From UHGV virus genome UHGV-1373641: 64,000 nucleotides of DNA. One strand, written 5' to 3'. Origin of the DNA: a virus. The notes beneath the pieces were generated by a model. It saw only the letters and a list, made by a program, of their open reading frames with translations. It did not search any database and had not been told where the DNA came from. Shown one piece after another: positions 1 to 64,000 of the stretch. How positions within the stretch are numbered: the first letter of the stretch is position 1; each line of letters opens with the position of its first letter. The translations under genes were made by a program, and so were the position numbers.

Positions 1-1405
1 TTATTTGAATATAATTATGATTTATGGGCTTTACTACTAACGAAAATGTTATATCCTCGTTTAGATGGTTTGGGATATCGGAAGCGGCATACAATCTGTG
101 CATCAGATAATGGTACGAATTCAAACTTGCATCAAGTTTTAAGATGTATGCTGGACCTATAAATTTATCTTGAGTTTCTTCTTTTGTTATTTTAACGGCG
201 GTGAGTGTTTTCGCATAATTCGTTCTTTGTTTTTCAGTGAGCGTAGAAATGAATTTACCTGTTTTATTATCATATAAAGGCCGTTCAACGTCATTTCCGA
301 CAGTTCTCATATATCCTTTCGCATCAAAATACGTAGCTTGTGATGCTCTAGTAAACGTAATCCCGTTATTTATAGAAAACTTGTCTTCGGCTCTTGTAAC
401 TTGGGCGGTTCCTTCCGTAGGAATCGGGGATGTTGGTTTAGTATCAAAATCTTCGGCTTCTTCCATTTGGGGACAAGCGTACCAGAAAGCGGATGTTTTA
501 TCTCCATCTAATGTAACATTAAAAGTTCCATTCGCTGTTTTTTCCGCAAAGGATAATTTAATACCTGTTCTCGCCGTAGCTCCAGTAACACCTTTGATCT
601 TAAACCAGATTCGATACCATTTATCCCCCAGATTTTCTAATCTAAAATTATCATCGGTCGCATTAGCTGATTTTAGTTCTATCATACCAGTTTTTGCGTT
701 CACAACAACCCTGCGACCACTACCCTCAATTGCAATATAGTTAGGTGTATCAATGCTAATGTACGGAAAAGGGCTATTTGGATCGGGTCTAAATAAAATA
801 GAAACAAAATAATTCTTATCATCGCTAGGAATTTCACCAAGAGCAAATATTCCTTGGACACTATTTTGAACGGAACCACATCGAAATTTAGTTACACCTG
901 ATTCGACTTTAAACTTATATGACGCACTTGTTTCCGGAGCATGAATGACATTTGAATCCATACCCGAGACACTAATTTGGGAAATGAGGTTCGTCCGCTG
1001 TGGCTCACGAAGCCACCCAAGGCATTCACCCGTAATGGGATTATGCTCAATGCGAGGAACGTTTGCTTCATGCGTCCGTAGAACTCCATCAGGCCCCCAA
1101 CACGTAGCTGATGAATTACGAGTAAACGTGATTTGCGGAGGAATCTTTCCCCAAGAATATTCATATTCATCAGCGAAAAGATTGAGGGAAGGATTCCGGG
1201 GAAGGACGTTAAATAAAGACAGGCTGTCTTGAATTGATCGCCCTTCCCCGGTTGACGAACTCCCGATAAGCACCCATTCAGTACCATTCCAATATTCAAA
1301 ATTGCGTTTTGAGTAATTCCATCTTACGCAATCCGTACTCAGATTTGATCTGAATGATGATTTCATGCCGACAATAACGTCAACTTTAGAAGGTGCTTCT
1401 GCCAT
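1..1405 (-). CDS. Partial tail fibre / receptor-binding protein; C-terminus lies beyond the window start
   Basis: Manual reverse-strand translation from ATG at 1405 (GGAG 10 nt upstream) stays open to position 1 (>460 aa). Absent from the ORF track because no stop occurs inside the window. Lies directly downstream of the gpJ-like gene. Plus-strand ORFs 237..740 and 945..1232 are antisense artefacts of it. Confidence 0.5.
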   Translation of the reverse strand, partial: MAEAPSKVDVIVGMKSSFRSNLSTDCVRWNYSKRNFEYWNGTEWVLIGSSSTGEGRSIQDSLSLFNVLPRNPSLNLFADEYEYSWGKIPPQITFTRNSSATCWGPDGVLRTHEANVPRIEHNPITGECLGWLREPQRTNLISQISVSGMDSNVIHAPETSASYKFKVESGVTKFRCGSVQNSVQGIFALGEIPSDDKNYFVSILFRPDPNSPFPYISIDTPNYIAIEGSGRRVVVNAKTGMIELKSANATDDNFRLENLGDKWYRIWFKIKGVTGATARTGIKLSFAEKTANGTFNVTLDGDKTSAFWYACPQMEEAEDFDTKPTSPIPTEGTAQVTRAEDKFSINNGITFTRASQATYFDAKGYMRTVGNDVERPLYDNKTGKFISTLTEKQRTNYAKTLTAVKITKEETQDKFIGPAYILKLDASLNSYHYLMHRLYAASDIPNHLNEDITFSLVVKPINHNYIQI

Positions 1406-1426
1406 TTCGGGGGATCTCCATTTTTT

Positions 1427-4400
1427 TTATATTCCTACTGCTTTCCATACTACATTTCCGGTAGTACGGACACCTTTATTATTGAAAAGAGACACTCTGA
1501 AAAACTTGGGAGAAGGTATGTCTTGGAATGAAACCAAAGCTACCAATCCCGCATCTTCACTTTCAGGTGCAGCCGTAACTTCCCATATGTCAAGGAATGG
1601 CATTGAGAAATTCACCAAGTTTCCAGTATCATCTTTATTTTCGGGCCATTCGGGGCCGTTCGTATTTGCCTCAGCTAGTGCGACGCCAGAGTCATTTCGA
1701 ATCTTAACATCGAATTTAAGGTTTAATTCGGATACTCGGATAAGTCCTTTGGAACCCGGAAGCATACTAAGCGTAAATCGGATATACCGGAATCTTTGCA
1801 AAAAGACCTGCGTAGCATTTTCGGTAGCCAATTCCCACGGATCACTCTTATCTATTTTATATTCAATCTTTATCGAATATAAGGGTGTTCCGGAAAGAAC
1901 TTGAATAGTGGGGGTAACAACAAGCCTGATGGACTGCATGATTTGTCCATAATCAAATTCTTCTTGATACCATCCCTCTGAACCTGCTGGTTCCATCCAA
2001 GTGGGTCCGGCAATGTCCACCTTGTTTTTCCATGTGGATGCCGCAGTAGTTCCACCAAATCGTGCGATATTTTGTGCCCACGTTTCATTCTCGTTTACGA
2101 TAGGGCCAATCATCCCACCAACGCCGTCAAGAATAAAATTATGACGTGTTCCAGAGAAAACAGAATCCCAATCGTAGAAAAGAACATAATCAGGAGGTTG
2201 AGAAATAACACAGGTGATAGGTGATGCTGCGCCTTTATTTCCGGCTACGTCTACCGGAACAACCCAATATGTATAATTCCCGGATACAGCTTCAAAGATA
2301 TTGACGATTAAAGCGTTGACATTGAAAATAAGTTCCGCGTATTCCAATTCGTCTCCACGAAGTACTTCATAATGATGAATTGGGAAGAATACCGTGGAAG
2401 GTTCAGTCCAAACAAGAAGCGCGTTATTGTCGATGACGGTAGGAGTTATATAAACTCTGCCGGGAGCTTCGACTCGGAAACTCGTTTGACCCCATGCTCC
2501 AGCATTTCCTCCAGTATCCCAACTACGAACCCTGAAAATGTGGTTTCCGGTTTTTTCAGGAGGTACGACTATCTGTGTCGCATTAATCCTTCCGAAAGAT
2601 TCTCCTGTTGTACTATTTTCTATCTCGTATTCAGTTATTGGTAAATTGATTGTTGAAGGCGCTACCCAAGAAATAAGGATTTTATCTTCTTGAATTGTCG
2701 CTTTTACAGTTGGTGCTGCGGCGGCTTTAATCTCGATAGAAACTTCACCCCAATCTCCATAGTTACCGACGATATCTCGTGCTCGGATTTTCCATTCATG
2801 AAACCCGACAGCTCCCGCAGGAACTCGGAAATAGTTGACTTTCGCTCTACCTACCGGAGTGAAATCCCCTTCAACGATTTCGAATTCATCTATGGGGAAT
2901 GCGGACGGAGTAATAGGCCATTCTAACAGAATATCAGCGCCATCAATTCTTGCTGTCGGCTGGACCCTCCCGAGAAGATCCACTTCAATAAATGTAGGAA
3001 CAGCATTAGATTCATTTCCAAAAATATCTATCGCTTTCACTGTAAATTTATACCTACCTACAGGTCTTGGCGACACATATATTGAAGTCACATTAGAAAA
3101 TTCCGTTCTTGACATATATTCATCATGAACTTCATAATTCTTGATAGGCCAAGAAGTTGTACAATCTGTCCAACTCAATTTAAGGCCATCAATAGTGACT
3201 TCCGTTTTAATGACAGGGTTTTTAGGTTTTTGAATAGTAACAGAAACGGGGGCAGGATTCAAGGAAAAATTTCCAAGCGTATCTACTGCGCTAACTGTCA
3301 TATTCAATGTGCCGAATTTATTTGGGACGGGAAGTATGATACTCGTGTCAATCGTTTTCCCTGTAATGTCCCCTTGAACAGCATAGTAATCTATATCAAG
3401 AGTGGCTACGGGATTCCAACTGATTTTTACCCCGGACGGAGGAAGAAGCTCAGCGGTAACGCCGTCCACATCAGGAGGCGGCGCGGTTTTTCCAATAACG
3501 AAATATCCGGTTTGAGTTATCCAATCACTGCTAATTCCCCGTACAGGATCGGTAACTTGGATAGACAAGTCATATAGCTCACCAGACTCCATATTCGAAA
3601 TGACGACATATCCTTCGGATACGGAAGTTCGAACGGTATTGCCCCAAGCTGCTTCTTGCGTTTTCTTTGCACGGGCGTAAACCACACAATCTAACGAGGT
3701 TCCATCTCCAACCTTAAACCAGATACCAACCTGAGGAATGATATTCTGCCCAATCTTAACGAGCATGGACTCATCGGAAATTATCTGTGTAATAGTAGGA
3801 TTAGGAATAGTATAAGTAGGTAGCTTGTCAATAATAATAGGAGGATTCCAAGGAGGAATTTCTCCTTTATCCGCGTCGAGGACTTCGGGAGAATACGGAA
3901 TCGCCTTAATTTCAGCCGAGGAATTTTCGGCGGGCGCAATCTGAGTTACAAGGTATTTATCATTCGCTTCACCCATTAATGATACGCTAGCTAAATCTCC
4001 AATATAGGGAGTAGTAGCATATGTTATTGCAAAAGTAAAATAAATATGGGAATGTTCCTCTCCAAATTGTGGTTGAATTTGATAAGTAACAGTTTTTCCA
4101 TATGGATTTCTGATTGCAATACCGTAAATAACATCACGTTCGCTAAAGACAATGGAATCATCAAGAACGACACCTACGGCGGGAGTATCAATGGGCCTTT
4201 CGGAATTTTCGTAAATAATATATTCCGTCCCTTCCGTATCCTGATAAATCAACCCTACAACACGAGCCGCCCCGAAAGTGTTCATGAGAACGTCATGGAA
4301 AATTTCAATAACGTCTCCGCGATGACACATTCTGTGCTCCCAGTCAGCATTAATTGTAACGCTTAGGGGACGAAGAAGTTGTGATGCTAAATGATATCTT

Positions 4401-6670
4401 CCTTGCTTCCAGTTATTTGTCCACGTAGTAATGCCGGGAAAATCGATTTCTTGAATATCCGTAGCATTGTTTTTATCAAATCCGTCCGCATAGCAAAAAT
4501 CCTCCGATTGCAAGAAATTATTTTCACTATTAACAAATTTGATTCTAAGAGCATGAGGGACGTTAGGAAAAAGTTTCTCCATGCTGAATCCCCAACTATT
4601 ACGCTGGTTGAATTGCTGCACAGGAGTTTTATTCTTATCGTCAATCACCACACCATATTTTCCATCTATTTCTGTGGTTACGGAAGCACGCGCTGCCGCA
4701 GCGATCTGAGTAAGACGTGACCACAGATTCTCTTCTGTATCACAAACAAAATCGAAAGTCCACCCCATTCGGGTACAATACTTATGAAACTCACGTAGCG
4801 TTGGTTCGTCAAGCTTGTCTTCCGTATAAGGAGAATTTAAAGCATGACGGGATGTCAATACATACCTATAAGCAGATGCAGGATTTCTCGTCTCCCTCCA
4901 TTCCCACGTATTATTGCTAGTATTAAAGTCTGGAATCAGTGCCGTGCAAATAGCATTAAAGTTATCGACGTATCCAGAAAGCTGTTCCGATGCCTGAATA
5001 CGCAATTCAGAAACACATACGGGAACAGGAGTTGAAAAAGATTGACGATTTACAATAGCCCTTTTCGTCGCCCACGTAGCTTCATCATAGATATACTTAT
5101 TTGAATTATCATCAGTAAGTCTTCGAATACGAACATCATAATCTCCGTGAGGAACATTCACAGTATAGGTACGGGTCAAGGGCTTTAATTGCTGTCCAGT
5201 GATGGCAAATTTGTTAATGCCATTCACATATTGGTCAGGAATGACAATTTCATAAGTCGAATAATCATAAACTTCGACGCAAGTATAACTCCAATAAGGA
5301 CTACCTAATCCATATCCGCATTTTTTCGTATAATGTTTTACTTCATTAATATACGGAGCGGCACCGGACACAGAACTTACCCGCAAGTCTTCGCAAGTAT
5401 ATGAATATGTATATGTTACCCGCTGTCTTCCATCATCATCAAATTCATAATGAGGAGTTGATACAAGAATAACTTTTGCTAATGGAACGGTATTAACTGG
5501 AGCTGTTTCTCCATCAGCCATATTGATATTACCAGAAAAATCACTATAGACAATAGAGTTTCTTCCGGCGTTTAAATAAAAGCCAGTTTTTCTTTTAAGC
5601 TCGATAGATGTCCCACGAATAGGGAATGACCCTCCGACAAGTCCTTTCCATACCGTATCATTCTTTAATTTATATTCAGCTTCAAACTCAACGGTACGAT
5701 CATAGTTATCTCCATTTTTCTCATTGATGGAAGTCAGCCCTTTGGAGAATGTGATGTCTAAGCTGATTGTATCGCATTCTCCCATTGTCCGAGTAATATA
5801 TCCAGCTTCTTTCGAGATTAAAGTCCCCACGGTTTCTTCATTAAAGGATTTGCCAAAATAGACAAGCCCTTCACCAGTGGTAGAAGGATGGAATCTGTGG
5901 TCAATATTTTTAAAGTTTTCTAAAGGCGTATCCCCAATTTTAAAATCTCTTACGGACATATCTGGGTGCCCCCAGATAACGCACATATTGAAATAGGTTT
6001 TATCCGATTCAATATTCGTCCAAGATTTCGCTGCCAAAGGAGGAGTGACCTTATTCCTTCCGAAGATAAGAGGAACAAAACCATATGGGTTCGCTCCGTT
6101 TCTTGCCCCGGAAATAGAATAGGTAGGAGATTCTTTTTCGGAAGATTTAGGTCCGCTAAGTTTAGGCGTTGCAGGAGGGCAAAGCATATTGACAGCGAGT
6201 GAGCCAACCGTTAAGATACCAAAACTTACTGCGGCACCAGTCCAAGTCAAGGCTCCCGCCGCTGTCATCAACCCCCATGAAGCCGGAGCAAGTACGGGCA
6301 CTGCGATAGCAGCGACAGCTACAACAATGTTAAGGATTGTAGCAAAAGGATTTTTACCGCCACCTTTACCGGGCTTAATGAAAAATTCGACACGCTGACC
6401 ATCCGCAGGATAAGTAACAGCCCATTTTTCTTTAGGGATATTGATAAAATCCACACGGCAAACACAATGCTTCTTTAGATATTCGGCATATGCGGGAGTA
6501 ATAGCTTGGTTAGCCCGAAGAATTTTTACGGAGTCTGTGATGATGTTTTCAAGGGATTGTCCTTCTTGGACTGTGAGCGAGACACGAGACGAACTTGCCC
6601 AATGCCGACCAAGAACTGTGATTTCCCCTCTTTTACGAGAGGCTCGCTTTTTCATTGCTTTACCGCGCAT
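1427..6670 (-). CDS. Host specificity / central tail fibre protein (lambda gpI-gpJ-like fusion) with repeated FN3/Ig-like beta domains
   Basis: 1747 aa. N-terminal region has a gpI-like hydrophobic segment (AVAAIAVPVLAPASWGL). The middle is a long beta-rich region with repeated ~90-aa modules. Position is immediately after the NlpC/P60 K-like protein, in lambda tail tip order M-L-K-I-J. Confidence 0.8.
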   Translation of the reverse strand: MRGKAMKKRASRKRGEITVLGRHWASSSRVSLTVQEGQSLENIITDSVKILRANQAITPAYAEYLKKHCVCRVDFINIPKEKWAVTYPADGQRVEFFIKPGKGGGKNPFATILNIVVAVAAIAVPVLAPASWGLMTAAGALTWTGAAVSFGILTVGSLAVNMLCPPATPKLSGPKSSEKESPTYSISGARNGANPYGFVPLIFGRNKVTPPLAAKSWTNIESDKTYFNMCVIWGHPDMSVRDFKIGDTPLENFKNIDHRFHPSTTGEGLVYFGKSFNEETVGTLISKEAGYITRTMGECDTISLDITFSKGLTSINEKNGDNYDRTVEFEAEYKLKNDTVWKGLVGGSFPIRGTSIELKRKTGFYLNAGRNSIVYSDFSGNINMADGETAPVNTVPLAKVILVSTPHYEFDDDGRQRVTYTYSYTCEDLRVSSVSGAAPYINEVKHYTKKCGYGLGSPYWSYTCVEVYDYSTYEIVIPDQYVNGINKFAITGQQLKPLTRTYTVNVPHGDYDVRIRRLTDDNSNKYIYDEATWATKRAIVNRQSFSTPVPVCVSELRIQASEQLSGYVDNFNAICTALIPDFNTSNNTWEWRETRNPASAYRYVLTSRHALNSPYTEDKLDEPTLREFHKYCTRMGWTFDFVCDTEENLWSRLTQIAAAARASVTTEIDGKYGVVIDDKNKTPVQQFNQRNSWGFSMEKLFPNVPHALRIKFVNSENNFLQSEDFCYADGFDKNNATDIQEIDFPGITTWTNNWKQGRYHLASQLLRPLSVTINADWEHRMCHRGDVIEIFHDVLMNTFGAARVVGLIYQDTEGTEYIIYENSERPIDTPAVGVVLDDSIVFSERDVIYGIAIRNPYGKTVTYQIQPQFGEEHSHIYFTFAITYATTPYIGDLASVSLMGEANDKYLVTQIAPAENSSAEIKAIPYSPEVLDADKGEIPPWNPPIIIDKLPTYTIPNPTITQIISDESMLVKIGQNIIPQVGIWFKVGDGTSLDCVVYARAKKTQEAAWGNTVRTSVSEGYVVISNMESGELYDLSIQVTDPVRGISSDWITQTGYFVIGKTAPPPDVDGVTAELLPPSGVKISWNPVATLDIDYYAVQGDITGKTIDTSIILPVPNKFGTLNMTVSAVDTLGNFSLNPAPVSVTIQKPKNPVIKTEVTIDGLKLSWTDCTTSWPIKNYEVHDEYMSRTEFSNVTSIYVSPRPVGRYKFTVKAIDIFGNESNAVPTFIEVDLLGRVQPTARIDGADILLEWPITPSAFPIDEFEIVEGDFTPVGRAKVNYFRVPAGAVGFHEWKIRARDIVGNYGDWGEVSIEIKAAAAPTVKATIQEDKILISWVAPSTINLPITEYEIENSTTGESFGRINATQIVVPPEKTGNHIFRVRSWDTGGNAGAWGQTSFRVEAPGRVYITPTVIDNNALLVWTEPSTVFFPIHHYEVLRGDELEYAELIFNVNALIVNIFEAVSGNYTYWVVPVDVAGNKGAASPITCVISQPPDYVLFYDWDSVFSGTRHNFILDGVGGMIGPIVNENETWAQNIARFGGTTAASTWKNKVDIAGPTWMEPAGSEGWYQEEFDYGQIMQSIRLVVTPTIQVLSGTPLYSIKIEYKIDKSDPWELATENATQVFLQRFRYIRFTLSMLPGSKGLIRVSELNLKFDVKIRNDSGVALAEANTNGPEWPENKDDTGNLVNFSMPFLDIWEVTAAPESEDAGLVALVSFQDIPSPKFFRVSLFNNKGVRTTGNVVWKAVGI

Positions 6671-7079
6671 CTACGTGCCTCAAAATTCTCGTAATTCTGT
6701 TTTTCCATTCGGACGTATCGTACCTACGAATCGTACTATGCGCCCCTTCAAGTATGTCCAAAAGCCATCCATCCTCAACCCAAAGTCCGATATGTGTTTC
6801 AAGACCTCCAGTCCTAAAAATAATAATATCAAGAGGTTTGCGAGGCTCATTCGTAACGTCTATATAGCAACCAAGATCAATGTTCTTTTTTACCGTGGAG
6901 TTTACGTCTTTTCTACGATACGCATGAGAATAGGAATCCCCGAGCCACGGAAGATCAATGCCAAGCTCCTCTTTATACACGAGAAGCACAAGGCCGTAGC
7001 AATCACAGCCTTCGGAAGTTATTCCGTGATCCACAAAAGGGATTCCTATGTATTTTGAAAACTTGTCTCTCATTTTCAT
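6660..7079 (-). CDS. Tail assembly protein K-like, NlpC/P60 family peptidase domain
   Basis: Cys-His NlpC/P60 signature GCDCYGLVLLVYKEELGIDLP...H. Position between L-like and J-like genes. Confidence 0.7.
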   Translation of the reverse strand: MKMRDKFSKYIGIPFVDHGITSEGCDCYGLVLLVYKEELGIDLPWLGDSYSHAYRRKDVNSTVKKNIDLGCYIDVTNEPRKPLDIIIFRTGGLETHIGLWVEDGWLLDILEGAHSTIRRYDTSEWKNRITRILRHVDAR

Positions 7080-7082
7080 GTT

Positions 7083-7619
7083 TTATCCGTTATAAAAAAG
7101 ACTGTAAAAATATGCTTGAACAAATCTAAGCCACGGCACGGGTTCTTGAGAAGCCGTATTCAAGGAAATGCTGGCATCTACAGTTTGGGCGTTGATTGTT
7201 ACGGAAGATAAATCAAATTCCGGATACACAGTATCAACAATATCCGGAAAAGCGGTGGTAACTATTTCAAAAGTTACTTTAGGAGTGCGTCGATCTGTTT
7301 TAACAAGATACGGTGCTATATACCGAGAAACATTGTCGATTGAAATTTTGCATTCAGGAGGTGTCTCTTGTCTGGAGTCCGGGGCAATAGCTCTCATGGG
7401 AATATAAAGAAATTCTTTGCCACGGGATATCGTTCCGTAGATAGGAAGATTAGTTTCCGTATCATTCCTGAGAAAAACCGTAGGGTCGGACGATAGATAA
7501 ATAGGTTCCGTCCAGCTTGGATGCGTAATTGTCAAAAGAACTATGTCGGCGTTATCCGTTTCCTGCGCCATCATCGACGCCACCGTACTAGGCGAGAGGG
7601 GCATCGTAAAAAACCTCAA
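7083..7619 (-). CDS. Minor tail protein L-like
   Basis: N-terminus QETDNADIVLLTITHP resembles lambda gpL N-terminus (QETLNE...VVLWEIDLT). Order after M-like. Likely true start at an internal Met near 7604. Confidence 0.55.
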   Translation of the reverse strand: MRFFTMPLSPSTVASMMAQETDNADIVLLTITHPSWTEPIYLSSDPTVFLRNDTETNLPIYGTISRGKEFLYIPMRAIAPDSRQETPPECKISIDNVSRYIAPYLVKTDRRTPKVTFEIVTTAFPDIVDTVYPEFDLSSVTINAQTVDASISLNTASQEPVPWLRFVQAYFYSLFYNG

Positions 7620-7974
7620 AGGTAAAATCTACTTTCCATAGGCCGGGAGCGATGAAATTTATTTCATACAATTCCGTGTCCGACTTCGGCATTATACGTA
7701 CTTTTACATTTTTGTCAAGTCTAGGATGAGGAAATTCAAAGGCTTTTGCCCCACCGCCAAGAATTGTTCGGATAAAGGTTTCTAATTTTTTAGTAGCTGC
7801 CGTAGTCATTTTAAAAGATACATTCATTTTTCCGGGAGTCGCGCTTCCCCTCCGTCTAACTTTACTCGGACCTGTATCCATAGTAGACACAAGAAGGTTG
7901 GACGGCATTGATTCGGAGTACCCTCCGTCTGCGAAGGGTACTTGAGGAAGATCTGCGGGCCAAATAATACTCAT
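7588..7974 (-). CDS. Minor tail protein M-like
   Basis: Motif QVPFADGGYSESMP matches lambda gpM KVRFGDGYSQRAP. Probable start at Met (MSIIWPADLP) at 7974, just after the tape measure stop. Confidence 0.6.
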   Translation of the reverse strand: MSIIWPADLPQVPFADGGYSESMPSNLLVSTMDTGPSKVRRRGSATPGKMNVSFKMTTAATKKLETFIRTILGGGAKAFEFPHPRLDKNVKVRIMPKSDTELYEINFIAPGLWKVDFTFEVFYDAPLA

Positions 7975-7978
7975 ATAA

Positions 7979-10900
7979 TCACCGCTTAATCGTCGGGGGA
8001 GTAGCCCCGGTTTGAGTTCTGATAGCATAATTGGCTTTGGTGCCGGGAGTAAGCATCTGCTGTGCAGCGACATCACCAATTATAACATCTATGCTTTTTG
8101 ACCCATTTGCATTCTGAGTTTGTTTGGTTTGCGCCTTTTGACCAGTAGAGTTATAAACATTTACAAACACCTCGGAAGATGAAGAAGATGTGGGTCGGCT
8201 CGACTCATTTTCTCGTTTGGAAATGACGCCGAGTTTACCTGAGCTTGTTCTCGTCAAAGGCATAATAGCTTCGGGTCCAGCTTCTCCCATCAATCCAGCA
8301 CCATTGGCATACTGGCTGATTTCTTTTCCGTAAGAGAAAAGAGTCGGTGAAGTTACTATCGAATTGCTATGACCAGAAATTCCAGTCATCACGCCACCAT
8401 TGGCTTTTCTATTAATACCGCCGAACCAAGACGAGAATGAAACCGCATTATCGGCACCGCCTCCACCGCCAATACCTCCGGTGAAGAGGCCAAGCGCAGA
8501 TTGGAGAATGCCGGACATAAGCTGTTGCGCAAGCAATTTTGACAGGCTTCTGATCATGTCATTGACCAAGCTATCAAATGCCTCTCCGAAGGACTTAAAG
8601 TCTCGCATACCTCCTACCACAAAATCAGATAAGGCGGCAGCCATGCTATCCGTAGTAGAGGTTACTACTTCTCCCAATCCAAGAGCATAGTTCTTGTGCT
8701 GATCATAGTAGTCTTTGATACCAAGTTTCAGATTATCTAAAACACCACCAGACGTACGGATTCTCTGTTCCGCCATCCATTCATCAATACGGGCAACGGT
8801 ATCGGCATATTCTTGTTCAGCGGCGATTCTTTCTTCTGTGGAAGAGAACGCGGAATTGGATATAGACCTATAGAGCTTCTCAGCGGTGTCTTTCCATTGC
8901 TTAGATTGCTTTTCATAGGATTTAAGTGCGGCCTCACCCTTATCGCCAGAAACGATTTCGGAATAAGCCCTTTCAAAGTCCATCAACTTTTCACGAAGAT
9001 CATCGACAGCTTTTTTTTCTTTTTCCGCTTGCTTGGCGAACAATCCTTCTTTGAGCTTGTTGCTCAGGAACTCTTGCGCCTCAGCAACGGAATGTAATCC
9101 ATCAGGAAGCTCATCTTTGTAGATTTCCGCGACTTTTTTAATATCAAGTTTATGTGTAGCCAGTGAAGCGTTTAATTTTTCAATTTCGGCTTCAACAATT
9201 TTTGCGAAGTTCGTTTCGGTTCCAAACAACTTCTGTACGCGAACATCAAATCCTTCAATATCAAATTCAGGGATTTTCTTTGGCTTTTTATTTGCGTCTC
9301 TTTTTGCTTTGCGATTAGCCTCTTCTGCGGCAACAAGAGCTTCGGATTTTTCAGCGATTTCTTTATAGACTTTAGCTACATCTGCGGCTATTTTATTTCC
9401 TTGTGCATTAAGGAGATTCGTAAAATCACCGGATTCTATAGCTTCTAATATCTGTTTCTCCTGCCCTTTTTGAAGTTCTTTCATTGATGAAAGAGTAGTC
9501 AAAGCAGCACGAGAGGTCTTACTCCCTACTGTTGCTAATTTACCTTCAATAGCAGCGAGTTTTTGTTCCGCAGATTGGAGTGCCGCAACAGACAACGCAG
9601 AATTTAGTTTTGTTCTAAACTCGTCAATATCTTGAGATGAAAGATGGAAAGTCTCCCCAAGTTTTTCAATAATTGAATCGAGAGTAGAAGCGTCCGCTCC
9701 AGAAGATACTGCCGCCTCAGCTACAAGCCGGAAAGCGTTATCAAGTTGACCAGATTGACTAGACATAGAATCAAAAGCTGATTCAAGCTCTCTCATCTTT
9801 TCTTCGGTCAAAGTATTGGCGTTCTGCTGTTCAGTATATGCTGCAAGGAGATTCCGAGTCTTGTTTTCCAACTGCTCTTGAGCTTCGGACATTTGGAGAA
9901 GTCCGCGAATCTGAGCCTCGAAGTCTTCCTGCCCGGCAAGCTGCTTGCCAAATTCTGTGGTCTTTGTTCCTTTACGAATAGCTTCATAGGCTTCCGCGAA
10001 TTTAGCTATGCTATTCCCGCTTTTGTTCGCTTCTCCGGTGAGTGCTTCCAACGCCGCTTTAGCTGCATCTGCGGTATCTTTTGCATTGAGAATGGCACCA
10101 CCGAAATTATCCCATTGCTTAATGACCTCTTCGGATGCACCAGCTTCTTTCATGCCATCTTTGATAGTACGGAACATGATCTTGAAACGATCAAGAGTGT
10201 TCTTAATCATTTCATCTCTGGCTTTCGGGTCGGTTTCTTCGTTTAATGCTTTATCAATAGCATCACGAGTCTCTTTAGCAAGCTTAACGGCTTGACTTCT
10301 TAATGTAAAGAGAGCTTCTGAATCAGTATCGGAAAGAGGCCCGAGTATGGAATCAAAAAAACTAATCACCTTAGTAGAAGAGAATACGTTAGGAAGCTCT
10401 TGAAGGGCTTGGATAAAGTCCATCTGGCGCTTTACGTATTCACCGCTAAGATATTGTTCTTGGAGTCGTTTATTGGAATTTGAAAGATTGTTCTGGCTTG
10501 CCGCAGCCTTTTCAGACTTACTGGCAATCTCGTCGAAGCTCTTGGCATATCCGGAAATAAACTTTTCGGAGTCAGACATCTGGTTGCTAAGAGCGTATGC
10601 CGCAGTACCTACAGCGACTAGCGCAGTGACGGTAAGCGCGATAGGATTGGCGTTAAAAGCAAGTGCGAATTTAGCGATTACAGCTTGTGCGGCTTTCATT
10701 ATGCCGGAAGTTTCCGCTGCGGCTACTCCAGTTAAAGTGAAAGCAGTCCTGAGATTCTTGAGCGCATCTACCGCAACACCGAAAGCCGTAGTAACTTTAA
10801 GCGTTGTATATACAATCCCAATCCACTTCACGAAATTCATTATTGAATCAATGTTCTGTCCAATGAATTTCGTAATTTCCGTAAGTACGCGAATAAAAGC

Positions 10901-12079
10901 TGCCGCACCCTCAGAATCCATCATTGCGGATTTAAGGTCAAACCATGCGGTAGCCAATCTATTAAGCTCGGCTTGCAGACCGTGAGAAGCTTCTTCCGCT
11001 CCCTTAGCATACGTCTTTCCGACTTCTTCCGCAAAGGTACGAAGATGTTCAAGTCCCACTTCGCCTTTTTGGAGCATATCGTCAAGTTGTTTTGTGGTCA
11101 CTCCAATAGCTTTCGCAAAAAGATTCACTGCACCGGGCATTCTTTCAGAAAGCTGCAATCTAAGTTCTTCCGCGCTGACCTTGCCCTTAGAAATCATCTG
11201 AGAGATAGCGAGGAACACAGAGTCCATCTGTTCGCCAGTGAGTTTAAGTGCAACACCCATCTGGGAGAAGCTTTTAAAAATCATCTGAGCGTCGTTTTCT
11301 AAGACAGTGCCTTTCGCGGAAGCGAACAGAGCTTTTGCAGCTTGCGCAGTGTCGATAAAAGACAATCCGAGTTCATCACTTACTTTACGCACAAATCCGA
11401 GGGATTGCTCGGCTACTGCGGATTCTCCGTAAATCGACTTGAAAGAAAGCTGTAAGCTATCAAGAGCGGTGGTAGCGTTAAATACGGACTTGGTAAGCTC
11501 GACCATTCCGTACATACCGAAAGAAACGCCTACAGCGCCCGCTGCGGCTTGAACACCAGAAGTAAGGGAATACGGCGTAAGAAGCCCGGAAACGCCTCTA
11601 CCACCCTGTTTTGTGCGTTCCTGAGTGTCAGCAAATCGACGAAGAACCTCGTCCGACGCATTGATGCTTTTCGCAAACTCAATAGCTTCGGCGGATGTAA
11701 GCCCATACTCACGCTGCATCCGTTTTAACTGAGTTACCGCCCTTTCAACACCGCGCATCTCAAGGAATTTTTGCATCATAGAAGACGCTTTCGTCGCATC
11801 TACGCCGAAAGCACCTTGCAGAGCGTTCCCAATTTTATCAGTCTCACTTTTAATTCCTGCGGCGGCGGTTTTGGCGGACGCTTGAATACTTCCGATTGAC
11901 CTGATAATATTTATAGAAGCATTAGTAATATCAGCAACGGGCAGGGCTTTCTCCATGCTCCGAGAAATTTGCTGGCTTGTTTGAGTGATTACTTCTTTAA
12001 GATTGGTGAGAGTGCTTGCTGTTTTACTATCGTCAAGCTCCACCGGAATAACTAGCCGTGTGAGTCTTTTAGTCGCCAT
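7979..12079 (-). CDS. Tail tape measure protein
   Basis: 1366 aa, Ala/Gln-rich, long coiled-coil segments, glycine-rich C-terminal part. Located between chaperone and tail tip genes. Its start ATG overlaps the stop of the upstream ORF (TAATG). Confidence 0.85.
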   Translation of the reverse strand: MATKRLTRLVIPVELDDSKTASTLTNLKEVITQTSQQISRSMEKALPVADITNASINIIRSIGSIQASAKTAAAGIKSETDKIGNALQGAFGVDATKASSMMQKFLEMRGVERAVTQLKRMQREYGLTSAEAIEFAKSINASDEVLRRFADTQERTKQGGRGVSGLLTPYSLTSGVQAAAGAVGVSFGMYGMVELTKSVFNATTALDSLQLSFKSIYGESAVAEQSLGFVRKVSDELGLSFIDTAQAAKALFASAKGTVLENDAQMIFKSFSQMGVALKLTGEQMDSVFLAISQMISKGKVSAEELRLQLSERMPGAVNLFAKAIGVTTKQLDDMLQKGEVGLEHLRTFAEEVGKTYAKGAEEASHGLQAELNRLATAWFDLKSAMMDSEGAAAFIRVLTEITKFIGQNIDSIMNFVKWIGIVYTTLKVTTAFGVAVDALKNLRTAFTLTGVAAAETSGIMKAAQAVIAKFALAFNANPIALTVTALVAVGTAAYALSNQMSDSEKFISGYAKSFDEIASKSEKAAASQNNLSNSNKRLQEQYLSGEYVKRQMDFIQALQELPNVFSSTKVISFFDSILGPLSDTDSEALFTLRSQAVKLAKETRDAIDKALNEETDPKARDEMIKNTLDRFKIMFRTIKDGMKEAGASEEVIKQWDNFGGAILNAKDTADAAKAALEALTGEANKSGNSIAKFAEAYEAIRKGTKTTEFGKQLAGQEDFEAQIRGLLQMSEAQEQLENKTRNLLAAYTEQQNANTLTEEKMRELESAFDSMSSQSGQLDNAFRLVAEAAVSSGADASTLDSIIEKLGETFHLSSQDIDEFRTKLNSALSVAALQSAEQKLAAIEGKLATVGSKTSRAALTTLSSMKELQKGQEKQILEAIESGDFTNLLNAQGNKIAADVAKVYKEIAEKSEALVAAEEANRKAKRDANKKPKKIPEFDIEGFDVRVQKLFGTETNFAKIVEAEIEKLNASLATHKLDIKKVAEIYKDELPDGLHSVAEAQEFLSNKLKEGLFAKQAEKEKKAVDDLREKLMDFERAYSEIVSGDKGEAALKSYEKQSKQWKDTAEKLYRSISNSAFSSTEERIAAEQEYADTVARIDEWMAEQRIRTSGGVLDNLKLGIKDYYDQHKNYALGLGEVVTSTTDSMAAALSDFVVGGMRDFKSFGEAFDSLVNDMIRSLSKLLAQQLMSGILQSALGLFTGGIGGGGGADNAVSFSSWFGGINRKANGGVMTGISGHSNSIVTSPTLFSYGKEISQYANGAGLMGEAGPEAIMPLTRTSSGKLGVISKRENESSRPTSSSSSEVFVNVYNSTGQKAQTKQTQNANGSKSIDVIIGDVAAQQMLTPGTKANYAIRTQTGATPPTIKR

Positions 12080-12666
12080 TAAGATCCCTCTTCCGTGGAC
12101 AAATATTTTTCAAGCACTTTTTCGGCTGAGTCCGCAGTTTTACGCACATATCCCGCAGGTTGAAAAGGGTTTGGCGTGGATTTACCGGGAATGCCATGCT
12201 CTTCTTTTTTTGAAAAAACGTAGACTTTTCCGTCTACTTTACTTCTTTCCGTAAATCTGATAATTTCTTTCGTAGCTGGATCTCTGAATACTATACCGGG
12301 AGGTACGCCAAGTTTGTCTTCATATCGCATCCATTTTTTAGGACTTCTTTTTCCCTTGACAACATGGGGCTCCGTACCGTATTCAAGAAAATGTGCATAC
12401 CAAGCTCCAGCGTCAACAAGTTTAGCTTTTTTAGGTATTCTTTTTGATGGACGGACAAATGGCGTTTCTCTAAAATTTTCATTGGGCGTTACGTACCAAG
12501 GGTTCTTGGAAAGGGGGATACTTTTAGCATTTTTTATCATCTCAAGACGGAGCGCATTAGAAAAGCCCGTAAGGACTTTCGCACCCTCCGTCTCTATTTG
12601 AAATGAAATTTCAGAGAGAAGTTTGAGCGGGAGTTGTTGTACATTAAAAGCCATGTACACCTCCAA
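12079..12666 (-). CDS. Hypothetical protein translationally coupled to the tape measure gene
   Basis: 195-aa ORF. Stop TAA overlaps the TMP ATG. No recognisable motif. Confidence 0.4.
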   Translation of the reverse strand: MEVYMAFNVQQLPLKLLSEISFQIETEGAKVLTGFSNALRLEMIKNAKSIPLSKNPWYVTPNENFRETPFVRPSKRIPKKAKLVDAGAWYAHFLEYGTEPHVVKGKRSPKKWMRYEDKLGVPPGIVFRDPATKEIIRFTERSKVDGKVYVFSKKEEHGIPGKSTPNPFQPAGYVRKTADSAEKVLEKYLSTEEGS

Positions 12667-12697
12667 TCCATTACGGGCTTTTTAAGGGAGATTAAAA

Positions 12698-12958
12698 ATG
12701 AAAAAATTTTACGTTTTGCTTAGAGTCTTTGTTTCTGTTGAAATCATCGGTGCCTTGATTTTTGCCTTTGGTATTCTTGCGGACGTAAATGGAAAACCTT
12801 ATGGTACAAAGTTGGGCATAATCGGTTTGTATATGGCATTGAGTTGCCATGTGCTACTCAAGAGTGCAATTATTCCGGGCATCAATCAGATTGTTTCGAT
12901 GCGTAAAGAATGGGAGGTGCGCAAACGGCTGGATAAAGAAAACGCTGCGAAGAAGTAG
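12698..12958 (+). CDS. Small membrane protein on the opposite strand inside the tail module (moron-like)
   Basis: 86-aa ORF with two hydrophobic helices (VLLRVFVSVEIIGALIFAFGILA ; IIGLYMALSCHVLL). RBS-like GGGAGATTAAAAATG. Only plus-strand ORF in a 20-kb minus-strand block. Confidence 0.4.
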   Translation: MKKFYVLLRVFVSVEIIGALIFAFGILADVNGKPYGTKLGIIGLYMALSCHVLLKSAIIPGINQIVSMRKEWEVRKRLDKENAAKK

Positions 12959-12967
12959 GCGACTTTT

Positions 12968-13216
12968 TTATTCAATAACTTTTCCGCCATAAAGAGCGAA
13001 CATCGCCTTTTCTTGTTCTTCGGGGGTCATCTCTCTTTTTCTAGGAGATTGGCCCCCTTCTTCATTCTCTTGTTCTTCGTTTTTAATCTTATGGTAGGCA
13101 ACCCATCCCATGAACTCTTCTACGTCCATGTTTTCTAAAAGCTGGTTTACCGTCATATGAAGATCACGCGCAAGAGAATACGCAAACATCCAAAGCCAGC
13201 CAGTAGTTAGTTTTTT
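12968..13216 (-). CDS. GT-type C-terminal extension reached by -1 programmed frameshift from the chaperone gene
   Basis: Slippery A_AAA_AAC (minus strand, plus coords 13210..13216) lies 1 codon before the G stop. The -1 frame is open from the slip site into ORF 12968..13189 (checked codon by codon: K K L T T G W L W M F A Y...). Confidence 0.55.
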   Translation of the reverse strand, partial: KKLTTGWLWMFAYSLARDLHMTVNQLLENMDVEEFMGWVAYHKIKNEEQENEEGGQSPRKREMTPEEQEKAMFALYGGKVIE

Positions 13217-13578
13217 TCTGCCTCTTCCTGAGCCTTTTCATTGATAGTATTCATCTTTGATGCGGCTTCAACCAAGGCAGTAACAACCTGAACATCCTGA
13301 CTCAAAAGCCAATTGATGTCATTTTCAGTAAGCATCTGGTTGCCGTTCTCATCGACAAGGCAAGCAATAACCATGCGGTACATCGCAAAGTTATACTCTT
13401 CGACCTTTTTATCCTCGTCTTGAACTTTCTCGGCGCGGCTATAAATTTTCATTGCTTCCCCGGCGCTCAGTCTACGCATGTAAACTTCCGCGTCCCATAC
13501 GGGGATATAAAACTTGTCTTTCACAACAGTAAGACTATTACGCAGCTCCGCAAATTTTTCAATAGTAAGAATAGCCAT
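13207..13578 (-). CDS. Tail assembly chaperone (gpG-like)
   Basis: 123-aa acidic protein directly upstream of TMP region. Ends ...QEEAEKN-stop with a slippery heptamer just before the stop. Confidence 0.6.
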   Translation of the reverse strand: MAILTIEKFAELRNSLTVVKDKFYIPVWDAEVYMRRLSAGEAMKIYSRAEKVQDEDKKVEEYNFAMYRMVIACLVDENGNQMLTENDINWLLSQDVQVVTALVEAASKMNTINEKAQEEAEKN

Positions 13579-13650
13579 ATGATTCCTCTCCTGAATTTTT
13601 TTTTCGAGAGGGAGACGATTCTCCCTCTCTTTCTATTTGGTTGTTATAGA

Positions 13651-14454
13651 TTAAACGAAAGTGATAGCAATATCGGTCTTCGTACTGCCGGAAATGAGAT
13701 TCGCATCAGCATTAGCAAAAGCGCTATCCATAAAAGTCAAGGCGATATTAGAAACATCTGCCTTATTAGTAGCGGCTCCAGTGAAAGACAATTCAGCAAC
13801 CGTATCACTAACTTTCTTAAGAGCACCAACAAGTCCCGCCGGGGCATTAGCCAATTTATAATGCGTATTTGCGGTAAAGTTTGCGGCGTTTTCAACGCTC
13901 GTAGTAAATTTAGCAGTAGATTCCTTACCCGGAATAAGCGTTACAGTAACTTTACCAGTCACAGCGCCAGACGATTCAGTGCCAGCGAGTGTGCTATCCC
14001 AACTCAAGGTTGCGCGTTTACCACCAAAAACCCATTCAATCTTGCCGGAAACATCGAAAGTGTACGTAGTCGTATTCGCAGCACCGACACCACCAGAAAG
14101 CGGCATCCCGGTAAGCTGGCCCATGAAGTACATAACCGTACCCGTGGGGAATTCTACCTTACACGGACGGTAATCACGAGAGTACAAATCTTGCGTCAGC
14201 AAATTCTGATGCGTTTCACAAAGGTCATCAACATAACCGTTAAAAGTAATAGTGCCGTTATCAGGAATATCCGAGATTTTTTCTACGGCTTCCGATTGAG
14301 TAGTCGTAACGGTAATTGTAGGTTTGGAAATGTTAGGTCCATTCCAAGCCGAAATTCCCGGAACGTGTTCCCATACTGCCGTAGCGAAAGAAGACCCCGT
14401 ACCACGGAAGAATTTCAGTCCTTTACTCGTTCTGGCTTGATAAGATACAGCCAT
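13651..14454 (-). CDS. Major tail protein with C-terminal Ig-like domain
   Basis: 267 aa, beta-rich, T/S/A-rich C-terminal ~90 aa typical of Ig-like decoration on major tail proteins. Position upstream of the chaperone. Confidence 0.7.
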   Translation of the reverse strand: MAVSYQARTSKGLKFFRGTGSSFATAVWEHVPGISAWNGPNISKPTITVTTTQSEAVEKISDIPDNGTITFNGYVDDLCETHQNLLTQDLYSRDYRPCKVEFPTGTVMYFMGQLTGMPLSGGVGAANTTTYTFDVSGKIEWVFGGKRATLSWDSTLAGTESSGAVTGKVTVTLIPGKESTAKFTTSVENAANFTANTHYKLANAPAGLVGALKKVSDTVAELSFTGAATNKADVSNIALTFMDSAFANADANLISGSTKTDIAITFV

Positions 14455-14456
14455 TG

Positions 14457-14894
14457 TTAAGCTCCTTCTTCAAGGATAAAATCTACAGATTGGATATGCC
14501 AAATATTTTGCCCAATCTGCGTTGTTCCATAATGATCTCCATCTACGCAAGATGGAAACTCCGTTTCCGATAAACTTCTGATAATTTCGGAACCCTCTGT
14601 GGCGTCTGCATAGTTGGTGCTCATTACATCAACTTGTACACGGACTGACCGCAATAAGTCTCCCCTATCAGAAAGTGTTTTGTCCAAGGGATCTCCGGAA
14701 ATTCGATGAATTAGAACGAAGCGTTTAGTATTAGCTACAGTGTTCGCTTCGACGATTCCTTGGAAAATATTTTCACCAAAAAATTTTTTTACTTCTTGAG
14801 ACTTTATGAAAAGTTGAAAAAGTTTTGTTTCCGCTCTTTGGACAAGCTTTAATGGCGTATTAAGCATCGGAAAGTCTCCTACACATAACTTCAA
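14457..14894 (-). CDS. Tail terminator / tail completion protein (neck)
   Basis: 145-aa ORF between head-tail adaptor and major tail protein. Assignment by gene order only. Confidence 0.4.
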   Translation of the reverse strand: MKLCVGDFPMLNTPLKLVQRAETKLFQLFIKSQEVKKFFGENIFQGIVEANTVANTKRFVLIHRISGDPLDKTLSDRGDLLRSVRVQVDVMSTNYADATEGSEIIRSLSETEFPSCVDGDHYGTTQIGQNIWHIQSVDFILEEGA

Positions 14895-15219
14895 GATAAG
14901 TATTCTCTTTATTTATAGGAGGTGACTTTACTTCCAAAACAATATCGCCTTCATGATCCGAATGTAATATGAATCTACTTCTATCTGAAACGTCCGAACG
15001 AAATCTCATGGAAAGTCGTATCGTCCCTTCTCCTTGAGACTGAGAAGCAATCCAATATTCTCTCCCAGACATATATTCAATGCCAACATAGATGTCAGCT
15101 ACAGGATGATATAAACTTGTCGGTGAACCAGTAACGTCTCTTGATCGAACTTCTTTAAGCAATGTCGCTCTTTTATTTAATACGGCAGGATTTGAAGTAT
15201 AATCAAGCATATCAAACAA
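14860..15219 (-). CDS. Head-tail adaptor / head closure protein
   Basis: 119-aa ORF. Assignment by order after the gp6-like connector. Confidence 0.35.
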   Translation of the reverse strand: MFDMLDYTSNPAVLNKRATLLKEVRSRDVTGSPTSLYHPVADIYVGIEYMSGREYWIASQSQGEGTIRLSMRFRSDVSDRSRFILHSDHEGDIVLEVKSPPINKENTYLEVMCRRLSDA

Positions 15220-16174
15220 ATCCTATAATTTTAAATGTGTCCAATATATTATCTATAAAATTGCTTGGGAATAATGCGTCGTTAGATTTGCCAGCACGAA
15301 GGGCTATTTCAGACCTTTGCTGAAAGAGCGTTCCTGTACGAACCATAATCCATTGTTTCAAAGGATGAGGACAATTGCTTACAAAAACTTTTTGAGTTGG
15401 GATCGCATCAGGCGCAATATATAATTTCGGAATTTCCGTGATAGGAGGAAGCTTTACAGATTGGGCATCTACATAATTATGAAATTCATCGTGAATGAAA
15501 CCACCAGCATAATTTATGATGAGGGATGCACCTTTTACAATTGATGCTTCCGTAGTCTGAATTTCTACAACATCATCCTTGACAAAAATGGCAAGCACGG
15601 GTACGTTGTTTCCAACGGAATCATAGATTTGAAAATTTTCTGGTTTTGCATCGCCCATAATGGGTCGATTGAATACGAGAGTAACACTAGATTCAGTGAA
15701 TCCGGTTTTAGCTGGCTCAATGAAAGGAGATTCGTTAGTTACAATTTTTTCCAATTTTTCTTCTACCGTATATCCAGCGCGAAGAACAATCTTTGGATTA
15801 AGGGGAAATCCGCTCAAAGGGGAGAGAGATCCAATAAGCGGATTTCCTTGCGGCGACAACGCAGGGTATTCAACAGTATACAGGTCAGGAGAGACAGGCT
15901 GGCCCGAAGAGTCAAACACTTCTACGGATGTAACGGGAACCACGGGGAGAGGAACCGCAGACCCATTCATCTCTTTTTCGGAGGGAGTCCACGACCATTC
16001 TGAATCTACAAAAACTCGCCCGGTCTTCTGTTCCGCGTGAGTTGTAGCGGAAGCTATAAGATTTTCAATATAAAAATCTTCTTCCGCAGTTGTGGTATTC
16101 AGCCTCAAATGCTGCTTGACCTCTTCTACAGAAACAGGGTAGCATTTAGGGGCAATGGTCATGTCAAGACTCAT
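15212..16174 (-). CDS. Head-tail connector protein (gp6-like N-terminal domain) with C-terminal extension
   Basis: N-terminus ...VSVEEVKQHLRLNTTTAEEDFYIENLIASATTHAEQKTGRVF matches the gp6-like head-tail connector signature (xxEAKxHLRVD...). Extra ~200 aa beta-rich C-terminal part. Confidence 0.6.
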   Translation of the reverse strand: MSLDMTIAPKCYPVSVEEVKQHLRLNTTTAEEDFYIENLIASATTHAEQKTGRVFVDSEWSWTPSEKEMNGSAVPLPVVPVTSVEVFDSSGQPVSPDLYTVEYPALSPQGNPLIGSLSPLSGFPLNPKIVLRAGYTVEEKLEKIVTNESPFIEPAKTGFTESSVTLVFNRPIMGDAKPENFQIYDSVGNNVPVLAIFVKDDVVEIQTTEASIVKGASLIINYAGGFIHDEFHNYVDAQSVKLPPITEIPKLYIAPDAIPTQKVFVSNCPHPLKQWIMVRTGTLFQQRSEIALRAGKSNDALFPSNFIDNILDTFKIIGFV

Positions 16175-16179
16175 ATCGT

Positions 16180-16491
16180 CTATTTCCCTTCGTTAATTTT
16201 ATGCTTTACTTTATCGGCAAGTTCGGTAAGAACAATCTCGGCGGAACCGAAACCGGAACGACCACCGACAAAAGCAACGATAGTAAGATTTTCCCTTTTA
16301 AGGCGTTCATCAAGCCCGGCCTTTTTCAGGTCTTCTACGATACCCATAACATCTTCTGAAACGGAGGGGGCGGGAACCGCCCCACTCACAATTTCTTTTG
16401 ATGATTTAGGCTTCGCAGAGGACTTCGGAGTTTCATCAGCGATGACTTCTGTAGAAGCCATAACGCTGGTAGTCGCTTCATTGATAGCCAT
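16180..16491 (-). CDS. Hypothetical head-module protein
   Basis: 103-aa ORF between capsid and connector genes. Confidence 0.3.
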   Translation of the reverse strand: MAINEATTSVMASTEVIADETPKSSAKPKSSKEIVSGAVPAPSVSEDVMGIVEDLKKAGLDERLKRENLTIVAFVGGRSGFGSAEIVLTELADKVKHKINEGK

Positions 16492-16497
16492 AGAGAA

Positions 16498-16848
16498 TTA
16501 CTCCACCGGAACGAGGTCGGCACGCATCAGGACCGCATGAACGGTAGGAGTGCCTTCGGACTTAGTGACGGTTACTTTCACGAACTGGCGGCTACCGATG
16601 TAACCGACTTTAGCACTCTTGGCGGACGCAGTGACTTTCACTTCCGCAATGGGTTTAGTGAGGTCCAGAGGTTCAAGTTCCTCGGTAGCGGTAGAATCCG
16701 TGTCGCCATGCGTAATAGCAAGCGAAGCTTCATTGGTGCCGTCACCTTCGAGCACGAAAGTAACGGAATTGAACCCCTGAATGTCAATGGGAGTTCCCGA
16801 AGTAACCGGGACCACCTTCATATGAGATGCAAGATCTTTCATAGCCAT
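16498..16848 (-). CDS. Hypothetical head protein (possible decoration protein)
   Basis: 116-aa beta-rich ORF directly downstream of the major capsid gene. Confidence 0.3.
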   Translation of the reverse strand: MAMKDLASHMKVVPVTSGTPIDIQGFNSVTFVLEGDGTNEASLAITHGDTDSTATEELEPLDLTKPIAEVKVTASAKSAKVGYIGSRQFVKVTVTKSEGTPTVHAVLMRADLVPVE

Positions 16849-16868
16849 AATGATTTCTCCTTTTTTGC

Positions 16869-18170
16869 TTAGGCCGCGAACTTGAGCAGCTTAATAGCTT
16901 CAAAGTTCTGAATGCCGCCGCCAGTACGCAGGTCAATGTTGAAGATAACGAGAGGGGCCTTGGTCACGGTGTCTCGCTGGATACGCATACCGCGACGTTC
17001 GACAACAAGATATCCCTTACGGAAGTTGCCGAAGGCTATAGAGAAAGCATTGGCTTCAATGTCGGGCATATTTTCGTCAATTTCGATGTTGTAGCCGAGC
17101 AGGGTGTTCGGCTTGCCCATCTGCAAGGATGGCTGCCACAGATAGTTACCATCGTTATCCTTGAGCTTACGCACGGAGGACTCGGTAAAGGAGTTCATCA
17201 ACCAGTTAGCGCCCTGACGATAACCACGTTTCAGGAAGGTGGTCATATCGATAAGGCAATCGGCGGGGCCTTTATCCTTAGAGGCAGAATCGTAAGGAAG
17301 GAACGCACCAGACTTGCCAGTCTTAGCAAAACCGAGCTTGCCCCAATCAACACCAGCCTTGCCAGTCTGTTCGGCAACGGGATAGGCAAGAATGCCGAAA
17401 GGCTTCTTCACGCCATTGCCCCACACATGGGCATGAGCAATCGTTTCACCGAAGGCGATACGGGTACTGTCCATGAGTTCGGCTTCGATGTCGACATAAG
17501 AGTCTTCGATGAGTTCGGAAGACAAGGTGGGCTTCGCCATGAGCGTGTGAACATCCCACTTGAGCTGACCGTAATCCGGAGTCTTGGTTTCGCGGCGCGT
17601 TTCGACTTCACCAGTCCACACAGCGGATGATTCGGAAAGACGGACAGGACGTTCATAGCTTGACGTACCCGTGGTCTTCTTTTCAGCAAGACGGTAAATC
17701 GCAGAGTCATCACGAGCGAGTTTCAGGATATCACGTTCGACTTCCACAGGGACGAAAATGCCACCATAGGTATCAATACCAGACAGGAGGGTCTTCATTT
17801 CCGTTTCTGACTTGGGAAGGCCATAAGCTTTCGCGGCGCGCATTTCAGCTTCAATAAGAGCTGACTTTGATTCCTCGGGAAGATCCTGATAATTGGTCTT
17901 GTGGACGGTACGGAAGAAAGCGGACTTAACCATATCTTCACGAGTCTTCGGATCACCAGAAGGGGCGCTTGAAATCTTGAGACGCTTAATCTCTTCGTCC
18001 GCCTCAGCCTTATACTTCTTAAAGTCTTCGTCCTGTTTAGCAAGCATTTCTTTGAGATCGGAAATAGCGGCAGAGCTATCCTTTTTCAGGAGTTCGTCAC
18101 GCTTGTCGAGAGCAGCCTTCTGCTCCTCCCAAAGTGCATTGATCTTGTCGATAATAGTATTTTCAGCCAT
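16869..18170 (-). CDS. Major capsid protein, HK97 fold, with N-terminal delta (scaffold) domain
   Basis: Probable start MAENTIIDKINALWEEQ at 18170 (SD AGAGGA upstream). N-terminal ~110-aa coiled coil, then capsid core. Downstream of the prohead protease. Confidence 0.85.
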   Translation of the reverse strand: MAENTIIDKINALWEEQKAALDKRDELLKKDSSAAISDLKEMLAKQDEDFKKYKAEADEEIKRLKISSAPSGDPKTREDMVKSAFFRTVHKTNYQDLPEESKSALIEAEMRAAKAYGLPKSETEMKTLLSGIDTYGGIFVPVEVERDILKLARDDSAIYRLAEKKTTGTSSYERPVRLSESSAVWTGEVETRRETKTPDYGQLKWDVHTLMAKPTLSSELIEDSYVDIEAELMDSTRIAFGETIAHAHVWGNGVKKPFGILAYPVAEQTGKAGVDWGKLGFAKTGKSGAFLPYDSASKDKGPADCLIDMTTFLKRGYRQGANWLMNSFTESSVRKLKDNDGNYLWQPSLQMGKPNTLLGYNIEIDENMPDIEANAFSIAFGNFRKGYLVVERRGMRIQRDTVTKAPLVIFNIDLRTGGGIQNFEAIKLLKFAA

Positions 18171-18380
18171 AAAAACACTTCCTCTTTTCGAGATTTTTAA
18201 AATAGATAAAGTAAAAAGTACCTCCCATTCATCCCGAACTGAGGCATTGCCAATATTGACTTTGATAGTGTAAATCATATTTTTACATTTTTGTCAACCC
18301 CTTTTTTAAAAAGAACAAAAAAATTACGCCGTCTCAATTAAGAAAACGACGTAATAATCAGTCATATTTTTTATTAAAAA

Positions 18381-19319
18381 TTATTTTCTAAACAATGCTT
18401 CCAAGGCTTCCAGAGCTTCCCTTTCTGCATTTTCTTTACGTTTGGCAGCAATAGCCTCATCAAGCCATGCGGAAAGTTCTTCGTCCATTTTAGCTTCTTC
18501 TGTGTTTTCAGAAACAGTTTCGCCTTTCGTTTTATCTTCGGCGTTATTTTCGGGAGTATTGTTTTCGGGCTCATTCGACTCTTCGGAAATATTTACGGAT
18601 TCCTCTTGGATGCCCTTGGGTTCTTCATGAGTCTCCTTAGATTCTTCCGGCTGTTTAATTCCTTTGATTTCCGCATCAATATCAGCGGAGATAATGGATT
18701 TAAGCTGGACAACGATATCTTTGGCTTCCTTATTAGAAAAACCTTTTTCACGGAGGAATTGTTCGGCATCTCGCAGAGTGCCGATATTTTTCACCGCGTC
18801 AATAGTAGCTTCCGTATTCATGGGAAACGTCACCACAGACCCTTCAATGAGATGTACTTTATTTAATTCTCGGACAGTATATGCGGAAAATTTCCGACCG
18901 TATTTCTTTCCTTCCACATATTTATAATCTCTGGCTTGATAGCCAATGCTCATGCCCATAGAACCGGGATCTGATTCTTTCAAGACTGTCCACATATCTT
19001 TGCCAGACGTGGTGCTGAAAAGTTTCCCTTCTACATAAAGACCCTTTTCATCCTCACGCATAAGCGTCCATTTTCCAATAGGCTCAAGATCATCAGCGGT
19101 AAGTTTCATGCCGCCATGCTGCTTTAGCATTGGAGGATAATGCCCCTTATTTTTCCATTCTCGGAGAGTGTCTTTAAATGCGCCGGGCATGATAACGTCC
19201 ATACCTTGGTCGACATTATTACAAACGGCGAGATATCCGGAAAATGTATATTGATCTCCGTCATCACTTTTACATTCAAGATCACTAAAAGGGCAAAAAT
19301 GTTTCGTTTCAACTGTCAT
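18381..19319 (-). CDS. Prohead protease (HK97 family) with acidic C-terminal scaffold-like tail
   Basis: Motif DGDQYTFSGYLAVCNNVDQGMDVIMPGAFKDTL typical of HK97-type prohead proteases. C-terminal E/N-rich tail. Confidence 0.8.
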   Translation of the reverse strand: MTVETKHFCPFSDLECKSDDGDQYTFSGYLAVCNNVDQGMDVIMPGAFKDTLREWKNKGHYPPMLKQHGGMKLTADDLEPIGKWTLMREDEKGLYVEGKLFSTTSGKDMWTVLKESDPGSMGMSIGYQARDYKYVEGKKYGRKFSAYTVRELNKVHLIEGSVVTFPMNTEATIDAVKNIGTLRDAEQFLREKGFSNKEAKDIVVQLKSIISADIDAEIKGIKQPEESKETHEEPKGIQEESVNISEESNEPENNTPENNAEDKTKGETVSENTEEAKMDEELSAWLDEAIAAKRKENAEREALEALEALFRK

Positions 19320-19495
19320 TATTTTTTCTCCGAATTTCCTTTAAATTCGCTCTCCAGTTCCGCCAACTCTTTTTTAATGAGTTCATATTCAGTACAGGTT
19401 GGGTCGACGCCTTGCCGCAAAAGCTCCTCTACCCAATCCAAATCACGTTTCTTGAAATAAATAAGCTTAGAAAGGGTGGCTTTATCTTTACTCAT
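19319..19495 (-). CDS. Small hypothetical protein overlapping the portal stop
   Basis: 58-aa ORF (MSKDKATLSKLIYFKKRDLDW...). ATGAGTAA overlap with the portal stop suggests coupling. Confidence 0.3.
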   Translation of the reverse strand: MSKDKATLSKLIYFKKRDLDWVEELLRQGVDPTCTEYELIKKELAELESEFKGNSEKK

Positions 19496-20816
19496 TGTCT
19501 TCGTCATTCCGTTGATCGCCATTGTTCGTCTCTCCGTTTTTAGGTTTTTTCGGAATTGTACTACCTGATTGAGGAATCTGTGCATCCATTACGTCCGCTT
19601 CCTTAACAATGGATTCTACAGTCCTCATAGCTCCCTGCATAAATAGCTCATCACCGCCCTTGACGGGATTCATTTCAGACAGGGCTCGAACTTCGTTAGG
19701 AGTCATATACCCGGAATTGATGGCAGTACGATAAACTTCGGCACGGCTTTTCGCGTCGCCACGAAGCAATCCATCATCCATGAACTTGAAATACAGACCT
19801 TCCTTTCTACGCTGTTCTTCTGTGAGCAAGAATTTATTGGCACTCGTTTCAATACGCCGATACCACGGATCAAGCGTATGAATTTTATGCTGCAAGAAAA
19901 GCTGTTCGGAAGATGCGTACGTTGTGGTCTTCATATAATCAAAGACCATGATTGGCATCACTCCCCAATTTCGACAAAGATCCGCAACTTGGAATTGACG
20001 ATTCTCAACAAACTGAGCGTCCTGATTAGTCATGGACATCTGCTGATATCGAAAATCGTTGCTCAAGATAATTGTCTTATTGGCATTTCTTGAACCGCTA
20101 TATTCTCTCTCCCACGTCTCACGAATACGCTTTCTCTGTTCCTCTGTCAAGTCATTTACTGCGGTAAGAATTCCGGAAGGTTTAACTCCATTCTTTAAAG
20201 ATGTTCCAAGATATTTATCCGAAGACAAAGAAAGACCAATAGCATTTTTTGCCAGTTTGACAGGAGACAGTCCACGAATAACATCGTACCCTCTCCACTT
20301 CAAATGCCACATATCCTTTTCAGGAATTTCAATATATCGCCCGTTTTCGGTCGTTACAAAATATTTTGACCGAAGCCCAAGAGAATCAGATTCATCCATC
20401 TGAACATTAACCATGCCGGGAGGGAAAGGATACATCTCCTTAATCTCTCCACGTACTCTTACAAGCCAAACGAAAGCTTCTCCAGTCAGCGCGAGATGCA
20501 AGCCGAGAGTCTCCCGAAATTCAAATTGACTTTGATATGGATTTGGGCCTTCCTCAAAAAGCCAATACAATGGGTGGTTTTCCGCTGGCTTTCTAGTATT
20601 TCCCTTTTTTTGATACAAACGAAAAGGAACCTGAGCGATACCATTGGAAATAACGGAAACACAAGCCAAGACGACAGAGCAATCAAGCGCTGTCCGCGTA
20701 GTTACTGGAGTACCGGAATCGGAAACAGAGATCGAATTTAAGAACGAATCGTCCATATTCGATTTAGACTCTGAATCCTTTTTTCGGAAGTTATTGAAAA
20801 TATTTAAAAAACCCAT
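19488..20816 (-). CDS. Portal protein (HK97 family)
   Basis: 442 aa. Motifs LGLHLALTGEAFVWLVR and acidic C-terminus. First gene of the minus-strand structural block. Confidence 0.85.
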   Translation of the reverse strand: MGFLNIFNNFRKKDSESKSNMDDSFLNSISVSDSGTPVTTRTALDCSVVLACVSVISNGIAQVPFRLYQKKGNTRKPAENHPLYWLFEEGPNPYQSQFEFRETLGLHLALTGEAFVWLVRVRGEIKEMYPFPPGMVNVQMDESDSLGLRSKYFVTTENGRYIEIPEKDMWHLKWRGYDVIRGLSPVKLAKNAIGLSLSSDKYLGTSLKNGVKPSGILTAVNDLTEEQRKRIRETWEREYSGSRNANKTIILSNDFRYQQMSMTNQDAQFVENRQFQVADLCRNWGVMPIMVFDYMKTTTYASSEQLFLQHKIHTLDPWYRRIETSANKFLLTEEQRRKEGLYFKFMDDGLLRGDAKSRAEVYRTAINSGYMTPNEVRALSEMNPVKGGDELFMQGAMRTVESIVKEADVMDAQIPQSGSTIPKKPKNGETNNGDQRNDEDNE

Positions 20817-20851
20817 AATACCCGCCCTGCGGTAAAAATTTACTACTACGT

Positions 20852-20880
20852 CCTATACGACATATATTTTCCTTTGTCAA
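20852..20880 (-). promoter_or_regulatory. Sigma70-like promoter for the structural (late) operon
   Basis: Minus strand TTGACA (plus 20875..20880) - 17 nt - TATAGG (plus 20852..20857) upstream of the portal ATG. Confidence 0.35.
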
Positions 20881-20918
20881 GTAAAAAATTGACAAAATTG
20901 TAAAATATAGAAAATTAA

Positions 20919-20936
20919 GGGGCGTAAATACGCCCC
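20919..20936. terminator. Bidirectional intrinsic terminator hairpin between nucleotide-metabolism and structural blocks
   Basis: GGGGCG-TAAATA-CGCCCC perfect hairpin flanked by T-rich tracts on both strands. Confidence 0.5.
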
Positions 20937-21034
20937 GTTATTAGTTTTTATTTATATCAAAAATAATCAAGCATAGATTATGAAGTTGAAGTGTAACTGC
21001 TCTTTATAGAACACTAAAGACCTAAAATTGACCC

Positions 21035-21610
21035 TTACCACTCATGAATGGATTGTTGTCTATGGTGGCTTCCTTTATGATTTAAAAGGATTTCGTCAAT
21101 CACAGCGTTGTATCCGTATTCATCCCCAATAATATAGAATTGAGAAGATAAATTAGTGTGCTTTTCAAAAATTTCTTTAAGAATTACGTCTTTCTCTTTT
21201 GCTTCCGTTTCCGTTTGGATTCTACCTACCATAGAATATTTTTTAACCCTTTTAATAAAAACATCCATTGTCTTTACGGAGCGGTGCAGATTGAGGATCA
21301 ACTCGGATAAAGACGCGGAATAATATGACCTAGGAGCGATATATGCCAGTCCAATCAAAATAGGCGAGTCCGTAATAATATAATCGACTTTTCCAAGAAG
21401 CCTATCTACTCGATGCCATTGCTGCGCAGTAACGAGCAATTGATCATTCAGTAGGTCGACGCTATTGTCCCATACACAATCTTTAGCAAACTCAGTTACA
21501 AGCTCGCAAGAAATCCCACACAGCTTTAGCTCCGAGAATATATGGGCGGCTCCGGTACTTTTCCCACATCCGGGGCCTCCATAAAGATTGATAACTTTAG
21601 TATCCTTCAT
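21035..21610 (-). CDS. P-loop NTPase, putative nucleoside/nucleotide kinase
   Basis: Walker A LYGGPGCGKST at the N-terminus, ~190 aa, sits in the nucleotide-metabolism block. Confidence 0.5.
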   Translation of the reverse strand: MKDTKVINLYGGPGCGKSTGAAHIFSELKLCGISCELVTEFAKDCVWDNSVDLLNDQLLVTAQQWHRVDRLLGKVDYIITDSPILIGLAYIAPRSYYSASLSELILNLHRSVKTMDVFIKRVKKYSMVGRIQTETEAKEKDVILKEIFEKHTNLSSQFYIIGDEYGYNAVIDEILLNHKGSHHRQQSIHEW

Positions 21611-22076
21611 ATACTACGGCTCCTTTCTTAATCAAATCTTCCCAAAGCTCTTCTCGCTGCTCCAAAGGGATGAGGGCTATGCTAAGATGCAAAGGGGCTT
21701 TGAAAATTATATCTATTTCCCTTTTTTCTTTTAACTTGCACCATCCATCCCCATACGCCACTTTCTTATTTGAAAACCAATGCTTACGAGCATAATAGAT
21801 TTCAGAATCGTCCTTATCGTATTTATCAATTTCTTCTTCTGGTATTTGCTCCTTAAAAAGAAGATCATATTGAGAATAGCGTCCCTTAACCCGAAAAAGG
21901 TTAAGACCATTTGCAAAAGAGAGAGTTCCATCCTCGATAGGAAAGGCGTCATCCCCAATATCCACAATTCTGCATCTATGAGTTCCAAGAACAATTCTAT
22001 GAATGGGGCGTTCTCTGGTAGGGATGAACAGTGTAAATTTAGGTATTTCTATAATAGTTTGCGTCAGCTCTTCCAT
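21597..22076 (-). CDS. Hypothetical protein, start-stop overlapped with the kinase gene
   Basis: 159-aa ORF. No recognisable motif. Confidence 0.3.
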   Translation of the reverse strand: MEELTQTIIEIPKFTLFIPTRERPIHRIVLGTHRCRIVDIGDDAFPIEDGTLSFANGLNLFRVKGRYSQYDLLFKEQIPEEEIDKYDKDDSEIYYARKHWFSNKKVAYGDGWCKLKEKREIDIIFKAPLHLSIALIPLEQREELWEDLIKKGAVVYEGY

Positions 22077-22078
22077 AT

Positions 22079-22324
22079 TTATACCTCCTTAGTATTTTCT
22101 TTTCCACTATTAAGCCATTCCTCGTAAAGAATATCGCATATACCTACAAAGTCTGGACGGGCTTTTTCTCTAAGCTCCTTTCTAAAATCAGGGTCGCACA
22201 TTTCTGCGGGGGTTACGGGCCGCCCAAAAAGTTCCTCAACATAAGAATGATATTCACTCCACGCGCCCATCAAGAATCCGGTAAATGCGGAAACTATTGC
22301 GCCTTCTCGATTCGTAAACTCCAT
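22079..22324 (-). CDS. Hypothetical protein
   Basis: 81-aa ORF. Confidence 0.3.
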   Translation of the reverse strand: MEFTNREGAIVSAFTGFLMGAWSEYHSYVEELFGRPVTPAEMCDPDFRKELREKARPDFVGICDILYEEWLNSGKENTKEV

Positions 22325-22386
22325 AGATCCTCCTTTTTTAATATGGAGTACGTAAGATTAAATGTACTTACGTACTCCATATTTAG

Positions 22387-22830
22387 CTACAACTTTACGA
22401 TTCTTTGGTTATTCGATGCCAACTTTATTCCGAATAAAGGTTCTATATAAGATGGTTTTGTTTTATCATACATTCCGAGCTTGGCATATTTTAACAGGTG
22501 GTGAAGCGGCTTAGGAATTTTTTCATATCTTGTCCATAACCAAATCTCCTGAAAATACGCATTCAATCGAATGATAAAGTTTTGAAGAGAAATCAAATTC
22601 TGATCAAGAGGTTCTCCTCCCAAAATCCAAACTTTTTTTACTAATAGTTCACTGTCTTTAAAAAGTCCAGAATTTTCTTGAGTTTTAAGCCATTCCTGAT
22701 ACGGAATCCCCTGATTGAATTCCCAAAGTTCTTTGTTATGACATCCCTCACAATGAGGTGCCTTACATCCGGAAAGATATATTTCCAGTGCCCGATGAGC
22801 CAGATTAAATTCTGTGCCCGCTACTCGCAT
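22387..22830 (-). CDS. nrdG: Anaerobic ribonucleotide reductase activating protein (radical SAM)
   Basis: Cys cluster CKAPHCEGCHNKE and GGEPL motif typical of NrdG activases. Overlaps the nrdD stop. Confidence 0.75.
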   Translation of the reverse strand: MRVAGTEFNLAHRALEIYLSGCKAPHCEGCHNKELWEFNQGIPYQEWLKTQENSGLFKDSELLVKKVWILGGEPLDQNLISLQNFIIRLNAYFQEIWLWTRYEKIPKPLHHLLKYAKLGMYDKTKPSYIEPLFGIKLASNNQRIVKL

Positions 22831-25766
22831 CTCATTTCTTCCTTACCATAGAACTGGCGATTGGGACGGTCTTTTTCACGGCGAACCTTATTCCAATTTT
22901 TTACATTAGTAAAGAATCCGACAACACGGGTAATCTCCTCAGACCATTCTTTGCCACAGGTAGGGCATCTGTCGGAACCCACCCAAGTATGGTTATCATC
23001 GCAGATCCGAAGAAGATAGTTTACTGCCCAATAAACAACGCCAGACTTTGCGGCATAGATGATAAGGTCTTCGATGTTCTTCGTGTCCTCAATTCTCTCA
23101 CCAACATTGACATGGCAAATCGCTCCACCCGAAAACAATCCATCGAATTTTCCTTGGAGTCTAATACGGTCGAGCATATTGGCTTTAGCGATAAGCGGAA
23201 TAAACTGATTCGAATAGAAGGATACTCCACAATCGTAACCAAGGACTTTATCTTTCTTCGCGAGTTTCACAGAGGATGACTCGGCAGGAACCTGTTCACA
23301 ATTATGAGGAGCTTGATACAATTCTTGAGCTTCATCAATCCAAAGGTTAATCTGTTCAAGAGTCCGCATCACAAGATCTTGCCCATCCTCATCCAAAATG
23401 TCCTTTCCGAGGATGCTCACTGCTTCATAGAGTCCGGTGACTCCAAAAGTCGAATATTGTTTAGTAATATCCATGTATCCATGCGTGTACAAAGGCGCTG
23501 CGCCAAGGTCAATTCGACGCTGTACAATCTTGCGTTTAGCGTTATTGATTTTCGCTGCGGTAAAAAACGCATCCCTAAGCTTATCAATAAACACGCCCTC
23601 ATCTCCCCCCGACTGCATTGCAAGGCGAGGGAAGTTTGCCGTCACAACACCAAGAGATCCAATTTTTGTGCTTCCGGAGCCGAAAGAATTAAAATACTCA
23701 TTTTTCCTGTCCGAGCGCAAACGACAGTTATGGGTGATTACGCCATTGGGCAAAGTGAAGTAAGGTTCTTCCGGATTCTGCATTTCAAAACAATATACGT
23801 ATTCTTCGTCGTAAGGAACTTCTTCGACACTTTCTACCTTAAAATACACAGAGTTGTTTCTTACCTTGTATACGCCCGGATGCTCACGACGATTCTTCAA
23901 ATCATACCAACGGATACAATATAGGGGGTAATTCCGAGAATAGTTCTTTCCGCGAATCTCCACCAACTCATCAGTGCGATCCGACAGGTCGATGTTGCTA
24001 ACCATACCCAGAGAAGTAAGGATGGCTTCTCCAGTTTCGATAAGCTCTTTAGACGTAGAATAAATACGATTGCTATTTCCTCCGTCAGTTGCATACCATC
24101 CGGCGATGATGCCCTTGCGGAACTCTGTGGATTGAAGAAGAATGTTCATATCAAACGACTTCTCTTCCGCATAAGAACCTTTAACATACTTCCCAATAAT
24201 ATCATATATCGCCTTAGAATAAATTTTGGCAAACACAACTTTGTTCCGGGACGGATTAATATGGAAGTCCTCTTCAATACCCCAATCTTTTGCGGCTTGA
24301 ATAAGCGTGTCGATACAACCGCGCTTCGCTTCACTCAAAGAAAAAGTCACATCGTAACTTTCGACGCCCTCTCTTGCATATCGGCTTCCATCGCCAGCAT
24401 AGGCCCCAATGAGATACCCCTGAGCATAGGTAAGGTGCTCATCTTTTTCATTATAAGAGTTAAGCTCCCTCATACTGAATCCGATATAATCATCAGTAGT
24501 CAAATCAACAGTAGTTTTATCCCCAGAGAGAGTATAGTTGATATGATTATCCGTTACAACAAATTCCTTCTTATTAGAAAGAACGACCTTATACATCTTA
24601 TGGCCCAAAACAGGAAGCATCACGGGCTTTGCCTTGACCCAAGACCCATTGTGGAATACAGCGAAGTTCTTCCTATAAAGATCATAGTTGGATGATTTTA
24701 CGATATCACGAATATCCGCAAGAACCACGCCATTACTGGATTTCGTAAGGACTTTCTGCCCTCCAGAAAAACAGCATGAACTCAAAGTTGACATTTTGCC
24801 ATTATACATATTGATAAATCCGAACTCTTTGTTCTTCTCAGCAATGAACTTTACAAAGTCCTTATCTACGATATTTCGGTCGTCATCAATAGAAAAACAA
24901 GCTGTCGTTACGGGAAACGTAAGAGGCGTTCTCCGCATCTCTTCATTCATGGCGTCGAGGAAAAGCCCCTGCAACTCATGAACAGTTTCAGGATTAGCGG
25001 CTTTTCCGTCCATCATGTAATCAGGACAGAGGGATTCAAGGAAATTACGGTCGAATACAGAAAGATTGGAAAATGGGCTTTGATTTCCCCGGAATTCCCA
25101 ATTCACCGTATAAATAAAATTGATAAGTTTTTCCTTTACATATGTTTTATAATCATCAACTTTAATCCGACCATCGTATCCGATCTTTTTCATTTTTTCT
25201 ACGAAAAGAGATGCCACAATAAGAAAATCTGCAAATCCGGTAGCTCCCAAGGTTGAGTTTGCAGCAACAACCATAAACTGTTCTACTTGACGCACAAACG
25301 TCTCCAAAGATTTAGGAGCGCTCACACGAACTCGCTTAGATACGCCTTCCAAACCATTAAGAGCGATATCATAAGTAGAATAATTAAAACAATAGGGAAG
25401 GGCTACATCAGTGGAGTCGTTAACATAAAGATCACCACGAAGCACTTTTTCCACGACAGTATTAGCTTCAAGGAGCCCATAATCCTTTTTAATCTGTTTC
25501 CAGAGGAGGAAATAACTATTGTACTTTTTAATGGGCTTCGGCATTTCATGATTATACTCAATAGATGTCCGCGCACATACATTGGCATTAGAGTCTACGG
25601 AAACATCTGCCGTTGTAGTATCCGTATTAAAAAAATCTTTAGAAAACTTATTGATATCCATCTGATCGCCAATTCCATCCAAGGTCAAAAAGTCCCTGCC
25701 ATATTTAGCGATAAGATACATCATAAGGTCATAGAACTCTTGATCCCAAGTAATCTTAATATGCAT
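22821..25766 (-). CDS. nrdD: Anaerobic (class III) ribonucleoside-triphosphate reductase, interrupted by an intein
   Basis: N-terminal ATP-cone-like region. C-terminal CPTCGKEW zinc ribbon and TRVVGFF glycyl-radical region. 981 aa against ~630 expected. Intein junctions SSC/CFSGGQ... and ...VITHN/CRLRSD. Confidence 0.85.
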   Translation of the reverse strand: MHIKITWDQEFYDLMMYLIAKYGRDFLTLDGIGDQMDINKFSKDFFNTDTTTADVSVDSNANVCARTSIEYNHEMPKPIKKYNSYFLLWKQIKKDYGLLEANTVVEKVLRGDLYVNDSTDVALPYCFNYSTYDIALNGLEGVSKRVRVSAPKSLETFVRQVEQFMVVAANSTLGATGFADFLIVASLFVEKMKKIGYDGRIKVDDYKTYVKEKLINFIYTVNWEFRGNQSPFSNLSVFDRNFLESLCPDYMMDGKAANPETVHELQGLFLDAMNEEMRRTPLTFPVTTACFSIDDDRNIVDKDFVKFIAEKNKEFGFINMYNGKMSTLSSCCFSGGQKVLTKSSNGVVLADIRDIVKSSNYDLYRKNFAVFHNGSWVKAKPVMLPVLGHKMYKVVLSNKKEFVVTDNHINYTLSGDKTTVDLTTDDYIGFSMRELNSYNEKDEHLTYAQGYLIGAYAGDGSRYAREGVESYDVTFSLSEAKRGCIDTLIQAAKDWGIEEDFHINPSRNKVVFAKIYSKAIYDIIGKYVKGSYAEEKSFDMNILLQSTEFRKGIIAGWYATDGGNSNRIYSTSKELIETGEAILTSLGMVSNIDLSDRTDELVEIRGKNYSRNYPLYCIRWYDLKNRREHPGVYKVRNNSVYFKVESVEEVPYDEEYVYCFEMQNPEEPYFTLPNGVITHNCRLRSDRKNEYFNSFGSGSTKIGSLGVVTANFPRLAMQSGGDEGVFIDKLRDAFFTAAKINNAKRKIVQRRIDLGAAPLYTHGYMDITKQYSTFGVTGLYEAVSILGKDILDEDGQDLVMRTLEQINLWIDEAQELYQAPHNCEQVPAESSSVKLAKKDKVLGYDCGVSFYSNQFIPLIAKANMLDRIRLQGKFDGLFSGGAICHVNVGERIEDTKNIEDLIIYAAKSGVVYWAVNYLLRICDDNHTWVGSDRCPTCGKEWSEEITRVVGFFTNVKNWNKVRREKDRPNRQFYGKEEMRCE
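23727..24773 (-). mobile_element. Intein with LAGLIDADG homing-endonuclease domain inside nrdD
   Basis: Block A CFSGGQKVLT. Two LAGLIDADG motifs (LIGAYAGDGS, IIAGWYATDGG). Terminal HN followed by +1 Cys. 349 aa; removing it restores the conserved SCCRL region. Confidence 0.75.
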
Positions 25767-25850
25767 GTGCTTTCCTCTTTTTTTTATTTATGTTTTTATA
25801 CATTTTTCAATGGCTAAATATTGACATCTAGCCATTGAAATTTTTTCTAT

Positions 25851-26306
25851 TTACACACCAGTGCTGCCAAACCCGCCAGTGCCTCGAACGGTTGTGGAAA
25901 GCTCCTCAGTCTCCACCCAATCGACAGGAAGATACGGAACAATGACAATCTGGCAAATCCGATCGCCCGTTACATAAATTTTATTCGCAAGGCTAGGATC
26001 TTGGAAGTAATTCTTGGGAATACGGAAGACAGCCTTGATCTCTCCGCGATAATCGGAGTCAATGACGCCTACGCAATTAGAGAGCGTCATTTCCTTCTTG
26101 AATACAGAAGACCGAGGAAACACGAGGCCCACGTACCCCGCAGGGATTTCCATACCGATTCCGGTTCCATAGGTAACAAGCCCTTTATCCCAATCGATAT
26201 CGCAGGTGACTGCATGGAGGTCATATCCAGCGGACCAATCGGTTCCACGGAGGGGCATACTGGCATTTTCATGAAAACGCTTGAAGTTGATAATGTGATT
26301 GCTCAT
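25851..26306 (-). CDS. dut: dUTP diphosphatase
   Basis: Motifs RSS..., AGYDL, GVIDSDYRGE typical of trimeric dUTPases. 151 aa. Confidence 0.85.
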   Translation of the reverse strand: MSNHIINFKRFHENASMPLRGTDWSAGYDLHAVTCDIDWDKGLVTYGTGIGMEIPAGYVGLVFPRSSVFKKEMTLSNCVGVIDSDYRGEIKAVFRIPKNYFQDPSLANKIYVTGDRICQIVIVPYLPVDWVETEELSTTVRGTGGFGSTGV

Positions 26307-26320
26307 GTAGATTCTCCTTA

Positions 26321-26974
26321 TTAGTTAAAGATTGTATATCCGATAAACATCTTCTCAGGATAGGGCATTTTCCCATTTTCAAGAAAAATGATTCCCTTTA
26401 TAATCTCGGGGAGATGTTTAAGAACATTAATTTTTTCATCCGGGGATACTCCTACGATATTAGATAAATTACGAACATATTTTTTTGTATCGTTTTCGTG
26501 AGGAGGTCCCATTCTATACACCATGCTCCGCAATGTGTCAAGGCCGTTCTTGTGTTGATAATTCTTTAGATTTTTTGCACAAGCCCGGATACCATACTCA
26601 GGGGATTCAAAAATGATGAACTTGCCATCACTTCCAATTTGACCGTCCCATTTCGTATTCTTCGAGCTTTTGAGATTACAAGGATTGTTATTCCGCAATC
26701 CTCTAGTATCTCCATACGTCTCTTTTTTATCTTGAGACGTATTTTCCTTTTTTTGATAAGGGGCTTCTAACTTCTGCTTCATAATAGCATTTTCAGAGGC
26801 CATACTTCCTAACGCTGTACTTAAAAATTCTATCTTATGATGAAGTTCCTCTATCTGAATATTCTTACTTTTTCTAAAATTTGTAAGTGTTACATAATTA
26901 TGTACTGAATTAGCAATAAATACGCTAATTAAAAGAGCTATAAGAATCCTATCCAAATAATTGAATTTAAACAT
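26321..26974 (-). CDS. N-terminally membrane-anchored protein with coiled coil and C-terminal domain carrying an RNNNPCNL motif
   Basis: TM helix ILIALLISVFIANSV. Coiled-coil 40-90. C-terminal ~120-aa domain (GLRNNNPCNLK...). Possible cell-wall-acting function, speculative. Confidence 0.35.
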   Translation of the reverse strand: MFKFNYLDRILIALLISVFIANSVHNYVTLTNFRKSKNIQIEELHHKIEFLSTALGSMASENAIMKQKLEAPYQKKENTSQDKKETYGDTRGLRNNNPCNLKSSKNTKWDGQIGSDGKFIIFESPEYGIRACAKNLKNYQHKNGLDTLRSMVYRMGPPHENDTKKYVRNLSNIVGVSPDEKINVLKHLPEIIKGIIFLENGKMPYPEKMFIGYTIFN

Positions 26975-27139
26975 CCACCCTACCTTAATATTTTTTATCT
27001 ACTATTTTCAATTCTTACGTTTTCCCAATATTCTCTTTCGGCTTTTTCACATTTTTGAAAACCCCAAATGAAAACAGAAACAAAAACCGCCAATAAAATC
27101 ATACCTTTGATTTTCATAATAACTATTTTCTTTCTGTGT

Positions 27140-27745
27140 TTATTCATTATTACTCTCTCCCTTTACGGCAGGGATAAACCTATCATCAAGATACATGAGA
27201 ATCTGGTCGCAGAAAAACCTCCATTCTTTCAGCTTATGGTTCTTGCGCTGATGGTACATATTCCGAAGAACCTTATAATTAGTACATACGATTCTCCGCT
27301 GCAAAAATCCTTCGGGGAGATTTTCTTTTACACCTTCAAAGTCCTTTTCGTCAATCATTTTATTCAGAATATCGATAATTTCCTGACGAACTTTGTCGGA
27401 GAAATCGTCCTTCGTGAGATGCCGCTTCATAATCGTGTGCATCGTAGACTCGGACTGTTTGGATGTTCCCACACGATAGGTATCGAATTGCGACCAGAAA
27501 TAGCGGGGTGCAGTAATATCGATCCAAACTACGATACTTTCTAAAAATTTATTATGCCCTCCATCAAGTCCAGCAAGTTTATGCGCACGAGCAGAAAGTT
27601 TATTTAAAGTATTTTCGGCTTTCACCCTCCCATCGCATTCGATGTCGCCTATAGTTTTATCAGACGTAAGGCCATAAGACAAACCCATCCCAAGAAACGC
27701 AGCGACGTGTCCAGCTTCCCCAATAAACTCAACTTTCATGTTCAT
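27140..27745 (-). CDS. ThyX-like (flavin-dependent thymidylate synthase fold) protein with divergent active-site motif
   Basis: Start MNMKVEF at 27745 (SD GAAGGA). Segment GGHNKFLESIVVWIDITAPRYFWSQFDTYRVGTSKQSES aligns from memory with ThyX [38 protein letters not shown]. The RHR-x7-S motif is replaced by TYR-x7-S. C-terminal NYKVLRNMYHQRKNH..W matches the ThyX NARSLMNFLNLR...W region. Confidence 0.5.
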   Translation of the reverse strand: MNMKVEFIGEAGHVAAFLGMGLSYGLTSDKTIGDIECDGRVKAENTLNKLSARAHKLAGLDGGHNKFLESIVVWIDITAPRYFWSQFDTYRVGTSKQSESTMHTIMKRHLTKDDFSDKVRQEIIDILNKMIDEKDFEGVKENLPEGFLQRRIVCTNYKVLRNMYHQRKNHKLKEWRFFCDQILMYLDDRFIPAVKGESNNE

Positions 27746-27758
27746 TTGTTTTTCCTTC

Positions 27759-28880
27759 TTATGCTTTAAAGTTATATACTGGCTTAATAGTGAACAAGGC
27801 TTCCACCGATTGAAGATTGTTACGAATCTCTGATCCATCCTTGTATGCCATAGGGCTTTCGTCAAGAGTAGAAGTATTTACGCAAGAAGAATAAATACCT
27901 TCCATTTCATTTTTAAAATCATTCATATCAAGACTGCGCTTGGCTTCACCTCTGCTTAGTCTACGTCCAGCTCCATGAGGTGCGGAATAGTTCCAATCTT
28001 CAAGCCCTTTACCAAAACCAAAAATAATACCGTCTCTCATATTCAAAGGGATCATAAGAGCCTGTTCTTTTTTAGCGGAAACGGCTCCCTTGCGCAGCAT
28101 GAACACATCATTGTCAATACGTTCTATATAGTTATGAACGGTTTCATAAACATCATCTTTCTTAATCCCAATGTGTAGCATGATATCGTTAATGATCGCC
28201 TCACGATTCAAAGAGGCATAATATTTCATGATTTCCATATCATACATATATTCATCGAACATCTCCCCTGAAAGATACGCTAGATGTTTGGGGGTGCCCG
28301 GACATTCTTTAATAGCGACATTTTGATAATAAGTAGCTACTTCTTTTCCAATATTCCTAGAACCAGAATGTACGGTAAGGAAATAAGAAAAAGTACCATC
28401 GAAATTATCGGATTCCCCTATTTCAATAAAATGATTCCCTCCCCCCAAAGTCCCAATACTGTGCTCCGCACGAGCGATATTAACTTCATTACGACACGCA
28501 AGCATATTCAAATTGATGGCGCTAACCAATTCATGCTTGTCGTTACGAATATTAAATCCTGCGGGAATATGCTTTCGAATAATTCGATCAATTTCTTCAA
28601 AAAAGCTATTGTTAAGTTTATCGTCCAAAGTAAATTCACAGGAAAGTAATCCACAACCTATATCGACTCCGACAAGATTAGGAACGATTTTCTTGTTTTC
28701 GATAGTCATCGTCGTTCCAATAACGCATCCAGCGCCAGCATGTACATCTGGCATAATGCGAATCCTACTACCTTCGGTGAACTCTTGATTACACAATTCG
28801 ATAATTTGAGCCATAGCTGTCGGCTCAACATAATCCGTGAAAACCTTAGCTGTACTTACTGAGCCTTTTACTTCAAACAT
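27759..28880 (-). CDS. rtcB: RtcB family 3'-phosphate RNA ligase
   Basis: Motifs MPDVHAGAGCVIGTT, GGGNHFIE and HGAGR. 373 aa. Confidence 0.85.
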   Translation of the reverse strand: MFEVKGSVSTAKVFTDYVEPTAMAQIIELCNQEFTEGSRIRIMPDVHAGAGCVIGTTMTIENKKIVPNLVGVDIGCGLLSCEFTLDDKLNNSFFEEIDRIIRKHIPAGFNIRNDKHELVSAINLNMLACRNEVNIARAEHSIGTLGGGNHFIEIGESDNFDGTFSYFLTVHSGSRNIGKEVATYYQNVAIKECPGTPKHLAYLSGEMFDEYMYDMEIMKYYASLNREAIINDIMLHIGIKKDDVYETVHNYIERIDNDVFMLRKGAVSAKKEQALMIPLNMRDGIIFGFGKGLEDWNYSAPHGAGRRLSRGEAKRSLDMNDFKNEMEGIYSSCVNTSTLDESPMAYKDGSEIRNNLQSVEALFTIKPVYNFKA

Positions 28881-28902
28881 TTGAACTCCTTATTTCCAAT
28901 AA

Positions 28903-29439
28903 TTAATCTTCACTACAAAAAATAGCAATGAAATCTTCTTTTTGTCCGAGTCTTGCATCATCCCAATCTTTCATTAATGTATAAGCAACTTTATGCGCTG
29001 AGGAACATGCATCTCCCTTTATTGCCTCTCTTATCGCCGCCATTACTTCTACGAGTCCATATGTATATTTAGTATCATAGTTATACCATCTTACAATTTC
29101 TTCCGCTTTTAATAACTTAGCATATACTATGATAAGCTCCTCATCAGTAACCTCTCCAATTGCATATGCCTCAACTATATCAAGAGCATTCAAAGACAAT
29201 TCATTGAAAAGCAAAGACGGGACCTGCCTGATACATCGTACAGCAAAAAGACGAACTTCCGGAGCTTTAATAGTTCTCAATGCCCAAATTGCTGTATCGA
29301 GTCCATTTGAATCAAGAATAGTTTTAAAAGATAAGGGCTCATCATCAGCTTTCATTTTTCCAAGGTACTTAAGAAGTCTCTGCCAGTCTTGGGTAGAAGG
29401 GCCGTACTCACGAATTTCATTCAATGTAGTGTAAAACAT
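28903..29439 (-). CDS. Hypothetical protein
   Basis: 178-aa ORF, helical, no recognised motif. Confidence 0.3.
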   Translation of the reverse strand: MFYTTLNEIREYGPSTQDWQRLLKYLGKMKADDEPLSFKTILDSNGLDTAIWALRTIKAPEVRLFAVRCIRQVPSLLFNELSLNALDIVEAYAIGEVTDEELIIVYAKLLKAEEIVRWYNYDTKYTYGLVEVMAAIREAIKGDACSSAHKVAYTLMKDWDDARLGQKEDFIAIFCSED

Positions 29440-29527
29440 TCTTACGCTCCTTTTTTTACTAGAAATATTTGCTTCCGATGAATGGAGTATTCATCAATCG
29501 GAAGCAAATGTCAACACGTTTTTTAGG

Positions 29528-32458
29528 TTATTTTCTATAAAATTCTCCCCTCCATCCTTCGGCCTTTACTGGCAGACCTTCCGCCCATTGAGGAAGCTTG
29601 CACATGATATTTTCAAATTCCTCGACAGACCCAAACCCTTTAGGAACCTCAGCAATGATTTCATCGTGAACATGAAACACTACCGGATAGTTGGCTTCTT
29701 CGAGATTGAACATCGCATTCACCATCAGATCTCTACAGAAAGCTTGTGTAACATTTTCTGAAAGTATGAGATGGTTAAGCGGCCTTCTCACAAATTGTTT
29801 TTCTGGCGTCAAGGTCATCGCCGTAACAAGCTTCTTGAACGCTGGCTTTTCTGGAGTAGACCATGCCATCTCCACATCTTCAAGTTTAGGCTCGAAGTAG
29901 AAGAGGAACCTGCCACTAGGGAGCTTCATAAGGAGGAATCTCTTATAGTATTGGAATGATACTCCACGATAAGAATAAATTCCGCCCTTATTCGTCATAG
30001 CCATGACAGCAGCTTCAACGAGTTTGTGCCAAAGCTTAACCGTCATTGGGTGCCCGTCTCTCCATGCAGCAATAATCTTCTTTCCTTCCTCTTCATCAAT
30101 GCCCATTCTATCAGCTCCAAAGCGAAGGAACGCGCCATAACCACCTCCGTATCCACAGTTATGCACAATGCGTGGACCGCAGGATGTATGTATCATAAAC
30201 CTGCTTTTATCTCCACAATTCAAAAGATCATAAACTTTTTCTATTTTAGTATAACCATCTCTATTAGATAAAATGCTCCCAGTAAGAATAATTTCATCGC
30301 TATCATCTTTTTTGATAAACTTTAAAATCGCCATATTTATTTTATTATAGTCCTTAATAACGGCTTCACTCACTTTAATATTCAGATAATTTTGAGCTGT
30401 TGAATACTTAGAAAAAATCGTAGCTAAAAAGACGATAATGGAGCATACATATTTAACTTTATCTTCAAGACTCGTGTTCCTTAAGCTTTCACCCAAGTAT
30501 ACATAAACACCTTTTCTACTTTTAGAATCAACAAAGGATACATTAAAGTCATCTTCGTCAAAATCGGAAAGAATTACTTCAATTCCCATTTCAGCTATAG
30601 TTACTTTTACTGGGTATTTCTTCAAACTATAAATAATTTTATCTTGAACTTTTGAGATTTGATAACTAACCCAACTAGAGAATATTTGATATTGCTCGCT
30701 AGAATAAACTTTCCCATCTCCTAGCCATTTACACAATTCAATAGCTGCATCGGAGTCTATCCAAATATTTTCATCCATCAACCATTTTTGATCAGGCGTA
30801 GATTCTACTCCCAAAAAATTAACGATTTCTTTAATACCTTGGCAATATGCTCCATCTGTCAAACACCAGTTTTCTCCATCCCATACATAATCATCTTTAG
30901 TTATGTCGACGATTTTTTTTATTCCATAGCTCGTATAAACCATTGTATCCGCAGAGAAGCAAGCCAACGTAGCCGTCTTACCTACTTGACGCTGCTTCTT
31001 ATCCACATCTTCATATTTCACCCCATAGATAGTCGTAGCTGCAACTTTATACGGGTCGAGGCCATCCCTAAAACCTTGAAGAACATACTCTTCGCCAGCG
31101 AGATATGCCAATGCTCGGGCTTCAATCCCACTATAGTCGGCACAGATAAAATCGTATCCTTTTCTAGCGTGAATCATTGCGCGAAGGCAATCGGAGGCAA
31201 GGACTTTAGGGTCTTTCCAATACTGCTGGATAAGATCTAAATCCCCGCTAGCTGCAAGTTCGATATCCATTTCACTGATATCATAATTATCCAAAGGCTT
31301 GGAACCTTCGGGTATATTCATATTATTTGTTGAAGGTCTAGTCAAATTTTGCGGTTGAATAAGAGCACCAGCAAATCTTCCCGTAGAGGCTCCATGATAT
31401 ATCATCGTTCCATGCGCCCTGCCATCATAGCACGAAGTACAAAGCATGGTCTGATATTTTGCCGTAGAAGACATGGCAATAGTCTGACGAATCTCAAGGA
31501 ATCTACGAACATCGGAGGGGAGATCAGTCCGTTCAAGAAGGTCGGAGATAGCTTGCTTGCTTGCCGAATCAGTATCAACCCCACGAGATTGAAGCCATTC
31601 AATAATAGACTTGGAAGACTTCATGGTAGATACAGCACCATACGTAATCTCGGAAGCTTCCTCCGTCAAAATATCTTCTACTTTATTAACCATATCCATA
31701 ATTTTGACCGCGTGAAACCTGTCAATTCCTACTCCACGGTCATTGATCGTCTGGTCGAGCCGCCACACTTTAAGCTCCCGCTCAGGGATAGGAGGAAGCT
31801 CCATAAAAAGAACTTCTTCCGCAACCACGTCCTGTCGACAATATTCAACATATCGTTTAAACATTGGCTCGTCACAAGGATAGACAATATATTGATGGTA
31901 GTTTTTAATGGTAGGAATGCCACCTTTTGAAAGCACGGCATAGACGTACTCTTGAGTAGCCTTAGCCTTTTCGGGGTCTGGAAATGCGGAAAGTTCGGCT
32001 TTACGGAATTTCCTAGGCTTTGACATTTTCATCATCAGCTTATGCCCTTCATTATCCTTCTGAGGAGCGTCTTTTCGCCAAACCTTTACCGCTTGTTCCA
32101 GTTTACGGGGAAGGTTGCACATAAGGGCCTGAGACATCGTGCATCGAATTTTCTCTAATGGCAATGGCTTAAACCAGAGAGGCTCCATCTTGAACTTCCA
32201 AATGGCTCTTTCGAAAGGGGCGTTATGTGCTGCAATCTCTTCACAATTATTAATAATATCCTGCAATTCATCGTCGCTCAATTCAGTATCAAGAAAATGC
32301 CTATATGCCGGAGCTACCCATACACGAGCCTCCTGTCCACATATACGGACGGCAAGCATCATCACCTCAGTATCAGGGTGCGCAGCATATGCGTAAGCTC
32401 CACAGGTTTTAATATCTACAGGGGACCTCGTTTCAAAGTCAATTACGGATTTCATCAT
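29528..32458 (-). CDS. Family A DNA polymerase with N-terminal DnaQ-like 3'-5' exonuclease, interrupted by an intein
   Basis: Exo I IDFETRS. Motif A CADYSGIEARALAYLAGE. Motif B RQVGKTATLA / CGYGGGYG split by a 268-aa insert. C-terminal HVHDEI motif C. Confidence 0.85.
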   Translation of the reverse strand: MMKSVIDFETRSPVDIKTCGAYAYAAHPDTEVMMLAVRICGQEARVWVAPAYRHFLDTELSDDELQDIINNCEEIAAHNAPFERAIWKFKMEPLWFKPLPLEKIRCTMSQALMCNLPRKLEQAVKVWRKDAPQKDNEGHKLMMKMSKPRKFRKAELSAFPDPEKAKATQEYVYAVLSKGGIPTIKNYHQYIVYPCDEPMFKRYVEYCRQDVVAEEVLFMELPPIPERELKVWRLDQTINDRGVGIDRFHAVKIMDMVNKVEDILTEEASEITYGAVSTMKSSKSIIEWLQSRGVDTDSASKQAISDLLERTDLPSDVRRFLEIRQTIAMSSTAKYQTMLCTSCYDGRAHGTMIYHGASTGRFAGALIQPQNLTRPSTNNMNIPEGSKPLDNYDISEMDIELAASGDLDLIQQYWKDPKVLASDCLRAMIHARKGYDFICADYSGIEARALAYLAGEEYVLQGFRDGLDPYKVAATTIYGVKYEDVDKKQRQVGKTATLACFSADTMVYTSYGIKKIVDITKDDYVWDGENWCLTDGAYCQGIKEIVNFLGVESTPDQKWLMDENIWIDSDAAIELCKWLGDGKVYSSEQYQIFSSWVSYQISKVQDKIIYSLKKYPVKVTIAEMGIEVILSDFDEDDFNVSFVDSKSRKGVYVYLGESLRNTSLEDKVKYVCSIIVFLATIFSKYSTAQNYLNIKVSEAVIKDYNKINMAILKFIKKDDSDEIILTGSILSNRDGYTKIEKVYDLLNCGDKSRFMIHTSCGPRIVHNCGYGGGYGAFLRFGADRMGIDEEEGKKIIAAWRDGHPMTVKLWHKLVEAAVMAMTNKGGIYSYRGVSFQYYKRFLLMKLPSGRFLFYFEPKLEDVEMAWSTPEKPAFKKLVTAMTLTPEKQFVRRPLNHLILSENVTQAFCRDLMVNAMFNLEEANYPVVFHVHDEIIAEVPKGFGSVEEFENIMCKLPQWAEGLPVKAEGWRGEFYRK
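30158..30961 (-). mobile_element. Intein inside polymerase motif B
   Basis: Block A CFSADTMVYT. Terminal IVHN followed by Cys. Internal LCKWLGDG resembles a single degenerate LAGLIDADG motif. Excision restores KTATLACGYGGGYG. Confidence 0.7.
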
Positions 32459-32518
32459 GCCTCCTTTATTAAAAAAGATACCAGAATTTTTAACAAACGC
32501 TGGTATCTTTTTTTTTAT

Positions 32519-32710
32519 TTATTTCGTTTCCATGTTTATATGATTTAGATAAAGCGGCTGTATACTTTCGCCTTTTACCCTACGTTTCGCTGGATATGCC
32601 AATTGGCAGACTAGATATTTTTCATCCCACATCATACACCTCTTTTCCTTACACGGCGCATTCAAGAAAGGACAAATTTTTTCTACTACCCTGAAAGTTC
32701 CTTTTGCCAT
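32519..32710 (-). CDS. Small Cys-rich hypothetical protein
   Basis: 63-aa ORF with CPFLNAPCKEKRC. Confidence 0.25.
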   Translation of the reverse strand: MAKGTFRVVEKICPFLNAPCKEKRCMMWDEKYLVCQLAYPAKRRVKGESIQPLYLNHINMETK

Positions 32711-32724
32711 TATATCCTCCGTGC

Positions 32725-33774
32725 TTACAGAATTTCAATGCTTCCGGAACAAAAGTCCCCACGGCCCCAATGAATAAGCGGAGTAGGAGGCAGCGGGTCG
32801 CCTACCGCATTAAGCTCAATATATTCCTCCATCAAAGAATCAATAAGAGCAAAAGCTTCGTCGATATGAATCTTTGCATGTTCAAATTCTTCAAACACGT
32901 CGCTCGGCTTTTCTTCCATCTTAGGAATAGGGAGCCCGGAAATATTGAGGCTTTCATTATTCAAAGTAAACTCAATATTGATGCCGGAGCCAGCGCAGCA
33001 AGTAACCGCTGCCTTTTCCGCACGAAGACCACGCAGAAGGGCCATACGAGCCTCGTGAAGCTGGTCCGACTTCTCCGTGACCTTCTCCCCGGTTTCCGCC
33101 GAACTTACCGTTACAGTGCCGCTCATGGAGCATTCGTAGGAAGTATTCTCGGTGGTGACAGGTTTGGTGGGATCATTCTCCATGCGCCACCAGAACCACG
33201 TCAGGAACGTCTGGCTATCGACTGTGAAATCAAGGTTTCGAGATTCCACAATTTCTTCGAGATTCTTAACATTTGGAATCCCGGCGACCAACTTGAACGA
33301 CGCCCGGAACTTCTCAAAGACACTATTGGAAGTAGCGAAAAGATACCCTTCCCCTGTTTCGGGATTAAACATGACCGGATAGAAAGAGGGCTTGGCTTTT
33401 TCTTCATTGAGCAGTTTGTTCTTCACAGTGACCTGAATGTCCTTACGTTCTTCACGATTGGGTTTCTTTCCATGAGTTTCGGAGAAACGTTCAATCCGGT
33501 CAGAAATTTCACGCTTGAGAAGATTGGGATCTACCCGCTTAGTGTCGGTACGGAAAAAGAATGCAATAAACCCATTCGCCTTGATGTTGCCTTCGTGGAA
33601 ATCAGAGGAGCCCCAACGGTCATTAAGGGGGCAGAAGCCTTGCATGGAATCCATTCCCGCTTCCCACTTTTCCTGAAAACGTGCGGCGTTAAGCCCATTG
33701 ATGATAGTTTCCAGATTGTCTTCAACTTCGGTGATAAAACGGATAACGGAAACCTTGGACTTGAGAATAGACAT
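32725..33774 (-). CDS. RdgC-like recombination-associated protein
   Basis: 349 aa. Several segments line up (from memory) with E. coli RdgC (N-terminal K-x-L-x-VYR-like start, MGW/MQGF region, LTEW-like LTWFWW). Confidence 0.4.
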   Translation of the reverse strand: MSILKSKVSVIRFITEVEDNLETIINGLNAARFQEKWEAGMDSMQGFCPLNDRWGSSDFHEGNIKANGFIAFFFRTDTKRVDPNLLKREISDRIERFSETHGKKPNREERKDIQVTVKNKLLNEEKAKPSFYPVMFNPETGEGYLFATSNSVFEKFRASFKLVAGIPNVKNLEEIVESRNLDFTVDSQTFLTWFWWRMENDPTKPVTTENTSYECSMSGTVTVSSAETGEKVTEKSDQLHEARMALLRGLRAEKAAVTCCAGSGINIEFTLNNESLNISGLPIPKMEEKPSDVFEEFEHAKIHIDEAFALIDSLMEEYIELNAVGDPLPPTPLIHWGRGDFCSGSIEIL

Positions 33775-33838
33775 ATTTGCTCTCCTTGTTGATGTTTTTT
33801 ACAACCTATTAAATTACGCTTTTCGTGTCAAGAACTTT

Positions 33839-34027
33839 TTATGCGGAAGGATACCCTTTTCCATTCCAATAACGTATAGCATTGATTTCATTATCGGATA
33901 TAGGGCCTCTAGCACGACATTTATTGCATTGCACCTGATAAATATCGACTTTACGATAATTCTTTAATCCGGATCGAATTACGAGCTTCCCCTTTCCCCC
34001 GCAGTACAAACAGTTTGATATGGTCAT
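33839..34027 (-). CDS. Lar-family-like zinc-ribbon protein
   Basis: 62 aa with CLYCGG...CNKC paired CxxC motifs. Confidence 0.3.
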   Translation of the reverse strand: MTISNCLYCGGKGKLVIRSGLKNYRKVDIYQVQCNKCRARGPISDNEINAIRYWNGKGYPSA

Positions 34028-34107
34028 AGCGTATCTCTCAGTATAAACGTAGAGTCCCCGCTCTTTGCTTTTTTTAGCTCGGATGCGGGGACTTTTGTTA
34101 TAGGGTT

Positions 34108-34410
34108 TTAGTTCTTCTCATTAATCTGGAGTCGGGAGGAAAGCTTCACACGAACACGTTTTCGTGCGGGCTTACGAACAATTTCTCCGGTAAGGTTTGA
34201 ACGGAACTCACGGGGGGCCAAGTCTACGACCTTGAAAGTACACAGCCGATGCAGCTTCACGCTACGCCCTGCTTTAAGATTGGCATAAATCACCTCGGTA
34301 TACGCATTGATAACCTTTTCGATATCAGCACGGCGGAATCCGGTAATACGCATGACGGCATTCGTCAAATCGCGGCGGCAAACATTGTTGGTCTTTTCAT
34401 TCTCTGACAT
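34108..34410 (-). CDS. HU/IHF-like DNA-binding protein
   Basis: 100 aa. Pattern ...GF..F.V..R..R.GRNP.TGE... conserved (CTFKVVDLAPREFRSNLTGEIVRKPARKRVRVKLS). Confidence 0.7.
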   Translation of the reverse strand: MSENEKTNNVCRRDLTNAVMRITGFRRADIEKVINAYTEVIYANLKAGRSVKLHRLCTFKVVDLAPREFRSNLTGEIVRKPARKRVRVKLSSRLQINEKN

Positions 34411-34434
34411 TATTTTATTTCCTTATTTTTTTTA

Positions 34435-35094
34435 TTAGAACGGCACATCATCGGAGGAAGAATCTTCCGAACCACCGTAGGTTACATCGTTATTTTCTTC
34501 GGTGCCATAGAGTTCGCCAAGGTCGACGGGAGAGCTTCCGGCAAGACGCTGCCCTTCACCAGTCTTTACGACACCCTTGAGGGAAAGGAAGCACCCGGAT
34601 TCGGTTCCCGGCTTGTCATTATAGTAAACATCCATGATGACATCAGCGATACAGCCCGCATAAAGTTCCTTTTCGATTTCTTCTTTCGATTCGAGCTTCC
34701 GATAAGTCGTAGGGCCAGTCTTGACACCAAGAGCAATAGGATACTTGTTTTTGACGCTCATGAAAACAATATCGTCGCAATCGCCACTCGGCTTGTACTT
34801 GCCGTCTCGAAGAGGGAAACCATCCTTACCTTGCTTCGACAGATACGTATCAAAAAATCCGGGCTCACGGAAATCAACTTTCCACTTCTTCTTATCCGGG
34901 CCAGCGCCCTCGGTATAAACTTCCTCAAGCACGGAGCGCACTTTCTTAATCGTGTCTACGTCGCTCTTGGGAATGCGCGCTTCAATGCTGTACTGAGGGT
35001 CTTTGTTCTTATCATTAGGATTGACTACGGGCTCGGAAAGATGAGGATAAGAAATAGAAGCCTTGAAAATAACGCGCTTAGTAACTCTTGCCAT
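34435..35094 (-). CDS. Phage ssDNA-binding protein (DUF2815/gp2.5-like) with SSB-type acidic C-terminal tip
   Basis: 219 aa ending SSSDDVPF, like the SSB DDDIPF tip. Immediately downstream of the DUF2800-like nuclease, a common phage replication-module arrangement. Confidence 0.5.
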   Translation of the reverse strand: MARVTKRVIFKASISYPHLSEPVVNPNDKNKDPQYSIEARIPKSDVDTIKKVRSVLEEVYTEGAGPDKKKWKVDFREPGFFDTYLSKQGKDGFPLRDGKYKPSGDCDDIVFMSVKNKYPIALGVKTGPTTYRKLESKEEIEKELYAGCIADVIMDVYYNDKPGTESGCFLSLKGVVKTGEGQRLAGSSPVDLGELYGTEENNDVTYGGSEDSSSDDVPF

Positions 35095-35095
35095 T

Positions 35096-36358
35096 TTAGT
35101 TTTCCTCTTGTTGCGAATAAAATTCGTCGATAGATGTTAATGGATTTACGGATTTACGTTTATCGTTTTCTGGTTTTAATTCCATACCGGATTCCGGTCT
35201 AAATGAGTAGAGATCAATTTCCTCTCCTGTCAAAATACCTTCTAACTTAGATGGCGATTTTAACTTTCTCTCCTCAAAAATTTCATCTCCATATTTCAAA
35301 CTTAGCTCTTGGGCGGTGAGCGCATTGTCCCTCCAAACTCGTCTCGATTTTCTTTTTTTAACTAGCTTAAACCCCGGAACTAATCTTCCAGCGACAGCGT
35401 CTTCATAAGCGGATTTTGCTACCGCTTCGATCCAAGGGGCGTACACAATCGATAGATGCAATATACGAGACTTTTCTTCACTTGTCAAGTGTCTTGGGTC
35501 TGGAAGTTCAATATTTTTTTTCTTTTCTTCTATATAGTTGTTATAATTTACTAAATATCCAAGGTCTTTTTCGATCTGAGGACAAACTCCAAAAGCCGGG
35601 CACCATTTACAGTGATCTCCTGATGAAAATTCGGCATCAGGGTCTTCTGTCTTTTCCACCGCAGGACGTAATTCCGTTTCAGCCCAGAGATAGAGGTCAT
35701 CGATCTTTAAACTATACGAACTTACTCCAAAACAATCGTTTCTCGGCTGGACAATAACCATTACTACTTCGTCAAAGTCGTCATTCGATAACGGCTCTCC
35801 TACAATACCCAAAGCATAATATTTCATTTGGGAATTATCGATGGCGGTTACTGGCGTGCTCTTTCCATATTTTAGGTCGAATACATAGAGTCTCCTATTC
35901 TTATAATCTTTGTAATTACAGTCGCATGTACCGAACATCCCTTCCTTTATCCAAGTAAGAGCGAATTTTTCCTCGACGGACAGCTTCTTGCTATCCCCTT
36001 TCTCAAACTTTTCAAAATGGACATTTTCGGTGTCGATTTGAACAAGGTCGCCATTCTCGTCCATCCACAATTTTTGATTATGAACTACGTAAAGAATGTG
36101 GCCTACGTAAAGAGAGACGCTTTTTATCATCTCTTCTTCTATCTCAAAGGAATCTCCCTTTACGTAGATCTTTTTTCCTTTCTTACAGGCGGGATACATC
36201 TCATTTTTAAGGCAGAACTCCGCTAGAGCATGTGCAGCAGTGCCCTCTCTTGCTGCAAGGCTGTCTTCATTTTTGAGCCCAACACTCATCCTGACGGAAG
36301 CGGGACACGCCATCCATCTTTCTGAGGAAGAGGCTCCTATCCTGCTATGTTTTCCCAA
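35096..36358 (-). CDS. PD-(D/E)XK nuclease, Cas4/DUF2800-like, with C-terminal Cys cluster
   Basis: N-terminus SSERWMACPAS. Conserved acidic/Lys core. Cys cluster CKWCPAFGVCP. Confidence 0.6.
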   Translation of the reverse strand: MGKHSRIGASSSERWMACPASVRMSVGLKNEDSLAAREGTAAHALAEFCLKNEMYPACKKGKKIYVKGDSFEIEEEMIKSVSLYVGHILYVVHNQKLWMDENGDLVQIDTENVHFEKFEKGDSKKLSVEEKFALTWIKEGMFGTCDCNYKDYKNRRLYVFDLKYGKSTPVTAIDNSQMKYYALGIVGEPLSNDDFDEVVMVIVQPRNDCFGVSSYSLKIDDLYLWAETELRPAVEKTEDPDAEFSSGDHCKWCPAFGVCPQIEKDLGYLVNYNNYIEEKKKNIELPDPRHLTSEEKSRILHLSIVYAPWIEAVAKSAYEDAVAGRLVPGFKLVKKRKSRRVWRDNALTAQELSLKYGDEIFEERKLKSPSKLEGILTGEEIDLYSFRPESGMELKPENDKRKSVNPLTSIDEFYSQQEEN

Positions 36359-36379
36359 TACATTTACCTTTCATTTTTT

Positions 36380-37183
36380 TTATTCATTGGTTGAATTATG
36401 GTCTTCTCGCAAAAGATCTATGTGATTATGAAGTTTCGTCACAATCGTATTGTAATATTTCTCCTCAACTTCAATGACTTTGCGAGTTACACCCGTCACA
36501 TTTTGAAGAATATCGGCAAGCATTCTATGGGACGTATCAAGATCTCTGCCAGTCCGCATTACCCGACTGCAATACCGCTTGCACTCATCCAGAAATTCTG
36601 CGGGAGTATAAGTTCTTTCGGGCTCTTCCTCAAACTTGAGCGGAGCGGAAGGAACATCCACATAGTCCTCTTCTTCGGAGGCACAGCCTTCCCCGCCGTT
36701 ATATTCTTCCTGCCCGGTCTTCTGCAAAATAGTCGCCGCAGGGTCTTCCATGACTGGAGGAACATCGTCATTTTCGATAATTTCGGGTTCAGGTTCTTTG
36801 GTGGTTTCTTCGACAGTGTTATCGGAATCTTCTACGAGCTTCTTCAATGTGGCAAGACGTGCACGAGGAGAAAACTCGATGCCACGTTCGGTAAGAATAG
36901 ACTTCAAATGCTCACGTTCTTCGTCACTATTCGTAGGCTTGTTTTCTACGTCAGATGCCTCTTCTTCATTTTCAACGGGCTTATCTTCGATGGAAGACGT
37001 GTTCTTTTCATCTTTCGTATCAATCTTTTCTACCACTTGTTCGGGTTTATGTGGATCGGTAGGATTGGGCGATTCTACTGCTTCATTAAATCCGGACTTC
37101 ATTCCTCCAAGACGCAAGAAAAACTCGGCAACCGCTTCGGGGGAACCTTCCACATTTACTCGGATATTATCAGATGCCCACAT
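36380..37183 (-). CDS. Highly acidic, largely disordered protein
   Basis: 267 aa with long E/D/T/P-rich central region flanked by short folded-looking termini. Confidence 0.3.
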   Translation of the reverse strand: MWASDNIRVNVEGSPEAVAEFFLRLGGMKSGFNEAVESPNPTDPHKPEQVVEKIDTKDEKNTSSIEDKPVENEEEASDVENKPTNSDEEREHLKSILTERGIEFSPRARLATLKKLVEDSDNTVEETTKEPEPEIIENDDVPPVMEDPAATILQKTGQEEYNGGEGCASEEEDYVDVPSAPLKFEEEPERTYTPAEFLDECKRYCSRVMRTGRDLDTSHRMLADILQNVTGVTRKVIEVEEKYYNTIVTKLHNHIDLLREDHNSTNE

Positions 37184-37202
37184 TAAGTTCTCTCTCCTTT
37201 AA

Positions 37203-37700
37203 TTATTTATTAAAAAAATTTTCAAAAATAAGGTCTGCAAGCTCAGATTCCGACATACTTTTTATAAGAATAGCTAAAGACTTTCTTTCCTCCACAGGAA
37301 TATTTTCCAAAGAATCTAAAATTTCAGGGATAAGAACTTCTTTCACATAAACGGAAATTATGGCTAGTTTACTCGGATCTCTGAAAATAAGTTCCTCCTT
37401 ATTTCGCATGGCATAGGAACCAATTTCTCTTTCAAGGCCCATAAATTTTGCGCCATGCAAAACCAATCTTTCATATTCGGAGCTTTCTTGACATTTAATA
37501 AGTTTAACGTACTTTTTAATAAGAGGAAGATATGACCTGCCATGACAATCTTCTTCTTTCACTAATGCAAACCCCAATTCCCTACGAGCTTTCAAAGAAA
37601 TCTCTTCCATAAAACATGGATTTCCATCAAGAACAGAGGTTAGGATATCACGAAATTCACCTATCTCCACACCTACGATACTATCAAAATTAAGCTTCAT
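37203..37700 (-). CDS. Hypothetical protein
   Basis: 165-aa helical ORF. Confidence 0.3.
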   Translation of the reverse strand: MKLNFDSIVGVEIGEFRDILTSVLDGNPCFMEEISLKARRELGFALVKEEDCHGRSYLPLIKKYVKLIKCQESSEYERLVLHGAKFMGLEREIGSYAMRNKEELIFRDPSKLAIISVYVKEVLIPEILDSLENIPVEERKSLAILIKSMSESELADLIFENFFNK

Positions 37701-37714
37701 ATTATCCCTATTTA

Positions 37715-39316
37715 TTAATTTAAAATTTTATCTGCAATTTCCTGTTTATGAATAAGCATGGAACAAAGTTCTTTATCAAGGGATTTTTCTAAGACTAAAT
37801 GCTGAACAAGCACATAATCCGCTGTAGCCCCGATTCGTACACAACGATCCTCAGCTTGACTCATAAGACCGGGCACAAATGCCAATTCTACAAATATCAC
37901 TATTGAGCTTTTTGTCAAGGTGTATCCGACACCAGCAGCTTGGATATTTCCGATAAAAAGATGCACATTATCATTTTCTTGAAATGAATCAACACTTTCC
38001 TGCTTTTGTTTGTCCGACATTCCTCCTACAACTTTTACGGGATTGTACTCTTTAAGCTCGTCAGTTAGTAAATCAACAACAGCCCTATGATGCGCGAAAA
38101 CGACGACTTTGTCAACCCCCTCAAGCAAATCTTTTAAATATTCTACACAAAATGGGATTTTGCTCAATGCAACTTCCTTGCGCTTTGCCGCCATCTCGGT
38201 AAACGCGACTCCCTCACCAAACTCCATCTGGCGCACGCATTCTTCGTATCCATAAAGATCACATAATTTAGCCCATCGTTTGGCTTCTTCTTTGATAGCT
38301 GCCTTACAATCTTTCGTTTCCAAAGGTATTTCGATAAGTTGTCTTCTTTTCTTGGGAAGCTGCGGAAGCACATCTGATTTCAATCTTCGAATCATCATCG
38401 ACCCACGGAGCTTCTCAGATAAGGATGGAAGATTGCTAGCTCCACTCATATTGAGTACGGATTTTTTTACCGCATGTCCTTTTTGCTTATCATATATGTA
38501 TATATCTTCATAATGTGCGGAACAATACTCGAATGCAAACGCGAATTTATTAGGCCATCTTTTTTCGTCAAGACAGTTCAGGAGCGGGAATAATTCTATG
38601 GGCCTATTCACCAAAGGAGTTCCGGTCATCAAGACTTTCCGAAATGCTTTTTTTGCGAGATGAAGCGATTGAATAGTCTTTTTCGCTTCGTCATTCTTAC
38701 AATTGTGAGCTTCGTCAATAGCCACGACATCGTATTTTCTCTTGTCGAGGAAAGGGAATACGTTCGGCCTCCATACACTCGAAAAGCTTACGATATGCGC
38801 GAAAGCCTCATCGTCTTTAGGGTCCAAAGTTACTTTACGGGATTTATCGACAAGCCATTTATCCAATTCCCTTTTCCAATTCAGCCGGAGAGATGATGGA
38901 CATATAATTAAAGCTCTCTTTATTTCCGGAAGGCTGTTCAGATATCCGGCAATCTGAATGGTTTTCCCCGTTCCCGGTTCATCAGCAAGTAAGACTCCGG
39001 GGTTCCTCATCATATATTCTATACCTGCCAACTGATAATCTAAATACTGCAAGCCTTCATTAGATGGTACGGAAAATCCTTTCGACGGAGCTGTGGCCCA
39101 AGAAAAATCCCATTTTTCTGAAAAACTCTCAAGAATGCTTCTAGTCCTGTAATCGTGAGAACTTTCTATAAATTCCTTCGCAATCCTGAATAGCTTTGTC
39201 TCGAACCAATCTTCTTCCTTATTATATGTTACGTGTTTCATTTTACTAAGGGCACCCCGTTCTTCCTGTGTATGTGCCCGTATTTGAAAAAGTTTTCCGT
39301 TATACCTCAACCTCAT
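37715..39316 (-). CDS. SNF2-family helicase
   Basis: Motifs LLADEPGTGKT, VVAIDEAHNCKN (DEAH) and helicase C motifs. Probable start MRLRYNG at 39316 with GGAGG 5 nt upstream. Confidence 0.8.
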   Translation of the reverse strand: MRLRYNGKLFQIRAHTQEERGALSKMKHVTYNKEEDWFETKLFRIAKEFIESSHDYRTRSILESFSEKWDFSWATAPSKGFSVPSNEGLQYLDYQLAGIEYMMRNPGVLLADEPGTGKTIQIAGYLNSLPEIKRALIICPSSLRLNWKRELDKWLVDKSRKVTLDPKDDEAFAHIVSFSSVWRPNVFPFLDKRKYDVVAIDEAHNCKNDEAKKTIQSLHLAKKAFRKVLMTGTPLVNRPIELFPLLNCLDEKRWPNKFAFAFEYCSAHYEDIYIYDKQKGHAVKKSVLNMSGASNLPSLSEKLRGSMMIRRLKSDVLPQLPKKRRQLIEIPLETKDCKAAIKEEAKRWAKLCDLYGYEECVRQMEFGEGVAFTEMAAKRKEVALSKIPFCVEYLKDLLEGVDKVVVFAHHRAVVDLLTDELKEYNPVKVVGGMSDKQKQESVDSFQENDNVHLFIGNIQAAGVGYTLTKSSIVIFVELAFVPGLMSQAEDRCVRIGATADYVLVQHLVLEKSLDKELCSMLIHKQEIADKILN

Positions 39317-39382
39317 AATTCCCTCCAAATCTGTGATTTTTTCAAAGTAACCTATCCAACCAAAAAATTCAAGACTTTTCCC

Positions 39383-39411
39383 TTGACAAAAACTTCTTCG
39401 TGAAATAGTAT
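39383..39411 (+). promoter_or_regulatory. Sigma70-like promoter for the plus-strand replication/regulatory operon
   Basis: TTGACA-17-TAGTAT followed by GAGGAGGA RBS and ATG at 39437. Confidence 0.45.
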
Positions 39412-39436
39412 GGGAAAAAATTGAGGAGGATGAATT

Positions 39437-39757
39437 ATGGATTATCATTGGGTAGACATATCGACATGCGGGCAAGAAAGGTATCTCCTTCGTACGAAAA
39501 GCGTGATAAGTCCAGATGCGACTGTTTTTAAAGATGAAAAAGGAAATTGGGGATTTACAGCATTTGGTAGGACGTTTCTGTCGAGTTCGAGACATGTAAC
39601 TAAATATAGAGCGATGCAAAATTGCGAAAAACTTATCCGCTCGGAGTTAAAGTCTCTTTTAGATGAACTTACTCCAACGGAAAATGTCTCTATCGATGAT
39701 GAAGAGAATCCATATCTCTCTACTATCGAAAAACTGAAATCTATATTTCATATGTAA
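39437..39757 (+). CDS. Hypothetical protein
   Basis: 106-aa ORF with strong RBS. Confidence 0.35.
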   Translation: MDYHWVDISTCGQERYLLRTKSVISPDATVFKDEKGNWGFTAFGRTFLSSSRHVTKYRAMQNCEKLIRSELKSLLDELTPTENVSIDDEENPYLSTIEKLKSIFHM

Positions 39758-39811
39758 GGAGAACACAGATGGAAACTATTATGACACTTTTGTATGGTGG
39801 CCTGATTTCTT

Positions 39812-40129
39812 TTGCTGCGGTCATCATTTGTGTTTTTATCATCCCTGTACCTAATAAAGAAAAACTCGAAAAAGAATGGGAAGAGGAGGCTCTTAAAAAT
39901 GGATTCAAAAATTGGAACGTGTAAGTGCGCCTATGTGGATATTCCTGAAAATGAAAATAGGCTTGTTGTACGATGCGTAAGATTTGTTTACAAAAATCCT
40001 GAAAATGAAGATGAAGTAATCGCGCCTATCACTTCTGGCGAGGTATGCTCCGTTTGTAGGGAATATGAGCCTTTCATTGAAGATACTGAAAATACCGATG
40101 ATTCCGAAATTGAATTTGAAACACTTTAA
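39812..40129 (+). CDS. Hypothetical acidic protein (start uncertain; a 51-aa membrane ORF 39769..39924 overlaps upstream)
   Basis: ORF-track frame. Likely true start MDSKIG at 39899. Confidence 0.3.
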   Translation: MLRSSFVFLSSLYLIKKNSKKNGKRRLLKMDSKIGTCKCAYVDIPENENRLVVRCVRFVYKNPENEDEVIAPITSGEVCSVCREYEPFIEDTENTDDSEIEFETL

Positions 40130-40140
40130 TAGGACGCTTC

Positions 40141-40686
40141 ATGATTATAAAAGACCTGCGGCATTGCCCTGAAAAATACGATGTCATTTACGCGGACCCG
40201 CCTTGGAGCTATTCCAATAAAGGTCTTAATGGCTCGGCAGAAAAACATTATTCTACTATGAACATAAAAGATATTGGGGAGCTTCCCGTAGAATCCATTA
40301 GTAAAGACAACTGTGTGCTTTTCATGTGGATGACATATCCATTAATCAAGGAAGGTCTTTGGTTGATGGAAAAATGGGGATTCAAATATAAGACAATCGG
40401 TTTTCAGTGGATTAAGCTGAATCGCATTAATAAAAAACCTTTCTTCGGATTGGGCAATTGGACTCGCGGAAATTCGGAGCCTTGCTTTATAGGAGTGAAA
40501 GGCAAGATGGCTCGGAATTGCGCTGGAGTACATCAAGTCATAATGTCTGAGATTGAGAAACACTCTAAAAAACCAGATGAAGCCCGCCACAGGATAGAAC
40601 AGCTTGTCGGCCCGGATTGTAGGAAAATAGAGTTGTTCGCTAGACAGGAATACAATGGTTGGGATTGTTGGGGAAATGAAATCTAA
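40141..40686 (+). CDS. MT-A70 family N6-adenine DNA methyltransferase (DPPW motif)
   Basis: VIYADPPWSYSN catalytic motif. 181 aa. Confidence 0.75.
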   Translation: MIIKDLRHCPEKYDVIYADPPWSYSNKGLNGSAEKHYSTMNIKDIGELPVESISKDNCVLFMWMTYPLIKEGLWLMEKWGFKYKTIGFQWIKLNRINKKPFFGLGNWTRGNSEPCFIGVKGKMARNCAGVHQVIMSEIEKHSKKPDEARHRIEQLVGPDCRKIELFARQEYNGWDCWGNEI

Positions 40687-40703
40687 TAAGCAAAGGTAAT
40701 ATT

Positions 40704-40922
40704 ATGGAATTTATGTTTTCCACAAAATGGTTCTTCGACATATTGTTCATATGCTCGGCGGTGATTTGGGGTTTTCTCATTCATGCGCTTTCTTTTCATC
40801 TTGCATATGATGAAGAATACGACACTGAGGAAACAAAAAATATTGTATTTTACATTATGGTTTGCACTTGCTTTTTTATCCCCTATCAGGCGGGGCAAAT
40901 CGCATTGCATTTTGTAAAATAA
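40704..40922 (+). CDS. Small membrane protein
   Basis: 72 aa, two hydrophobic helices. Confidence 0.3.
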   Translation: MEFMFSTKWFFDILFICSAVIWGFLIHALSFHLAYDEEYDTEETKNIVFYIMVCTCFFIPYQAGQIALHFVK

Positions 40923-40943
40923 AAAAATCGGGAGAGAGAAATT

Positions 40944-41633
40944 ATGAATCAGATTGCTATTAGGAATTTTTGTGTCGGTGGCAAAGAAGTACCTGCTGTG
41001 ACTTCATTGCAGATTGCGGATAGTTTTTGCAAAAACCACAAAGACGTTTTGAGGGATATCCGCGTAATTATTGAAAAATGTTCACTGGAATTTACTGAGC
41101 GCAACTTTGCGCTGAGTGAATATGGGGATTCCACAGGACGCAAGCTTCCCATGTACGTTCTTTCCAAAGACGGATTCATGATGGTAGTTATGGGGTATAA
41201 TACTCCAGAAGCTATGAAAATAAAAGAAGCCTACATCGCTCGCTTCAATGAAATGGAAGAACAAATCAAAAATGCTGTCGCGCTTCCCTCAAACTATCTG
41301 GATGCTCTCAAGGCTCTTGTAGCTTCCGAAGAAGAAAAGATGAAAGCTCTGGAAACAGTCGAACAACAAAAGCCGATGGTCATGGTAGCCGAGGAACGAA
41401 TTGAAAAGAAAGGCTGCCTGTCCATCACGGACGTTACAAAATCACTTGGATTGAAACGCGGAGAAATTACAAATTGGGCGAAGGCAAAAGGCTTCATCCA
41501 TAAAAGGCTGTGTGAGGTGAATAAGGCGGGAGAGGAATACTTTAAGGTATATTCAACAGACAAAGTTCATAACCAAATCGGAATTACGGAAGAAGGGCTC
41601 AGGTTGATCAAATTCGAGCTTCTTCCATTTTAA
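40944..41633 (+). CDS. Rha-family phage regulatory protein / antirepressor-like
   Basis: N-terminus VTSLQIADSFCKNHKDVLRDIRVI matches the Rha N-terminal signature (..SSLEIAE.FgK.HKNVLRDI). Confidence 0.6.
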   Translation: MNQIAIRNFCVGGKEVPAVTSLQIADSFCKNHKDVLRDIRVIIEKCSLEFTERNFALSEYGDSTGRKLPMYVLSKDGFMMVVMGYNTPEAMKIKEAYIARFNEMEEQIKNAVALPSNYLDALKALVASEEEKMKALETVEQQKPMVMVAEERIEKKGCLSITDVTKSLGLKRGEITNWAKAKGFIHKRLCEVNKAGEEYFKVYSTDKVHNQIGITEEGLRLIKFELLPF

Positions 41634-41651
41634 CAAAACAGGAGTTTAATT

Positions 41652-41882
41652 ATGTATTGGTTTAAATCTAAGGAAACACAGGTTTTGTATAAAGAAATCG
41701 AAGATCTCAAACGTACTAATTCAGCATTGGAAGCAAAACTTAAAAGTAAAGAAGTTGCCCTCAATTCCGCTTTTACGGAAAATCAAAAAATGCGTCAAGA
41801 CCTCGTTAGTCTTAAAATGTGGATTAATGAAGCCTGTTCTGTACTTCTTACTGTAAAGAAAAAACTTAATATCGAAGAATAA
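41652..41882 (+). CDS. Small coiled-coil protein
   Basis: 76 aa, heptad-like. Confidence 0.3.
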   Translation: MYWFKSKETQVLYKEIEDLKRTNSALEAKLKSKEVALNSAFTENQKMRQDLVSLKMWINEACSVLLTVKKKLNIEE

Positions 41883-42000
41883 CTTAAATTTTTCTATTGA
41901 CTCCCCACAAAATCCGATCTATCATTCTTGGGTATTTCGGATTTTGTGTGTTTTAAATAGGATGTTTTTCAAAGTATTTTTTTCAAAGGAGGTTTTATAC

Positions 42001-43227
42001 ATGGGAGTCATCCTAACTCCTCATCAAAATGAGGCAATTGAAAAAATCATTCGGCATAAAAAGGATTGGGAGCCCTTTATGCTAGGTGGCTGTGCGGGTA
42101 CGGGCAAGACTACGCTGCTTTATGCCTTGGCGGAATACTATAAAGATGAATTGATCATGCTCGCTCCTACGGGGAAAGCCTGTCAAGTACTTTCTCGAAA
42201 AATGCCAGCGGGGACGCTCATAAAGACGGTGCATTCTGCGCTCTATTCCGTTAGAGAAATCAGCGATGAAGAACTGGAGGAAGCAAGAAAAATAGCTGAT
42301 GAGTCCGGTGAAGACCAAGACATCGTAAGATACACGTATTTGCTGGAGGCAAAAAATAATTTAGGCATAGAGTTCACATATTCTCCGTGCCCGGAACTCT
42401 TTTCGAGGGTTGTTGTCATTGACGAATCCTCCATGTTGGGGTATAAAGAGTTTAAGGCCCTGAAACAGATCTGCAAGAAACTTATTCTTGTTGGAGATCC
42501 GTTCCAACTGCAACCTGTAAAATCCGCTCAAGTCCTTCCTTCCAATCCCTCGGATTTTGATGCGTTTCTGTCGGAGGTGCATCGTGCCGCATTGGAATCC
42601 CCGATTACTCGTCTAGCCACGGAAATTCGTATGGGAGGCTTCCAAGGATGGGAATATTGGAAAAACGAAGGAATAGGATTCTCCTATGGGTTGCCTAAAG
42701 AAGAGTATGCTATCGCGGATCAGGTCATTACGGGCCAGAACTCTACCAGAATGAAGCTCAATCGTTGGCTTCGTGAAGAAAAAAATCAGGTATTTCCGGT
42801 TGTTGGCGATAAAATAATCGTCAAGCAGAATATCCGGGAATCTGTTTCAAAAAAATATAATAAGCTGATATTGGTCAATGGAGATATCGGAAGTGTTGTA
42901 GGATCTCATGAAAGTCAAAATAAAATTACTTTATATTTTGACTATAAGGAAGATGGAGACACGCATCACACTATAAAAGTGAATGATTCCCTTCTTCGGG
43001 CGGCATTTGAACTTCCTGAAAGCAATAAGCCGAAGTGGGGGTCTATCGTCGTCGACTTTGCCTATGCAATTACCGCACACGCATCTCAAGGAAGCGAATG
43101 GCCTTACGTTATTATATTTGATGATGAAATGAGAAAAAACGATATTCAAAACAGAAAGCACTGGATGTATACGTCGATTACTCGGGCAAAAGAAAAAGTG
43201 CATATCGTAAAGCCTAGAAATAAATAG
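42001..43227 (+). CDS. Dda/RecD-like SF1B DNA helicase
   Basis: Walker A GGCAGTGKTT. Motif AITAHASQGSEWPYVII (RecD/Dda motif V-VI). Confidence 0.7.
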   Translation: MGVILTPHQNEAIEKIIRHKKDWEPFMLGGCAGTGKTTLLYALAEYYKDELIMLAPTGKACQVLSRKMPAGTLIKTVHSALYSVREISDEELEEARKIADESGEDQDIVRYTYLLEAKNNLGIEFTYSPCPELFSRVVVIDESSMLGYKEFKALKQICKKLILVGDPFQLQPVKSAQVLPSNPSDFDAFLSEVHRAALESPITRLATEIRMGGFQGWEYWKNEGIGFSYGLPKEEYAIADQVITGQNSTRMKLNRWLREEKNQVFPVVGDKIIVKQNIRESVSKKYNKLILVNGDIGSVVGSHESQNKITLYFDYKEDGDTHHTIKVNDSLLRAAFELPESNKPKWGSIVVDFAYAITAHASQGSEWPYVIIFDDEMRKNDIQNRKHWMYTSITRAKEKVHIVKPRNK

Positions 43228-43239
43228 AAAAATAAGGAG

Positions 43240-45843
43240 ATGAGGGTGGCATATATGCAACGCTTTGTATATTGGAAAGTTGAAGAAAGAGAAAGCGCTT
43301 GGAAGATTTGTAAAATCGACAAAGTGCCGAATATCGCTATGTTCTCTACGTCAATGTCTTTTGAAACGGAGCCCAATTATAAGGATGAAAATAAGGATAT
43401 CCTTAATTTGGCTGTAGTACGATATGGGGATTTGACTCTCGATTTCGACTCAAAAGATGCTGAGGAGAGCCGTATCGATACAGTAAATGCTTTGAATAAA
43501 TTGGTTCTTTTGGGATTGGATTCGGAGTCTCTTAGAATCTATTATTCGGGGCAGAAGGGTTTTCATATCGTCGTTCCTGCGGAGGCTTTTGGCGCGGAAA
43601 ATGGGCATCGCGTCCTTCCTTGGATTTACAAAGAAGTATGCCTTGAACTTTTCCCTAGCGAGGAAGGCTATAAGACTCTCGACTATTCCATGTTCGCTAT
43701 GAAGCGTGGAAAGATGTTCCGAATTGCGAATAGGCTTCGTTCCAATGGCAGATACAAAATTCGTATTAGCGCGGACGAGCTTATCAATAATACCATCGAA
43801 TATTTCCAGAGCAAAGCTCTATCGCCTCAACCTGACGAACAAGCGAAGAAACCCGCCAGAATTGACTATCTGAGCGATCTTTTCCGTAGATGTGAAGCGA
43901 ATGTCGTAGGGGCCATCAAAGCCCGCTCAGGAAGGAAGCAAGCCCCGCTTAATATTAAGGACAAGGAAATCGTTCCTTGCCTAAAGGCGATTCTTGGGCT
44001 TACAAAGAAAGCTGGAGACTACTCCTTCAATCAGATGTGCTTCTCCGCCATTGTCCCCGCTCTCAGATCTGCGGGATTTACAAAGTCGGAAGCCATTAAC
44101 CATCCTCTCGTAGTCGACTTTCTCGAAAACTTCGAAGAGTCTCAAGGTTATACTTCGGCTATGGACAGGACGCACCATCTTGAAAGCGTGTGGGATACTG
44201 ACGAGAAATCCCCGTGCGATTTCGGTTGCGGAGCGATGATTACGATTCTGGGAAAAGAGCGTTCGAGGGTCTGTGGAAGCTGCCCAATCTATGCCGAACG
44301 CATGTTTGAGATGATTATGAAAGACTACGGAACAGAAGACCCTAAAACCGAAAACAAGGAATCCCCGACCAATGTAGAGGATAATCCTTTCGGAAATTCG
44401 GAGGATTCCTCATCCGATATTGTTAAAAACGCCGAAAAGGAAGAAGATTCCGATCAGGACTACGTGCACCCTCTGATCAAAAAAATGAATGGCCTTTTCG
44501 CTTTTACTTTTATCGGAGGGAAATCGGCAATCATTTACGAAGATCCTGACGGGGAATCCAAATTCCTTACTCCTAGGGCCGCCGAAGAGTTCTCCGCAAA
44601 CCTTCCCGCATTCGAGTTTCTTGATGCAAAAGGGAACGTGAAGCAAAAGCCCCTCTTCAAAGCATGGATGGAAAGCAAGAACCGCCGTCAATACCGTGGG
44701 GTTGAATTTGCTCCGCAGGGGGCTCCAAAAGGCTATTACAATCTCTGGCGTGGATTTAAATACGCAAACTCGGAGATGGGAATTGCCGAGGCCACTGAAC
44801 GCTGCAAATTGTTTAGGAGCCATGTCAATGAAGTAATCTGTGATGGCAATGAAGACCACCAACGGTATATGTGGGCTTGGCTTGCACATATGGTCCAAAA
44901 GCCGGAGGATAAGCCCGGCGTAGCCGTTGTGCTTCGTGGTGAGGAAGGTACTGGTAAAGGCTCTTTCGTATCTCCGTTCATGAGCATGTTGGGCAAGCAC
45001 GGCCTGTCCGTAGCGAATAGGCAGCATTACTTTTCTAACTTCAACGGAGCCACCGAAGGGAAAGTCCTTATCTATCTCGACGAAGCTGTCTGGGCCGGAA
45101 GCAAACAGGACGAAAGCATTCTCAAGTCACAGATCACGGAGCGTACTCAGGTGATCGAAAGGAAAGGCTTCGAATCATACTCTGTGCATTCCTGTTCCCG
45201 GTTCATCATGTCTTCTAACGAGGACTGGGTTATCCCCGCAGGTAAGGACGCCCGCAGATTCTTTGTTCTCGATGTGTCCTCGAAGCATAAGCAGGACACT
45301 CAAGGATACTTCAAAGACCTTAATGAGGAATTTGAGAATGGCGGTGACGAGGCCCTTTACGTCTATCTGAAACATTATGACTTTAGCGGAGTGAATATCC
45401 GAGAGGCTCCCCAGACGAAGGCTCTCATGGAACAGAAACTCCTTTCTTTGAGTAGTGTGCAGAAATGGTGGTATGATATTCTTTCTGAGGGGGCATTCCC
45501 GAGGGAAGAAATCGAAGATGAAAAGTCAGTAAAGCTTTTTGAGGACTCAGACTGCCCATCTTGGCCTAGCTATTTGTCACTTGGAAAGGCGCATGAAAAG
45601 TTTAAACAAGAAATGGTTAGAAGTAGAGCATCCTCCTACGATATTGTATCTTTAAAAAAATTCAGTATCGAAACAAAACGTATTTTTGGATTAGGAGATC
45701 ACACTTTCAGGGTTCTTCAAATTGCAAACAGGAATGAAAGAATGAAAGTACACGCCTTTCCGAAATTGGACGATTGCATTGGTTTGTTCTGTGAATATCT
45801 GAATATCCCAAAAAACGAGTTTGACGAATTGAGCACAGATTAG
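43240..45843 (+). CDS. Bifunctional primase-polymerase (N-terminal) / D5-like SF3 helicase (C-terminal)
   Basis: N-terminal DLTLDFDSKD acidic prim-pol motif. Central NLWRGF and Walker A VLRGEEGTGKGS. Motif B YLDEA. Confidence 0.7.
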   Translation: MRVAYMQRFVYWKVEERESAWKICKIDKVPNIAMFSTSMSFETEPNYKDENKDILNLAVVRYGDLTLDFDSKDAEESRIDTVNALNKLVLLGLDSESLRIYYSGQKGFHIVVPAEAFGAENGHRVLPWIYKEVCLELFPSEEGYKTLDYSMFAMKRGKMFRIANRLRSNGRYKIRISADELINNTIEYFQSKALSPQPDEQAKKPARIDYLSDLFRRCEANVVGAIKARSGRKQAPLNIKDKEIVPCLKAILGLTKKAGDYSFNQMCFSAIVPALRSAGFTKSEAINHPLVVDFLENFEESQGYTSAMDRTHHLESVWDTDEKSPCDFGCGAMITILGKERSRVCGSCPIYAERMFEMIMKDYGTEDPKTENKESPTNVEDNPFGNSEDSSSDIVKNAEKEEDSDQDYVHPLIKKMNGLFAFTFIGGKSAIIYEDPDGESKFLTPRAAEEFSANLPAFEFLDAKGNVKQKPLFKAWMESKNRRQYRGVEFAPQGAPKGYYNLWRGFKYANSEMGIAEATERCKLFRSHVNEVICDGNEDHQRYMWAWLAHMVQKPEDKPGVAVVLRGEEGTGKGSFVSPFMSMLGKHGLSVANRQHYFSNFNGATEGKVLIYLDEAVWAGSKQDESILKSQITERTQVIERKGFESYSVHSCSRFIMSSNEDWVIPAGKDARRFFVLDVSSKHKQDTQGYFKDLNEEFENGGDEALYVYLKHYDFSGVNIREAPQTKALMEQKLLSLSSVQKWWYDILSEGAFPREEIEDEKSVKLFEDSDCPSWPSYLSLGKAHEKFKQEMVRSRASSYDIVSLKKFSIETKRIFGLGDHTFRVLQIANRNERMKVHAFPKLDDCIGLFCEYLNIPKNEFDELSTD

Positions 45844-45868
45844 TCTACCACCCCAAAACCTAAACTCG

Positions 45869-45940
45869 GACGAAAAGAAGATCCGAATCTCTTTTGCCGA
45901 TCTGTCGGGCTCCGAGATTCGGATCTTCTTTTCGTCTTTT
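45869..45940 (+). terminator. Intrinsic terminator after the primase-helicase gene
   Basis: 23-bp perfect stem (GACGAAAAGAAGATCCGAATCTC / GAGATTCGGATCTTCTTTTCGTC) followed by TTTT. Confidence 0.6.
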
Positions 45941-45949
45941 GATCAGTTT

Positions 45950-46520
45950 AAAAGGTGATCCAATTCCTTTTAACTCAGAAAGTTTCCGTTTAAAACTCTT
46001 TTAAAAGCCGAAATTTCTTTCTCTTGGAAATAATTGACATTTTTATTTTGGGTTTCTTTTAGTTTTAATTCGGAAACTTTCTGAGTTAAAAGAGTTTAAA
46101 TTGGAAAATAAAAAAGTCAATTAAATCGGTCGATAAGAAATTCCGGCTTTTAAAAGGAATTAAAAGAGTTTTAAACCGTAAAGTTTACAAAAGAAACCCA
46201 AAATAAAAAATTGAGTTATTTCAACTACAAAGAAATTTCGGCCTTTAAAAGAGTTTTAAACGGAAAAGAAAAGGAAATGGAACTCCAAAAGTTTACATAA
46301 TGCCCAAAATGGGACATTCGGAGCTTATAATCTTTCTTAAAGTTTCTTTTAGACAGAAAACTTTCCGAATTAAAACTAAAAGAAACCAAAAATAAAAAAG
46401 TCAATTAAATCGGTCGATAAGAAATTCCGGCTTTTAAAAGAGTTTTAAACGGAAACTTTACGAGTTAAACCTTAAATAAAAAGTCTAGTTATTTCAACTA
46501 CAAAGAAATTCTTAGAGTTA
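45950..46520. repeat. AT-rich iteron region (candidate replication origin)
   Basis: Motif GAAATTYCGGCYTTTAAAAGAGTTTTAAAC in 3 direct copies plus 1 inverted. Exact 45-bp repeat AAAAAAGTCAATTAAATCGGTCGATAAGAAATTCCGGCTTTTAAAAG at ~46114 and ~46397. Several other inverted repeats. Confidence 0.5.
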
Positions 46521-46584
46521 CACTTTAAGTTTTTAGCTTTCCCACAGATTGGGAGGGGAGCTTCAAAAAATGGGATTTTAACAG

Positions 46585-47010
46585 AAGTGTGATCCGAATA
46601 TCGGGATCACAAATTGGATCGGGATCACAATCGGGATCACATTTTTATTCTTTTATTTTATATATTTATATTTATGTGATCCTTGTGATCCCGATAGAGA
46701 GAAGATAAGTCCATAAGAAGAAAAAATGATCAGTCTCAAATATGCAACATACCCCCTATACCCCCCCTCGTGATCATATATAAAAAGACTTGGGAGGTAC
46801 CCGGATCAAGATCATCCGGATCACAAGGGTCTAAAGTATCGAAACTATTGAATCGAGTGTGATCCGTGTGATCCCGATTTTTTAAATCACAATATATTCT
46901 AGTTAGTTATATGAGCGATTTTCAGGTTCAATTTTAAGGACCTATTTTAAGTCTTTACAATATATTTCAATTAGTTATTGTAGATCCGTGTGATCCGGGT
47001 GTGATCTACA
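46585..47010. repeat. Array of ~18 GATC-containing 8-9-mers (TGTGATCC / GGATCACA), direct and palindromic
   Basis: About 18 GATC in 430 bp against ~2 expected. Units such as GTGATCCgaatatcGGGATCAC and tandem GGGATCACA x3. Confidence 0.55.
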
Positions 47011-47106
47011 CCCCTTATCCTTGACTTCCTTCGACTCTTCTGCTACACACATCGGATAATCAAAAAATCTACACAGTATAAAATGTTACACAGGAGTAAA
47101 TATTCG

Positions 47107-47622
47107 ATGGCTAAATCAAAATTCAATAAACCGTATTTCATCGGCATCGACCCCGGAAAAACTGGTGCCGTAGCTATAATCTCCGACGATGGATCATTTT
47201 GTTCTCTCTGCGATTTTACGAATCACCCAATCTCGTTTCTTCGCAAGTTCAATAAACACGTCAGCCATGCTTATATTGAGAAAGTCCATGCCATGCCGAA
47301 GCAAGGAGTAGTTTCCACATTTTCCTTCGGAGAGAATTTTGGGACTTGGCAAGGAATCCTGCGGACGCTCGAAATTCCGTATTCTCTCGTTCCTCCTCAG
47401 TACTGGCAACGCGAGCTTAATCTCGTCAAAATCGACAAGAAGGACAAACCGTCGCTCCCGATGGCCCGAGAGATGTTCCCTGACGCCCCTCTTCATTTAA
47501 AGAAACACCACAATCGTTCTGATGCTCTGCTCCTAGCATACGTAGCCCTGCAAGATTACAAGAAAAATCAATTAAAGAACGTCATCCTGACCACCGAAGA
47601 CTATCTGAATGATCTTGTTTAA
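47107..47622 (+). CDS. RuvC-like Holliday junction resolvase
   Basis: N-terminus KPYFIGIDPGKTGAVAII (RuvC/YqgF-like fold, catalytic Asp). Start MAKSK at 47107 with AGGAG RBS. Confidence 0.6.
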   Translation: MAKSKFNKPYFIGIDPGKTGAVAIISDDGSFCSLCDFTNHPISFLRKFNKHVSHAYIEKVHAMPKQGVVSTFSFGENFGTWQGILRTLEIPYSLVPPQYWQRELNLVKIDKKDKPSLPMAREMFPDAPLHLKKHHNRSDALLLAYVALQDYKKNQLKNVILTTEDYLNDLV

Positions 47623-47828
47623 TAAATGTAAATCTATGAAATTCTAAAAGTTCCTACACAAATCGTTTTTAAGGCCACATTCATCTCTTACACGACCAAA
47701 TACTCACGAAACACATTTCAAGCCTTAAAAACACCCTCCTAGCCTCCGTATCACCCATAATCCCTCCTTTCATTTGGTTCCATTCACGTACGGCATACCT
47801 ACGTTGGAGCACATTCGGAATGGATACC

Positions 47829-47868
47829 CGGATATTCCTTCTGGAATATTCCTTCGGGGATATTCCCT
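47829..47868. promoter_or_regulatory. Three tandem GGAATATTCC-type palindromic operator-like sites
   Basis: ccGGATATTCCttc tGGAATATTCCttc gGGGATATTCCctag. Confidence 0.45.
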
Positions 47869-47907
47869 AGAGTCAGAAACAAGTATTTTTTTTTCGTAAA
47901 AAAGTTG

Positions 47908-47936
47908 TTGACACTCTACGAATATCCGGGTATTCT
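47908..47936 (+). promoter_or_regulatory. Sigma70-like promoter with overlapping palindromic operator GAATATCCGGGTATTC
   Basis: TTGACA-17-TATTCT. Palindrome 47920..47935 spans the spacer and -10. Confidence 0.45.
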
Positions 47937-47972
47937 GCGTTTATTGGAGAAACATCGAAAGGAGGTAAATAA

Positions 47973-48206
47973 ATGATCGTATGGCATGTAACCACGGCGA
48001 AGAAACTTAATCGGTATAGAGCTTCCGGAGGCATTCTCCCTCCTGTACGGGCATGGGAGAGCTTGCCCTCGGCGGAACGTTTTTCAAAGCAGACGGGGCG
48101 CAAAGTTATTTTGAGGCTTAAATTTCCGGATACAGCAGAGAGACTTCCGGGCCATCGTGGAGAAGCCTTCGTCCTGTATGAAAAGTACAGGCTTACGAGT
48201 GTGTAG
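47973..48206 (+). CDS. Hypothetical protein
   Basis: 77 aa, strong RBS AAAGGAGGT. Confidence 0.35.
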   Translation: MIVWHVTTAKKLNRYRASGGILPPVRAWESLPSAERFSKQTGRKVILRLKFPDTAERLPGHRGEAFVLYEKYRLTSV

Positions 48207-48210
48207 TGAA

Positions 48211-48798
48211 ATGGGGGTTCATATGAGCACAAGAAGATGCCCGCATTGTGCTAATGCCGCAACTGCCAAGAAGGTTCTAATCGACTCTTTTGTTGGTCCA
48301 TATGAAATGTGGCATGTGACTTGCAATAGCGTTTTCTGTAATAAAAAGTCGGATTTTTTCAAAACCAAGGAAGCCGCAGAAGCTGATTGGGACGCTAAAT
48401 TTCCGATTAAAGACCTATACAACAAAGAAAGCTATAGATTTCAACTTAAAGATAGCGAAAAGGAGTGGTTGGAAAACAGAAAAGACGTATGTTTTAGGTG
48501 CGGAAGGGATAAAAAGACCGAGTGTATTTATAGATTCTATTATTATGCTCAATGCGTTGGTCAAAATTATCCTATGAATCCAAAACGATACGCTCTGTCT
48601 GGTTTTAGTCAAGATGTAGCTAAATTTGAGGCAAGGGTAGCTCTTTTGCTGGCGAAAGTTTGCGAAATGAATATCATGCCGTGCGAAATGATTGGCGAGG
48701 GTTGTATAGAGATAGGTCTATTAAGATATAAATGCGTGCAATGTCGCCTTAAACATGCAAGAATTACGGTCGAGCAAGAAATGGAGGAAGAATCATGA
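48211..48798 (+). CDS. Multi-zinc-ribbon protein
   Basis: CPHC...CNSVFC, CFRC...C, CVQC paired-Cys motifs. Confidence 0.35.
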   Translation: MGVHMSTRRCPHCANAATAKKVLIDSFVGPYEMWHVTCNSVFCNKKSDFFKTKEAAEADWDAKFPIKDLYNKESYRFQLKDSEKEWLENRKDVCFRCGRDKKTECIYRFYYYAQCVGQNYPMNPKRYALSGFSQDVAKFEARVALLLAKVCEMNIMPCEMIGEGCIEIGLLRYKCVQCRLKHARITVEQEMEEES

Positions 48799-49166
48799 AC
48801 GAGGTGGAATTGCTTTTTCATCAGGTGAGGCTTGGAGAATCGTCTGAGAAAACGCTTGAGAAATTAGCGCAAGAATTGTTGGATAAACATAATGAAGTTT
48901 ATCCTAGTGATAAATTACAGCTAAGTTTTTGGGATGAAGGGCATCCCGTTGAATTGAAAAGTGGAGAACGCTTTAATGTCGTAATAAGTGCACGAAGCGC
49001 CTACAATGATTTGCCAACTTATATCTACTGTTCCACACAGGAACTTGATAACCCTTATATTTATTATGATCGTATAAAGGAAGAAAAGGAGAATCGTAAA
49101 CGAGACGATACATATAAGGAAGATCTTGCCATGTACATGAAGCTCAAAGCAAAATTGGGACTCTAA
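48795..49166 (+). CDS. Small protein, paralog family member 1
   Basis: Shares ELFH..., VYP(S/D), ICST/YCST, DP(H/Y)IY, ERI(K)EEKE(D)(N/F)RKR(D/E)D blocks with the next ORF. Confidence 0.5.
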   Translation: MNEVELLFHQVRLGESSEKTLEKLAQELLDKHNEVYPSDKLQLSFWDEGHPVELKSGERFNVVISARSAYNDLPTYIYCSTQELDNPYIYYDRIKEEKENRKRDDTYKEDLAMYMKLKAKLGL

Positions 49167-49182
49167 AAATGGAGGAAGAATT

Positions 49183-49560
49183 ATGTCAGAAAAAGGAAGT
49201 TTTTCTATGGAGATTGTAGAACTCTTTCACATTGCAGATAAAGCCAATGAGGAAATTGAGAGGCTTGTACACGATGTTCTGAAATTCCATAACGTGGTAT
49301 ACCCCGACAATATGTTACAGTTGAACTATTCTTTCGACACCCCTGTAAAATTAAGATATGACGATGATAGCGGCTTCTTTGTTAAGATACGTGCGCAGAG
49401 TATAAATGACGGACACATTGAGTACATAATTTGTTCTACAGGAGAGTTTATCGATCCACATATTTACCAAGAGCGGATAGAGGAGGAGAAAGATTTCCGT
49501 AAACGTGAAGATGCTCGCCTAGCCTTGTATAGAGCGCACAAATCCGAATTTCACCTATAA
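49183..49560 (+). CDS. Small protein, paralog family member 2
   Basis: See member 1; ~35 percent identity by eye. Confidence 0.5.
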   Translation: MSEKGSFSMEIVELFHIADKANEEIERLVHDVLKFHNVVYPDNMLQLNYSFDTPVKLRYDDDSGFFVKIRAQSINDGHIEYIICSTGEFIDPHIYQERIEEEKDFRKREDARLALYRAHKSEFHL

Positions 49561-49573
49561 AAATGGGGTACAT

Positions 49574-49879
49574 ATGACCAGAATATCTTGCGAAGAAGCA
49601 ATCAATTTGTTTCGTCAATACGGTGAAATCGATGAAAAGATTGAGAATCTTGCATCAGCTATTGTGTCCGCAGAAAACGAAGCATGTAGCAAAAAGTTGG
49701 AATTGAGTACTTACTTAGACGATGATGGCGTTGAGCTCGTAGAATATAAGGGGAAACAAGTAGTTCGTGTCGTAGCGTATGGTGAATATGCGGAAAGATA
49801 CGAACTTGATTGCAGTATCGAGGAATTTGTTAATCCTCTTTTGTATTATTTTAGAAGATTGAACGATTATAAGGCGTGA
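49574..49879 (+). CDS. Small protein, divergent paralog family member 3
   Basis: Same size and pattern (CS.EEF.NP..YY.R). More divergent. Confidence 0.4.
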   Translation: MTRISCEEAINLFRQYGEIDEKIENLASAIVSAENEACSKKLELSTYLDDDGVELVEYKGKQVVRVVAYGEYAERYELDCSIEEFVNPLLYYFRRLNDYKA

Positions 49880-49911
49880 GGTCTTTGGTGCCAAGAATCT
49901 GAGCGAAAGAA

Positions 49912-49957
49912 AGATCTTGCTCAGTATGAAAAGCTCAAAGCAAAACTAGGTCTGTAG
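49912..49957 (+). pseudogene. Orphan 3' fragment duplicating the C-terminus of paralog 1 (...LAQYEKLKAKLGL-stop)
   Basis: ATCTTGCTCAGTATGAAAAGCTCAAAGCAAAACTAGGTCTGTAG is near-identical to 49122..49166. Confidence 0.4.
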
Positions 49958-49973
49958 GAAAAGGAGGTATTGA

Positions 49974-50537
49974 ATGGACGCGCATAAATTTCTTGAAAAA
50001 TTGGAGCATCTTGCGAAATACGCTACTCCGGGGCCGTGGAGTGAAAGCAAGCAAGGAACTAATGAAACATATCATCATCGTATCGAACGGTATTATGGTG
50101 GTAAGGAGGTCCCCGAGCATATAGCATATGTCGTCTTGCCGAATGTTTTTGGGAACGTAGACGACGCTGCTTATATTGTCGCCGCGTGTAATGCAGTTCC
50201 GCGATTGGTGGAGATGGTAAAATACTTATCCGAAGAGTCAAGAGTAGAAACAAATGGTACTAATACTTGGAGGATAAGAAAATCGCAAGACATCCTTCAA
50301 GAGGCATATGAAGCCACTGACCCAAAAAGAAATCTTGAATCCGAAGAACCTTCCAATACTTTGACATGGACAAATGAAATTCCGAAGGTTCCCGGATTTT
50401 ATTGGATGAGGAGCAGTCTCTTCCCAGAGCCTCATATTATGAATTTTAGTATTGAGGTGGTCCCCCTGTGTGCTGATGACCTTCTTCCGGATTTAGAGTT
50501 TGCTGGCCCTATTCCTGAACCAACAGAATCGATGTAG
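49974..50537 (+). CDS. Hypothetical protein, possibly Ea22/Ead-like (ATPGPW motif)
   Basis: N-terminal LAKYATPGPWSE motif recalled from Ead/Ea22-like prophage proteins. Confidence 0.3.
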   Translation: MDAHKFLEKLEHLAKYATPGPWSESKQGTNETYHHRIERYYGGKEVPEHIAYVVLPNVFGNVDDAAYIVAACNAVPRLVEMVKYLSEESRVETNGTNTWRIRKSQDILQEAYEATDPKRNLESEEPSNTLTWTNEIPKVPGFYWMRSSLFPEPHIMNFSIEVVPLCADDLLPDLEFAGPIPEPTESM

Positions 50538-50543
50538 CTACTT

Positions 50544-51056
50544 ATGGAAGTATTGCCCGTGAACTGTTATAAAGGGATTACTATTCCGGAAGGAATGACT
50601 GATCAAGATATGTTAAAAATGTTTCGTGACGGATTTTATACTGAATTTGTTAAAAACAGATATAAAGGAGGATCTATGTATACTTTAGGAAATGAGATTA
50701 TTAATGAATATAAAGTAGAAGGCAACCGTGAGATCACCAATGGGGAAAGGAAAGTCAGTGAGGTTATCCATCAGGCTATGTTACGATGCTTCTCTGGTAA
50801 AGGGAAGGAGCGTCATAATATAGAAGGCACTGTAGACTTTATGGACCAGCCTCTCATGGAAATCTCTCGTAGAGTAGGCATAGGTGGACCGCTCTATCAA
50901 GTCCATAAGAAGGCATATGAGGCTCATGATATGGTTCGCAAAGGCGATTTTGAACGTGCCAGAAATGAGCTTCTTGATATCATCATCTATACCGCAGCAA
51001 CTGTTCTTCTTCTGGATGAGCAGTCAAATAATAATCAAAAGGAGCGCGAATCCTAA
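50544..51056 (+). CDS. Hypothetical all-alpha protein, possibly MazG-like nucleotide pyrophosphohydrolase
   Basis: 170 aa. Helical ELLDIIIYTAATVLLL segment. Weak call. Confidence 0.25.
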   Translation: MEVLPVNCYKGITIPEGMTDQDMLKMFRDGFYTEFVKNRYKGGSMYTLGNEIINEYKVEGNREITNGERKVSEVIHQAMLRCFSGKGKERHNIEGTVDFMDQPLMEISRRVGIGGPLYQVHKKAYEAHDMVRKGDFERARNELLDIIIYTAATVLLLDEQSNNNQKERES

Positions 51057-51379
51057 TGAATACTCAGCATTATTTGACCGATGAATTTGTGGAAGACCTT
51101 GTAAAAGACATTTCCGCTAACATGGATTACGTCGACGGGGTGAATATTCTAAATAAAATCGTCGAAAATATGTATAAAATCTCAAAGAAATTTGTTTTTC
51201 AAACGGGTAATGTTTTTGCAATGGGGGAAGTATATAAAGTTCTGGATGAAGCTGACAAGATGATCAAAAAACTGGAAAATCCAGATGATATGACGCCAGA
51301 AATCCAAGAAAAACTATTCTTCGCCGCGTCGCTTACCCTGATGATTGCTCAAAAAGAACTCCAAATTACCCCAGAATAA
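51056..51379 (+). CDS. Hypothetical protein
   Basis: 107-aa ORF, ATGA overlap with the previous gene. Confidence 0.3.
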   Translation: MNTQHYLTDEFVEDLVKDISANMDYVDGVNILNKIVENMYKISKKFVFQTGNVFAMGEVYKVLDEADKMIKKLENPDDMTPEIQEKLFFAASLTLMIAQKELQITPE

Positions 51380-51390
51380 TCATTAATAAA

Positions 51391-51426
51391 AAAGAGCATC
51401 CATAATTTAGATGCTCTTTTTTATTA
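51391..51426 (+). terminator. Intrinsic terminator
   Basis: AAAGAGCATC-loop-GATGCTCTTT followed by TTTTATT. Confidence 0.55.
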
Positions 51427-51455
51427 CAAAATTGTAAAATTATTGGAATGGATAC

Positions 51456-51484
51456 TTGACAAAATTGTAAAATTGATTTACGCT
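51456..51484 (+). promoter_or_regulatory. Promoter for the lysis cassette with direct repeat CAAAATTGTAAAATT x2
   Basis: TTGACA-17-TACGCT. The 15-mer repeat occurs at 51427 and 51460, and a near-identical TTGACAAAATTGTAAAAT occurs at 20889. Confidence 0.35.
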
Positions 51485-51514
51485 ATTTCCTAAAAAATAA
51501 ACAGGAGAAAATGT

Positions 51515-51904
51515 ATGCGTAAATTTTCTAAGCGCTCATTGAACAATCTTGAAGGTGTGCATCCGAAGCTCCGTGCCGTTGTAGAAGCCGCGTTACAGCG
51601 AAGCGAAGTCGATTTCACGGTAGTTGAGGGGCTGCGCACGTATGAAAGACAGGTTCAGTTGAAGAAGGATGGGTTCTCAAAGACCTTGAAGTCCTACCAT
51701 CTGAAACAGTCAGACGGGTATGGGCACGCTGTCGACCTGTATCCTTACTACAATGGGTCTGTGCAGGTTGAACCCGATAAGGAAAAGTGGTTGATGATTA
51801 ATAAGGCCATGATGGAATGCGCAGAAGAACTTGGTGTGAATCTTACGTGGGGCGGAAATTGGAAGACTATCGTTGACCAGCCGCATTATCAGATTGAGTT
51901 TTAA
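51515..51904 (+). CDS. Endolysin, peptidase M15 (VanY/L-Ala-D-Glu peptidase-like)
   Basis: Zinc-binding SxHxxGxAxD motif (SYHLKQSDGYGHAVDL) and second His near the C-terminus. Confidence 0.7.
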   Translation: MRKFSKRSLNNLEGVHPKLRAVVEAALQRSEVDFTVVEGLRTYERQVQLKKDGFSKTLKSYHLKQSDGYGHAVDLYPYYNGSVQVEPDKEKWLMINKAMMECAEELGVNLTWGGNWKTIVDQPHYQIEF

Positions 51905-51950
51905 CAGGTAACAAAAAATTCATAGGAGAGGGAAGGATGAAGGAAAAACT

Positions 51951-52526
51951 ATGGATTTTGATTGGAAAAGTGTCGTTGGAACCGTTGCTCCAACAATCGC
52001 TACCGCTCTTGGTGGCCCTCTTGCTGGAGTTGCAGTATCATCATTAGCAGCGGCATTCGGGCTTTCCTCGGATGCTGACGAAAAGCAAGTAGCTCAATGT
52101 GTGCAGAAAGCATCTTTCGAGCAACTCGCAGAATTAAAAAAGGTTGATTCCGACTTTAAAGCAAAGTTAGCTGAGTTGGAGGTAGACCTTGTTCGTATTT
52201 CTGCTGATGACAGAAAGGACGCCCGCCAACGTGAAATAGACGCTGACGACTCTTCGACGCCGAAACTTCTTGCCATTATAAACGTGATTGGCAACCTTGC
52301 CGTTTCTGCCGCGATATTTTATGCTATGGCCTTGTATATGAATGGAACTCTCTCAGATATAAAAGTTCCTGAGTTCCTTGTCGCTCTGATTGGTGGTGTT
52401 GTGTCGAATATCTATTCTAGCTCGAAACAAGTGATGGAATATTACTTCGGATCGTCTAATTCATCAAATTCGCAGAATAGACTTTTGTACCATTCCTCTC
52501 CGATAGGAAGCACTTCAAAAAAGTAG
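51951..52526 (+). CDS. Putative holin / lysis membrane protein
   Basis: Three hydrophobic helices with a charged coiled-coil insert. Follows the endolysin. Confidence 0.4.
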   Translation: MDFDWKSVVGTVAPTIATALGGPLAGVAVSSLAAAFGLSSDADEKQVAQCVQKASFEQLAELKKVDSDFKAKLAELEVDLVRISADDRKDARQREIDADDSSTPKLLAIINVIGNLAVSAAIFYAMALYMNGTLSDIKVPEFLVALIGGVVSNIYSSSKQVMEYYFGSSNSSNSQNRLLYHSSPIGSTSKK

Positions 52527-52533
52527 GAAGATC

Positions 52534-52845
52534 ATGGCGGACAATACGCAGCACTCGGCATCACCTAATCTCGGGTGCCTAGCTTGCCACAATATGACGA
52601 ACGAGGAAACAATACGGCATATTCTTATTCTTGCCCACCGTATTGATGAACGGACTGGAAACCAAAGCATGTTGATTGAAGAAATGCGTAAAAAGCTCGA
52701 TAAAATCGACATTAACAACATCACGGAAATGAAAGAAACTCTTAAACGACATGATAGACAAATTTCGATCTGGAAAGGCGCGTTAGGCATCTTATCCGCC
52801 GCATTCACGATATTCGTTACATGGTTTATCAACGTGTACAAGTAA
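52534..52845 (+). CDS. C-terminally membrane-anchored small protein (lysis accessory?)
   Basis: 103 aa, single C-terminal TM helix GALGILSAAFTIFVTWFINVY. Confidence 0.35.
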   Translation: MADNTQHSASPNLGCLACHNMTNEETIRHILILAHRIDERTGNQSMLIEEMRKKLDKIDINNITEMKETLKRHDRQISIWKGALGILSAAFTIFVTWFINVYK

Positions 52846-52850
52846 CAAAA

Positions 52851-52890
52851 GAAGGCCCCTAAAACATATTGAATTGTTTTAGGGGCCTTC
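52851..52890. terminator. Bidirectional terminator hairpin
   Basis: GAAGGCCCCTAAAACA / TGTTTTAGGGGCCTTC, 16-bp perfect stem. Confidence 0.6.
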
Positions 52891-53000
52891 GCTTTCGTGG
52901 TTTTTATTGCGATGGAGATGTTCGCAGCACCTTTATCCATCTGTAAAGATTACGAGGAATGACTTATGGAACCACGAAATTTATTATTTTTCATTTAGAT

Positions 53001-53207
53001 TTACAGAGATTTCGGTGCGGAGTCTTTTTTGTCCTTATTGGCGTTTCTAGCCGTCATAAACGCGCTTATGCCAATAAACGAGATAAGATACATAACTTCG
53101 TTCGGATCTAATAGATTTATCCAGTCCCATCTGAGCGCACTACAAATAACCCAGAGCGCAAACATAGAATCAATAAAATAAATTGCTGAGGATTTAAACT
53201 TTTCCAT
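53001..53207 (-). CDS. Small two-TM membrane protein (holin-like)
   Basis: Likely start MEKFKSS at 53207. Two hydrophobic helices, basic C-terminus. Confidence 0.35.
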   Translation of the reverse strand: MEKFKSSAIYFIDSMFALWVICSALRWDWINLLDPNEVMYLISFIGISAFMTARNANKDKKDSAPKSL

Positions 53208-53759
53208 TACACCATTCCTTTTTTTTAATTGTGTCCGAGTGGCGGGAGTTGCACCTAAAATGCTGATCAAGCATTCGCATTTTCTTCGAAGCTGTTTACT
53301 TCGCGCAGATGTTTTAACTGTGGCCCGTCAGAATCAATATCTTTTTTTTTCAATGAGTGCCTACTAGTATGCGGTTTTCTCATCTAGATCCTGACTAAGC
53401 TCTTAAACTACACCCGGAGATTTGTGGGGCCAAACGGACCTCGATAGGATACGCAAGGAGGTCGAATCGTTCCTTTCAAGATCACGTTTGGCTTTTATCG
53501 ATGAAGAGGATCTTGCGTTCTCGATCCACACGGGGAGATACGTAGATCAACTCAATCCATCGAAATATTATCGATATTTAATAGGGTCTTGCAAGTAACG
53601 AAGCATCGTAACCACGAGTTTGATATGCTAGTTCTATCTATCGTCATAGAAGGTCTATTGCGTCGCAGCTACTATTAGTCTATGTCTTTCGACATATCCG
53701 TCAGTTTTTCAACGCACTTGTCTGCTCTACTTCGTATCCCGTATAAATATCGATAAATT

Positions 53760-53849
53760 TGGCGGACAAGGTAGGATTCGAACCCACGGACGCTCCTGCG
53801 CCAACGGTTTTCAAGACCGCCCCAATAAGCCTGACTCTGGCACCTGTCC
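53760..53849 (-). tRNA. tRNA-Ser (anticodon UGA), class II with long variable arm
   Basis: Cloverleaf folds. Anticodon arm CGGTCTTGAAAACCG. TTCGAAT T-loop. CCA encoded. Confidence 0.8.
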
Positions 53850-53864
53850 TGTTTTTAATTCTTC

Positions 53865-53941
53865 TGGCTGTGGGAGACGGGATTGAACCGCCAACACCTT
53901 GATTAACAGTCAAGTGTTCTACCAAACTGAACTATCCCACA
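53865..53941 (-). tRNA. tRNA-Asn (anticodon GUU)
   Basis: Cloverleaf folds. Anticodon loop CTGTTAA. CCA encoded. Confidence 0.8.
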
Positions 53942-53950
53942 ATATTTTTT

Positions 53951-54027
53951 GGTACTACCGATGGGATTCGAACCCAATACTGTAGGGTTTTTAAGACCCT
54001 TGCCTCTACCTGTTGGGCTACGATAGT
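53951..54027 (-). tRNA. tRNA with anticodon UAA (Leu by anticodon) but short class I variable loop
   Basis: Acceptor ACTATCG/CGGTAGT. Anticodon arm AGGGT-CTTAAAA-ACCCT. Variable loop only ~5-6 nt. CCA encoded. Confidence 0.6.
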
Positions 54028-54031
54028 ATGA

Positions 54032-54107
54032 TGGTAGACCCGATAGGACTCGAACCTATAACTTCCCGGTTATGAGCCGGATCTTCTGCCAATTGAAGTA
54101 CGAGTCC
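54032..54107 (-). tRNA. tRNA-Met or Ile2 (anticodon CAU)
   Basis: Cloverleaf folds. Anticodon loop CTCATAA. CCA encoded. Confidence 0.75.
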
Positions 54108-54244
54108 ATTAAAAATTTTGATTATGGGAGACGCAATAAAGGAGGAAATTGCGTCTCCCGATTCGAGGAGCAAACGTATGAATGAATTGATGGAAACCTT
54201 ATACTAAACTTAAATCAGAATGTCAAGAACTTTTTTAATAGTTT

Positions 54245-54511
54245 TTAAGGTCGTTCGATCATACTGGGAACAAGTGTTGCGGAATAAATGATTTTTTCTT
54301 CATCCGGGCCATCCTCGTTCTCAACGAAGGCTTCAAATTCGATCTTACTGACACTAAAAAGGACAGTAATAGCGTCAATCTTGTCGCCTTTCTTAAAATC
54401 GCCAATATCCATGTTCAAAGTGCAATCATAAAACACAAAGTCGAAAGTGTCAAGCTGATCCCAACCTTCACAAGAAAACATTCTTTCAAAGAAATCAGTG
54501 CTCGTGTCCAT
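54245..54511 (-). CDS. Small acidic hypothetical protein embedded in the tRNA cluster
   Basis: 88-aa ORF. Confidence 0.3.
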   Translation of the reverse strand: MDTSTDFFERMFSCEGWDQLDTFDFVFYDCTLNMDIGDFKKGDKIDAITVLFSVSKIEFEAFVENEDGPDEEKIIYSATLVPSMIERP

Positions 54512-54537
54512 CTATGGATCTCCTTTTTATAGATTTA

Positions 54538-54614
54538 TGGTGCGACCGATGGGGCTTGAACCCATAACTTGCCAATTAAAAGTCGGCTACTCTTGCCAAT
54601 TGAGTTACGGTCGC
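54538..54614 (-). tRNA. tRNA-Lys (anticodon UUU)
   Basis: Acceptor GCGACCG/CGGTCGC. Anticodon loop CTTTTAA. CCA encoded. Confidence 0.8.
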
Positions 54615-54619
54615 ATGGA

Positions 54620-54688
54620 GTGTGGGAAGCGGGATTGAACCGCCAACATATACCTTTGTATTGTTCTACCAAATTGAACTACCCCACA
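54620..54688 (-). ncRNA. tRNA-like element (Asn-tRNA-related acceptor, D and T arms) with the anticodon arm replaced by a 12-nt mini-hairpin; candidate Y-RNA-like tRNA mimic or tRNA pseudogene
   Basis: Acceptor TGTGGGG/TCCCACA. D arm GTTC-AATTTGGTA-GAAC. T arm GGCGG-TTCAATC-CCGCT. Anticodon region is ATACAAAGGTAT (4-bp stem, 4-nt loop). No encoded CCA. Lies 10 nt 3' of the Ro60-like gene on the same strand. Confidence 0.5.
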
Positions 54689-54701
54689 CACACATCAATT
54701 T

Positions 54702-56222
54702 TTATCTGATACGAGCATACCTTTCCGAGCCAAGGATGTCAAGCATAACTTCGATAGGTTTTTTGTTTTGTACTGCCATCTTGAACGCAGAAGGCGACAG
54801 ACCGGAAACTATCGTTGCTCCCACCTCATCTTTCTGGACAGGAAGATTTCTTCCTCGACTATTCACATTCCAGAATACGATGGTAGGCAGCGAGTATCCA
54901 TGTGCTCGGAAAGATTCTTTCATGTATTCAAAAGCTGTCTTCGAATAGTCCGTAGATTCATTAAACTCCATATCGGAAATGATATACAGAGTTTCCGGAA
55001 GGTCTTCTTGCTTCAATTTATGCCTCATGGCGGTGGAGAGAATCAAAGAAAACACAGCTTCAATGTTCGTGCCATAGCCCCAATTGGCGGAAACCATGTT
55101 CGAGAGTTTTTCTCGCATCGTATTTCCGTAGATTTTTACAAGCTCCGGTTCGGTACTGAAAGTAAAGAAATGGTCTTTGAACGGGCCTTTGCTTCTTTCA
55201 GCGAAATACAATCCAAGAGAAATAGCCACGTCAAGAGCCGTGACACTTGAAGATTTGGATACTCGGGACAGCATAGAGCCACTGGTATCTACTACGCAAA
55301 TAGCATTTTTGTTTCGACCAGTATAGTCCGGCAACGCTCTCCACATTTCATCGTAGATATCTTCATATTCCTCTCCGTCCCGCTGAACACCATAAACAAT
55401 GTCGTAGGGGTAAAGAACGCTCGAATTTACCTTTTTCTTGCCGCGTTTAACAGCTTCGGTATATTCTGAAAAACCAAAAGGGTCATTTCTTGTAAATGCC
55501 TTTGTGTGTTTCATCAAAGCATAGGAAGGGAGCTTGCTATAATCAATGTCGCTCCATTTTTTCGAGCACATTTCCTGTTCGACAATATTCAGATGCTTTC
55601 GGATATTTACGATGGTCTTGCGGCATTTCTTCTCGTTCCCATCGAAAATATCGTCCACAAGTTTCTTTGCGAGGTTTTTTCTCCATTGAGAGGACACACT
55701 GTTCTTTAGCGGAAACCATTTCGCGCAAAGAGTCAGATTTTCGTAATGTCCGAGATTGATTTTACCTTCATCGAGGTCGAGAATCGTTTTCACGAAATTA
55801 ACCATAAAATCATATATGGATTCGTTACTCGGATAGATAGCCTCCATAATCCAGAAAAAATCATCCCATCTGCCATATTTGGGGATTTGTCCGATGTTAT
55901 AGATGATATCGTTTCGGTCGTCAGTATAACCGTTTTTGATAATATCATACAACATACAGACCCTAAAAATGTCCCTTTCACCCTGTCCGCCGCGAACATC
56001 ACGCAGATAGAAGAGGTTTTTCCTTGCCAAACTCTTATTTTCTTCTAATGCTTCCTCAAAAAGCTCCTTCGCGGAATTGAGGGAGTCTCGTTTAGCGGAG
56101 GCCAATGCGAAAAAGTTCAGATTGGCATTATCGGAATCAGAATAGGTAAGGCATCCGTTTTCCGTAACAGAATTAAGATTTTTGTTAAATGCCGAAATAA
56201 AAGGCGAAATTTTCGTACTCAT
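54702..56222 (-). CDS. Ro60/TROVE-like protein with C-terminal vWA domain (DUF2828-like)
   Basis: 506 aa. MIDAS VVDTSGSMLSRVSKSSSVTALDVAISLGLYF and later TLYIISDMEFNES align from memory with human Ro60 AVDVSASMNQRVLGS... and DVFIVFTDNET. N-terminal ~300 aa helical (TROVE-like). Confidence 0.5.
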   Translation of the reverse strand: MSTKISPFISAFNKNLNSVTENGCLTYSDSDNANLNFFALASAKRDSLNSAKELFEEALEENKSLARKNLFYLRDVRGGQGERDIFRVCMLYDIIKNGYTDDRNDIIYNIGQIPKYGRWDDFFWIMEAIYPSNESIYDFMVNFVKTILDLDEGKINLGHYENLTLCAKWFPLKNSVSSQWRKNLAKKLVDDIFDGNEKKCRKTIVNIRKHLNIVEQEMCSKKWSDIDYSKLPSYALMKHTKAFTRNDPFGFSEYTEAVKRGKKKVNSSVLYPYDIVYGVQRDGEEYEDIYDEMWRALPDYTGRNKNAICVVDTSGSMLSRVSKSSSVTALDVAISLGLYFAERSKGPFKDHFFTFSTEPELVKIYGNTMREKLSNMVSANWGYGTNIEAVFSLILSTAMRHKLKQEDLPETLYIISDMEFNESTDYSKTAFEYMKESFRAHGYSLPTIVFWNVNSRGRNLPVQKDEVGATIVSGLSPSAFKMAVQNKKPIEVMLDILGSERYARIR

Positions 56223-56480
56223 AATTTTTTCTCCAAGGTTCTGCGTCCTTTGGGGACGCTACTTCCAGTATGAATGTTGTGTTGTTGCTGTGAGAACCTT
56301 TATTTAAATAACTAGGTGCTTTTACATTATTGCTTAACAGGCAAGTGTAATTTTTGTTGCTGTGAGCACCTAAATGATTATGAGCTGTGTATGAGTTTTA
56401 ACTAGATGCCGTTTTAAATAATCATAGTATTTAACTTTAATATGCTGTCTGCATCTGCTCATTCGCTCATCGTGAAAAGG

Positions 56481-56509
56481 AATATAGTTAAACTTTTTTG
56501 ATTTGTCAA
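56481..56509 (-). promoter_or_regulatory. Sigma70-like promoter driving the Ro60-like gene and the tRNA cluster, with ~250-nt structured leader
   Basis: Minus strand TTGACA (plus 56504..56509) - 17 - TATATT (plus 56481..56486). Confidence 0.4.
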
Positions 56510-56541
56510 CTACTTTTTTAAAATATTTTTAAATTATTGGT

Positions 56542-57012
56542 TTAATTGAAGAAACCTTCCGGAGATCCGAAAGAATCTTCACCTCCTAGATTAAGTTCTC
56601 CCTTCTTCCTAGCTACTCGGCTACGAGAATCCGGCGTGAGTCCAAACCTTTGTAGAAGGGTATCAACTTGCTTTTCTGCTTCCATAACAAGTTTCGCAGT
56701 AGGATTGTTTTTCCTGATACCTGACGGCGTAATATACGTCTCGCCGCCTTGGGCTTTCAAATCCCTGCGGAGTTTAAGCATCCTATTCACCGCATAAACT
56801 AGGAGTTCCAAAGCCAGAGAGTATTCAGCGTGGTCAAGGCCCTTCTGTGCGATAACATCAGCAATCGTGTTATAAATATCTTCCGAGGACATTTTGTCCC
56901 AATTGATTTTTCTTAGCGGTCCCTCAGCCAATGGAACGTCTACTCCATGCTTCGTAGAATTGTATGTACCATCTTGCTTATGGGCTTCGATTGATTTAGT
57001 TTGACGGCGCAA
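56542..57012 (-). CDS. Terminase small subunit, P27 family
   Basis: 156 aa. Motif LLQRFGLTPDSRSRV matches the P27-family GLTPaSR signature. NPTAKL motif. Confidence 0.6.
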   Translation of the reverse strand: MRRQTKSIEAHKQDGTYNSTKHGVDVPLAEGPLRKINWDKMSSEDIYNTIADVIAQKGLDHAEYSLALELLVYAVNRMLKLRRDLKAQGGETYITPSGIRKNNPTAKLVMEAEKQVDTLLQRFGLTPDSRSRVARKKGELNLGGEDSFGSPEGFFN

Positions 57013-57344
57013 TGATTTTCTCCTTTTTTAGATTAAATTTATTAAAAATATTAAGCCATAAACGAATTTTTGTCAATAGTTTTATTAAAAATTCGTTTAA
57101 AAAATTTACATGAATAATTACAACCGGATAAAAGCTCAGAAATCGAAAAAAATGTTTTTTTGAGTCAACGACGGTACTATAGCGCGTTTCACGTGAAACA
57201 TCCGACCCTCCCCCTCCCATCTAGTTGAAATCATTTACAATTTAAAATGGTGTTTCACAAAGAATTGTATGCAATATTAATACCAAGTTGTAAGTAGTTG
57301 ATTGTATTAATAGTTATTTCTTGAACAATCGTTGAAAATCCCCG

Positions 57345-57500
57345 TGCACGACCGTCAACAGCCGTCAACAAGCGTCACAAACTGTCAACGATCGTCATCT
57401 ACAGTCAACTACTGTCAACGATCGTCATCTACAGTCAACTACTGTCAACGATCGTCATCAGGTGTCATTGACTTGGGACCATCGGGACCATCATAGAATA
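57345..57500. repeat. CGTCAAC-type repeat array including 30-bp tandem ACTGTCAACGATCGTCATCTACAGTCAACT x2.6 and GGGACCATC x2
   Basis: Direct reading. 57381..57459 carries the 30-bp units. Upstream GTCAACAGCCGTCAACAAGCGTCAC. Confidence 0.6.
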
Positions 57501-57593
57501 GCCATACCGATATTGTGGCACAGTACTTGCAATACCTTATATAATATATGGGTATACGAATGTTTTTTCTTTTCGATTATTTCATAGATTCGC

Positions 57594-57622
57594 TTGACAG
57601 TGATTTAGGAGTTGCGTAGAGT
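57594..57622 (+). promoter_or_regulatory. Sigma70-like promoter of the plus-strand small-gene block
   Basis: TTGACA-17-TAGAGT upstream of the GNAT gene. Confidence 0.4.
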
Positions 57623-57653
57623 CTCTTTAAACGAATCGCACGGAGGAATTACT

Positions 57654-58037
57654 ATGAACCAGATCACTATCACCGTAGACAAGCATGTAGGCATTATCTT
57701 TAAGTCTCCGTTCGGCGTCTGTACCTTGTCGCATGATGTCGAGTTTAGAGATGTTCCTTGTTCTCCGGAAAACCCCGAGGGCTACGAGGAAGAACCCTAC
57801 GCGCTGATAAGCGGCATTGATGTAAGCCGTGGACATCGTCGTCAAGGGCATGGTAGGGCATTGCTTCGCGCCGCTATAGACTATGCAAAGAGGGAGTTTC
57901 CGCACCTTCCTTTGAGGCTTTCGGCTGTCCCTGATTCTGACGATGTGAGCCTTAAAGCCCTCATTGATTTTTACACTAGTGAGGGATTCGAGGCGATTGA
58001 GACAGTTCCTGTAGTCTGCATGGAATATCGGGGCTAA
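57654..58037 (+). CDS. GNAT-family N-acetyltransferase
   Basis: Acetyl-CoA motif RRQGHGRALL. 127 aa. Confidence 0.55.
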   Translation: MNQITITVDKHVGIIFKSPFGVCTLSHDVEFRDVPCSPENPEGYEEEPYALISGIDVSRGHRRQGHGRALLRAAIDYAKREFPHLPLRLSAVPDSDDVSLKALIDFYTSEGFEAIETVPVVCMEYRG

Positions 58038-58126
58038 CAATCAAAAAAGTTGTTGACGACATTCATAGATTCCGATAAAGTCTTTTCAACGATTCAGGAA
58101 ACTATTCAACAAAAGAGGTTATCAAG

Positions 58127-58453
58127 ATGAAGCTTACTACCGCTTGCCGTAACTACCTTTCCGCGTCTTTTGACGCTAAGTCCCTTGCTTTTGCTAACCT
58201 TACCTTGCGAAAGACTGGTGTTCGCATCGAATCCCGGCGTGTAGGCGTCAAGTCCCGTGTCTACGTTGCCGTTGGCGGCGGCGTCAATGGCATTTCTGGG
58301 AAAAGCATTTCTGACGTTATGCGCCAGATTGTAGCGCAGGACGAAAACACGAATTTTCTCGGGTTCCTGAACAGCGTTCTTCATATGTGTGGGTTCATGG
58401 CGTTGCCGTGTGTAGCTTTTACTGCCCTTCATAGCGCTGTCTCCTATCTGTAA
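58127..58453 (+). CDS. Hypothetical protein
   Basis: 108 aa. Conserved AAAGAGGTTATCAAGATG start context and own TTGACG-17-TAAAGT promoter. Confidence 0.35.
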   Translation: MKLTTACRNYLSASFDAKSLAFANLTLRKTGVRIESRRVGVKSRVYVAVGGGVNGISGKSISDVMRQIVAQDENTNFLGFLNSVLHMCGFMALPCVAFTALHSAVSYL

Positions 58454-58693
58454 ATCACGCGGAAAAAAAAGGGGGGGGTTACCATGTATAAAGGATCTGC
58501 CATAAGCAAGCTATCTTTCAAGCGTAACGCAAGCGTAGCTCTATCTCGTGTCGCGCTAACGATTGCCTTTATTGTCGTGGTGATCTCCCCTTTTTTCGCT
58601 AGAATCTTTTTCTAAAAAATCAGAATTTTTTGTTGACAGAAAAATATAAAATCGGTAGATTGATTTCAACGAAACAGCAAAGAGGTTATCACC

Positions 58694-59104
58694 ATGAAAG
58701 TTATTGACATTCGAAAGGTTATTGAATCCCTTCCCGCCGAACGCTCCGCATGGCGCAGGGGAGTTCGGCAGTACGCTATGGACCTTATCGAAGATTTACC
58801 TGATTTTCAGGATCTTAACCCTGAAAATAGTCGTGGGGTTCTTCTTAATGGCGCGGTGTCGTGGAAGGAATGGGCTTATAGCGGGTATGGGCTTGTGTAT
58901 GACTGCGCAATTGCTGAAAGGTTGTGCACGCCGTCCGAGCTTCACAAGAAACGCGGCGGGGAACTTGAACCTAACTTACACGAATCTTGGCTTGACGTTG
59001 AAGCTCGTGCCGTAAGTCAGGCCGCCGCCGCGATTAAGGTCATAGTTTCCGTAGGACAACTTAAGGCGGGTAAAAAGCTCCTGTTGACAGTAAGTCCTTT
59101 TTAG
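58694..59104 (+). CDS. Hypothetical protein
   Basis: 136 aa. AAAGAGGTTATCACCATG context and promoter TTGACA-17-TAGATT at 58632. Confidence 0.4.
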   Translation: MKVIDIRKVIESLPAERSAWRRGVRQYAMDLIEDLPDFQDLNPENSRGVLLNGAVSWKEWAYSGYGLVYDCAIAERLCTPSELHKKRGGELEPNLHESWLDVEARAVSQAAAAIKVIVSVGQLKAGKKLLLTVSPF

Positions 59105-59158
59105 TCTAGGGTCAATTTCAACACAACAACACTTTAACTACATAAAGAGGTTATTATC

Positions 59159-59477
59159 ATGCACAAGCGTATTTATCTTTCCGACTTTATGGAAGCCTTT
59201 GACGACCACGGGCTCAATGATCAATTTTCCCCCGCCGCTCTTGAAGCCCTGTTTGAATTCTTTGAAGAACTTGAGGATGAAACCGGGGAACTTGTGGAAC
59301 TGGACGTTTGTCGCTATCTGTTGCTCTTTTACGGAATATGACAGTCCGCAGGATTGCGCCGAAGATATGTTTCTTGACGTTGAAGGCATGGAGGATAGGG
59401 ATATCATTAGCCTTCTTCAAGAACGAACTATTGTTATCCCGCTTAAATCCGGCGGCATTGTGATTCAGAATTATTAA
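59159..59477 (+). pseudogene. Small acidic protein gene split by a -1 frame change at a T-run (59325..59332)
   Basis: ORF 59159..59341 (60 aa) continues in the +1 frame as ...EYDSPQDCAEDMFLDVEGMEDRD... to 59477. Conserved AAAGAGGTTATTATCATG start. Confidence 0.3.
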
Positions 59478-59575
59478 AAAAAAGCTCTTGACTCTGATAA
59501 AAGAAGGGTATATACCCTTCTTTAGAATGATGCAGGAACTTTTCAAAAATGAGCTTTAACGAAAGAGGTTTTATC

Positions 59576-59932
59576 ATGGGCTGGACAGTATCGAACATCG
59601 TAGCGGATACCAGAGCCAAGGCCGTAAAAGCTGATATTCTGTTCCAAATGAGTGGAAGCAAAGTCATTTATGTATCCAACTGCGCCTTATCCACTATTTT
59701 CGTAGCATATTGCGAAAAAGGGGAAGTCCGCGGCATCGTGGTAAAGGCTACAGCAAAGAAAAGCTTTTACAGTAGCTTGCGGGAAGTTACAACAAAATTT
59801 ATCCCGCTGGAAATGGGGCCTTTTGATTACGCTTGCCCGAAAAAATTTCTTGACATGATCACGCCTCCCACGGTACAAGAAAAGTACTTTCTGAACTGGT
59901 ACTTGAACGCTTGCAAGTATCACGGGATCTAA
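59576..59932 (+). CDS. Hypothetical protein
   Basis: Start MGWTVSN after AAAGAGGTTTTATCATG. Promoter TTGACT-17-TATACC overlapped by palindrome GAAGGGTATATACCCTTC. Confidence 0.4.
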   Translation: MGWTVSNIVADTRAKAVKADILFQMSGSKVIYVSNCALSTIFVAYCEKGEVRGIVVKATAKKSFYSSLREVTTKFIPLEMGPFDYACPKKFLDMITPPTVQEKYFLNWYLNACKYHGI

Positions 59933-59978
59933 CTAAAAATTCTTTTCATATCCTGTTAAATTTAAAGAGGTTATCAAA

Positions 59979-60962
59979 ATGAGAAGTTACGTTACTGTTA
60001 AAGCTCCTAAGTCTTACGTCCGGGATTTCTATAACCGCATGATCACAGAAAAGGGGGTTGACTTCCTTTTTCGTGGGATTTATGCAGAGGTGAACTTTCG
60101 TCTTGAGCATGGAGATCCTGTTTACTACTTGCACCGGGCTTGCATCGTGAAGAAGGCAAGCGACGATAGGGAAACCTATACCGTATTCAATTATGATACT
60201 CGAAAGAATGAAAAGATCTCTTTCGTAGATATCCTTGACTTTGCCTTTTGGGATGAGGCCGGGGCAAAGGCCGTATCCGACAAGCTCTTGAATCGCTTGA
60301 CTTTTCTGCTCGACATGGACGGGGGTGCTTGTCTTGATGACTGGATTGCTCCTCTTTTGCCGTTCCTGAACATCGAATGCCCGAATTGCCAAGAGCGCGG
60401 ATTTATTGACGTTTGGGACACGATTCTTGATCTTACTGTGAAGTATGAAGTAAATCAACCCGTTGAATCCTACTTTGAAAAGCGCAAAAATGAGATCATG
60501 AAGGATATAATGGATCTCTACTGTGGTCACAAGGTAGAATCTGTATACAAGTACAGCGATATTGAAATGGTTCCTTGCTTCCACGATTTACTCCCCAATC
60601 TGCATATTGGAGATATCTTTGCTGGCTCATGGGGCTACAATATGACCATTCCCCATATTTTCCAGATAGTTGCATTCTCTGATTCTGGGAAGTGCGCTAT
60701 CATGAAGCAAATACCGTACCAGCCAGATCCCGAAAGCCCTTTCTCTGGGACAGGAAAAATTCAAGGTCTGGAAGCAAGTACCATAGCTTATATCCGGGAA
60801 GAAGCAAAGAAAAACGGCGGCTTTAACCCTAAGAAATTCATAAGGAAAAAGATTCAGGTGACAAATGGTGTTGCATATCCGCAGTACTATATCGCAACCA
60901 GCAAAACAACCCTGTTCAAGGCGAATGACGGGGATGCAATCCCCTATAACCTTGTGGATTAA
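59979..60962 (+). CDS. Hypothetical protein (327 aa) with paired Cys motif CPNCQERG
   Basis: AAAGAGGTTATCAAAATG start context. Largest gene of the block. Confidence 0.4.
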   Translation: MRSYVTVKAPKSYVRDFYNRMITEKGVDFLFRGIYAEVNFRLEHGDPVYYLHRACIVKKASDDRETYTVFNYDTRKNEKISFVDILDFAFWDEAGAKAVSDKLLNRLTFLLDMDGGACLDDWIAPLLPFLNIECPNCQERGFIDVWDTILDLTVKYEVNQPVESYFEKRKNEIMKDIMDLYCGHKVESVYKYSDIEMVPCFHDLLPNLHIGDIFAGSWGYNMTIPHIFQIVAFSDSGKCAIMKQIPYQPDPESPFSGTGKIQGLEASTIAYIREEAKKNGGFNPKKFIRKKIQVTNGVAYPQYYIATSKTTLFKANDGDAIPYNLVD

Positions 60963-61119
60963 TTCAATTTTCAATAAGTAAATCAATCATTCAATTACTA
61001 AATCACGTCAATACGATTTTTCTACATGAAAAAGTATTAACGTGATTTAGTAATTTCTGTATTGTGTCTTTGTTGGCAACGGGGAATATTCCTTGAACAC
61101 TAAAAAAGAGGTTACTATA

Positions 61120-61386
61120 ATGTTTATTAAAGATTTGAAGGACGGCGTTGTTTTTCGCGTTGAGGGTGATATTCCTGCGGAGTTTAAGGGCGGTGATATT
61201 GTCAATGCTTGCGATCGTGTGGAAGGTAACTCTTGCGTAGGCTTGACTAGCGTAAAGATTAGCCGAGCTAAGGGCCTCCCCCGTGGCTGGAAAACTATGT
61301 GCGATTGCTACGTAGCGCAATGGGACGGCCAGCACAGTATCTTTGTTTTTGTCGAAAACGAGCCCATTTTCCCGGACTGGTATTAA
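61120..61386 (+). CDS. Hypothetical protein
   Basis: Start MFIKDLK after AAAGAGGTTACTATAATG. Confidence 0.4.
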   Translation: MFIKDLKDGVVFRVEGDIPAEFKGGDIVNACDRVEGNSCVGLTSVKISRAKGLPRGWKTMCDCYVAQWDGQHSIFVFVENEPIFPDWY

Positions 61387-61403
61387 AAAGGTAGGTCGCG
61401 AAT

Positions 61404-61682
61404 ATGAAAAGTTATTCTGAGATTGTTATGTCGCACATAGACGGCGTTATGAGGGATTGCGCTAAGGGCAACTTTAGCAACGATTTTGCTATTCAAAAAA
61501 TTAAGGCTGTGGTAGAGGCATATACCGTATATAAAAACTGTCTTGCAAAGGTAGAGGGTGTAAAGGACCGTGCCGCAATGATTCGTGCGGAACTGAGGGA
61601 AGTAGAAAGAGACTTTGACGCGGAGTGCCATGAGCGCGACGACGCGCTTGAGGCTCTTGATTCCATGCTTGACGGTATATAA
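61404..61682 (+). CDS. Hypothetical protein
   Basis: 92-aa ORF, RBS AAAAGGTAGGTCGCGAATATG. Confidence 0.35.
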   Translation: MKSYSEIVMSHIDGVMRDCAKGNFSNDFAIQKIKAVVEAYTVYKNCLAKVEGVKDRAAMIRAELREVERDFDAECHERDDALEALDSMLDGI

Positions 61683-61776
61683 CGGATTCTAATAAAACGG
61701 GAAATTTCTATTTCCCGTTTTAAACTGGACTCGTTATAACAGCCTTTGAAAATCTGAAAAAAGAGGTTATTCTATT

Positions 61777-62499
61777 ATGGAAAGTAGATTTTTTGGTCGT
61801 CGGTTCTCCCCCGTCAGTACTTTGCACATGATTAAAGAATACAAGGGAATGCGTTCCTATCATGAGAAAACGCCAGATAGGAAAAACTATATTCAGGGGC
61901 TAGGCGTATATATTGGAGATCCGTTTGCTAAGGGCAACTCCAAACTTGCAAAAAATATTCTTATATTTGACTTGCTTGCTGTTGATACGTGCCTGAACTG
62001 CGCCGATTGTGCGGGGTTTTGTTATGCTCGGAAGGCGCAACGGCAATATGCCCCAACTTATAACAAACGGCTTTTCCATACGTATCTTGCCTTCAATGAC
62101 CTTGCGTGTCTTGAACGTATCACATCGGATTCATTGAAAAAGTCCGACCGTCCTTTTGTGCGGATTCATTCCTCTGGTGATTTTGTTTCACAAGCGTATG
62201 TCAATATGTGGAAACGGATAGCCGATAAATTCCCGAAAAAGCGTTTCTACTTTTATACGAAAGTGTCAGAAATTTTTGACTTTTCGGAATTTGTGGCGCT
62301 TCCCAATGTGAACATGGTCGAATCTGTGTTGCCGGATGGATCTATCAACTTTGGGGATGAATCCTACATTCAGGAGAAAAGTCAAATATTTGGCTATCAT
62401 ATATGCCCATATGGTAGGGAAGGCTATGCCCCGGTTCACTGCGGGGATGAGTGCACGCTTTGCATGGAAAAGCCGCATATTTTGTTTAAACTGCATTAA
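61777..62499 (+). CDS. Cys-cluster protein (CLNCADCAGFCYA)
   Basis: 240 aa. N-terminal C-x2-C-x2-C-x3-C cluster and C-terminal CGDECTLC. Preceded by terminator 61695..61724 and AAAGAGGTTATTCTATTATG. Confidence 0.4.
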   Translation: MESRFFGRRFSPVSTLHMIKEYKGMRSYHEKTPDRKNYIQGLGVYIGDPFAKGNSKLAKNILIFDLLAVDTCLNCADCAGFCYARKAQRQYAPTYNKRLFHTYLAFNDLACLERITSDSLKKSDRPFVRIHSSGDFVSQAYVNMWKRIADKFPKKRFYFYTKVSEIFDFSEFVALPNVNMVESVLPDGSINFGDESYIQEKSQIFGYHICPYGREGYAPVHCGDECTLCMEKPHILFKLH

Positions 62500-62513
62500 T
62501 TCAGATAGTTAAA

Positions 62514-62538
62514 GGCGGAAGGGATCTACCCTTCCGCC
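62514..62538 (+). terminator. Intrinsic terminator
   Basis: GGCGGAAGGG-ATCTA-CCCTTCCGCC hairpin. Confidence 0.5.
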
Positions 62539-62656
62539 TGTTAGTAGTTTCTTTGTATTACATGATGCAAGGGCTCTTTTGTTATATCTGTATCAGATAT
62601 TCTATAAAGGGAATCTTGTATCTTGTGGTATAAAGAAAGGCATCTTTGCGCATGTG

Positions 62657-62770
62657 CACGGTACAGCTTGAGCACGGTACAGCTTGAGCACGGTACAGCT
62701 TGAGCACGGTACAGCTTGAGCACGGTACAGCTTGAGCACGGTACAGCTTGAGCACGGTACAGCTTGCCCG
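62657..62770. repeat. Perfect 16-bp tandem repeat CACGGTACAGCTTGAG x7
   Basis: Direct reading; units at 62657, 62673, ... 62753. No spacers. Confidence 0.85.
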
Positions 62771-63059
62771 TATCCATGAGAAAGAAAAAAGACGCTCACA
62801 AATGCCGATTTAAGAAGCGATTTATTGAAACGTAAAGGATAACCCATGAAAGAAACAAAAAGGCCGCATAATCGATTTATGAAGGAACAAAGGGATAGGC
62901 AATGAAACATAACACTATCACGAAAAGAAAAGCATGGGCGGCGTCTAATGTATAAGCTCGCGTCTTTGCACAGTCGTGCCTCACCTTGCGGCGTCCCGCT
63001 CCCGCATCTGTGGGCGCGCTCTTGCTCTGTACCCGTGAAGCAACATTGGTTGCGTGTAC

Positions 63060-63125
63060 AATCAATCTATTCTGATTGTGCAATCAATCAACCTACCTTG
63101 GTTGAGCGAGCAATCAATCAAGGTC
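63060..63125. repeat. Three spaced copies of GCAATCAATCAA
   Basis: Direct reading. Confidence 0.4.
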
Positions 63126-63135
63126 GCGTGCGCTC

Positions 63136-63335
63136 TAATACAAGGTGGGGGACTCGATCCAAGCTAACATTTTTGGGGCAGGTGGGGAATGCCAGCCGAG
63201 CTAACGTAAACGAAAGAGGTGGGGGATGCGAGGCAAGCTAACATTTTTGGACGAGGTGGGGATCTCGATCCAAGCTAACATTTTTGGGACAGGTGGGGAG
63301 TATTTTCGGAGCTAAAATTTTTTCATAAAATAGAA
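63136..63335. repeat. Five degenerate ~38-bp direct repeats (AGGTGGGGR-N8-10-AGCTAACATTTTTGG)
   Basis: Copies start near 63143, 63182, 63221, 63258, 63294. Confidence 0.6.
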
Positions 63336-63396
63336 AATTTTGTTGCATGAAAACTCAAAGTAGGGTAGGTTGATCTTAACACAAGGAGATGAGGTA

Positions 63397-63885
63397 ATGA
63401 AAGATAACTCGGAAACTCGTCATTTCATAGGATACCTTCACACGCATAATATCACAGGTGTTATCATTGGTGTTGATTCCAATGAAATTCTTGGTTTCGT
63501 AAAATCGTTTGTAACCAATCGCCGGGACAGAGTTAAAGCGGGGATGCTTGAGGTTTTTAATTCCAATAAAGGCGAATTTGAACCTGCTGTGATGCTCGTA
63601 GAAAAGGTAAAGTTCTCCTTTAATTTTGAAAACACGAAAAAGTATTGGAAGAGTGGAGGGCGTGAGATTTTTATATATAGGTCCAGATTACCTTATAGAG
63701 GAACTCCGTATTTTGTAAAAGAGAATGGTGCTTTGAGTGATACGCGGATGCAAATGTATATCAGAAATTACCGCGAAGCAAATAACGGTGCAAATCATGG
63801 AAGAACAAATCAATGGATTGTTCCTCCGGGAATTTTGGGTGGTGAGATATGGAGGCAGAAGCGAAAAGAATTTAATAAATCATAA
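63397..63885 (+). CDS. Hypothetical protein
   Basis: Start MKDNSETRHF after AAGGAGATGAGGTAATG. Confidence 0.35.
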   Translation: MKDNSETRHFIGYLHTHNITGVIIGVDSNEILGFVKSFVTNRRDRVKAGMLEVFNSNKGEFEPAVMLVEKVKFSFNFENTKKYWKSGGREIFIYRSRLPYRGTPYFVKENGALSDTRMQMYIRNYREANNGANHGRTNQWIVPPGILGGEIWRQKRKEFNKS

Positions 63886-64000
63886 AATCACGAAGTCATA
63901 AAATCACGAAGTCATAAAATCACGAAGTCATAAAATCACGAAGTCATAAAATCACGAAGTCATAAAATCACGAAATCATAAAATCACGAAATCATAAAAT
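63880..64000. repeat. 16-bp tandem repeat TCATAAAATCACGAAG x7 (last copies GAAATC variant), running off the window end
   Basis: Direct reading. Confidence 0.85.

What the first reader, a model, noticed from the sequence alone, without database searches (positions are those of the whole stretch)
23727..24773. LAGLIDADG homing-endonuclease intein inside nrdD at the conserved SCC|CRL active-site region
The 349-aa insert begins CFSGGQKVLT, contains two LAGLIDADG motifs and ends HN before Cys. Excision gives a ~632-aa class III reductase. The insertion is at a functionally critical site, as is usual for inteins.
Basis: seen in the sequence. Interest (0 to 1): 0.6.

Follow-up and report, generated by a model that had tools for sequence, protein, structure and literature searches.

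The report
Mobile intein splitting phage anaerobic reductase
A gut phage's anaerobic ribonucleotide reductase gene is interrupted, between two essential cysteines, by a self-splicing protein element (an intein) carrying its own DNA-cutting enzyme; it is a real but ordinary example of a known kind, and sister phages that lack it show it has moved recently.

Summary
Window 23727..24773 (- strand) encodes a 349-aa in-frame insert, CFSGGQ...GVITHN|CRL, inside a 981-aa nrdD ORF (22821..25766). Removing it leaves a 632-aa protein that aligns end to end with Thermotoga maritima NrdD.

The insert is a LAGLIDADG intein:
- All splicing residues are present (Cys1, TxxH, His-Asn, Cys+1), as are two LAGLIDADG motifs with their acidic residues.
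- The AlphaFold model (pLDDT 91.9) matches PI-SceI, PI-PfuI and VMA inteins, plus I-DmoI.
- Nine sister-phage loci carry a 632-aa allele lacking exactly these 1047 bp.
- 63 of the 83 extein differences from the closest intein-less allele lie within -247..+159 nt of the junction, which looks like a co-conversion tract.
- An identical intein with identical near flanks sits on a different C-extein background.

The intein lies between the two cysteines of the NrdDh SCCR motif. Both are essential in TmNrdD.

It is not new in kind. Clostridium phage c-st NrdD has a homologous intein at the same site. At least 96 IMG/VR contigs encode a relative, and all 90 N-terminal junctions I could read lie at that site.

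One unusual feature is an invariant Cys at block F position 4, where standard inteins usually have Asp.

A second polymorphic intein-like insert sits in the DNA polymerase gene.

The parts
22821..25766 (-). nrdD precursor ORF, 981 aa plus stop, made of N-extein, intein and C-extein
   Evidence: Pfam NRDD E 9e-86 in two stretches
24774..25766 (-). N-extein, aa 1-331, ending ...MSTLSSC. It contains Y125/C126, the equivalents of Tm Y124/C125.
23727..24773 (-). Intein, 349 aa, 1047 bp: Hint splicing domain with a LAGLIDADG endonuclease inserted in it
   Evidence: absent as an exact 1047-bp block from nine intein-less sister-phage loci, L002-L004 and L008-L013
22821..23726 (-). C-extein, 301 aa plus stop, starting CRLRSD. 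It contains the glycyl-radical Gly (precursor G950, codon 22917..22919) and the CxxC zinc site.
24735..24773 (-). Splicing block A, CFSGGQKVLTKSS. Cys1 is present in 46/46 family members.
24528..24578 (-). Splicing block B, ...VVTDNHINYT. Thr74 is T or S in 46/46 and His77 is invariant in 46/46. Position B:12 is Asn79, not Trp.
23919..24449 (-). LAGLIDADG homing-endonuclease domain, approximately intein aa 109-285
   Evidence: Pfam LAGLIDADG_3 at 25.7 bits; I-DmoI structural matches with TMt 0.62-0.69
24381..24428 (-). LAGLIDADG motif 1, YAQGYLIGAYAGDGSR, with catalytic Asp128
   Evidence: Asp in 37/46 relatives
24066..24122 (-). LAGLIDADG motif 2, FRKGIIAGWYATDGGNSNR, with catalytic Asp230
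   Evidence: Asp in 42/46 relatives
23748..23801 (-). Splicing block F, YVYCFEMQNPEEPYFTLP. Cys328 (codon 23790..23792) occupies position F:4 and is invariant in the family.
   Evidence: (aligns with Cys107 of the engineered gp41-1_WCT intein, 6riz)
23727..23747 (-). Splicing block G, NGVITHN, with Thr347, His348 and Asn349, followed by Cys+1 (codon 23724..23726)
23568..25020 (-). Probable co-conversion tract: the intein plus 247 nt of N-extein and 159 nt of C-extein. These flanks hold 63 of the 83 extein differences from the closest intein-less allele.
22387..22830 (-). nrdG activase (147 aa), overlapping the end of nrdD by 10 nt. It is the functional partner of the spliced NrdD.
   Evidence: phrog_626; Fer4_12

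Best explanation
The insert is a canonical (class 1-type) intein carrying a monomeric two-motif LAGLIDADG homing endonuclease. It lies in the nrdD gene of a tailed phage whose sister genomes are about 86-92 kb and come at least partly from the human gut. The gene is translated as a 981-aa precursor. The proposed splicing steps are inferred from conserved residues. Cys1 forms a thioester at the N-terminal junction. Cys+1, the second Cys of the SCCR motif, attacks it. Asn349 cyclises with help from His348 and releases the intein. The exteins are then joined into a 632-aa NrdDh-type anaerobic ribonucleotide reductase with an intact SCCR motif, which NrdG activates. The released intein, or its endonuclease domain, is inferred to cut intein-less nrdD alleles at the SSC|CRL coding sequence during co-infection. 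Repair from the intein-bearing copy then copies the intein and a few hundred bases of flanking extein into the cut genome (homing). The insertion, the fold, the conserved residues, the empty-site alleles and the flank mosaic are shown here. Splicing and DNA cleavage are inferred.
For: Anatomy: coordinates and junctions are exact. Cys1, Thr74/His77, His348-Asn349 and Cys+1 are present, and are invariant or nearly so across 46 relatives. Both LAGLIDADG Asp residues are present.

Profiles: LAGLIDADG_3 and TIGR01445 score above their cut-offs.

Fold: the AF2 model has pLDDT 91.9 and pTM 0.91. The top PDB matches are all intein homing endonucleases, with I-DmoI matching the nuclease domain.

Extein: the spliced product is contiguous with TmNrdD at E 1e-111 and scores 516.9 bits on NF006127 over model positions 2-629 of 631, just under that model's curated cut-off of 545.

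Empty sites: twelve loci from the same phage species carry 632-aa nrdD, and in nine of them the gap was measured as exactly 1047 bp.

Mobility: 63 of 83 extein mismatches to the L002-type allele lie within -247..+159 nt of the junction (binomial 8e-26). The distal 742 nt of the N-extein has 1 mismatch. L005 carries an identical intein (0/1047 nt differences) and identical near flanks, but a different C-extein haplotype. Seven synonymous differences at -4..+15 separate intein-bearing alleles from all twelve intein-less ones. A divergent intein-bearing phage, L006, has the intein+ base at the five of those positions that fall in the three codons after Cys+1 (CGT TTG CGC); it differs at -4 and +15.

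Family: all 90 N-terminal junctions I could read in 94 IMG/VR and GTDB loci lie at this CC site (89 read xC|CF; L030 reads MC|PL), and the C-terminal junctions read HN|CR[L/V/M]. Phage c-st NrdD has a homologue at the same site (PMC3653736). Mini-inteins and copies with a degenerate nuclease occur at the same site, the usual homing cycle.

Selection: versus L006, dN is 0.16 in the Hint part and 0.34 in the nuclease part, with dS saturated.
Against: No experiment shows splicing or cleavage. Pfam Intein_splicing scores 30.7 bits, below its gathering cut-off of 35.8. Neither phmmer nor a family profile found a significant full-length sequence match in the PDB. Block F is atypical, with Cys rather than Asp at F:4 and Pro/Tyr where His is common. 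These phages are generally mosaic: other divergent blocks occur in nrdD away from the intein, so ordinary recombination could contribute to the flank pattern. The tract's donor was not identified.
Confidence: 0.9

Rival explanations
1. The intein splices, but its endonuclease is no longer active. It would then be a vertically inherited passenger, and the presence/absence pattern and flank mosaic would come from ordinary homologous recombination between co-infecting phages, not endonuclease-driven homing.
For: This phage population is mosaic in many places. Examples are the divergent blocks in the nrdD C-extein unrelated to the intein and the presence/absence of other genes and of PolA inserts. 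dN in the nuclease domain (0.34) is twice that in the Hint domain (0.16). Some relatives have lost the catalytic Asp or the whole nuclease.
Against: In this copy both catalytic Asp residues and the conserved motif glycines are intact. The divergent tract is centred on the insertion site and travels with the intein onto two different backgrounds. The 0/1047 nt identity between two intein copies on different backgrounds points to very recent transfer.
Confidence: 0.2
2. The insert is a dead, non-splicing insertion and this nrdD is a pseudogene. The phage would rely on host RNR.
For: Splicing has not been tested. Block F is non-standard, and Pfam Intein_splicing scores below its gathering threshold.
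Against: The reading frame is open across 981 codons, and nrdG follows with an overlapping start. All splice-junction residues are conserved across 46 diverged relatives. Extein dN versus L006 is only 0.049, i.e. strong purifying selection on the host protein. The intein-bearing allele cluster has 36 sequences from many near-complete genomes.
Confidence: 0.04
3. The insert is a normal lineage-specific domain of NrdD, or a group I intron with an in-frame ORF, and not an intein.
For: nrdD genes of other phages are often interrupted by group I introns (T4 and Jug phages; PMC1865063, PMC12880540).
Against: Rfam finds no intron or other RNA family in nrdD. The insert is in frame, with intein termini, a Hint plus LAGLIDADG fold, and a contiguous extein alignment. 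Alleles 98-99% identical in amino acids lack it.
Confidence: 0.01

Closest known systems
NrdD intein of Clostridium botulinum phages c-st (CST076) and D-1873. Dwivedi et al. 2013 (PMC3653736) call it a 'putative intein'. From my memory it is listed in InBase as Cbp-C-St RNR, which I did not verify here.
   Same: It has the same insertion site (ASC|C...ITHN|CRL) and the same architecture. The two precursors are 36% identical overall, and the intein segment aligns along its length apart from one 16-residue gap; the c-st intein is about 50% identical to the window intein. The host enzyme is the same NrdDh subclass, with nrdG adjacent and a dUTPase nearby.
   Different: The phage and host are different (a gut siphovirus-like phage versus a Clostridium myovirus). 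The c-st copy lacks about 16 residues near intein aa 280-296. Here the population also supplies empty-site alleles and a co-conversion tract, which I did not find described for c-st in the text I read.
PI-SceI, PI-PfuI, PI-TkoII and the Tli/Pho VMA inteins (intein-encoded LAGLIDADG homing endonucleases with solved structures)
   Same: The predicted fold matches: a Hint domain with an inserted two-motif LAGLIDADG nuclease (Foldseek E 4e-14 to 1e-9, TMq 0.6-0.7). The splicing chemistry is Cys1 ... His-Asn / Cys+1.
   Different: Sequence identity is only 12-15%, with no significant sequence-level match. This intein is smaller (349 aa versus 454-537 aa for the full-length PI-SceI, PI-PfuI and PI-TkoII). 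Block F:4 is Cys.
gp41-1 intein (class 1 mini-intein from a cyanophage-like metagenomic sequence; PDB 6qaz)
   Same: It is the best sequence-level match of the family profile, in blocks B and G (..EEHLFPT.. and ..ILTHN; E 0.004). It shares the Thr-His-Asn C-terminus.
   Different: gp41-1 has Asp at F:4 and no endonuclease. The match is short.
Class 3 (WCT) inteins, e.g. the mycobacteriophage Bethlehem DnaB and Msm/Mch DnaBi1 inteins
   Same: They share Cys at block F:4 and Thr at block G:5, and they are associated with phages.
   Different: Class 3 inteins are defined as lacking a residue-1 nucleophile and as having Trp at B:12 (PMC2807308), although three of the 37 WCT-triplet inteins in that paper do begin with Ser or Cys. 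This family has an invariant Cys1, Asn/Phe/His at B:12 and Cys at +1. It is not a member.

Membership tests
Intein (class 1, standard) | In-frame insertion that is absent from orthologues, whose removal restores a contiguous host protein | tested here: met
   The extein aligns over residues 2-626 with TmNrdD without a gap at the junction. 632-aa alleles of the same phage species lack exactly 1047 bp.
Intein (class 1, standard) | Nucleophile at intein residue 1 (Cys or Ser) | tested here: met
   Cys1, invariant in 46/46 relatives
Intein (class 1, standard) | Block B Thr-x-x-His | tested here: met
   T74-D-N-H77. His is invariant in 46/46; Thr/Ser in 46/46.
Intein (class 1, standard) | C-terminal His-Asn followed by Cys, Ser or Thr at +1 | tested here: met
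   H348-N349 | C. Asn is present in 46/46 and +1 Cys in 45/45. 93 of the 94 C-terminal junctions translated in other loci read HN|CR.
Intein (class 1, standard) | Hint (Hedgehog/intein) fold | tested here: met
   This rests on a predicted structure only. The model has pLDDT 91.9 and its best PDB matches are intein structures.
Intein (class 1, standard) | Curated profile thresholds | tested here: inconclusive
   TIGR01445 intein_Nterm scores 27.4 against a cut-off of 24.5. Pfam Intein_splicing scores 30.7 against a cut-off of 35.8, E 3e-7.
Intein (class 1, standard) | Autocatalytic protein splicing that yields ligated exteins and free intein | not testable with these tools
   This needs expression followed by Western blot or mass spectrometry.
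LAGLIDADG homing endonuclease (monomeric, two-motif) | Two LAGLIDADG helices, each ending in a catalytic acidic residue | tested here: met
   YLIGAYAGD128GS and GIIAGWYATD230GG
LAGLIDADG homing endonuclease (monomeric, two-motif) | Profile and fold match | tested here: met
   Pfam LAGLIDADG_3 scores 25.7 against 22.5. I-DmoI structures match at E about 1e-8 with TMt 0.62-0.69.
LAGLIDADG homing endonuclease (monomeric, two-motif) | Site-specific cleavage of the element-free allele, and homing | not testable with these tools
   The evidence is indirect only: a divergent tract centred on the site, an identical intein on two backgrounds, and junction-proximal synonymous differences specific to intein-bearing alleles.
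Class 3 (WCT) intein | No Cys, Ser or Thr nucleophile at residue 1 | tested here: not met
   Cys1 is invariant.
Class 3 (WCT) intein | Trp at block B position 12 | tested here: not met
   The position is Asn79; the family has N, F or H there. The register was fixed by alignment to gp41-1 and gp41-1_WCT.
Class 3 (WCT) intein | Cys at block F:4 and Thr at block G:5 | tested here: met
   Cys328 is present in 46/46 and Thr347 in 45/46. Cys328 aligns with the engineered Cys107 of 6riz.
Class III RNR catalytic subunit, NrdDh subclass (host protein) | NrdD fold and profile, C-terminal glycyl-radical Gly, Cys-rich zinc site, the conserved Tyr-Cys (Tm Y124/C125), and the SCCR motif | tested here: met
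   Pfam NRDD scores E 6e-91. The NCBIfam equivalog NF006127 scores 516.9 bits, E 7e-155, over almost its full length but below its curated cut-off of 545. The alignment to 4COI shows G601 = Tm G621, Y125/C126 = Tm Y124/C125, and SSCCR = Tm 328-SCCR-331 (PMC4493059).
Class III RNR catalytic subunit, NrdDh subclass (host protein) | Adjacent NrdG activase | tested here: met
   ORF 22387..22830 matches phrog_626 and Fer4_12.

The most novel reading that the evidence does not exclude
The invariant Cys at block F:4 may be functional. It is present in 46/46 aligned relatives, and in each mini-intein at this site whose block F could be read, in place of the usual Asp. Together with Cys-1, Cys1 and Cys+1 it puts four thiols around the splicing centre. 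It could act as a redox switch, a disulfide trap that blocks splicing under oxidising conditions. Maturation of the oxygen-sensitive anaerobic reductase would then be coupled to anoxic, reducing conditions. Alternatively it could be a class-3-like relay nucleophile in an intein that still keeps Cys1, i.e. a mechanistic intermediate between class 1 and class 3.
Probability: 0.12. Interest if true: 0.7.

Novelty: new member of a known kind. Interest (0 to 1): 0.33.

Why it matters
For annotation, the gene should be read as an intein-containing nrdD. The public copy, DAY48998.1, is simply named 'anaerobic ribonucleoside triphosphate reductase'. The mature enzyme is 632 aa, not 981 aa.

Biologically, the locus gives a clean natural snapshot of intein homing in human-gut phages. 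Intein-bearing and empty alleles of one phage species coexist. A divergent flank tract is centred on the site. The same intein sits on two backgrounds.

The intein family (at least 96 viral contigs, all readable junctions at one site) is much broader than the single c-st example named in the literature I could search.

Two further points follow. The site lies between the two essential cysteines of the debated SCCR motif. The block F Cys is invariant. Together they make this a convenient system for testing redox-conditional splicing in an oxygen-sensitive enzyme. None of this changes what is known about inteins in kind.

Tried and rejected
- Megablast of 5 kb and 25 kb of the window against INPHARED phages gave no match. 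The phage is not in that collection at the nucleotide level.
- phmmer of the intein against PDB sequences gave no hit at E<=10. A family profile gave only short, weak matches: gp41-1 block B at E 0.004 and I-DmoI at E about 0.06. The fold comparison was needed instead.
- Class 3 (WCT) membership was considered because of Cys F:4 and Thr G:5. I rejected it because Cys1 is invariant and B:12 is not Trp.
- A group I intron or other RNA element in nrdD was excluded: the Rfam gathering search found only a tRNA cluster elsewhere.
- L006, a divergent intein-bearing phage, was tested as donor of the co-converted tract and rejected. Its intein is only 63% identical in amino acids. No donor was identified.
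- dN/dS could not be computed properly because dS is saturated. Only dN is reported.
- I could not measure distances between Cys328 and Cys1/Cys+1, because model coordinates are not exposed.
- For the PolA insert: the protein search found nothing, the IMG/VR scan found only same-species copies, and Pfam and NCBIfam gave no significant hit. The single-sequence AF2 model was unusable (pLDDT 37.7), so no fold search was run on it.
Full report
**1. The observation**

The window carries a 981-codon ORF on the minus strand at 22821..25766. Its product reads ...NGKMSTLSSC | CFSGGQKVLT ... TLPNGVITHN | CRLRSDRKNE... The stretch between the bars is precursor residues 332-680, which is window 23727..24773, 349 aa. 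These are exactly the coordinates of the finding. The two LAGLIDADG-type motifs are YLIGAYAGDGS and GIIAGWYATDGG.

**2. The host protein**

- The deduced 632-aa product matches Pfam NRDD as one stretch (E 6e-91). The precursor matches it as two stretches.
- It matches the NCBIfam anaerobic RNR model NF006127 over almost its full length (516.9 bits, E 7e-155), a little below that model's curated cut-off of 545.
- It aligns over residues 2-626 with Thermotoga maritima NrdD (4COI/4U3E, E about 1e-111), with no gap at the junction. SSCCRL pairs with Tm 327-ASCCRL-332.
- The same alignment pairs extein G601 with the Tm glycyl-radical G621, Y125/C126 with Tm Y124/C125, and the CxxC zinc site.
- A 147-aa NrdG activase follows with a 10-nt overlap (22387..22830).

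The enzyme therefore belongs to the SCCR-bearing NrdDh subclass of Aurelius et al. (PMC4493059). The intein sits between the two cysteines of that motif. In TmNrdD, C329A and C330A are both inactive. The second Cys is the one that sequence alignment pairs with the T4 radical Cys290. In the Tm crystal structure, however, the motif lies in a disordered loop away from the substrate, and its exact role is debated. 'Functionally critical site' is justified. 'Active-site' is probable but not settled for this subclass.

**3. The insert**

Profile searches:
- LAGLIDADG_3 scores 25.7 bits against a cut-off of 22.5.
- TIGR01445 (intein N-terminal splicing region) scores 27.4 against 24.5.
- Pfam Intein_splicing scores 30.7 bits (E 3e-7), below its cut-off of 35.8.

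Structure: an alignment of 46 relatives gave an AlphaFold2 model with mean pLDDT 91.9 and pTM 0.91. Its best PDB matches by Foldseek are all intein homing endonucleases: Tli and Pho VMA inteins, PI-PfuI, PI-TkoII and PI-SceI (E 4e-14 to 1e-9, TMq 0.6-0.7). They are followed by I-DmoI for the nuclease domain (TMt 0.62-0.69).

Conservation across the 46 relatives:

| Position | Count |
|---|---|
| Cys1 | 46/46 |
| Thr74 (Thr or Ser) | 46/46 |
| His77 | 46/46 |
| His348 | 45/46 |
| Asn349 | 46/46 |
| Cys+1 | 45/45 |
| Cys-1 | 45/45 |
| Asp128 (LAGLIDADG 1) | 37/46 |
| Asp230 (LAGLIDADG 2) | 42/46 |

Both catalytic Asp residues are present in the window copy. Against a divergent intein-bearing relative (L006), dN is 0.16 in the Hint part, 0.34 in the nuclease part and 0.049 in the extein. 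dS is saturated. This is consistent with purifying selection on all parts, weakest on the nuclease.

**4. Empty-site alleles and mobility**

A search with the spliced sequence returned two kinds of allele:
- about twenty clusters of 632-aa proteins, 98-99% identical, on contigs up to 88 kb;
- a 36-member cluster of 981-aa intein-bearing proteins on contigs of about 86-92 kb.

The encoding contigs have the same gene order as the window and 95-98% nucleotide identity to it (measured for L002-L005). At least one is labelled human gut metagenome. In the nine intein-less loci aligned (L002-L004, L008-L013), the gene differs from the window by one block of exactly 1047 bp.

The 83 remaining extein differences from the closest allele (L002-L004) are not spread evenly:
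- 63 lie within -247..+159 nt of the junction (binomial 8e-26).
- Only 1 lies in the distal 742 nt of the N-extein.
- Only 8 of the 83 change an amino acid.

Locus L005 has an identical intein (0/1047 differences) and identical near flanks. It carries the other common haplotype over C-extein nt ~180-780. The intein plus a few hundred flanking bases therefore sits on two backgrounds.

A third group of intein-less alleles (L014-L016) resembles the window in the flanks but not in the distal N-extein. This suggests the tract came from that kind of background.

Seven synonymous differences at -4, +6, +7, +9, +10, +12 and +15 separate the intein-bearing alleles from all twelve intein-less ones. The three codons after Cys+1 read CGT TTG CGC in intein-bearing alleles and CGG CTT AGA in intein-less ones. 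L006, whose intein is only 63% identical, shares those three codons but not the -4 and +15 differences.

This is what endonuclease-driven homing with co-conversion predicts. It does not prove cleavage, and these phages recombine freely elsewhere.

**5. The wider family**

Clostridium phage c-st NrdD (CST076, 978 aa) aligns along the whole precursor, with its own intein CFDGQQK...GIITHN|CRL at the same site. Dwivedi et al. already noted a 'putative intein' in the nrdD of c-st and D-1873 (PMC3653736).

Distribution:
- The protein search with the intein alone gave 86 clusters. Most that carry a Pfam annotation include NRDD, and all ten I read have NrdD flanks.
- A pattern scan found relatives on at least 96 IMG/VR contigs and in 14 GTDB species genomes, all but two labelled as MAGs.
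- All 90 N-terminal junctions I could translate lie at the same CC site: 89 read xC|CF, and L030 reads MC|PL, probably M|CPL. 93 of the 94 C-terminal junctions read HN|CR[L/V/M].

Many metagenomic proteins are fragments. That fits the report that Jug-phage nrdD genes are broken by group I introns and 'Intein_splicing' proteins (PMC12880540).

Within the NrdD clade closest to the window there are three insertion sites:
- PY|CFNYS, where +1 is the universally conserved Cys (Tm C125);
- GNQ|SPF;
- the present site, which also holds mini-inteins of 140-168 aa and copies with a degenerate nuclease (P0071; Asp128 replaced by Gly in some).

This is the usual cycle of invasion, decay and loss.

**6. 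One non-standard feature**

Block F reads YVYCFEM...EPYFTLP. The Cys (C328) is invariant in 46/46 relatives, and is also seen in each mini-intein at this site whose block F could be read. A family profile aligns it with Cys107 of the engineered gp41-1_WCT intein (6riz). That is position F:4, which is Asp in the wild-type gp41-1 and usually Asp in standard inteins (PMC2807308, PMC7664689).

With Thr at G:5, the family has the 'C' and 'T' of the class 3 WCT triplet. But Cys1 is invariant and B:12 is Asn/Phe/His, not Trp. It therefore fails the definition of class 3, and I file it as class 1-type.

F:4 Cys is the redox-sensitive catalytic residue in the class 3 DnaBi1 intein (PMC6195587). Four thiols (Cys-1, Cys1, Cys328, Cys+1) around the splice centre of an oxygen-sensitive enzyme make redox-conditional splicing an attractive idea. 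It is untested, and I could not measure distances in the model.

**7. Rivals**

- A normal NrdD domain is excluded by the contiguous alignment and the empty-site alleles.
- A group I intron is excluded by the open frame, the protein fold and the Rfam result.
- A dead insertion is unlikely, given conserved junction residues, strong constraint on the extein and the abundance of the allele.
- The realistic open question is whether the nuclease is active now. I put that at roughly 0.7-0.8, given the intact motifs and the site-centred tract.

**8. Context**

The window is a siphovirus-like phage. Its structural genes include a tail fibre J-like protein, tape measure, HK97-type capsid, protease and portal. 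The nucleotide and replication module holds a dNMP kinase-like gene, nrdG, nrdD, dUTPase, a ThyX-like gene, RtcB, family A DNA polymerase, SNF2 helicase and others. No nucleotide match exists in INPHARED. IMG/VR contig UViG_3300045988_125712 carries a 100% identical intein.

**9. Verdict**

The finding is right in observation and interpretation. It is a new member of a known intein allele family (the phage c-st NrdD intein), with good natural evidence of recent mobility and one unusual conserved residue.

Interest is modest (0.33). A specialist would not be surprised by an intein in a phage RNR at a catalytic motif. The population data and the F:4 Cys make it a useful test system.

Noticed in passing
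window 30158..30961 (- strand), inside the DNA polymerase A ORF 29528..32458: There is a second intein-like insert of 268 aa: ...GKTATLA|CFSADTMVYT...GPRIVHN|CGYGGGYG..., splitting the conserved K..YG polymerase motif. It is absent from the 707-aa PolA of sister phages L004, L006 and L014, and present in L003. No Pfam hit reaches E 0.01, and intein_Nterm scores only 15.1 bits. No LAGLIDADG motif is visible. Block B appears to read TPDQKW, with Gln where His is usual. Only same-species copies were found, and the single-sequence AF2 model was unusable.
   Followed up: partly
L002:4577-5761 and L015:2878-6968 (sister phages), corresponding to window ~31369..31380: In some sister phages the PolA gene is broken at another place by a ~1.2-kb insertion that carries a 240-246 aa ORF. 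The gene is then called as fragments of 454 + 240 + 370 aa or 452 + 638 + 246 aa. The window lacks this insertion. It is probably another mobile element (an intron or a free-standing endonuclease).
   Followed up: no
L008:1015-1770, L010, L011, L012, L013, L014 (sister phages); would lie at window ~26975..27139: A 251-aa ORF with faint SegE GIY-YIG / NUMOD3 hits lies between the ThyX-like gene and the 217-aa lysozyme-like gene in several sister phages. It looks like a free-standing homing endonuclease and is absent from the window. It is a third presence/absence mobile element in the same 10 kb.
   Followed up: no
Proteins P0116, P0118, P0123, P0127, P0147, P0149 and others (relatives of the window NrdD): Relatives carry inteins at two other NrdD sites. 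One is PY|CFNYS, where +1 is the universally conserved Cys equivalent to Tm C125; these inteins start with Ser and have Asp at F:4. The other is GNQ|SPF. Some proteins carry two inteins (P0132, P0136, P0147, P0152, P0153).
   Followed up: partly
Proteins P0146, P0147, P0152, P0136, P0153, P0132, P0071; P0011 and P0025/P0026: Mini-inteins of 140-168 aa occupy the same SC|CR site. Some full-length copies have lost a LAGLIDADG catalytic Asp (GDGS changed to GGGS) or most of the nuclease (P0071). These are decay stages of the same element.
   Followed up: partly
Proteins P0003 and P0011 (contigs of 80-92 kb): Several metagenomic homologues stop a few residues after the intein (...HNCRLxSxIxxLG*) even though the contig continues. 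This suggests a downstream group I intron or a recoded stop codon in those phages, as reported for Jug and crAss-like phages.
   Followed up: no
window 53760..54688 (- strand): There is a cluster of five or six tRNA genes (Ser-TGA, Asn-GTT, Leu-TAA, Met-CAT and Lys-TTT, plus a sixth weak Rfam hit at 54621..54688). An RtcB RNA ligase gene lies at 27759..28880, so the phage may carry a tRNA supply-and-repair set.
   Followed up: no
L003:13704-14207 and L013:6665-7168 (sister phages); would lie at window ~20817..21034: A 167-aa radical-SAM / Fer4_12 gene sits between the dNMP-kinase-like gene and the portal gene in some sister phages. It is absent from the window.
   Followed up: no
L030 (Candidatus Saccharibacteria MAG contig CAYTGH010000003.1): In one distant relative the N-terminal junction reads ...RSMC|PLAGD. 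The likely register is M|CPLAG with a single-Cys MCR motif, as in T4 MGCR. The intein family therefore also occurs in NrdD proteins without the CC pair.
   Followed up: no

Follow-up and report, generated by a model that had tools for sequence, protein, structure and literature searches.

It is on the minus strand of a siphovirus-type phage genome or prophage (41.7% G+C) that the gene described here is found, and by the window we mean the whole stretch of 64,000 nucleotides of this DNA that was analysed. The minus strand carries, in this order, tail, capsid, protease and portal genes, a P-loop kinase, NrdG, NrdD, a dUTPase, a transglycosylase-like gene, the ThyX-like gene, RtcB and DNA polymerase A, followed past the polymerase by genes for RdgC-like, HU-type DNA-binding and Enc34-type ssDNA-binding proteins, a DUF2800 nuclease and an SNF2 helicase. 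The ThyX-like gene (27140..27745, minus strand) encodes 201 aa from an ATG at 27745 to a stop at 27140, and was assigned to PHROG 6721, and to what we call the TYR-type clade, through Pfam Thy1, the PHROG profile, a structural model and Foldseek. A good ribosome-binding site, AAGAAGGA, lies 5' of the ORF, 13 nt separate the RtcB stop from its ATG, and its 3' end shares 8 nt with the start of a 50-aa membrane ORF. A longer version starting from a TTG at 27865 would enter RtcB and is unused by the homologues. A nucleotide search of the 5 kb around the gene against the phage collection gave no match.

The genes that the earlier note had placed in this vicinity, namely NrdD/NrdG, dUTPase and a P-loop kinase, were each matched by profiles, and all lie on the minus strand. 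The dUTPase (25851..26306), two genes downstream of the ThyX-like gene, scores 75 bits with Pfam dUTPase and 108.6 bits with TIGR00576 (cutoff 102.55). The anaerobic ribonucleotide reductase NrdD (22821..25766, 981 aa) contains a LAGLIDADG intein (CFSGGQKV…VITHN/CRLRS, the slash marking the junction) which sits in the SSC/CRLRS cysteine loop, while the NrdD of two close relatives (contigs L003 and L006) is intein-free with 632 aa; its activase NrdG occupies 22387..22830. The P-loop nucleotide kinase (21035..21610) is thymidylate-kinase-like, matching PHROG 2107 “thymidylate kinase” with an E value of 1.8e-11 and Pfam AAA_28 below its cutoff. Directly upstream of the ThyX-like gene lies the RNA ligase RtcB (27759..28880, Pfam RtcB 191 bits), which we regard as operon context and do not think to be functionally linked to it. 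Between the ThyX-like gene and the dUTPase, and thus within the nucleotide-metabolism block, lie two membrane genes (26321-27147, minus strand), the 50-aa transmembrane ORF and a 217-aa membrane-anchored transglycosylase/endolysin-like protein (PHROG 873, E 3e-43).

Contig L003 carries a ThyX-like protein 98% identical to that of the window in an identical gene order without the inteins. The DNA polymerase A of the window (29528-32458, minus strand, 976 aa) also has an intein-like insert (KTATLA/CFSADTMVY…RIVHN/CGYGG), and in L003 (5427-8724) the polymerase is split around a GIY-YIG homing-endonuclease ORF, so that two different selfish elements have entered one and the same gene. Elsewhere in the window are a cluster of five tRNAs (Ser-TGA, Asn, Leu-TAA, Met and Lys-TTT; 53760-54614, minus strand), which together with RtcB suggests a means of countering host anticodon nucleases, a 506-aa DUF2828/DUF7788 protein (54702-56222, minus strand), and an MT-A70-type adenine methyltransferase (40141-40686, plus strand), no other DNA-modification gene having been identified in the window.

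The relationship of the 201-aa protein to ThyX, which had been proposed from the letters of the DNA, is well beyond chance. Pfam Thy1 (PF02511) gave a marginal pass (27.0 bits against a gathering cutoff of 24.8, E 4.7e-6), and many members of the family score under this cutoff. The AlphaFold2 model, built with 43 homologues, has a mean pLDDT of 91.2, and the best 50 Foldseek matches listed from the PDB are all ThyX of Thermotoga maritima or Helicobacter pylori, with probability 1.0, TM scores of 0.55-0.69 and about 15% identity. Against predicted viral structures, the top two matches are “uncharacterized proteins” of the same ThyX-like family, followed by annotated phage ThyX. A single-sequence search of the PDB gave chance matches to centromere protein C only, and the family profile found ThyX chains only, weakly, with E of about 1. 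The PHROG 6721 profile matches the protein with E 9.6e-38, and all the listed invariants of the clade are present in it (K66, T89-Y/F-R91, S98, S100-T-M-H103, Q149-x-R151, Q166-R167, H170 and W175). The NCBI thyX equivalog TIGR02170 gave 17.1 bits against a cutoff of 87.9, and therefore the protein is not a canonical ThyX.

The residue mapping on T. maritima ThyX that the earlier note had called for was made by aligning a ThyX profile to the family profile with hhalign and cross-checking with HMMER, the reference sequence being identical to PDB 1KQ4/1O26. Both programs place H64 on H53, E69 on E58, Q86 on Q75, T89-Y90-R91 on R78-H79-R80 and Q97 on E86; hhalign alone places K140 on R147, N156 on N163, K158 on R165 and H170 on H178; and R167 falls on R174 by hhalign, with independent agreement from a HMMER run on the M. 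tuberculosis enzyme. The altered triplet T89-Y90-R91 is encoded at 27473..27481 (codons ACC TAT CGT), and the motif G62-G-H64-N-K66-F-L-E69-S70, with the H53 and E58 equivalents, at 27536..27562. The C-terminal half, L143-P-E-G-F-L-Q149-R150-R151...N156-Y-K158...Q166-R167-x-x-H170, lies at 27236..27319, and the loop S98-E99-S100-T101-M102-H103 (27437..27454), which replaces ThyX E86-x-S88-x-R90-Y91, between these regions, all on the minus strand. The flexible substrate loop is the sole point of disagreement, as HMMER inserts S98 and pairs S100 with S88, M102 with R90 and H103 with Y91, and hhalign leaves the loop unaligned. The earlier note had described a change from RHR-x7-S to TYR-x7-S; the TYR triplet does lie on R78-H79-R80, but the residue at the x7 spacing is E99, the serines standing at x6 (S98) and x8 (S100). 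Its broader description, a ThyX paralogue with a changed signature motif among nucleotide-metabolism genes, agrees with what we found.

ThyX R174 is the uracil-O4-binding Arg, and N163 and R165 bind FAD; the positions of the latter two vary in the family (N/S and K/M, respectively). The equivalents of His53, Arg174 and His178 are kept, with H64 in 443, R167 in 480 and H170 in 477 of 481 members. For T. maritima ThyX, hydrogen bonds to dUMP are reported from R78, R80, S88 and R90 (PMC3498832); in the M. tuberculosis enzyme the corresponding residues are R95, R199, R87, S105 and R107, and Y108 forms a lid (PMC6514825). A further reported task of R78 is to stabilise the flavin in its anionic reduced form, and activity is reported to depend critically on S88 and Y91 (PMC11940539). 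Among these dUMP contacts, the window protein keeps R80 (as R91) and probably S88 (as S100), has T89 for R78 and has lost R90, which is M102 in the HMMER alignment and unaligned in that of hhalign. Y91 is changed to H103, a Tyr being present there in 16 of the 481 members. R81 provides an Arg at the position of M. tuberculosis R87, and the family has extra invariant basic residues, namely K66, R81, K140 and R150/R151.

The family to which this protein belongs is large. A word-indexed search returned 3,661 relatives, mostly unnamed and otherwise named hypothetical protein, and scanning 1.84 billion cluster representatives (50% identity) exhaustively with a profile gave 3,409 at E <= 1e-3 and 679 at E <= 1e-30, most members having about 170-220 aa. 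PHROG 6721 is listed in PHROGs as of unknown function, the members seen are annotated hypothetical or uncharacterized, and our literature and database searches found no paper, solved structure or curated name for the family. The GenBank phages which carry it infect Desulfovibrio, Clostridium, Clostridioides, Enterocloster and Fusobacterium, all annotated copies being “hypothetical”, and the cellular carriers are metagenome-assembled genomes of Bipolaricaulota, Anaerolineae, “Thermotogae”, Lentisphaerae, Syntrophales, Sedimentisphaerales/Phycisphaerae, Saccharibacteria and other anaerobes, on contigs of up to 1 Mb. Cellular proteins about 50% identical to that of the window share its invariant residues. 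We thus found the family only in anaerobic bacteria and their viruses. Canonical ThyX, present in 1,393 GenBank phage records, mostly of Mycobacterium, Synechococcus and Gordonia phages, has a host range complementary to it.

We also found a sister clade, about 30% identical to that of the window, with R-Y-H or R-Y-R at positions 89-91, in Clostridioides phage phiCD211, Clostridium phage XP41-N3, Fusobacterium phage Fnu1 and 475 IMG/VR stretches; its loci include L257-L336, L002, L171, L173 and L175, and a four-sequence alignment served for the locus search. Both clades share the S-S-Q-S-x-M-H loop, the Q-R-x-x-H-x-x-x-W motif and an NrdD/dUTPase context, whereas the sister clade keeps an Arg at the ThyX R78 position and is without K66 and usually without Q-R-R.

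A first conservation count, made on 152 distinct members taken from 164 loci, showed T89 in 150 of them and near-invariance of T89, Y/F90, R91, S98, S100, T101, H103, T104, K66, E69, Q149, R151, Q166, R167, H170 and W175. Across 481 distinct sequences of both clades, S98, S100, T101, H103, Q166, R167, H170, W175 and H64 are kept in 443-481 (S98 in all, S100 in 479), and some 25 polar positions show little or no variation. These counts point to strong purifying selection, and the pattern looks like that of an enzyme active site and not like that of a decaying paralogue. Position 66, whose ThyX counterpart is T55 of the H53-E58 loop, covaries with position 89: K66 accompanies T89 in 390 of 393 sequences and R89 in none of 76, the rare Q, A, S or E at 89 all occur with K66, and the single K89 sequence has Q66, these counts being driven mostly by two large clades. 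Our reading is that the positive charge of ThyX Arg78 may have been relocated to Lys66 instead of being lost, the covariation suggesting that K66 and T89 lie close together, and in that case the exchange of R for T is milder than it appears. Given this compensation, and given the R-Y-R or R-Y-H of the sister clade, what separates the family as a whole from ThyX is the replacement of the S-x-R-Y loop by S-T-M-H, together with the invariants of its own.

It is well established that homing inteins insert into those catalytic motifs of important proteins that tolerate least change. At least six members of the family have an insert of about 330 aa in the central region, and in the three whose sequence was read (P0256, P0292 and P0318) the insert is a LAGLIDADG intein that splits the loop precisely at the E99/S100 junction (…KQSE / C…N / STMH…). 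For comparison of the insertion site, no intein-bearing canonical ThyX was present among the matches listed.

The genomic company of the family was examined in 80 viral loci and in 80 loci from GTDB species genomes, whose neighbours were clustered and then counted with profiles. A dCTP deaminase is directly adjacent on the same strand in 37 of the 80 cellular and 8 of the 80 viral loci, and present anywhere in 37 and 17, respectively; it can stand directly against either side of the family gene and is a bona fide enzyme (TIGR02274, 139 bits against a cutoff of 92.8). The pyrimidine biosynthesis genes pyrE (adjacent, 19/80) and pyrD (nearby, 18/80) accompany the cellular copies and none of the 80 viral ones, whereas dUTPase (17 viral and 3 cellular loci), class II ribonucleotide reductase (18 and 2) and NrdD (16 and 0) keep company mainly with the viral ones; the sister-clade loci have NrdD in 29/80 and dUTPase in 20/80. 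Operon orders in the cellular genomes, with X as the family gene, include pyrD-pyrE-X-dcd and argS-dcd-X, and tRNA synthetases, ParA and Jag flank these loci, which are therefore chromosomal and not prophages. Desulfovibrio phage ProddE, a T7-like podovirus unrelated to the window, combines the family gene with NrdD/G, a DR2231-type (dUTP-pyrophosphatase-type) NTP pyrophosphatase and a kinase.

Three routes lead to dUMP, by way of dCTP deaminase, dUTPase or dCMP deaminase. In addition to the first two, which are neighbours, the third is joined covalently in one protein of 331 aa (P0312), whose ThyX-like domain continues into a C-terminal dCMP/cytidine deaminase domain (PF00383, 56 bits) within a single ORF (1844-2839 of L177, a metagenome contig of 4.7 kb), so that all three dUMP-producing enzymes are tied to the ThyX-like family. 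Neither the fused deaminase domain nor E. coli Tmk, used as phmmer queries, brought up further neighbours. Apparent N-terminal fusions in high-GC metagenome-assembled loci were discarded, as their long ORFs are stop-to-stop artefacts running out of frame through pyrE.

The control consisted of 80 viral loci taken around relatives of the partner dCTP deaminase and scored for the family gene, for canonical ThyX and for ThyA. The family gene occurs in 8 of them, six times overlapping dCTP deaminase by 9 nt and twice lying 383 bp upstream, and ThyX of the canonical type occurs in 18, with 11 ORFs overlapping dCTP deaminase on the same strand and one more at 184 bp; ThyA is found in 4, and in none of the 80 is the family gene present together with a canonical synthase. 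The family and the canonical ThyX or ThyA thus share one neighbourhood in these loci and never co-occur there. When both clades are taken together, a canonical synthase is present in 1 of 164 viral family loci against 22 of the 72 family-free control loci, with a Fisher p of 6e-12 that is indicative only because the loci are related. The single exception, contig L034, has the family gene on one strand and, at a distance of 10 kb on the opposite one, an RHR-type ThyX that is cut by the contig end, with a TnpB (IS605 OrfB) element between the two (18187-20493). Neither ThyA nor ThyX was found in the 64-kb window, in the complete pCD1602_4 (132.5 kb) or in MT835485 (70.6 kb), the last two also carrying the family gene; neither is listed in the annotation of ProddE, neither lies near the gene in the sister-clade loci, and ThyA similarity was absent from the window and from every family locus scored.

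We put at about an even chance the reading that the window protein is a working enzyme from a separate and so far uncharacterized branch of the ThyX superfamily, one that stands at the thymidylate-synthase position of strict anaerobes and their phages and most likely converts dUMP to dTMP; the narrower claim of a dUMP-linked enzyme in the thymidylate-synthase slot is firmer. In this proposal NrdD and NrdG would make the deoxynucleoside triphosphates, dUTPase would make dUMP (dCTP deaminase or dCMP deaminase serving in other carriers), the ThyX-like protein would convert dUMP, most likely to dTMP, by a flavin-mediated methylene transfer of the ThyX type, and the P-loop kinase would phosphorylate the product; the fold, the family membership, the conservation, the gene linkage, the fusion and the mutual exclusion with canonical thymidylate synthases are observations, and dUMP as substrate, flavin as cofactor and dTMP as product are what we infer. 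The active site would be rewired and not dead, the Arg78 cation being supplied by Lys66, the equivalents of Arg80, His53, Glu58, Arg174 and His178 being kept, and S-x-R-Y having become S-T-M-H. Against this reading stand the absence of R78 and R90 out of the four dUMP-bonding residues, the changes of Y91 to His and of R78 to Thr, the variation at the FAD positions, the failure with TIGR02170 and the presence of both genes in L034. A bolder form of it, which we regard as tentative and rather unlikely, is that the family provides a ThyX-derived, anaerobe-specific third route of thymidylate supply with a different redox partner, one-carbon donor, activation or C5-modified dUMP product, and that it is the sole thymidylate synthase in Bipolaricaulota, Anaerolineae, Sedimentisphaerales and many phages of Clostridia and Fusobacteria.

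Among the alternatives, the one that survives best is that pyrimidine nucleotides are indeed the substrates but the chemistry differs: the protein might take dUTP or dCTP directly, hydrolyse nucleotides or serve another pyrimidine-pathway step such as that of OMP decarboxylase. The substrate loop is completely remodelled, with R78, R90 and Y91 all absent, the extra invariant basic residues could hold more than one phosphate, and the gene follows pyrE in 19 cellular loci in which pyrF is not among the flanking ORFs annotated. On the other hand, it is specifically ThyX and ThyA that the family excludes, and R167, the equivalent of the uracil-O4-binding Arg, is invariant. A replacement of OMP decarboxylase, as the pyrD-pyrE-X order might suggest, was rejected, given that the carrier phages lack the de novo UMP pathway, which would make such a role senseless in them, and have the gene beside ribonucleotide reductase and dUTPase. 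Nor is the protein a substitute for dUTPase, with which it co-occurs. We consider a different reaction unlikely overall, although it stays a serious rival because of the new substrate loop.

The earlier note had also offered a non-canonical nucleotide for DNA hypermodification; it could be 5-hydroxymethyl-dUMP or another C5 adduct made from dUMP. Phage homologues of thymidylate synthases have repeatedly gained new C5 chemistries, among them the dUMP hydroxymethyltransferases (PMC8989533) and a ThyA homologue that makes 5-hydroxy-dCMP (PMC13326640). A hydroxymethylase would likewise fill the thymidylate-synthase slot and exclude ThyX and ThyA, and R78 and Y91, which serve the reductive chemistry of ThyX, are changed here. 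Nevertheless, members with the same invariants, about 50% identical to the window protein, do housekeeping duty in the pyr operons of bacteria, the clustered neighbours include no conserved kinase, transferase or glycosyltransferase suited to be a hypermodification partner, and MT-A70 is the only modification gene of the window. The housekeeping copies and the missing partners weaken this proposal, and we hold it to be quite improbable. Weaker still, and very improbable in our judgement, is the inactive regulator, a non-catalytic nucleotide-binding protein such as a dUMP/dTMP sensor or a regulator of dCTP deaminase or ribonucleotide reductase, since the loss of key ThyX residues and the tight pairing with dCTP deaminase, 9-nt overlaps included, are outweighed by an enzyme-like number of invariant polar residues (the roughly 25 counted above), by inteins targeting the central motif, by the occurrence of the family gene without dCTP deaminase in the window and in 80 of 80 sister-clade loci, and by a mutual exclusion with thymidylate synthases that would go unexplained.

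Thymidylate synthesis, which is essential, is generally regarded as resting on two enzyme families, ThyA and ThyX. ThyX is a drug target because it is absent from humans. The window protein shares with canonical ThyX (T. maritima TM0449, M. tuberculosis Rv2754c and PBCV-1 A674R; PF02511, TIGR02170) the fold and the equivalents of H53, E58, Q75, R80, R174, H178 and probably S88, and the two groups occupy the same slot beside dCTP deaminase, dUTPase and ribonucleotide reductase. In contrast to canonical ThyX, it has TYR for RHR and S-T-M-H for S-x-R-Y, with R90 absent and His in place of Y91, and it is shorter; the family further differs by its own invariants (K66, S98, T101, Q149, R151, Q166 and W175) and by its occurrence in anaerobes and their phages only. 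It thus has the ThyX fold and probably a role in the same pathway, while departing from the motifs that define ThyX. What we describe is a large ThyX-derived clade, annotated only as hypothetical, which lacks residues held necessary for ThyX catalysis and yet stands in the thymidylate-synthase position, its carriers including phages that infect anaerobes of the gut and mouth. Should the clade be active, it would change the view of the residues required for ThyX chemistry, fill gaps in the annotation of pyrimidine metabolism in several uncultured phyla, and explain how many phages of anaerobes complete the dTTP pathway.

A precedent for changed chemistry in the same slot is given by the ThyA-family phage paralogues, that is, the dUMP/dCMP hydroxymethyltransferases and the 5-hydroxy-dCMP synthase of RB69/DLP3 (PMC13326640), but these have the unrelated ThyA fold and are tied to hypermodification clusters, which are absent around the window gene. 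Phage ThyX variants from IMG/VR which abut dCTP deaminase also have an altered RHR triplet, namely KHV (L193, L195 and L230), KHR (L203, L210, L238, L243 and L247) and RHH (L201 and L252). Unlike the window protein, which scores about 4 bits on the ThyX profile, these variants keep the S-x-R-Y loop and score 66-156 bits, so that phages depart more freely from the textbook ThyX motif than is usually stated.

Follow-up and report, generated by a model that had tools for sequence, protein, structure and literature searches.

Non-canonical inteins of actinobacteriophages carry their homing endonuclease in another reading frame or in antisense orientation, and DNA polymerase is among the host proteins in which they occur (Gosselin, Arsenault & Gogarten, bioRxiv 10.1101/2025.01.02.630785). 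The nuclease of the out-of-frame type is endonuclease VII-like, with HNH nucleases reported only in frame, and a stage in which the secondary ORF is lost and the splicing domain is kept is predicted, but undocumented for that type, in the same study. The ShiLan insertion holds a hidden out-of-frame HNH gene and has no splicing domain (PMC11855218). Among intein motifs, block B Thr-x-x-His is the most conserved; it is typical rather than obligatory, with Tko CDC21-1 as an accepted exception. The His of this motif (position B:10) is essential in many inteins (PMC4031507, PMC6333167), and only two catalogued inteins lacked it in 2014, one of them a pseudogene (PMC4031507).

The window analyzed here is a 64,000-nucleotide stretch of the virus genome UHGV-1373641. 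Motif B of its family A DNA polymerase is interrupted by an insert (Table 1) that is likely to be a class-1-type intein, an HNH-less derivative of a motif-B intein family that persists without an endonuclease of its own. That a phage polymerase should hold an intein is unsurprising in itself. In relatives of this intein, the splicing halves lie in the host frame with a nuclease gene between them in frame 3, as in the actinobacteriophage elements; the nuclease is of the HNH rather than the endonuclease VII-like kind. The window intein corresponds to the predicted stage at which the secondary ORF is gone and the splicing domain remains.

A second point of comparison is the “intein-containing DNA polymerase precursor” of a Jerseyvirus, a Salmonella phage (MW790495 QXH32885.1). 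This protein belongs to the same polymerase family as that of the window (∼28% identity, 99% query coverage), and its intein also lies in motif B and has Hint ends homologous to those of the window intein (CLHRHTQVLTDGGFKDI...VYDLIDVEDGNRFLI...AHN|C). However, the Jerseyvirus intein is inserted four residues further upstream (RQIGKA|C, compared with RQVGKTATLA|C in the window), and its block B reads TEDH, with the His, where the window intein has TPDQ.

Table 1. Features of the interrupted polymerase gene and of the comparator intein, in positions of the window.
Feature	Position	Strand	Remarks
Family A DNA polymerase precursor ORF, 976 aa	29528..32458	-	From the ORF list; 3'-5' exonuclease and polymerase domains and one intein
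N-extein, aa 1-499	30962..32458	-	Ends with the first half of motif B, RQVGKTATLA
Intein, 268 codons, 804 nt, GC 0.32	30158..30961	-	aa 500-767, CFSADTMVYT...GPRIVHN
N-terminal splicing (Hint) segment, codons 1-73	30743..30961	-	Block A (Cys1) and block B; phmmer matches span residues 1 to ∼76
Block B core, T55-P-D-Q58 (TPDQ)	30788..30799	-	Gln where the near-universal His (B:10) is expected
Remnant of the nested HNH gene start	30771..30785	-	ATG GTT GAT GGA TGA = MVDG-stop, frame +2
Orphan middle, codons 74-239, 166 codons, GC 0.29	30245..30742	-	Open in the intein frame only
KWLGDG, intein residues 78-83	30713-30730	-	Within the orphan middle
C-terminal splicing segment, codons 240-268	30158..30244	-	Block F (VYDLLNCGDKSRF) and block G (IVHN)
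C-extein	29528..30157	-	Opens with Cys+1 (TGT, 30155-30157), then the second half of motif B, CGYGGGYG
nrdD intein (comparator), 349 aa, two LAGLIDADG motifs	23727..24773	-	In the nrdD ORF 22821-25766, anaerobic ribonucleotide reductase

The initial annotation placed a 268-aa insert between KTATLA and CGYGGGYG, and translation of the polymerase ORF agrees with it exactly in coordinates and frame. Pfam DNA_pol_A matches this ORF with E=1.8e-18, the match stopping at residue 497 just ahead of the insert, and polymerase motifs A (DYSGIEAR, aa 441-448) and C (HVHDE, aa 929-933) are both present. The GC content of the insert is 0.32, compared with 0.446 in each of the exteins. The insert had also been described as a second intein, splitting motif B. 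An intein does split motif B, but it is the only one in the polymerase: without its 268 residues the 976-aa product would measure 708 aa, as does the intein-free homologue P0008. The window's other intein resides in nrdD.

The insert is confirmed as an intein, a self-splicing protein element interrupting polymerase motif B, and it is ordinary in kind. The residues used in splicing are present: Cys1 (TGC), T55 of block B, D245 of block F, H267, N268 and Cys+1 (TGT). The C-terminal end reads ...VYDLLNCGDKSRFMIHTSCGPRIVHN|C, with a His before the terminal Asn (block G) and the block F Asp at F:4. In an alignment of 18 inteins C1, T55, D245 and N268 are invariant, as are V243, D245 and N268 across site-b inteins. 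When the insert alone was run by HMMER against all of 1.84 billion representative proteins, 1136 matches at E≤0.001 were obtained, aligned to the N-terminal ∼75 residues of the insert and to a second stretch; the resemblance is thus no product of chance. The profile of the intein family matches the Neq PolB and Mtu RecA intein sequences (E=0.0015-0.01). Prediction by AF2 from the single sequence gives a useless model (mean pLDDT 37.7). With the 18-sequence alignment, pLDDT values are 89-98 for residues 1-70 (>90 for residues 1-60) and 94-96 for residues 241-268, and the top 14 Foldseek matches in the PDB are all solved inteins (probability 0.80-0.99, E 0.01-0.26).

Precise empty alleles of the site exist. 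The allele in L003 reads ...ACGTTGGCT TGC GGATACGG..., its exteins are 96-100% identical to those of the window up to the junction, and the two sequences differ at the site by exactly 804 nt. The empty-site DNA reads …ACGTTGGCTTGCGGATACGGAGG…, and in L003 …GGTAAGACGGCTACGTTGGCTTGCGGATACGGAGGTGGC…. The polymerases P0007-P0010 are likewise intein-free, and Cys+1 is native to the polymerase, because the intein-free alleles read KTATLACGYGGGYG. We looked for homologous polymerases that hold the segment as a native insertion lacking splicing motifs. Instead, the segment is either precisely missing (P0007/P0008, L003) or there is an insert with splicing motifs at the same point. Sequences with the intein outnumber those without it among cluster members (107 versus 46), and inteins of mini or large size occur at K-x3-L-A|C-G-Y/F in at least 34 distinct polymerases, among them some of only 34-46% identity.

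There is next to no chance that the insert is native sequence tolerated by the polymerase, or a group I intron whose frame is open by coincidence. Either might explain why Pfam does not recognize it and why NCBIfam intein_Nterm scores below its cut-off (E=0.035); a phmmer search of the PDB also returns no match. A word-index homologue search with the intein alone gives no match even though the 99% identical P0001 is in that database, and is thus uninformative. However, neither explanation accounts for a complete set of intein junction residues, for a model whose best structural matches are inteins, for the precise empty allele or for a location within catalytic motif B. Rfam (E≤1) gives no match to the insert, which also lacks terminator-like sites and notable repeats. 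The splicing blocks, the Hint model and the empty allele all agree with an intein in motif B, as was first proposed.

The nrdD intein of the window provides a canonical LAGLIDADG comparator. Both inteins have the layout Hint-N, middle domain, Hint-C and His-Asn|Cys. The nrdD intein has two recognizable LAGLIDADG motifs, a Pfam match (LAGLIDADG_3 at 25.7 bits, cut-off 22.5) and a GC content like that of its host gene (0.419 versus 0.414), whereas the polymerase intein has none of the three. The Intein_splicing score of the nrdD intein, 30.7 bits, is under the cut-off of 35.8, and the 86 homologues of this intein lie mostly within NrdD proteins. As had been noticed from the sequence, both C-terminal junctions share ACAGTTATG, which occurs exactly twice in the window (23724 and 30155) and both times encodes His-Asn|Cys. 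The initial annotation took this as a hint of related origin or gene conversion. Two occurrences of a 9-mer do exceed the 0.29 expected by chance, but a recent common origin of the two inteins, or sequence exchange between them, is extremely improbable. The identity is limited to CAT AAC TGT, three codons of the canonical His-Asn-Cys, and ends on both sides, and two such junctions would agree in their codons with a probability of ∼0.2, by arithmetic from genome codon fractions. Comparison of the two inteins by BLASTP gives no significant alignment, and they show no detectable sequence relationship. They also belong to different families, one of the nrdD type with an in-frame LAGLIDADG domain and the other of the polymerase type with an out-of-frame HNH gene, and the true sister of the polymerase intein, its nearest relative, spells its junction CAC AAC TGC.

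All five of the large related motif-B inteins examined (L005, L012, L013, L014 and Jerseyvirus L001) contain a nested HNH gene in another frame. In L005, a 285-aa ORF in frame +2 (4671-5528) matches the PHROG HNH family phrog_374 with E=1.7e-28, and comparison with L006 gives a dN/dS of 0.11 in the HNH frame versus 2.4 in the intein frame over the same bases. Homologous nested ORFs are found in the other four with E values of 1e-21 to 1e-47, and two nested ORFs also weakly match an endonuclease VII PHROG. The Jerseyvirus ORF (L001 1916-2659, converted to 34568-35311, complement, of MW790495; phrog_374, E=1.2e-47) is unannotated in its record, and the window intein has no such ORF. Large “domainless” inteins, including the annotated Jerseyvirus ones, may conceal nuclease genes missed by gene callers.

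A sister intein of 374 aa (P0002-P0006, P0011-P0014; L005, L006) is present in near-identical phages at the same site and with the same TPDQ block B. Its Hint ends match those of the window intein, with 58-73% identity over the stretches matched by phmmer (P0014, P0003) and a dN of ∼0.09. In contrast, its middle comprises 270 codons and encodes the 285-aa HNH protein in frame +2, whereas that of the window intein is unrelated and AT-rich. The nested ORF of L005 begins MVDGRKYMG at a position equivalent to a remnant in the window intein, where the first four codons of the HNH frame are kept and codon 5 is a stop. Beyond MVDG, neither tblastn nor an HMM of the HNH ORFs detects HNH remains in any frame of the window intein. 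The HNH gene has therefore been lost from the window intein, which has no demonstrable endonuclease and, judging from its sequence, probably lacks nuclease activity.

The segment that lies in place of the HNH gene is an orphan. The other five frames across it contain 7-30 stops each. No homologue is present among 268 fetched proteins, IMG/VR yields only copies that are 97-100% identical, and searches of 50,697 phage records with its DNA and protein sequences give chance-level matches only. A candidate homology to the middle of the 374-aa sister was rejected, as neither BLASTP nor phmmer reaches significance and the apparent MAFFT matches are forced. For an RNA or DNA role of this AT-rich segment, we find no Rfam family, no terminator and no meaningful repeats; promoter-like matches are in modest excess (13 versus 7.7 ± 2.7 in shuffled controls).

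Polymorphism in the middle amounts to 13 nonsynonymous and 8 synonymous changes, a pN/pS of 0.39 that is marginally below neutral (p=0.048) and does not differ significantly from that of the Hint parts (p=0.14). A first estimate of 7 nonsynonymous and 2 synonymous changes had suggested a neutral middle, an idea that was dropped once more sequences gave the 13/8 count. The full 268 codons are kept in 18 of 18 copies (nine at the DNA level and 11 cluster proteins, with possible overlap). The evolution of the middle is relaxed, but not clearly neutral, and the segment may have originated by decay in place or by replacement.

The initial annotation also reported a single degenerate LAGLIDADG-like motif in the insert. 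KWLGDG is indeed there, with a correctly placed acidic residue, but the call is unproven: searches of Pfam, PHROGs and PDB sequences, with E values of up to 10 allowed, return no LAGLIDADG family for the insert. Aligned by hhalign to the profile of the nrdD intein family's first LAGLIDADG half-domain, the middle matches over 74 columns in the right register, with P=0.039 and an HH probability of 1.3%. An unrecognized in-frame endonuclease is possible, since the middle is not clearly neutral, contains LGDG and gives this alignment. Homodimeric LAGLIDADG enzymes such as I-CreI are about the size of the ∼165-aa middle. It is nonetheless unlikely that the middle is an active, in-frame, single-motif LAGLIDADG homing endonuclease that replaced the out-of-frame HNH gene and left the intein self-homing. 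The Asp of KWLGDG at the catalytic position, the collinear half-domain alignment, the slightly sub-neutral pN/pS, the constant length in every copy and the abundance of the allele (107 cluster members) would all fit such an enzyme. However, the middle is recognized in none of these databases, whereas the nrdD intein of the same window is recognized by Pfam, the HH probability is very low, a second motif is absent and the segment has no homologue in the collections listed above. AF2 gives no confident fold for it either (pLDDT 34-66 for residues 81-240, mostly <50, values at which predicted elements are unreliable) and predicts a long helix where the alpha-beta-beta-alpha-beta-beta-alpha core of a LAGLIDADG domain would have its first beta hairpin. 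We retain the view of an intein that has lost its HNH gene and probably lacks a nuclease of its own.

The splicing segments of this intein depart from the canonical motifs at one position. Block B does not read Thr-x-x-His, as Thr55 is present but B:10 is Gln58, and residues 1-73 of the insert contain no His. Among 240 related domains, the B:10 column contains 225 His, 13 Gln and two gaps, with only His or Gln seen, and the block B Thr is present in all 240. Gln58 is kept in 10 of 10 sequences of the subclade, and Gln also occurs in three sequences outside it. The Hint parts show purifying selection, both in comparison with the sister inteins (dN/dS 0.11-0.15 at dS 0.6-0.86; 0.11-0.17 for the N-terminal segment) and within the 268-aa type (nine nonsynonymous and 15 synonymous changes; p=3e-6 against neutrality). 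This selection on the splicing segments, together with a place in an essential motif, suggests that the window intein is probably splicing-competent.

Tko CDC21-1, a characterized natural intein, resembles this one in that it lacks His B:10 but keeps all other class 1 residues (Tori et al. 2012, as cited in PMC4031507 and PMC6333167). Lys58, a residue that belongs to none of the conserved blocks, compensates in Tko CDC21-1, whose −1 residue is a bulky Leu. In contrast, the window intein has Gln at B:10 itself and Ala at −1, its activity is putative, and no compensating residue was found in it. A dead intein is conceivable on sequence alone, because one of the two His-less inteins catalogued in 2014 is a pseudogene (PMC4031507). 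Loss of the block B His would then have abolished splicing, the polymerase would be inactive and the phage would rely on another polymerase. The essential role of His B:10 in many inteins (PMC4031507, PMC6333167) speaks for such an outcome, which we nevertheless hold to be very unlikely. It is difficult to reconcile with strong purifying selection on the splicing segments, with retention of Gln across a subclade whose dS reaches 0.86 and its recurrence in the three outside sequences, or with remaining catalytic residues that are all intact. In addition, the frame is open across 166 AT-rich codons (chance 8e-7), the exteins are still near-identical to those of intein-free relatives and the allele is common.

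A functional intein of this kind would act as follows. The precursor would be translated straight through the insert, and Cys1 would attack the Ala(-1)-Cys1 peptide bond, with transfer of the N-extein to Cys+1. Because the B:10 position is Gln58, activation of this first step must do without the usual block B His. Asn268 would then cyclize with the help of His267 to release the intein, and an S-to-N shift would rejoin KTATLA-CGYGGGYG to give active polymerase. As for its origin, the window intein would derive from the motif-B inteins in which an HNH gene is nested in frame +2 between the splicing halves, with truncation of that gene after four codons and a 166-codon AT-rich orphan left in its place. 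Having no demonstrable homing endonuclease, the intein would persist through vertical inheritance and through recombination when phages co-infect, and it may exploit breaks made at the same target by the HNH nucleases of sister inteins. A more tentative possibility, which we consider doubtful but worth stating, is that the intein is a “cheater”. It would have discarded its HNH gene and yet remained the commonest allele in a widespread, so far unannotated motif-B intein family, splicing efficiently with a Gln amide instead of the block B His, while the HNH nucleases of sister inteins would provide in trans, at co-infection, the breaks into which it is copied.

The site occurs in three states: empty, occupied by an intein that an out-of-frame HNH gene overlaps, and occupied by an intein from which the HNH gene has been lost. 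These states are found in phages with polymerase genes that are up to 96-100% identical, and they form a natural series for study of the entry of homing endonuclease genes into inteins, their overlap with inteins and their loss. At position 10 of block B, where inteins are most conserved, this intein also supplies a natural Gln-for-His replacement that is maintained by selection. With relatives that bear the His and differ by only a few mutations as controls, activation of the N-S acyl shift in the absence of an imidazole becomes open to direct test. If the “cheater” reading is true, the locus would be a case of hyperparasitism among selfish elements, and the first splicing step would proceed by an alternative chemistry of natural origin.

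The boundaries proposed for the insert in the initial annotation proved exact on translation of the polymerase ORF. The insert lies within polymerase motif B (R-x3-K-x7-Y-G), flanked by RQVGKTATLA and CGYGGGYG, and the Pfam DNA_pol_A match ends at polymerase residue 497. Its GC content is 0.32, versus 0.446 in each extein (the flanking host parts). Canonical junction residues are present (Cys1, block B Thr55, block F Asp245, and His267-Asn268 followed by Cys+1), and when 18 inteins from this site of the polymerase are aligned, C1, T55, D245 and N268 do not vary.

Coordinates of the polymerase, its intein and related features
Feature	Sequence	Position	Strand	Remark
Family A DNA polymerase ORF, 976 aa	window	29528-32458	-	Pfam DNA_pol_A E=1.8e-18
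Intein, 268 aa (CFSADTMVYT...GPRIVHN)	window	30158-30961	-	polymerase residues 500-767
Block B core T55-P-D-Q58	window	30788-30799	-	Gln in place of His
HNH-frame remnant ATG GTT GAT GGA TGA	window	30771-30785	-	MVDG then stop
Middle segment, 166 codons	window	30245-30742	-	GC 0.29
nrdD intein, 349 aa	window	23727-24773	-	host ORF 22821-25766
Nested ORF, 285 codons	L005	4671-5528		frame +2 relative to intein, same strand, intein codons 59-345; PHROG HNH E=1.7e-28
Nested HNH ORF	L012 (P0033)	2023-2757	same as intein	
Nested HNH ORF	L013 (P0016)	2063-3064	same as intein	
Nested HNH ORF	L014 (P0065)	2180-2887	same as intein	
Nested HNH ORF	L001 (Jerseyvirus Salmonella phage MW790495)	1916-2659	same as intein	

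With the insert as sole query, a HMMER search of 1.84 billion representative proteins returned 1136 proteins at E<=0.001, and among the best 150 of these the matches span the first ~75 insert residues and a second stretch. A word-index protein search with the intein alone gave 0 matches although a 99% identical protein, P0001, is present in the database; P0001 was recovered with the whole precursor, and negatives of that search for sub-domain queries are untrustworthy. AF2 modeling without an alignment yielded a pLDDT of 37.7 for the insert, and with the 18-sequence alignment values of 95-98 (residues 1-60) and 94-96 (residues 241-268). For the AF2 model, the best 14 Foldseek matches in the PDB consist entirely of solved inteins (probability 0.80-0.99), among them AceL NrdHF, Ssp DnaB, Npu DnaE, gp41-1, and Msm and Mch DnaB. 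Neq PolB and Mtu RecA inteins are also among the sequences matched by the intein family profile. The insert region yielded no Rfam family, no terminator and no repeat of note, which leaves an in-frame group I intron unsupported.

An empty allele of the site exists in a closely related metagenomic phage (locus L003), whose 708-aa polymerase (P0008) reads ...ACGTTGGCT TGC GGATACGGAGG..., or KTATLA-C-GYGGG. At the DNA level it shares 96-100% identity with the window exteins, the stretches flanking the junction agree at 60/60 and 57/60 bases, and the difference in length is exactly 804 nt. In 90% clusters of the protein database, 107 member sequences carry the window intein type and 46 belong to the intein-free cluster. 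Inteins of 107 to 374 aa occupy the same K-x3-L-A/C-G-(Y or F) position (slashes mark junctions) in at least 34 distinct polymerases, some only 34-46% identical to the window polymerase. Together with the empty allele, this recurrence favors an intein over a native insertion without splicing motifs in homologous polymerases. Thus, the insert is an intein with exact boundaries and a native Cys at +1, and flanks, splicing residues and empty allele agree with the earlier claim that it splits motif B. The precursor would splice through the class 1 pathway, restoring motif B.

Insertion points and neighboring genes vary among relatives. The homologous intein of Jerseyvirus is inserted four residues further upstream in motif B (K-A/C-E-L-G-L-G-Y versus K-T-A-T-L-A/C-G-Y in the window), and therefore related inteins use two splice points within one 12-nt target stretch. 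Many relatives have a polymerase split at STGRF/C...SN/S (L006, 4643-6001 and 6001-9207; L007, L009-L011, L015 and L017), where a 24-aa C-intein half (MRTYDILNAGPKNRFMANGKIVSN) starts with an ATG that overlaps (TAATG) the TAA closing a 91-aa N-intein half; the arrangement looks like a natural split intein without an intervening gene. The corresponding window site is empty (STGRFAGALIQPQN, 31346-31387). A third site, SEN/C...HN/CTQAF, is occupied in P0012-P0014 and L008, by inserts that apparently differ in length (by estimate about 324 aa in P0012 and shorter in P0013 and P0014), and is empty in the window (LSENVTQAF, 29738-29764). Polymerases of the two 90% clusters are variously intein-free, occupied at site c only, at site b only, or at multiple sites. 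In L005, an IS605-type OrfB/TnpB-like gene (Cas12f1-like TNB domain; 420-1595) lies between an HU-like gene and a 349-aa ORF; no gene of this kind is found at the equivalent window position (~33800-34100).

The window intein departs from most inteins at block B, where Gln58 replaces the near-universal His (position B:10), and histidine is absent throughout residues 1-73. In 240 related N-terminal splicing domains from the proteins fetched, the block B Thr is present in 240/240, and the His column holds 225 His, 13 Gln, 2 gaps and nothing else. The window subclade accounts for ten of the Gln sequences; the other three, P0174, P0192 and P0249, lie outside it. Only two catalogued inteins lacked the block B His in 2014, one a pseudogene and the other Tko CDC21-1, which compensates through Lys58 (PMC4031507; also PMC6333167), so the window intein, which combines a conserved Gln at B:10 with the small residue Ala at -1, is a rare variant. 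Splicing segments of the subclade have a dS of 0.6-0.86 with dN/dS of 0.11-0.15, and selection argues that the Gln58 intein is probably functional.

For the 268-aa type, counts from nine copies at the DNA level show purifying selection on the splicing domain, with 9 nonsynonymous and 15 synonymous changes in the splicing segments (pN/pS 0.14; p=3e-6 against neutrality). The middle segment has 13 and 8, respectively (pN/pS 0.39; p=0.048 against neutrality), with no significant difference between the two (p=0.14). Neutral evolution of the middle, suggested by a smaller sample, was dropped after these counts. All copies keep the 268 codons, and an open frame through 166 AT-rich codons has a chance probability of 8e-7; an open frame here is needed for polymerase expression whatever the middle does.

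The window intein is homologous to its nearest relatives up to about codon 73 and again from about codon 238-240. In the set of 268 fetched proteins, the middle has no homologue except P0001, although weak matches may lie among the 1136 HMMER proteins, of which the best 150 were listed. The middle does not significantly resemble the corresponding part of the 374-aa sister intein, has no protein- or DNA-level match in 50,697 phage records, and has only 97-100% identical copies in IMG/VR. The degenerate LAGLIDADG-like motif noted initially, KWLGDG, is present at residues 78-83; searches of Pfam, PHROGs and PDB sequences found no match to the segment. An active in-frame endonuclease is possible but unlikely: a profile of the nrdD-intein family can be aligned collinearly over 74 columns, with its first LAGLIDADG helix in register with KWLGDG, but this alignment scores only P=0.039 (HH probability 1.3%), and AF2 gives the middle no confident fold.

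Endonuclease genes of relatives instead lie in another frame. The 374-aa sister intein (P0002-P0006, P0011-P0014, L005 and L006) differs between L005 and L006 in its middle by 59.5 nonsynonymous and 4.5 synonymous changes in the intein frame (dN/dS 3.5); over the nested-ORF bases, dN/dS is 0.11 in the nested frame and 2.4 in the intein frame. All 5 large motif-B inteins examined contain a homologous HNH ORF in another frame (phrog_374, E=1e-21 to 1e-47), with a zinc ribbon and the motif DRID-x4-Y-xPGN-xRF...EN..N-R. This explains their odd Arg/Ser/Thr-rich 'middle domains'. MW790495 is annotated only as an 'intein-containing DNA polymerase precursor', with the nested ORF unannotated. In the window, the HNH frame stops after MVDG, stops crowd all five frames of the middle other than the intein frame, and no match in the intein was obtained with an HMM of the HNH ORFs. 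Judged from its sequence, the window intein is thus shown to be a derivative that lost its family's nested HNH gene. Its middle may have arisen by decay in place or by replacement with foreign DNA, alternatives indistinguishable at a dS of ~0.8.

N-terminal polymorphisms (S11R, Y12D, I14V, I20V and M7K) match sister-intein residues, a pattern that shows apparent exchange between the 268-aa and 374-aa types and makes it plausible that the 268-aa type may draw on the sister HNH in trans. Lacking a nuclease of its own, the window intein would spread by descent and recombination. Over the first ~900 nt, the L005 polymerase gene matches that of the window at 95% identity or more; thereafter, through both intein flanks, identity to the window and L003 is ~70-90%. 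This drop resembles a tract of recombination or co-conversion that arrived with the intein.

The other intein of the window sits in nrdD (class III ribonucleotide reductase), not in the polymerase. It is canonical, with two LAGLIDADG motifs (Pfam LAGLIDADG_3 above and Intein_splicing below cut-off), GC equal to that of its host gene, and 86 homologues, mostly in NrdD proteins, with up to 53% identity across the full length. As first reported, both C-terminal junctions contain the 9-mer ACAGTTATG, which has two occurrences in the window (at 23724 for nrdD and 30155 for the polymerase). Their nucleotide identity is exactly CAT AAC TGT and stops on both sides; from codon fractions (CAT 0.75, AAC 0.27, TGT 0.62), two His-Asn-Cys junctions should be spelled alike in ~20% of cases. 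The true sister intein uses CAC AAC TGC, and BLASTP between the two window inteins finds nothing significant. Related origin or gene conversion, as suggested from the shared junction, is not supported; overall, the initial observation is confirmed and its interpretation partly supported.

Phage polymerase inteins are already known and annotated. Actinobacteriophage inteins with an endonuclease in another frame or on the opposite strand were described in 2025 (bioRxiv 10.1101/2025.01.02.630785), and a non-intein insertion in ShiLan hides an out-of-frame HNH (PMC11855218). The nested ORFs may belong to the same broad group, since two weakly match the endonuclease VII PHROG. The window element, an intein with Gln at B:10 whose middle is an orphan, derives from a family of inteins with an out-of-frame HNH; that family reaches past actinophages to uncultured phages seen solely in metagenome assemblies and to a Jerseyvirus. 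The motif that the window element interrupts is catalytic and essential in the replication polymerase of a phage lineage abundant in metagenomes. The window intein is ordinary in kind; its substitution is mechanistically interesting and its evolutionary context informative.
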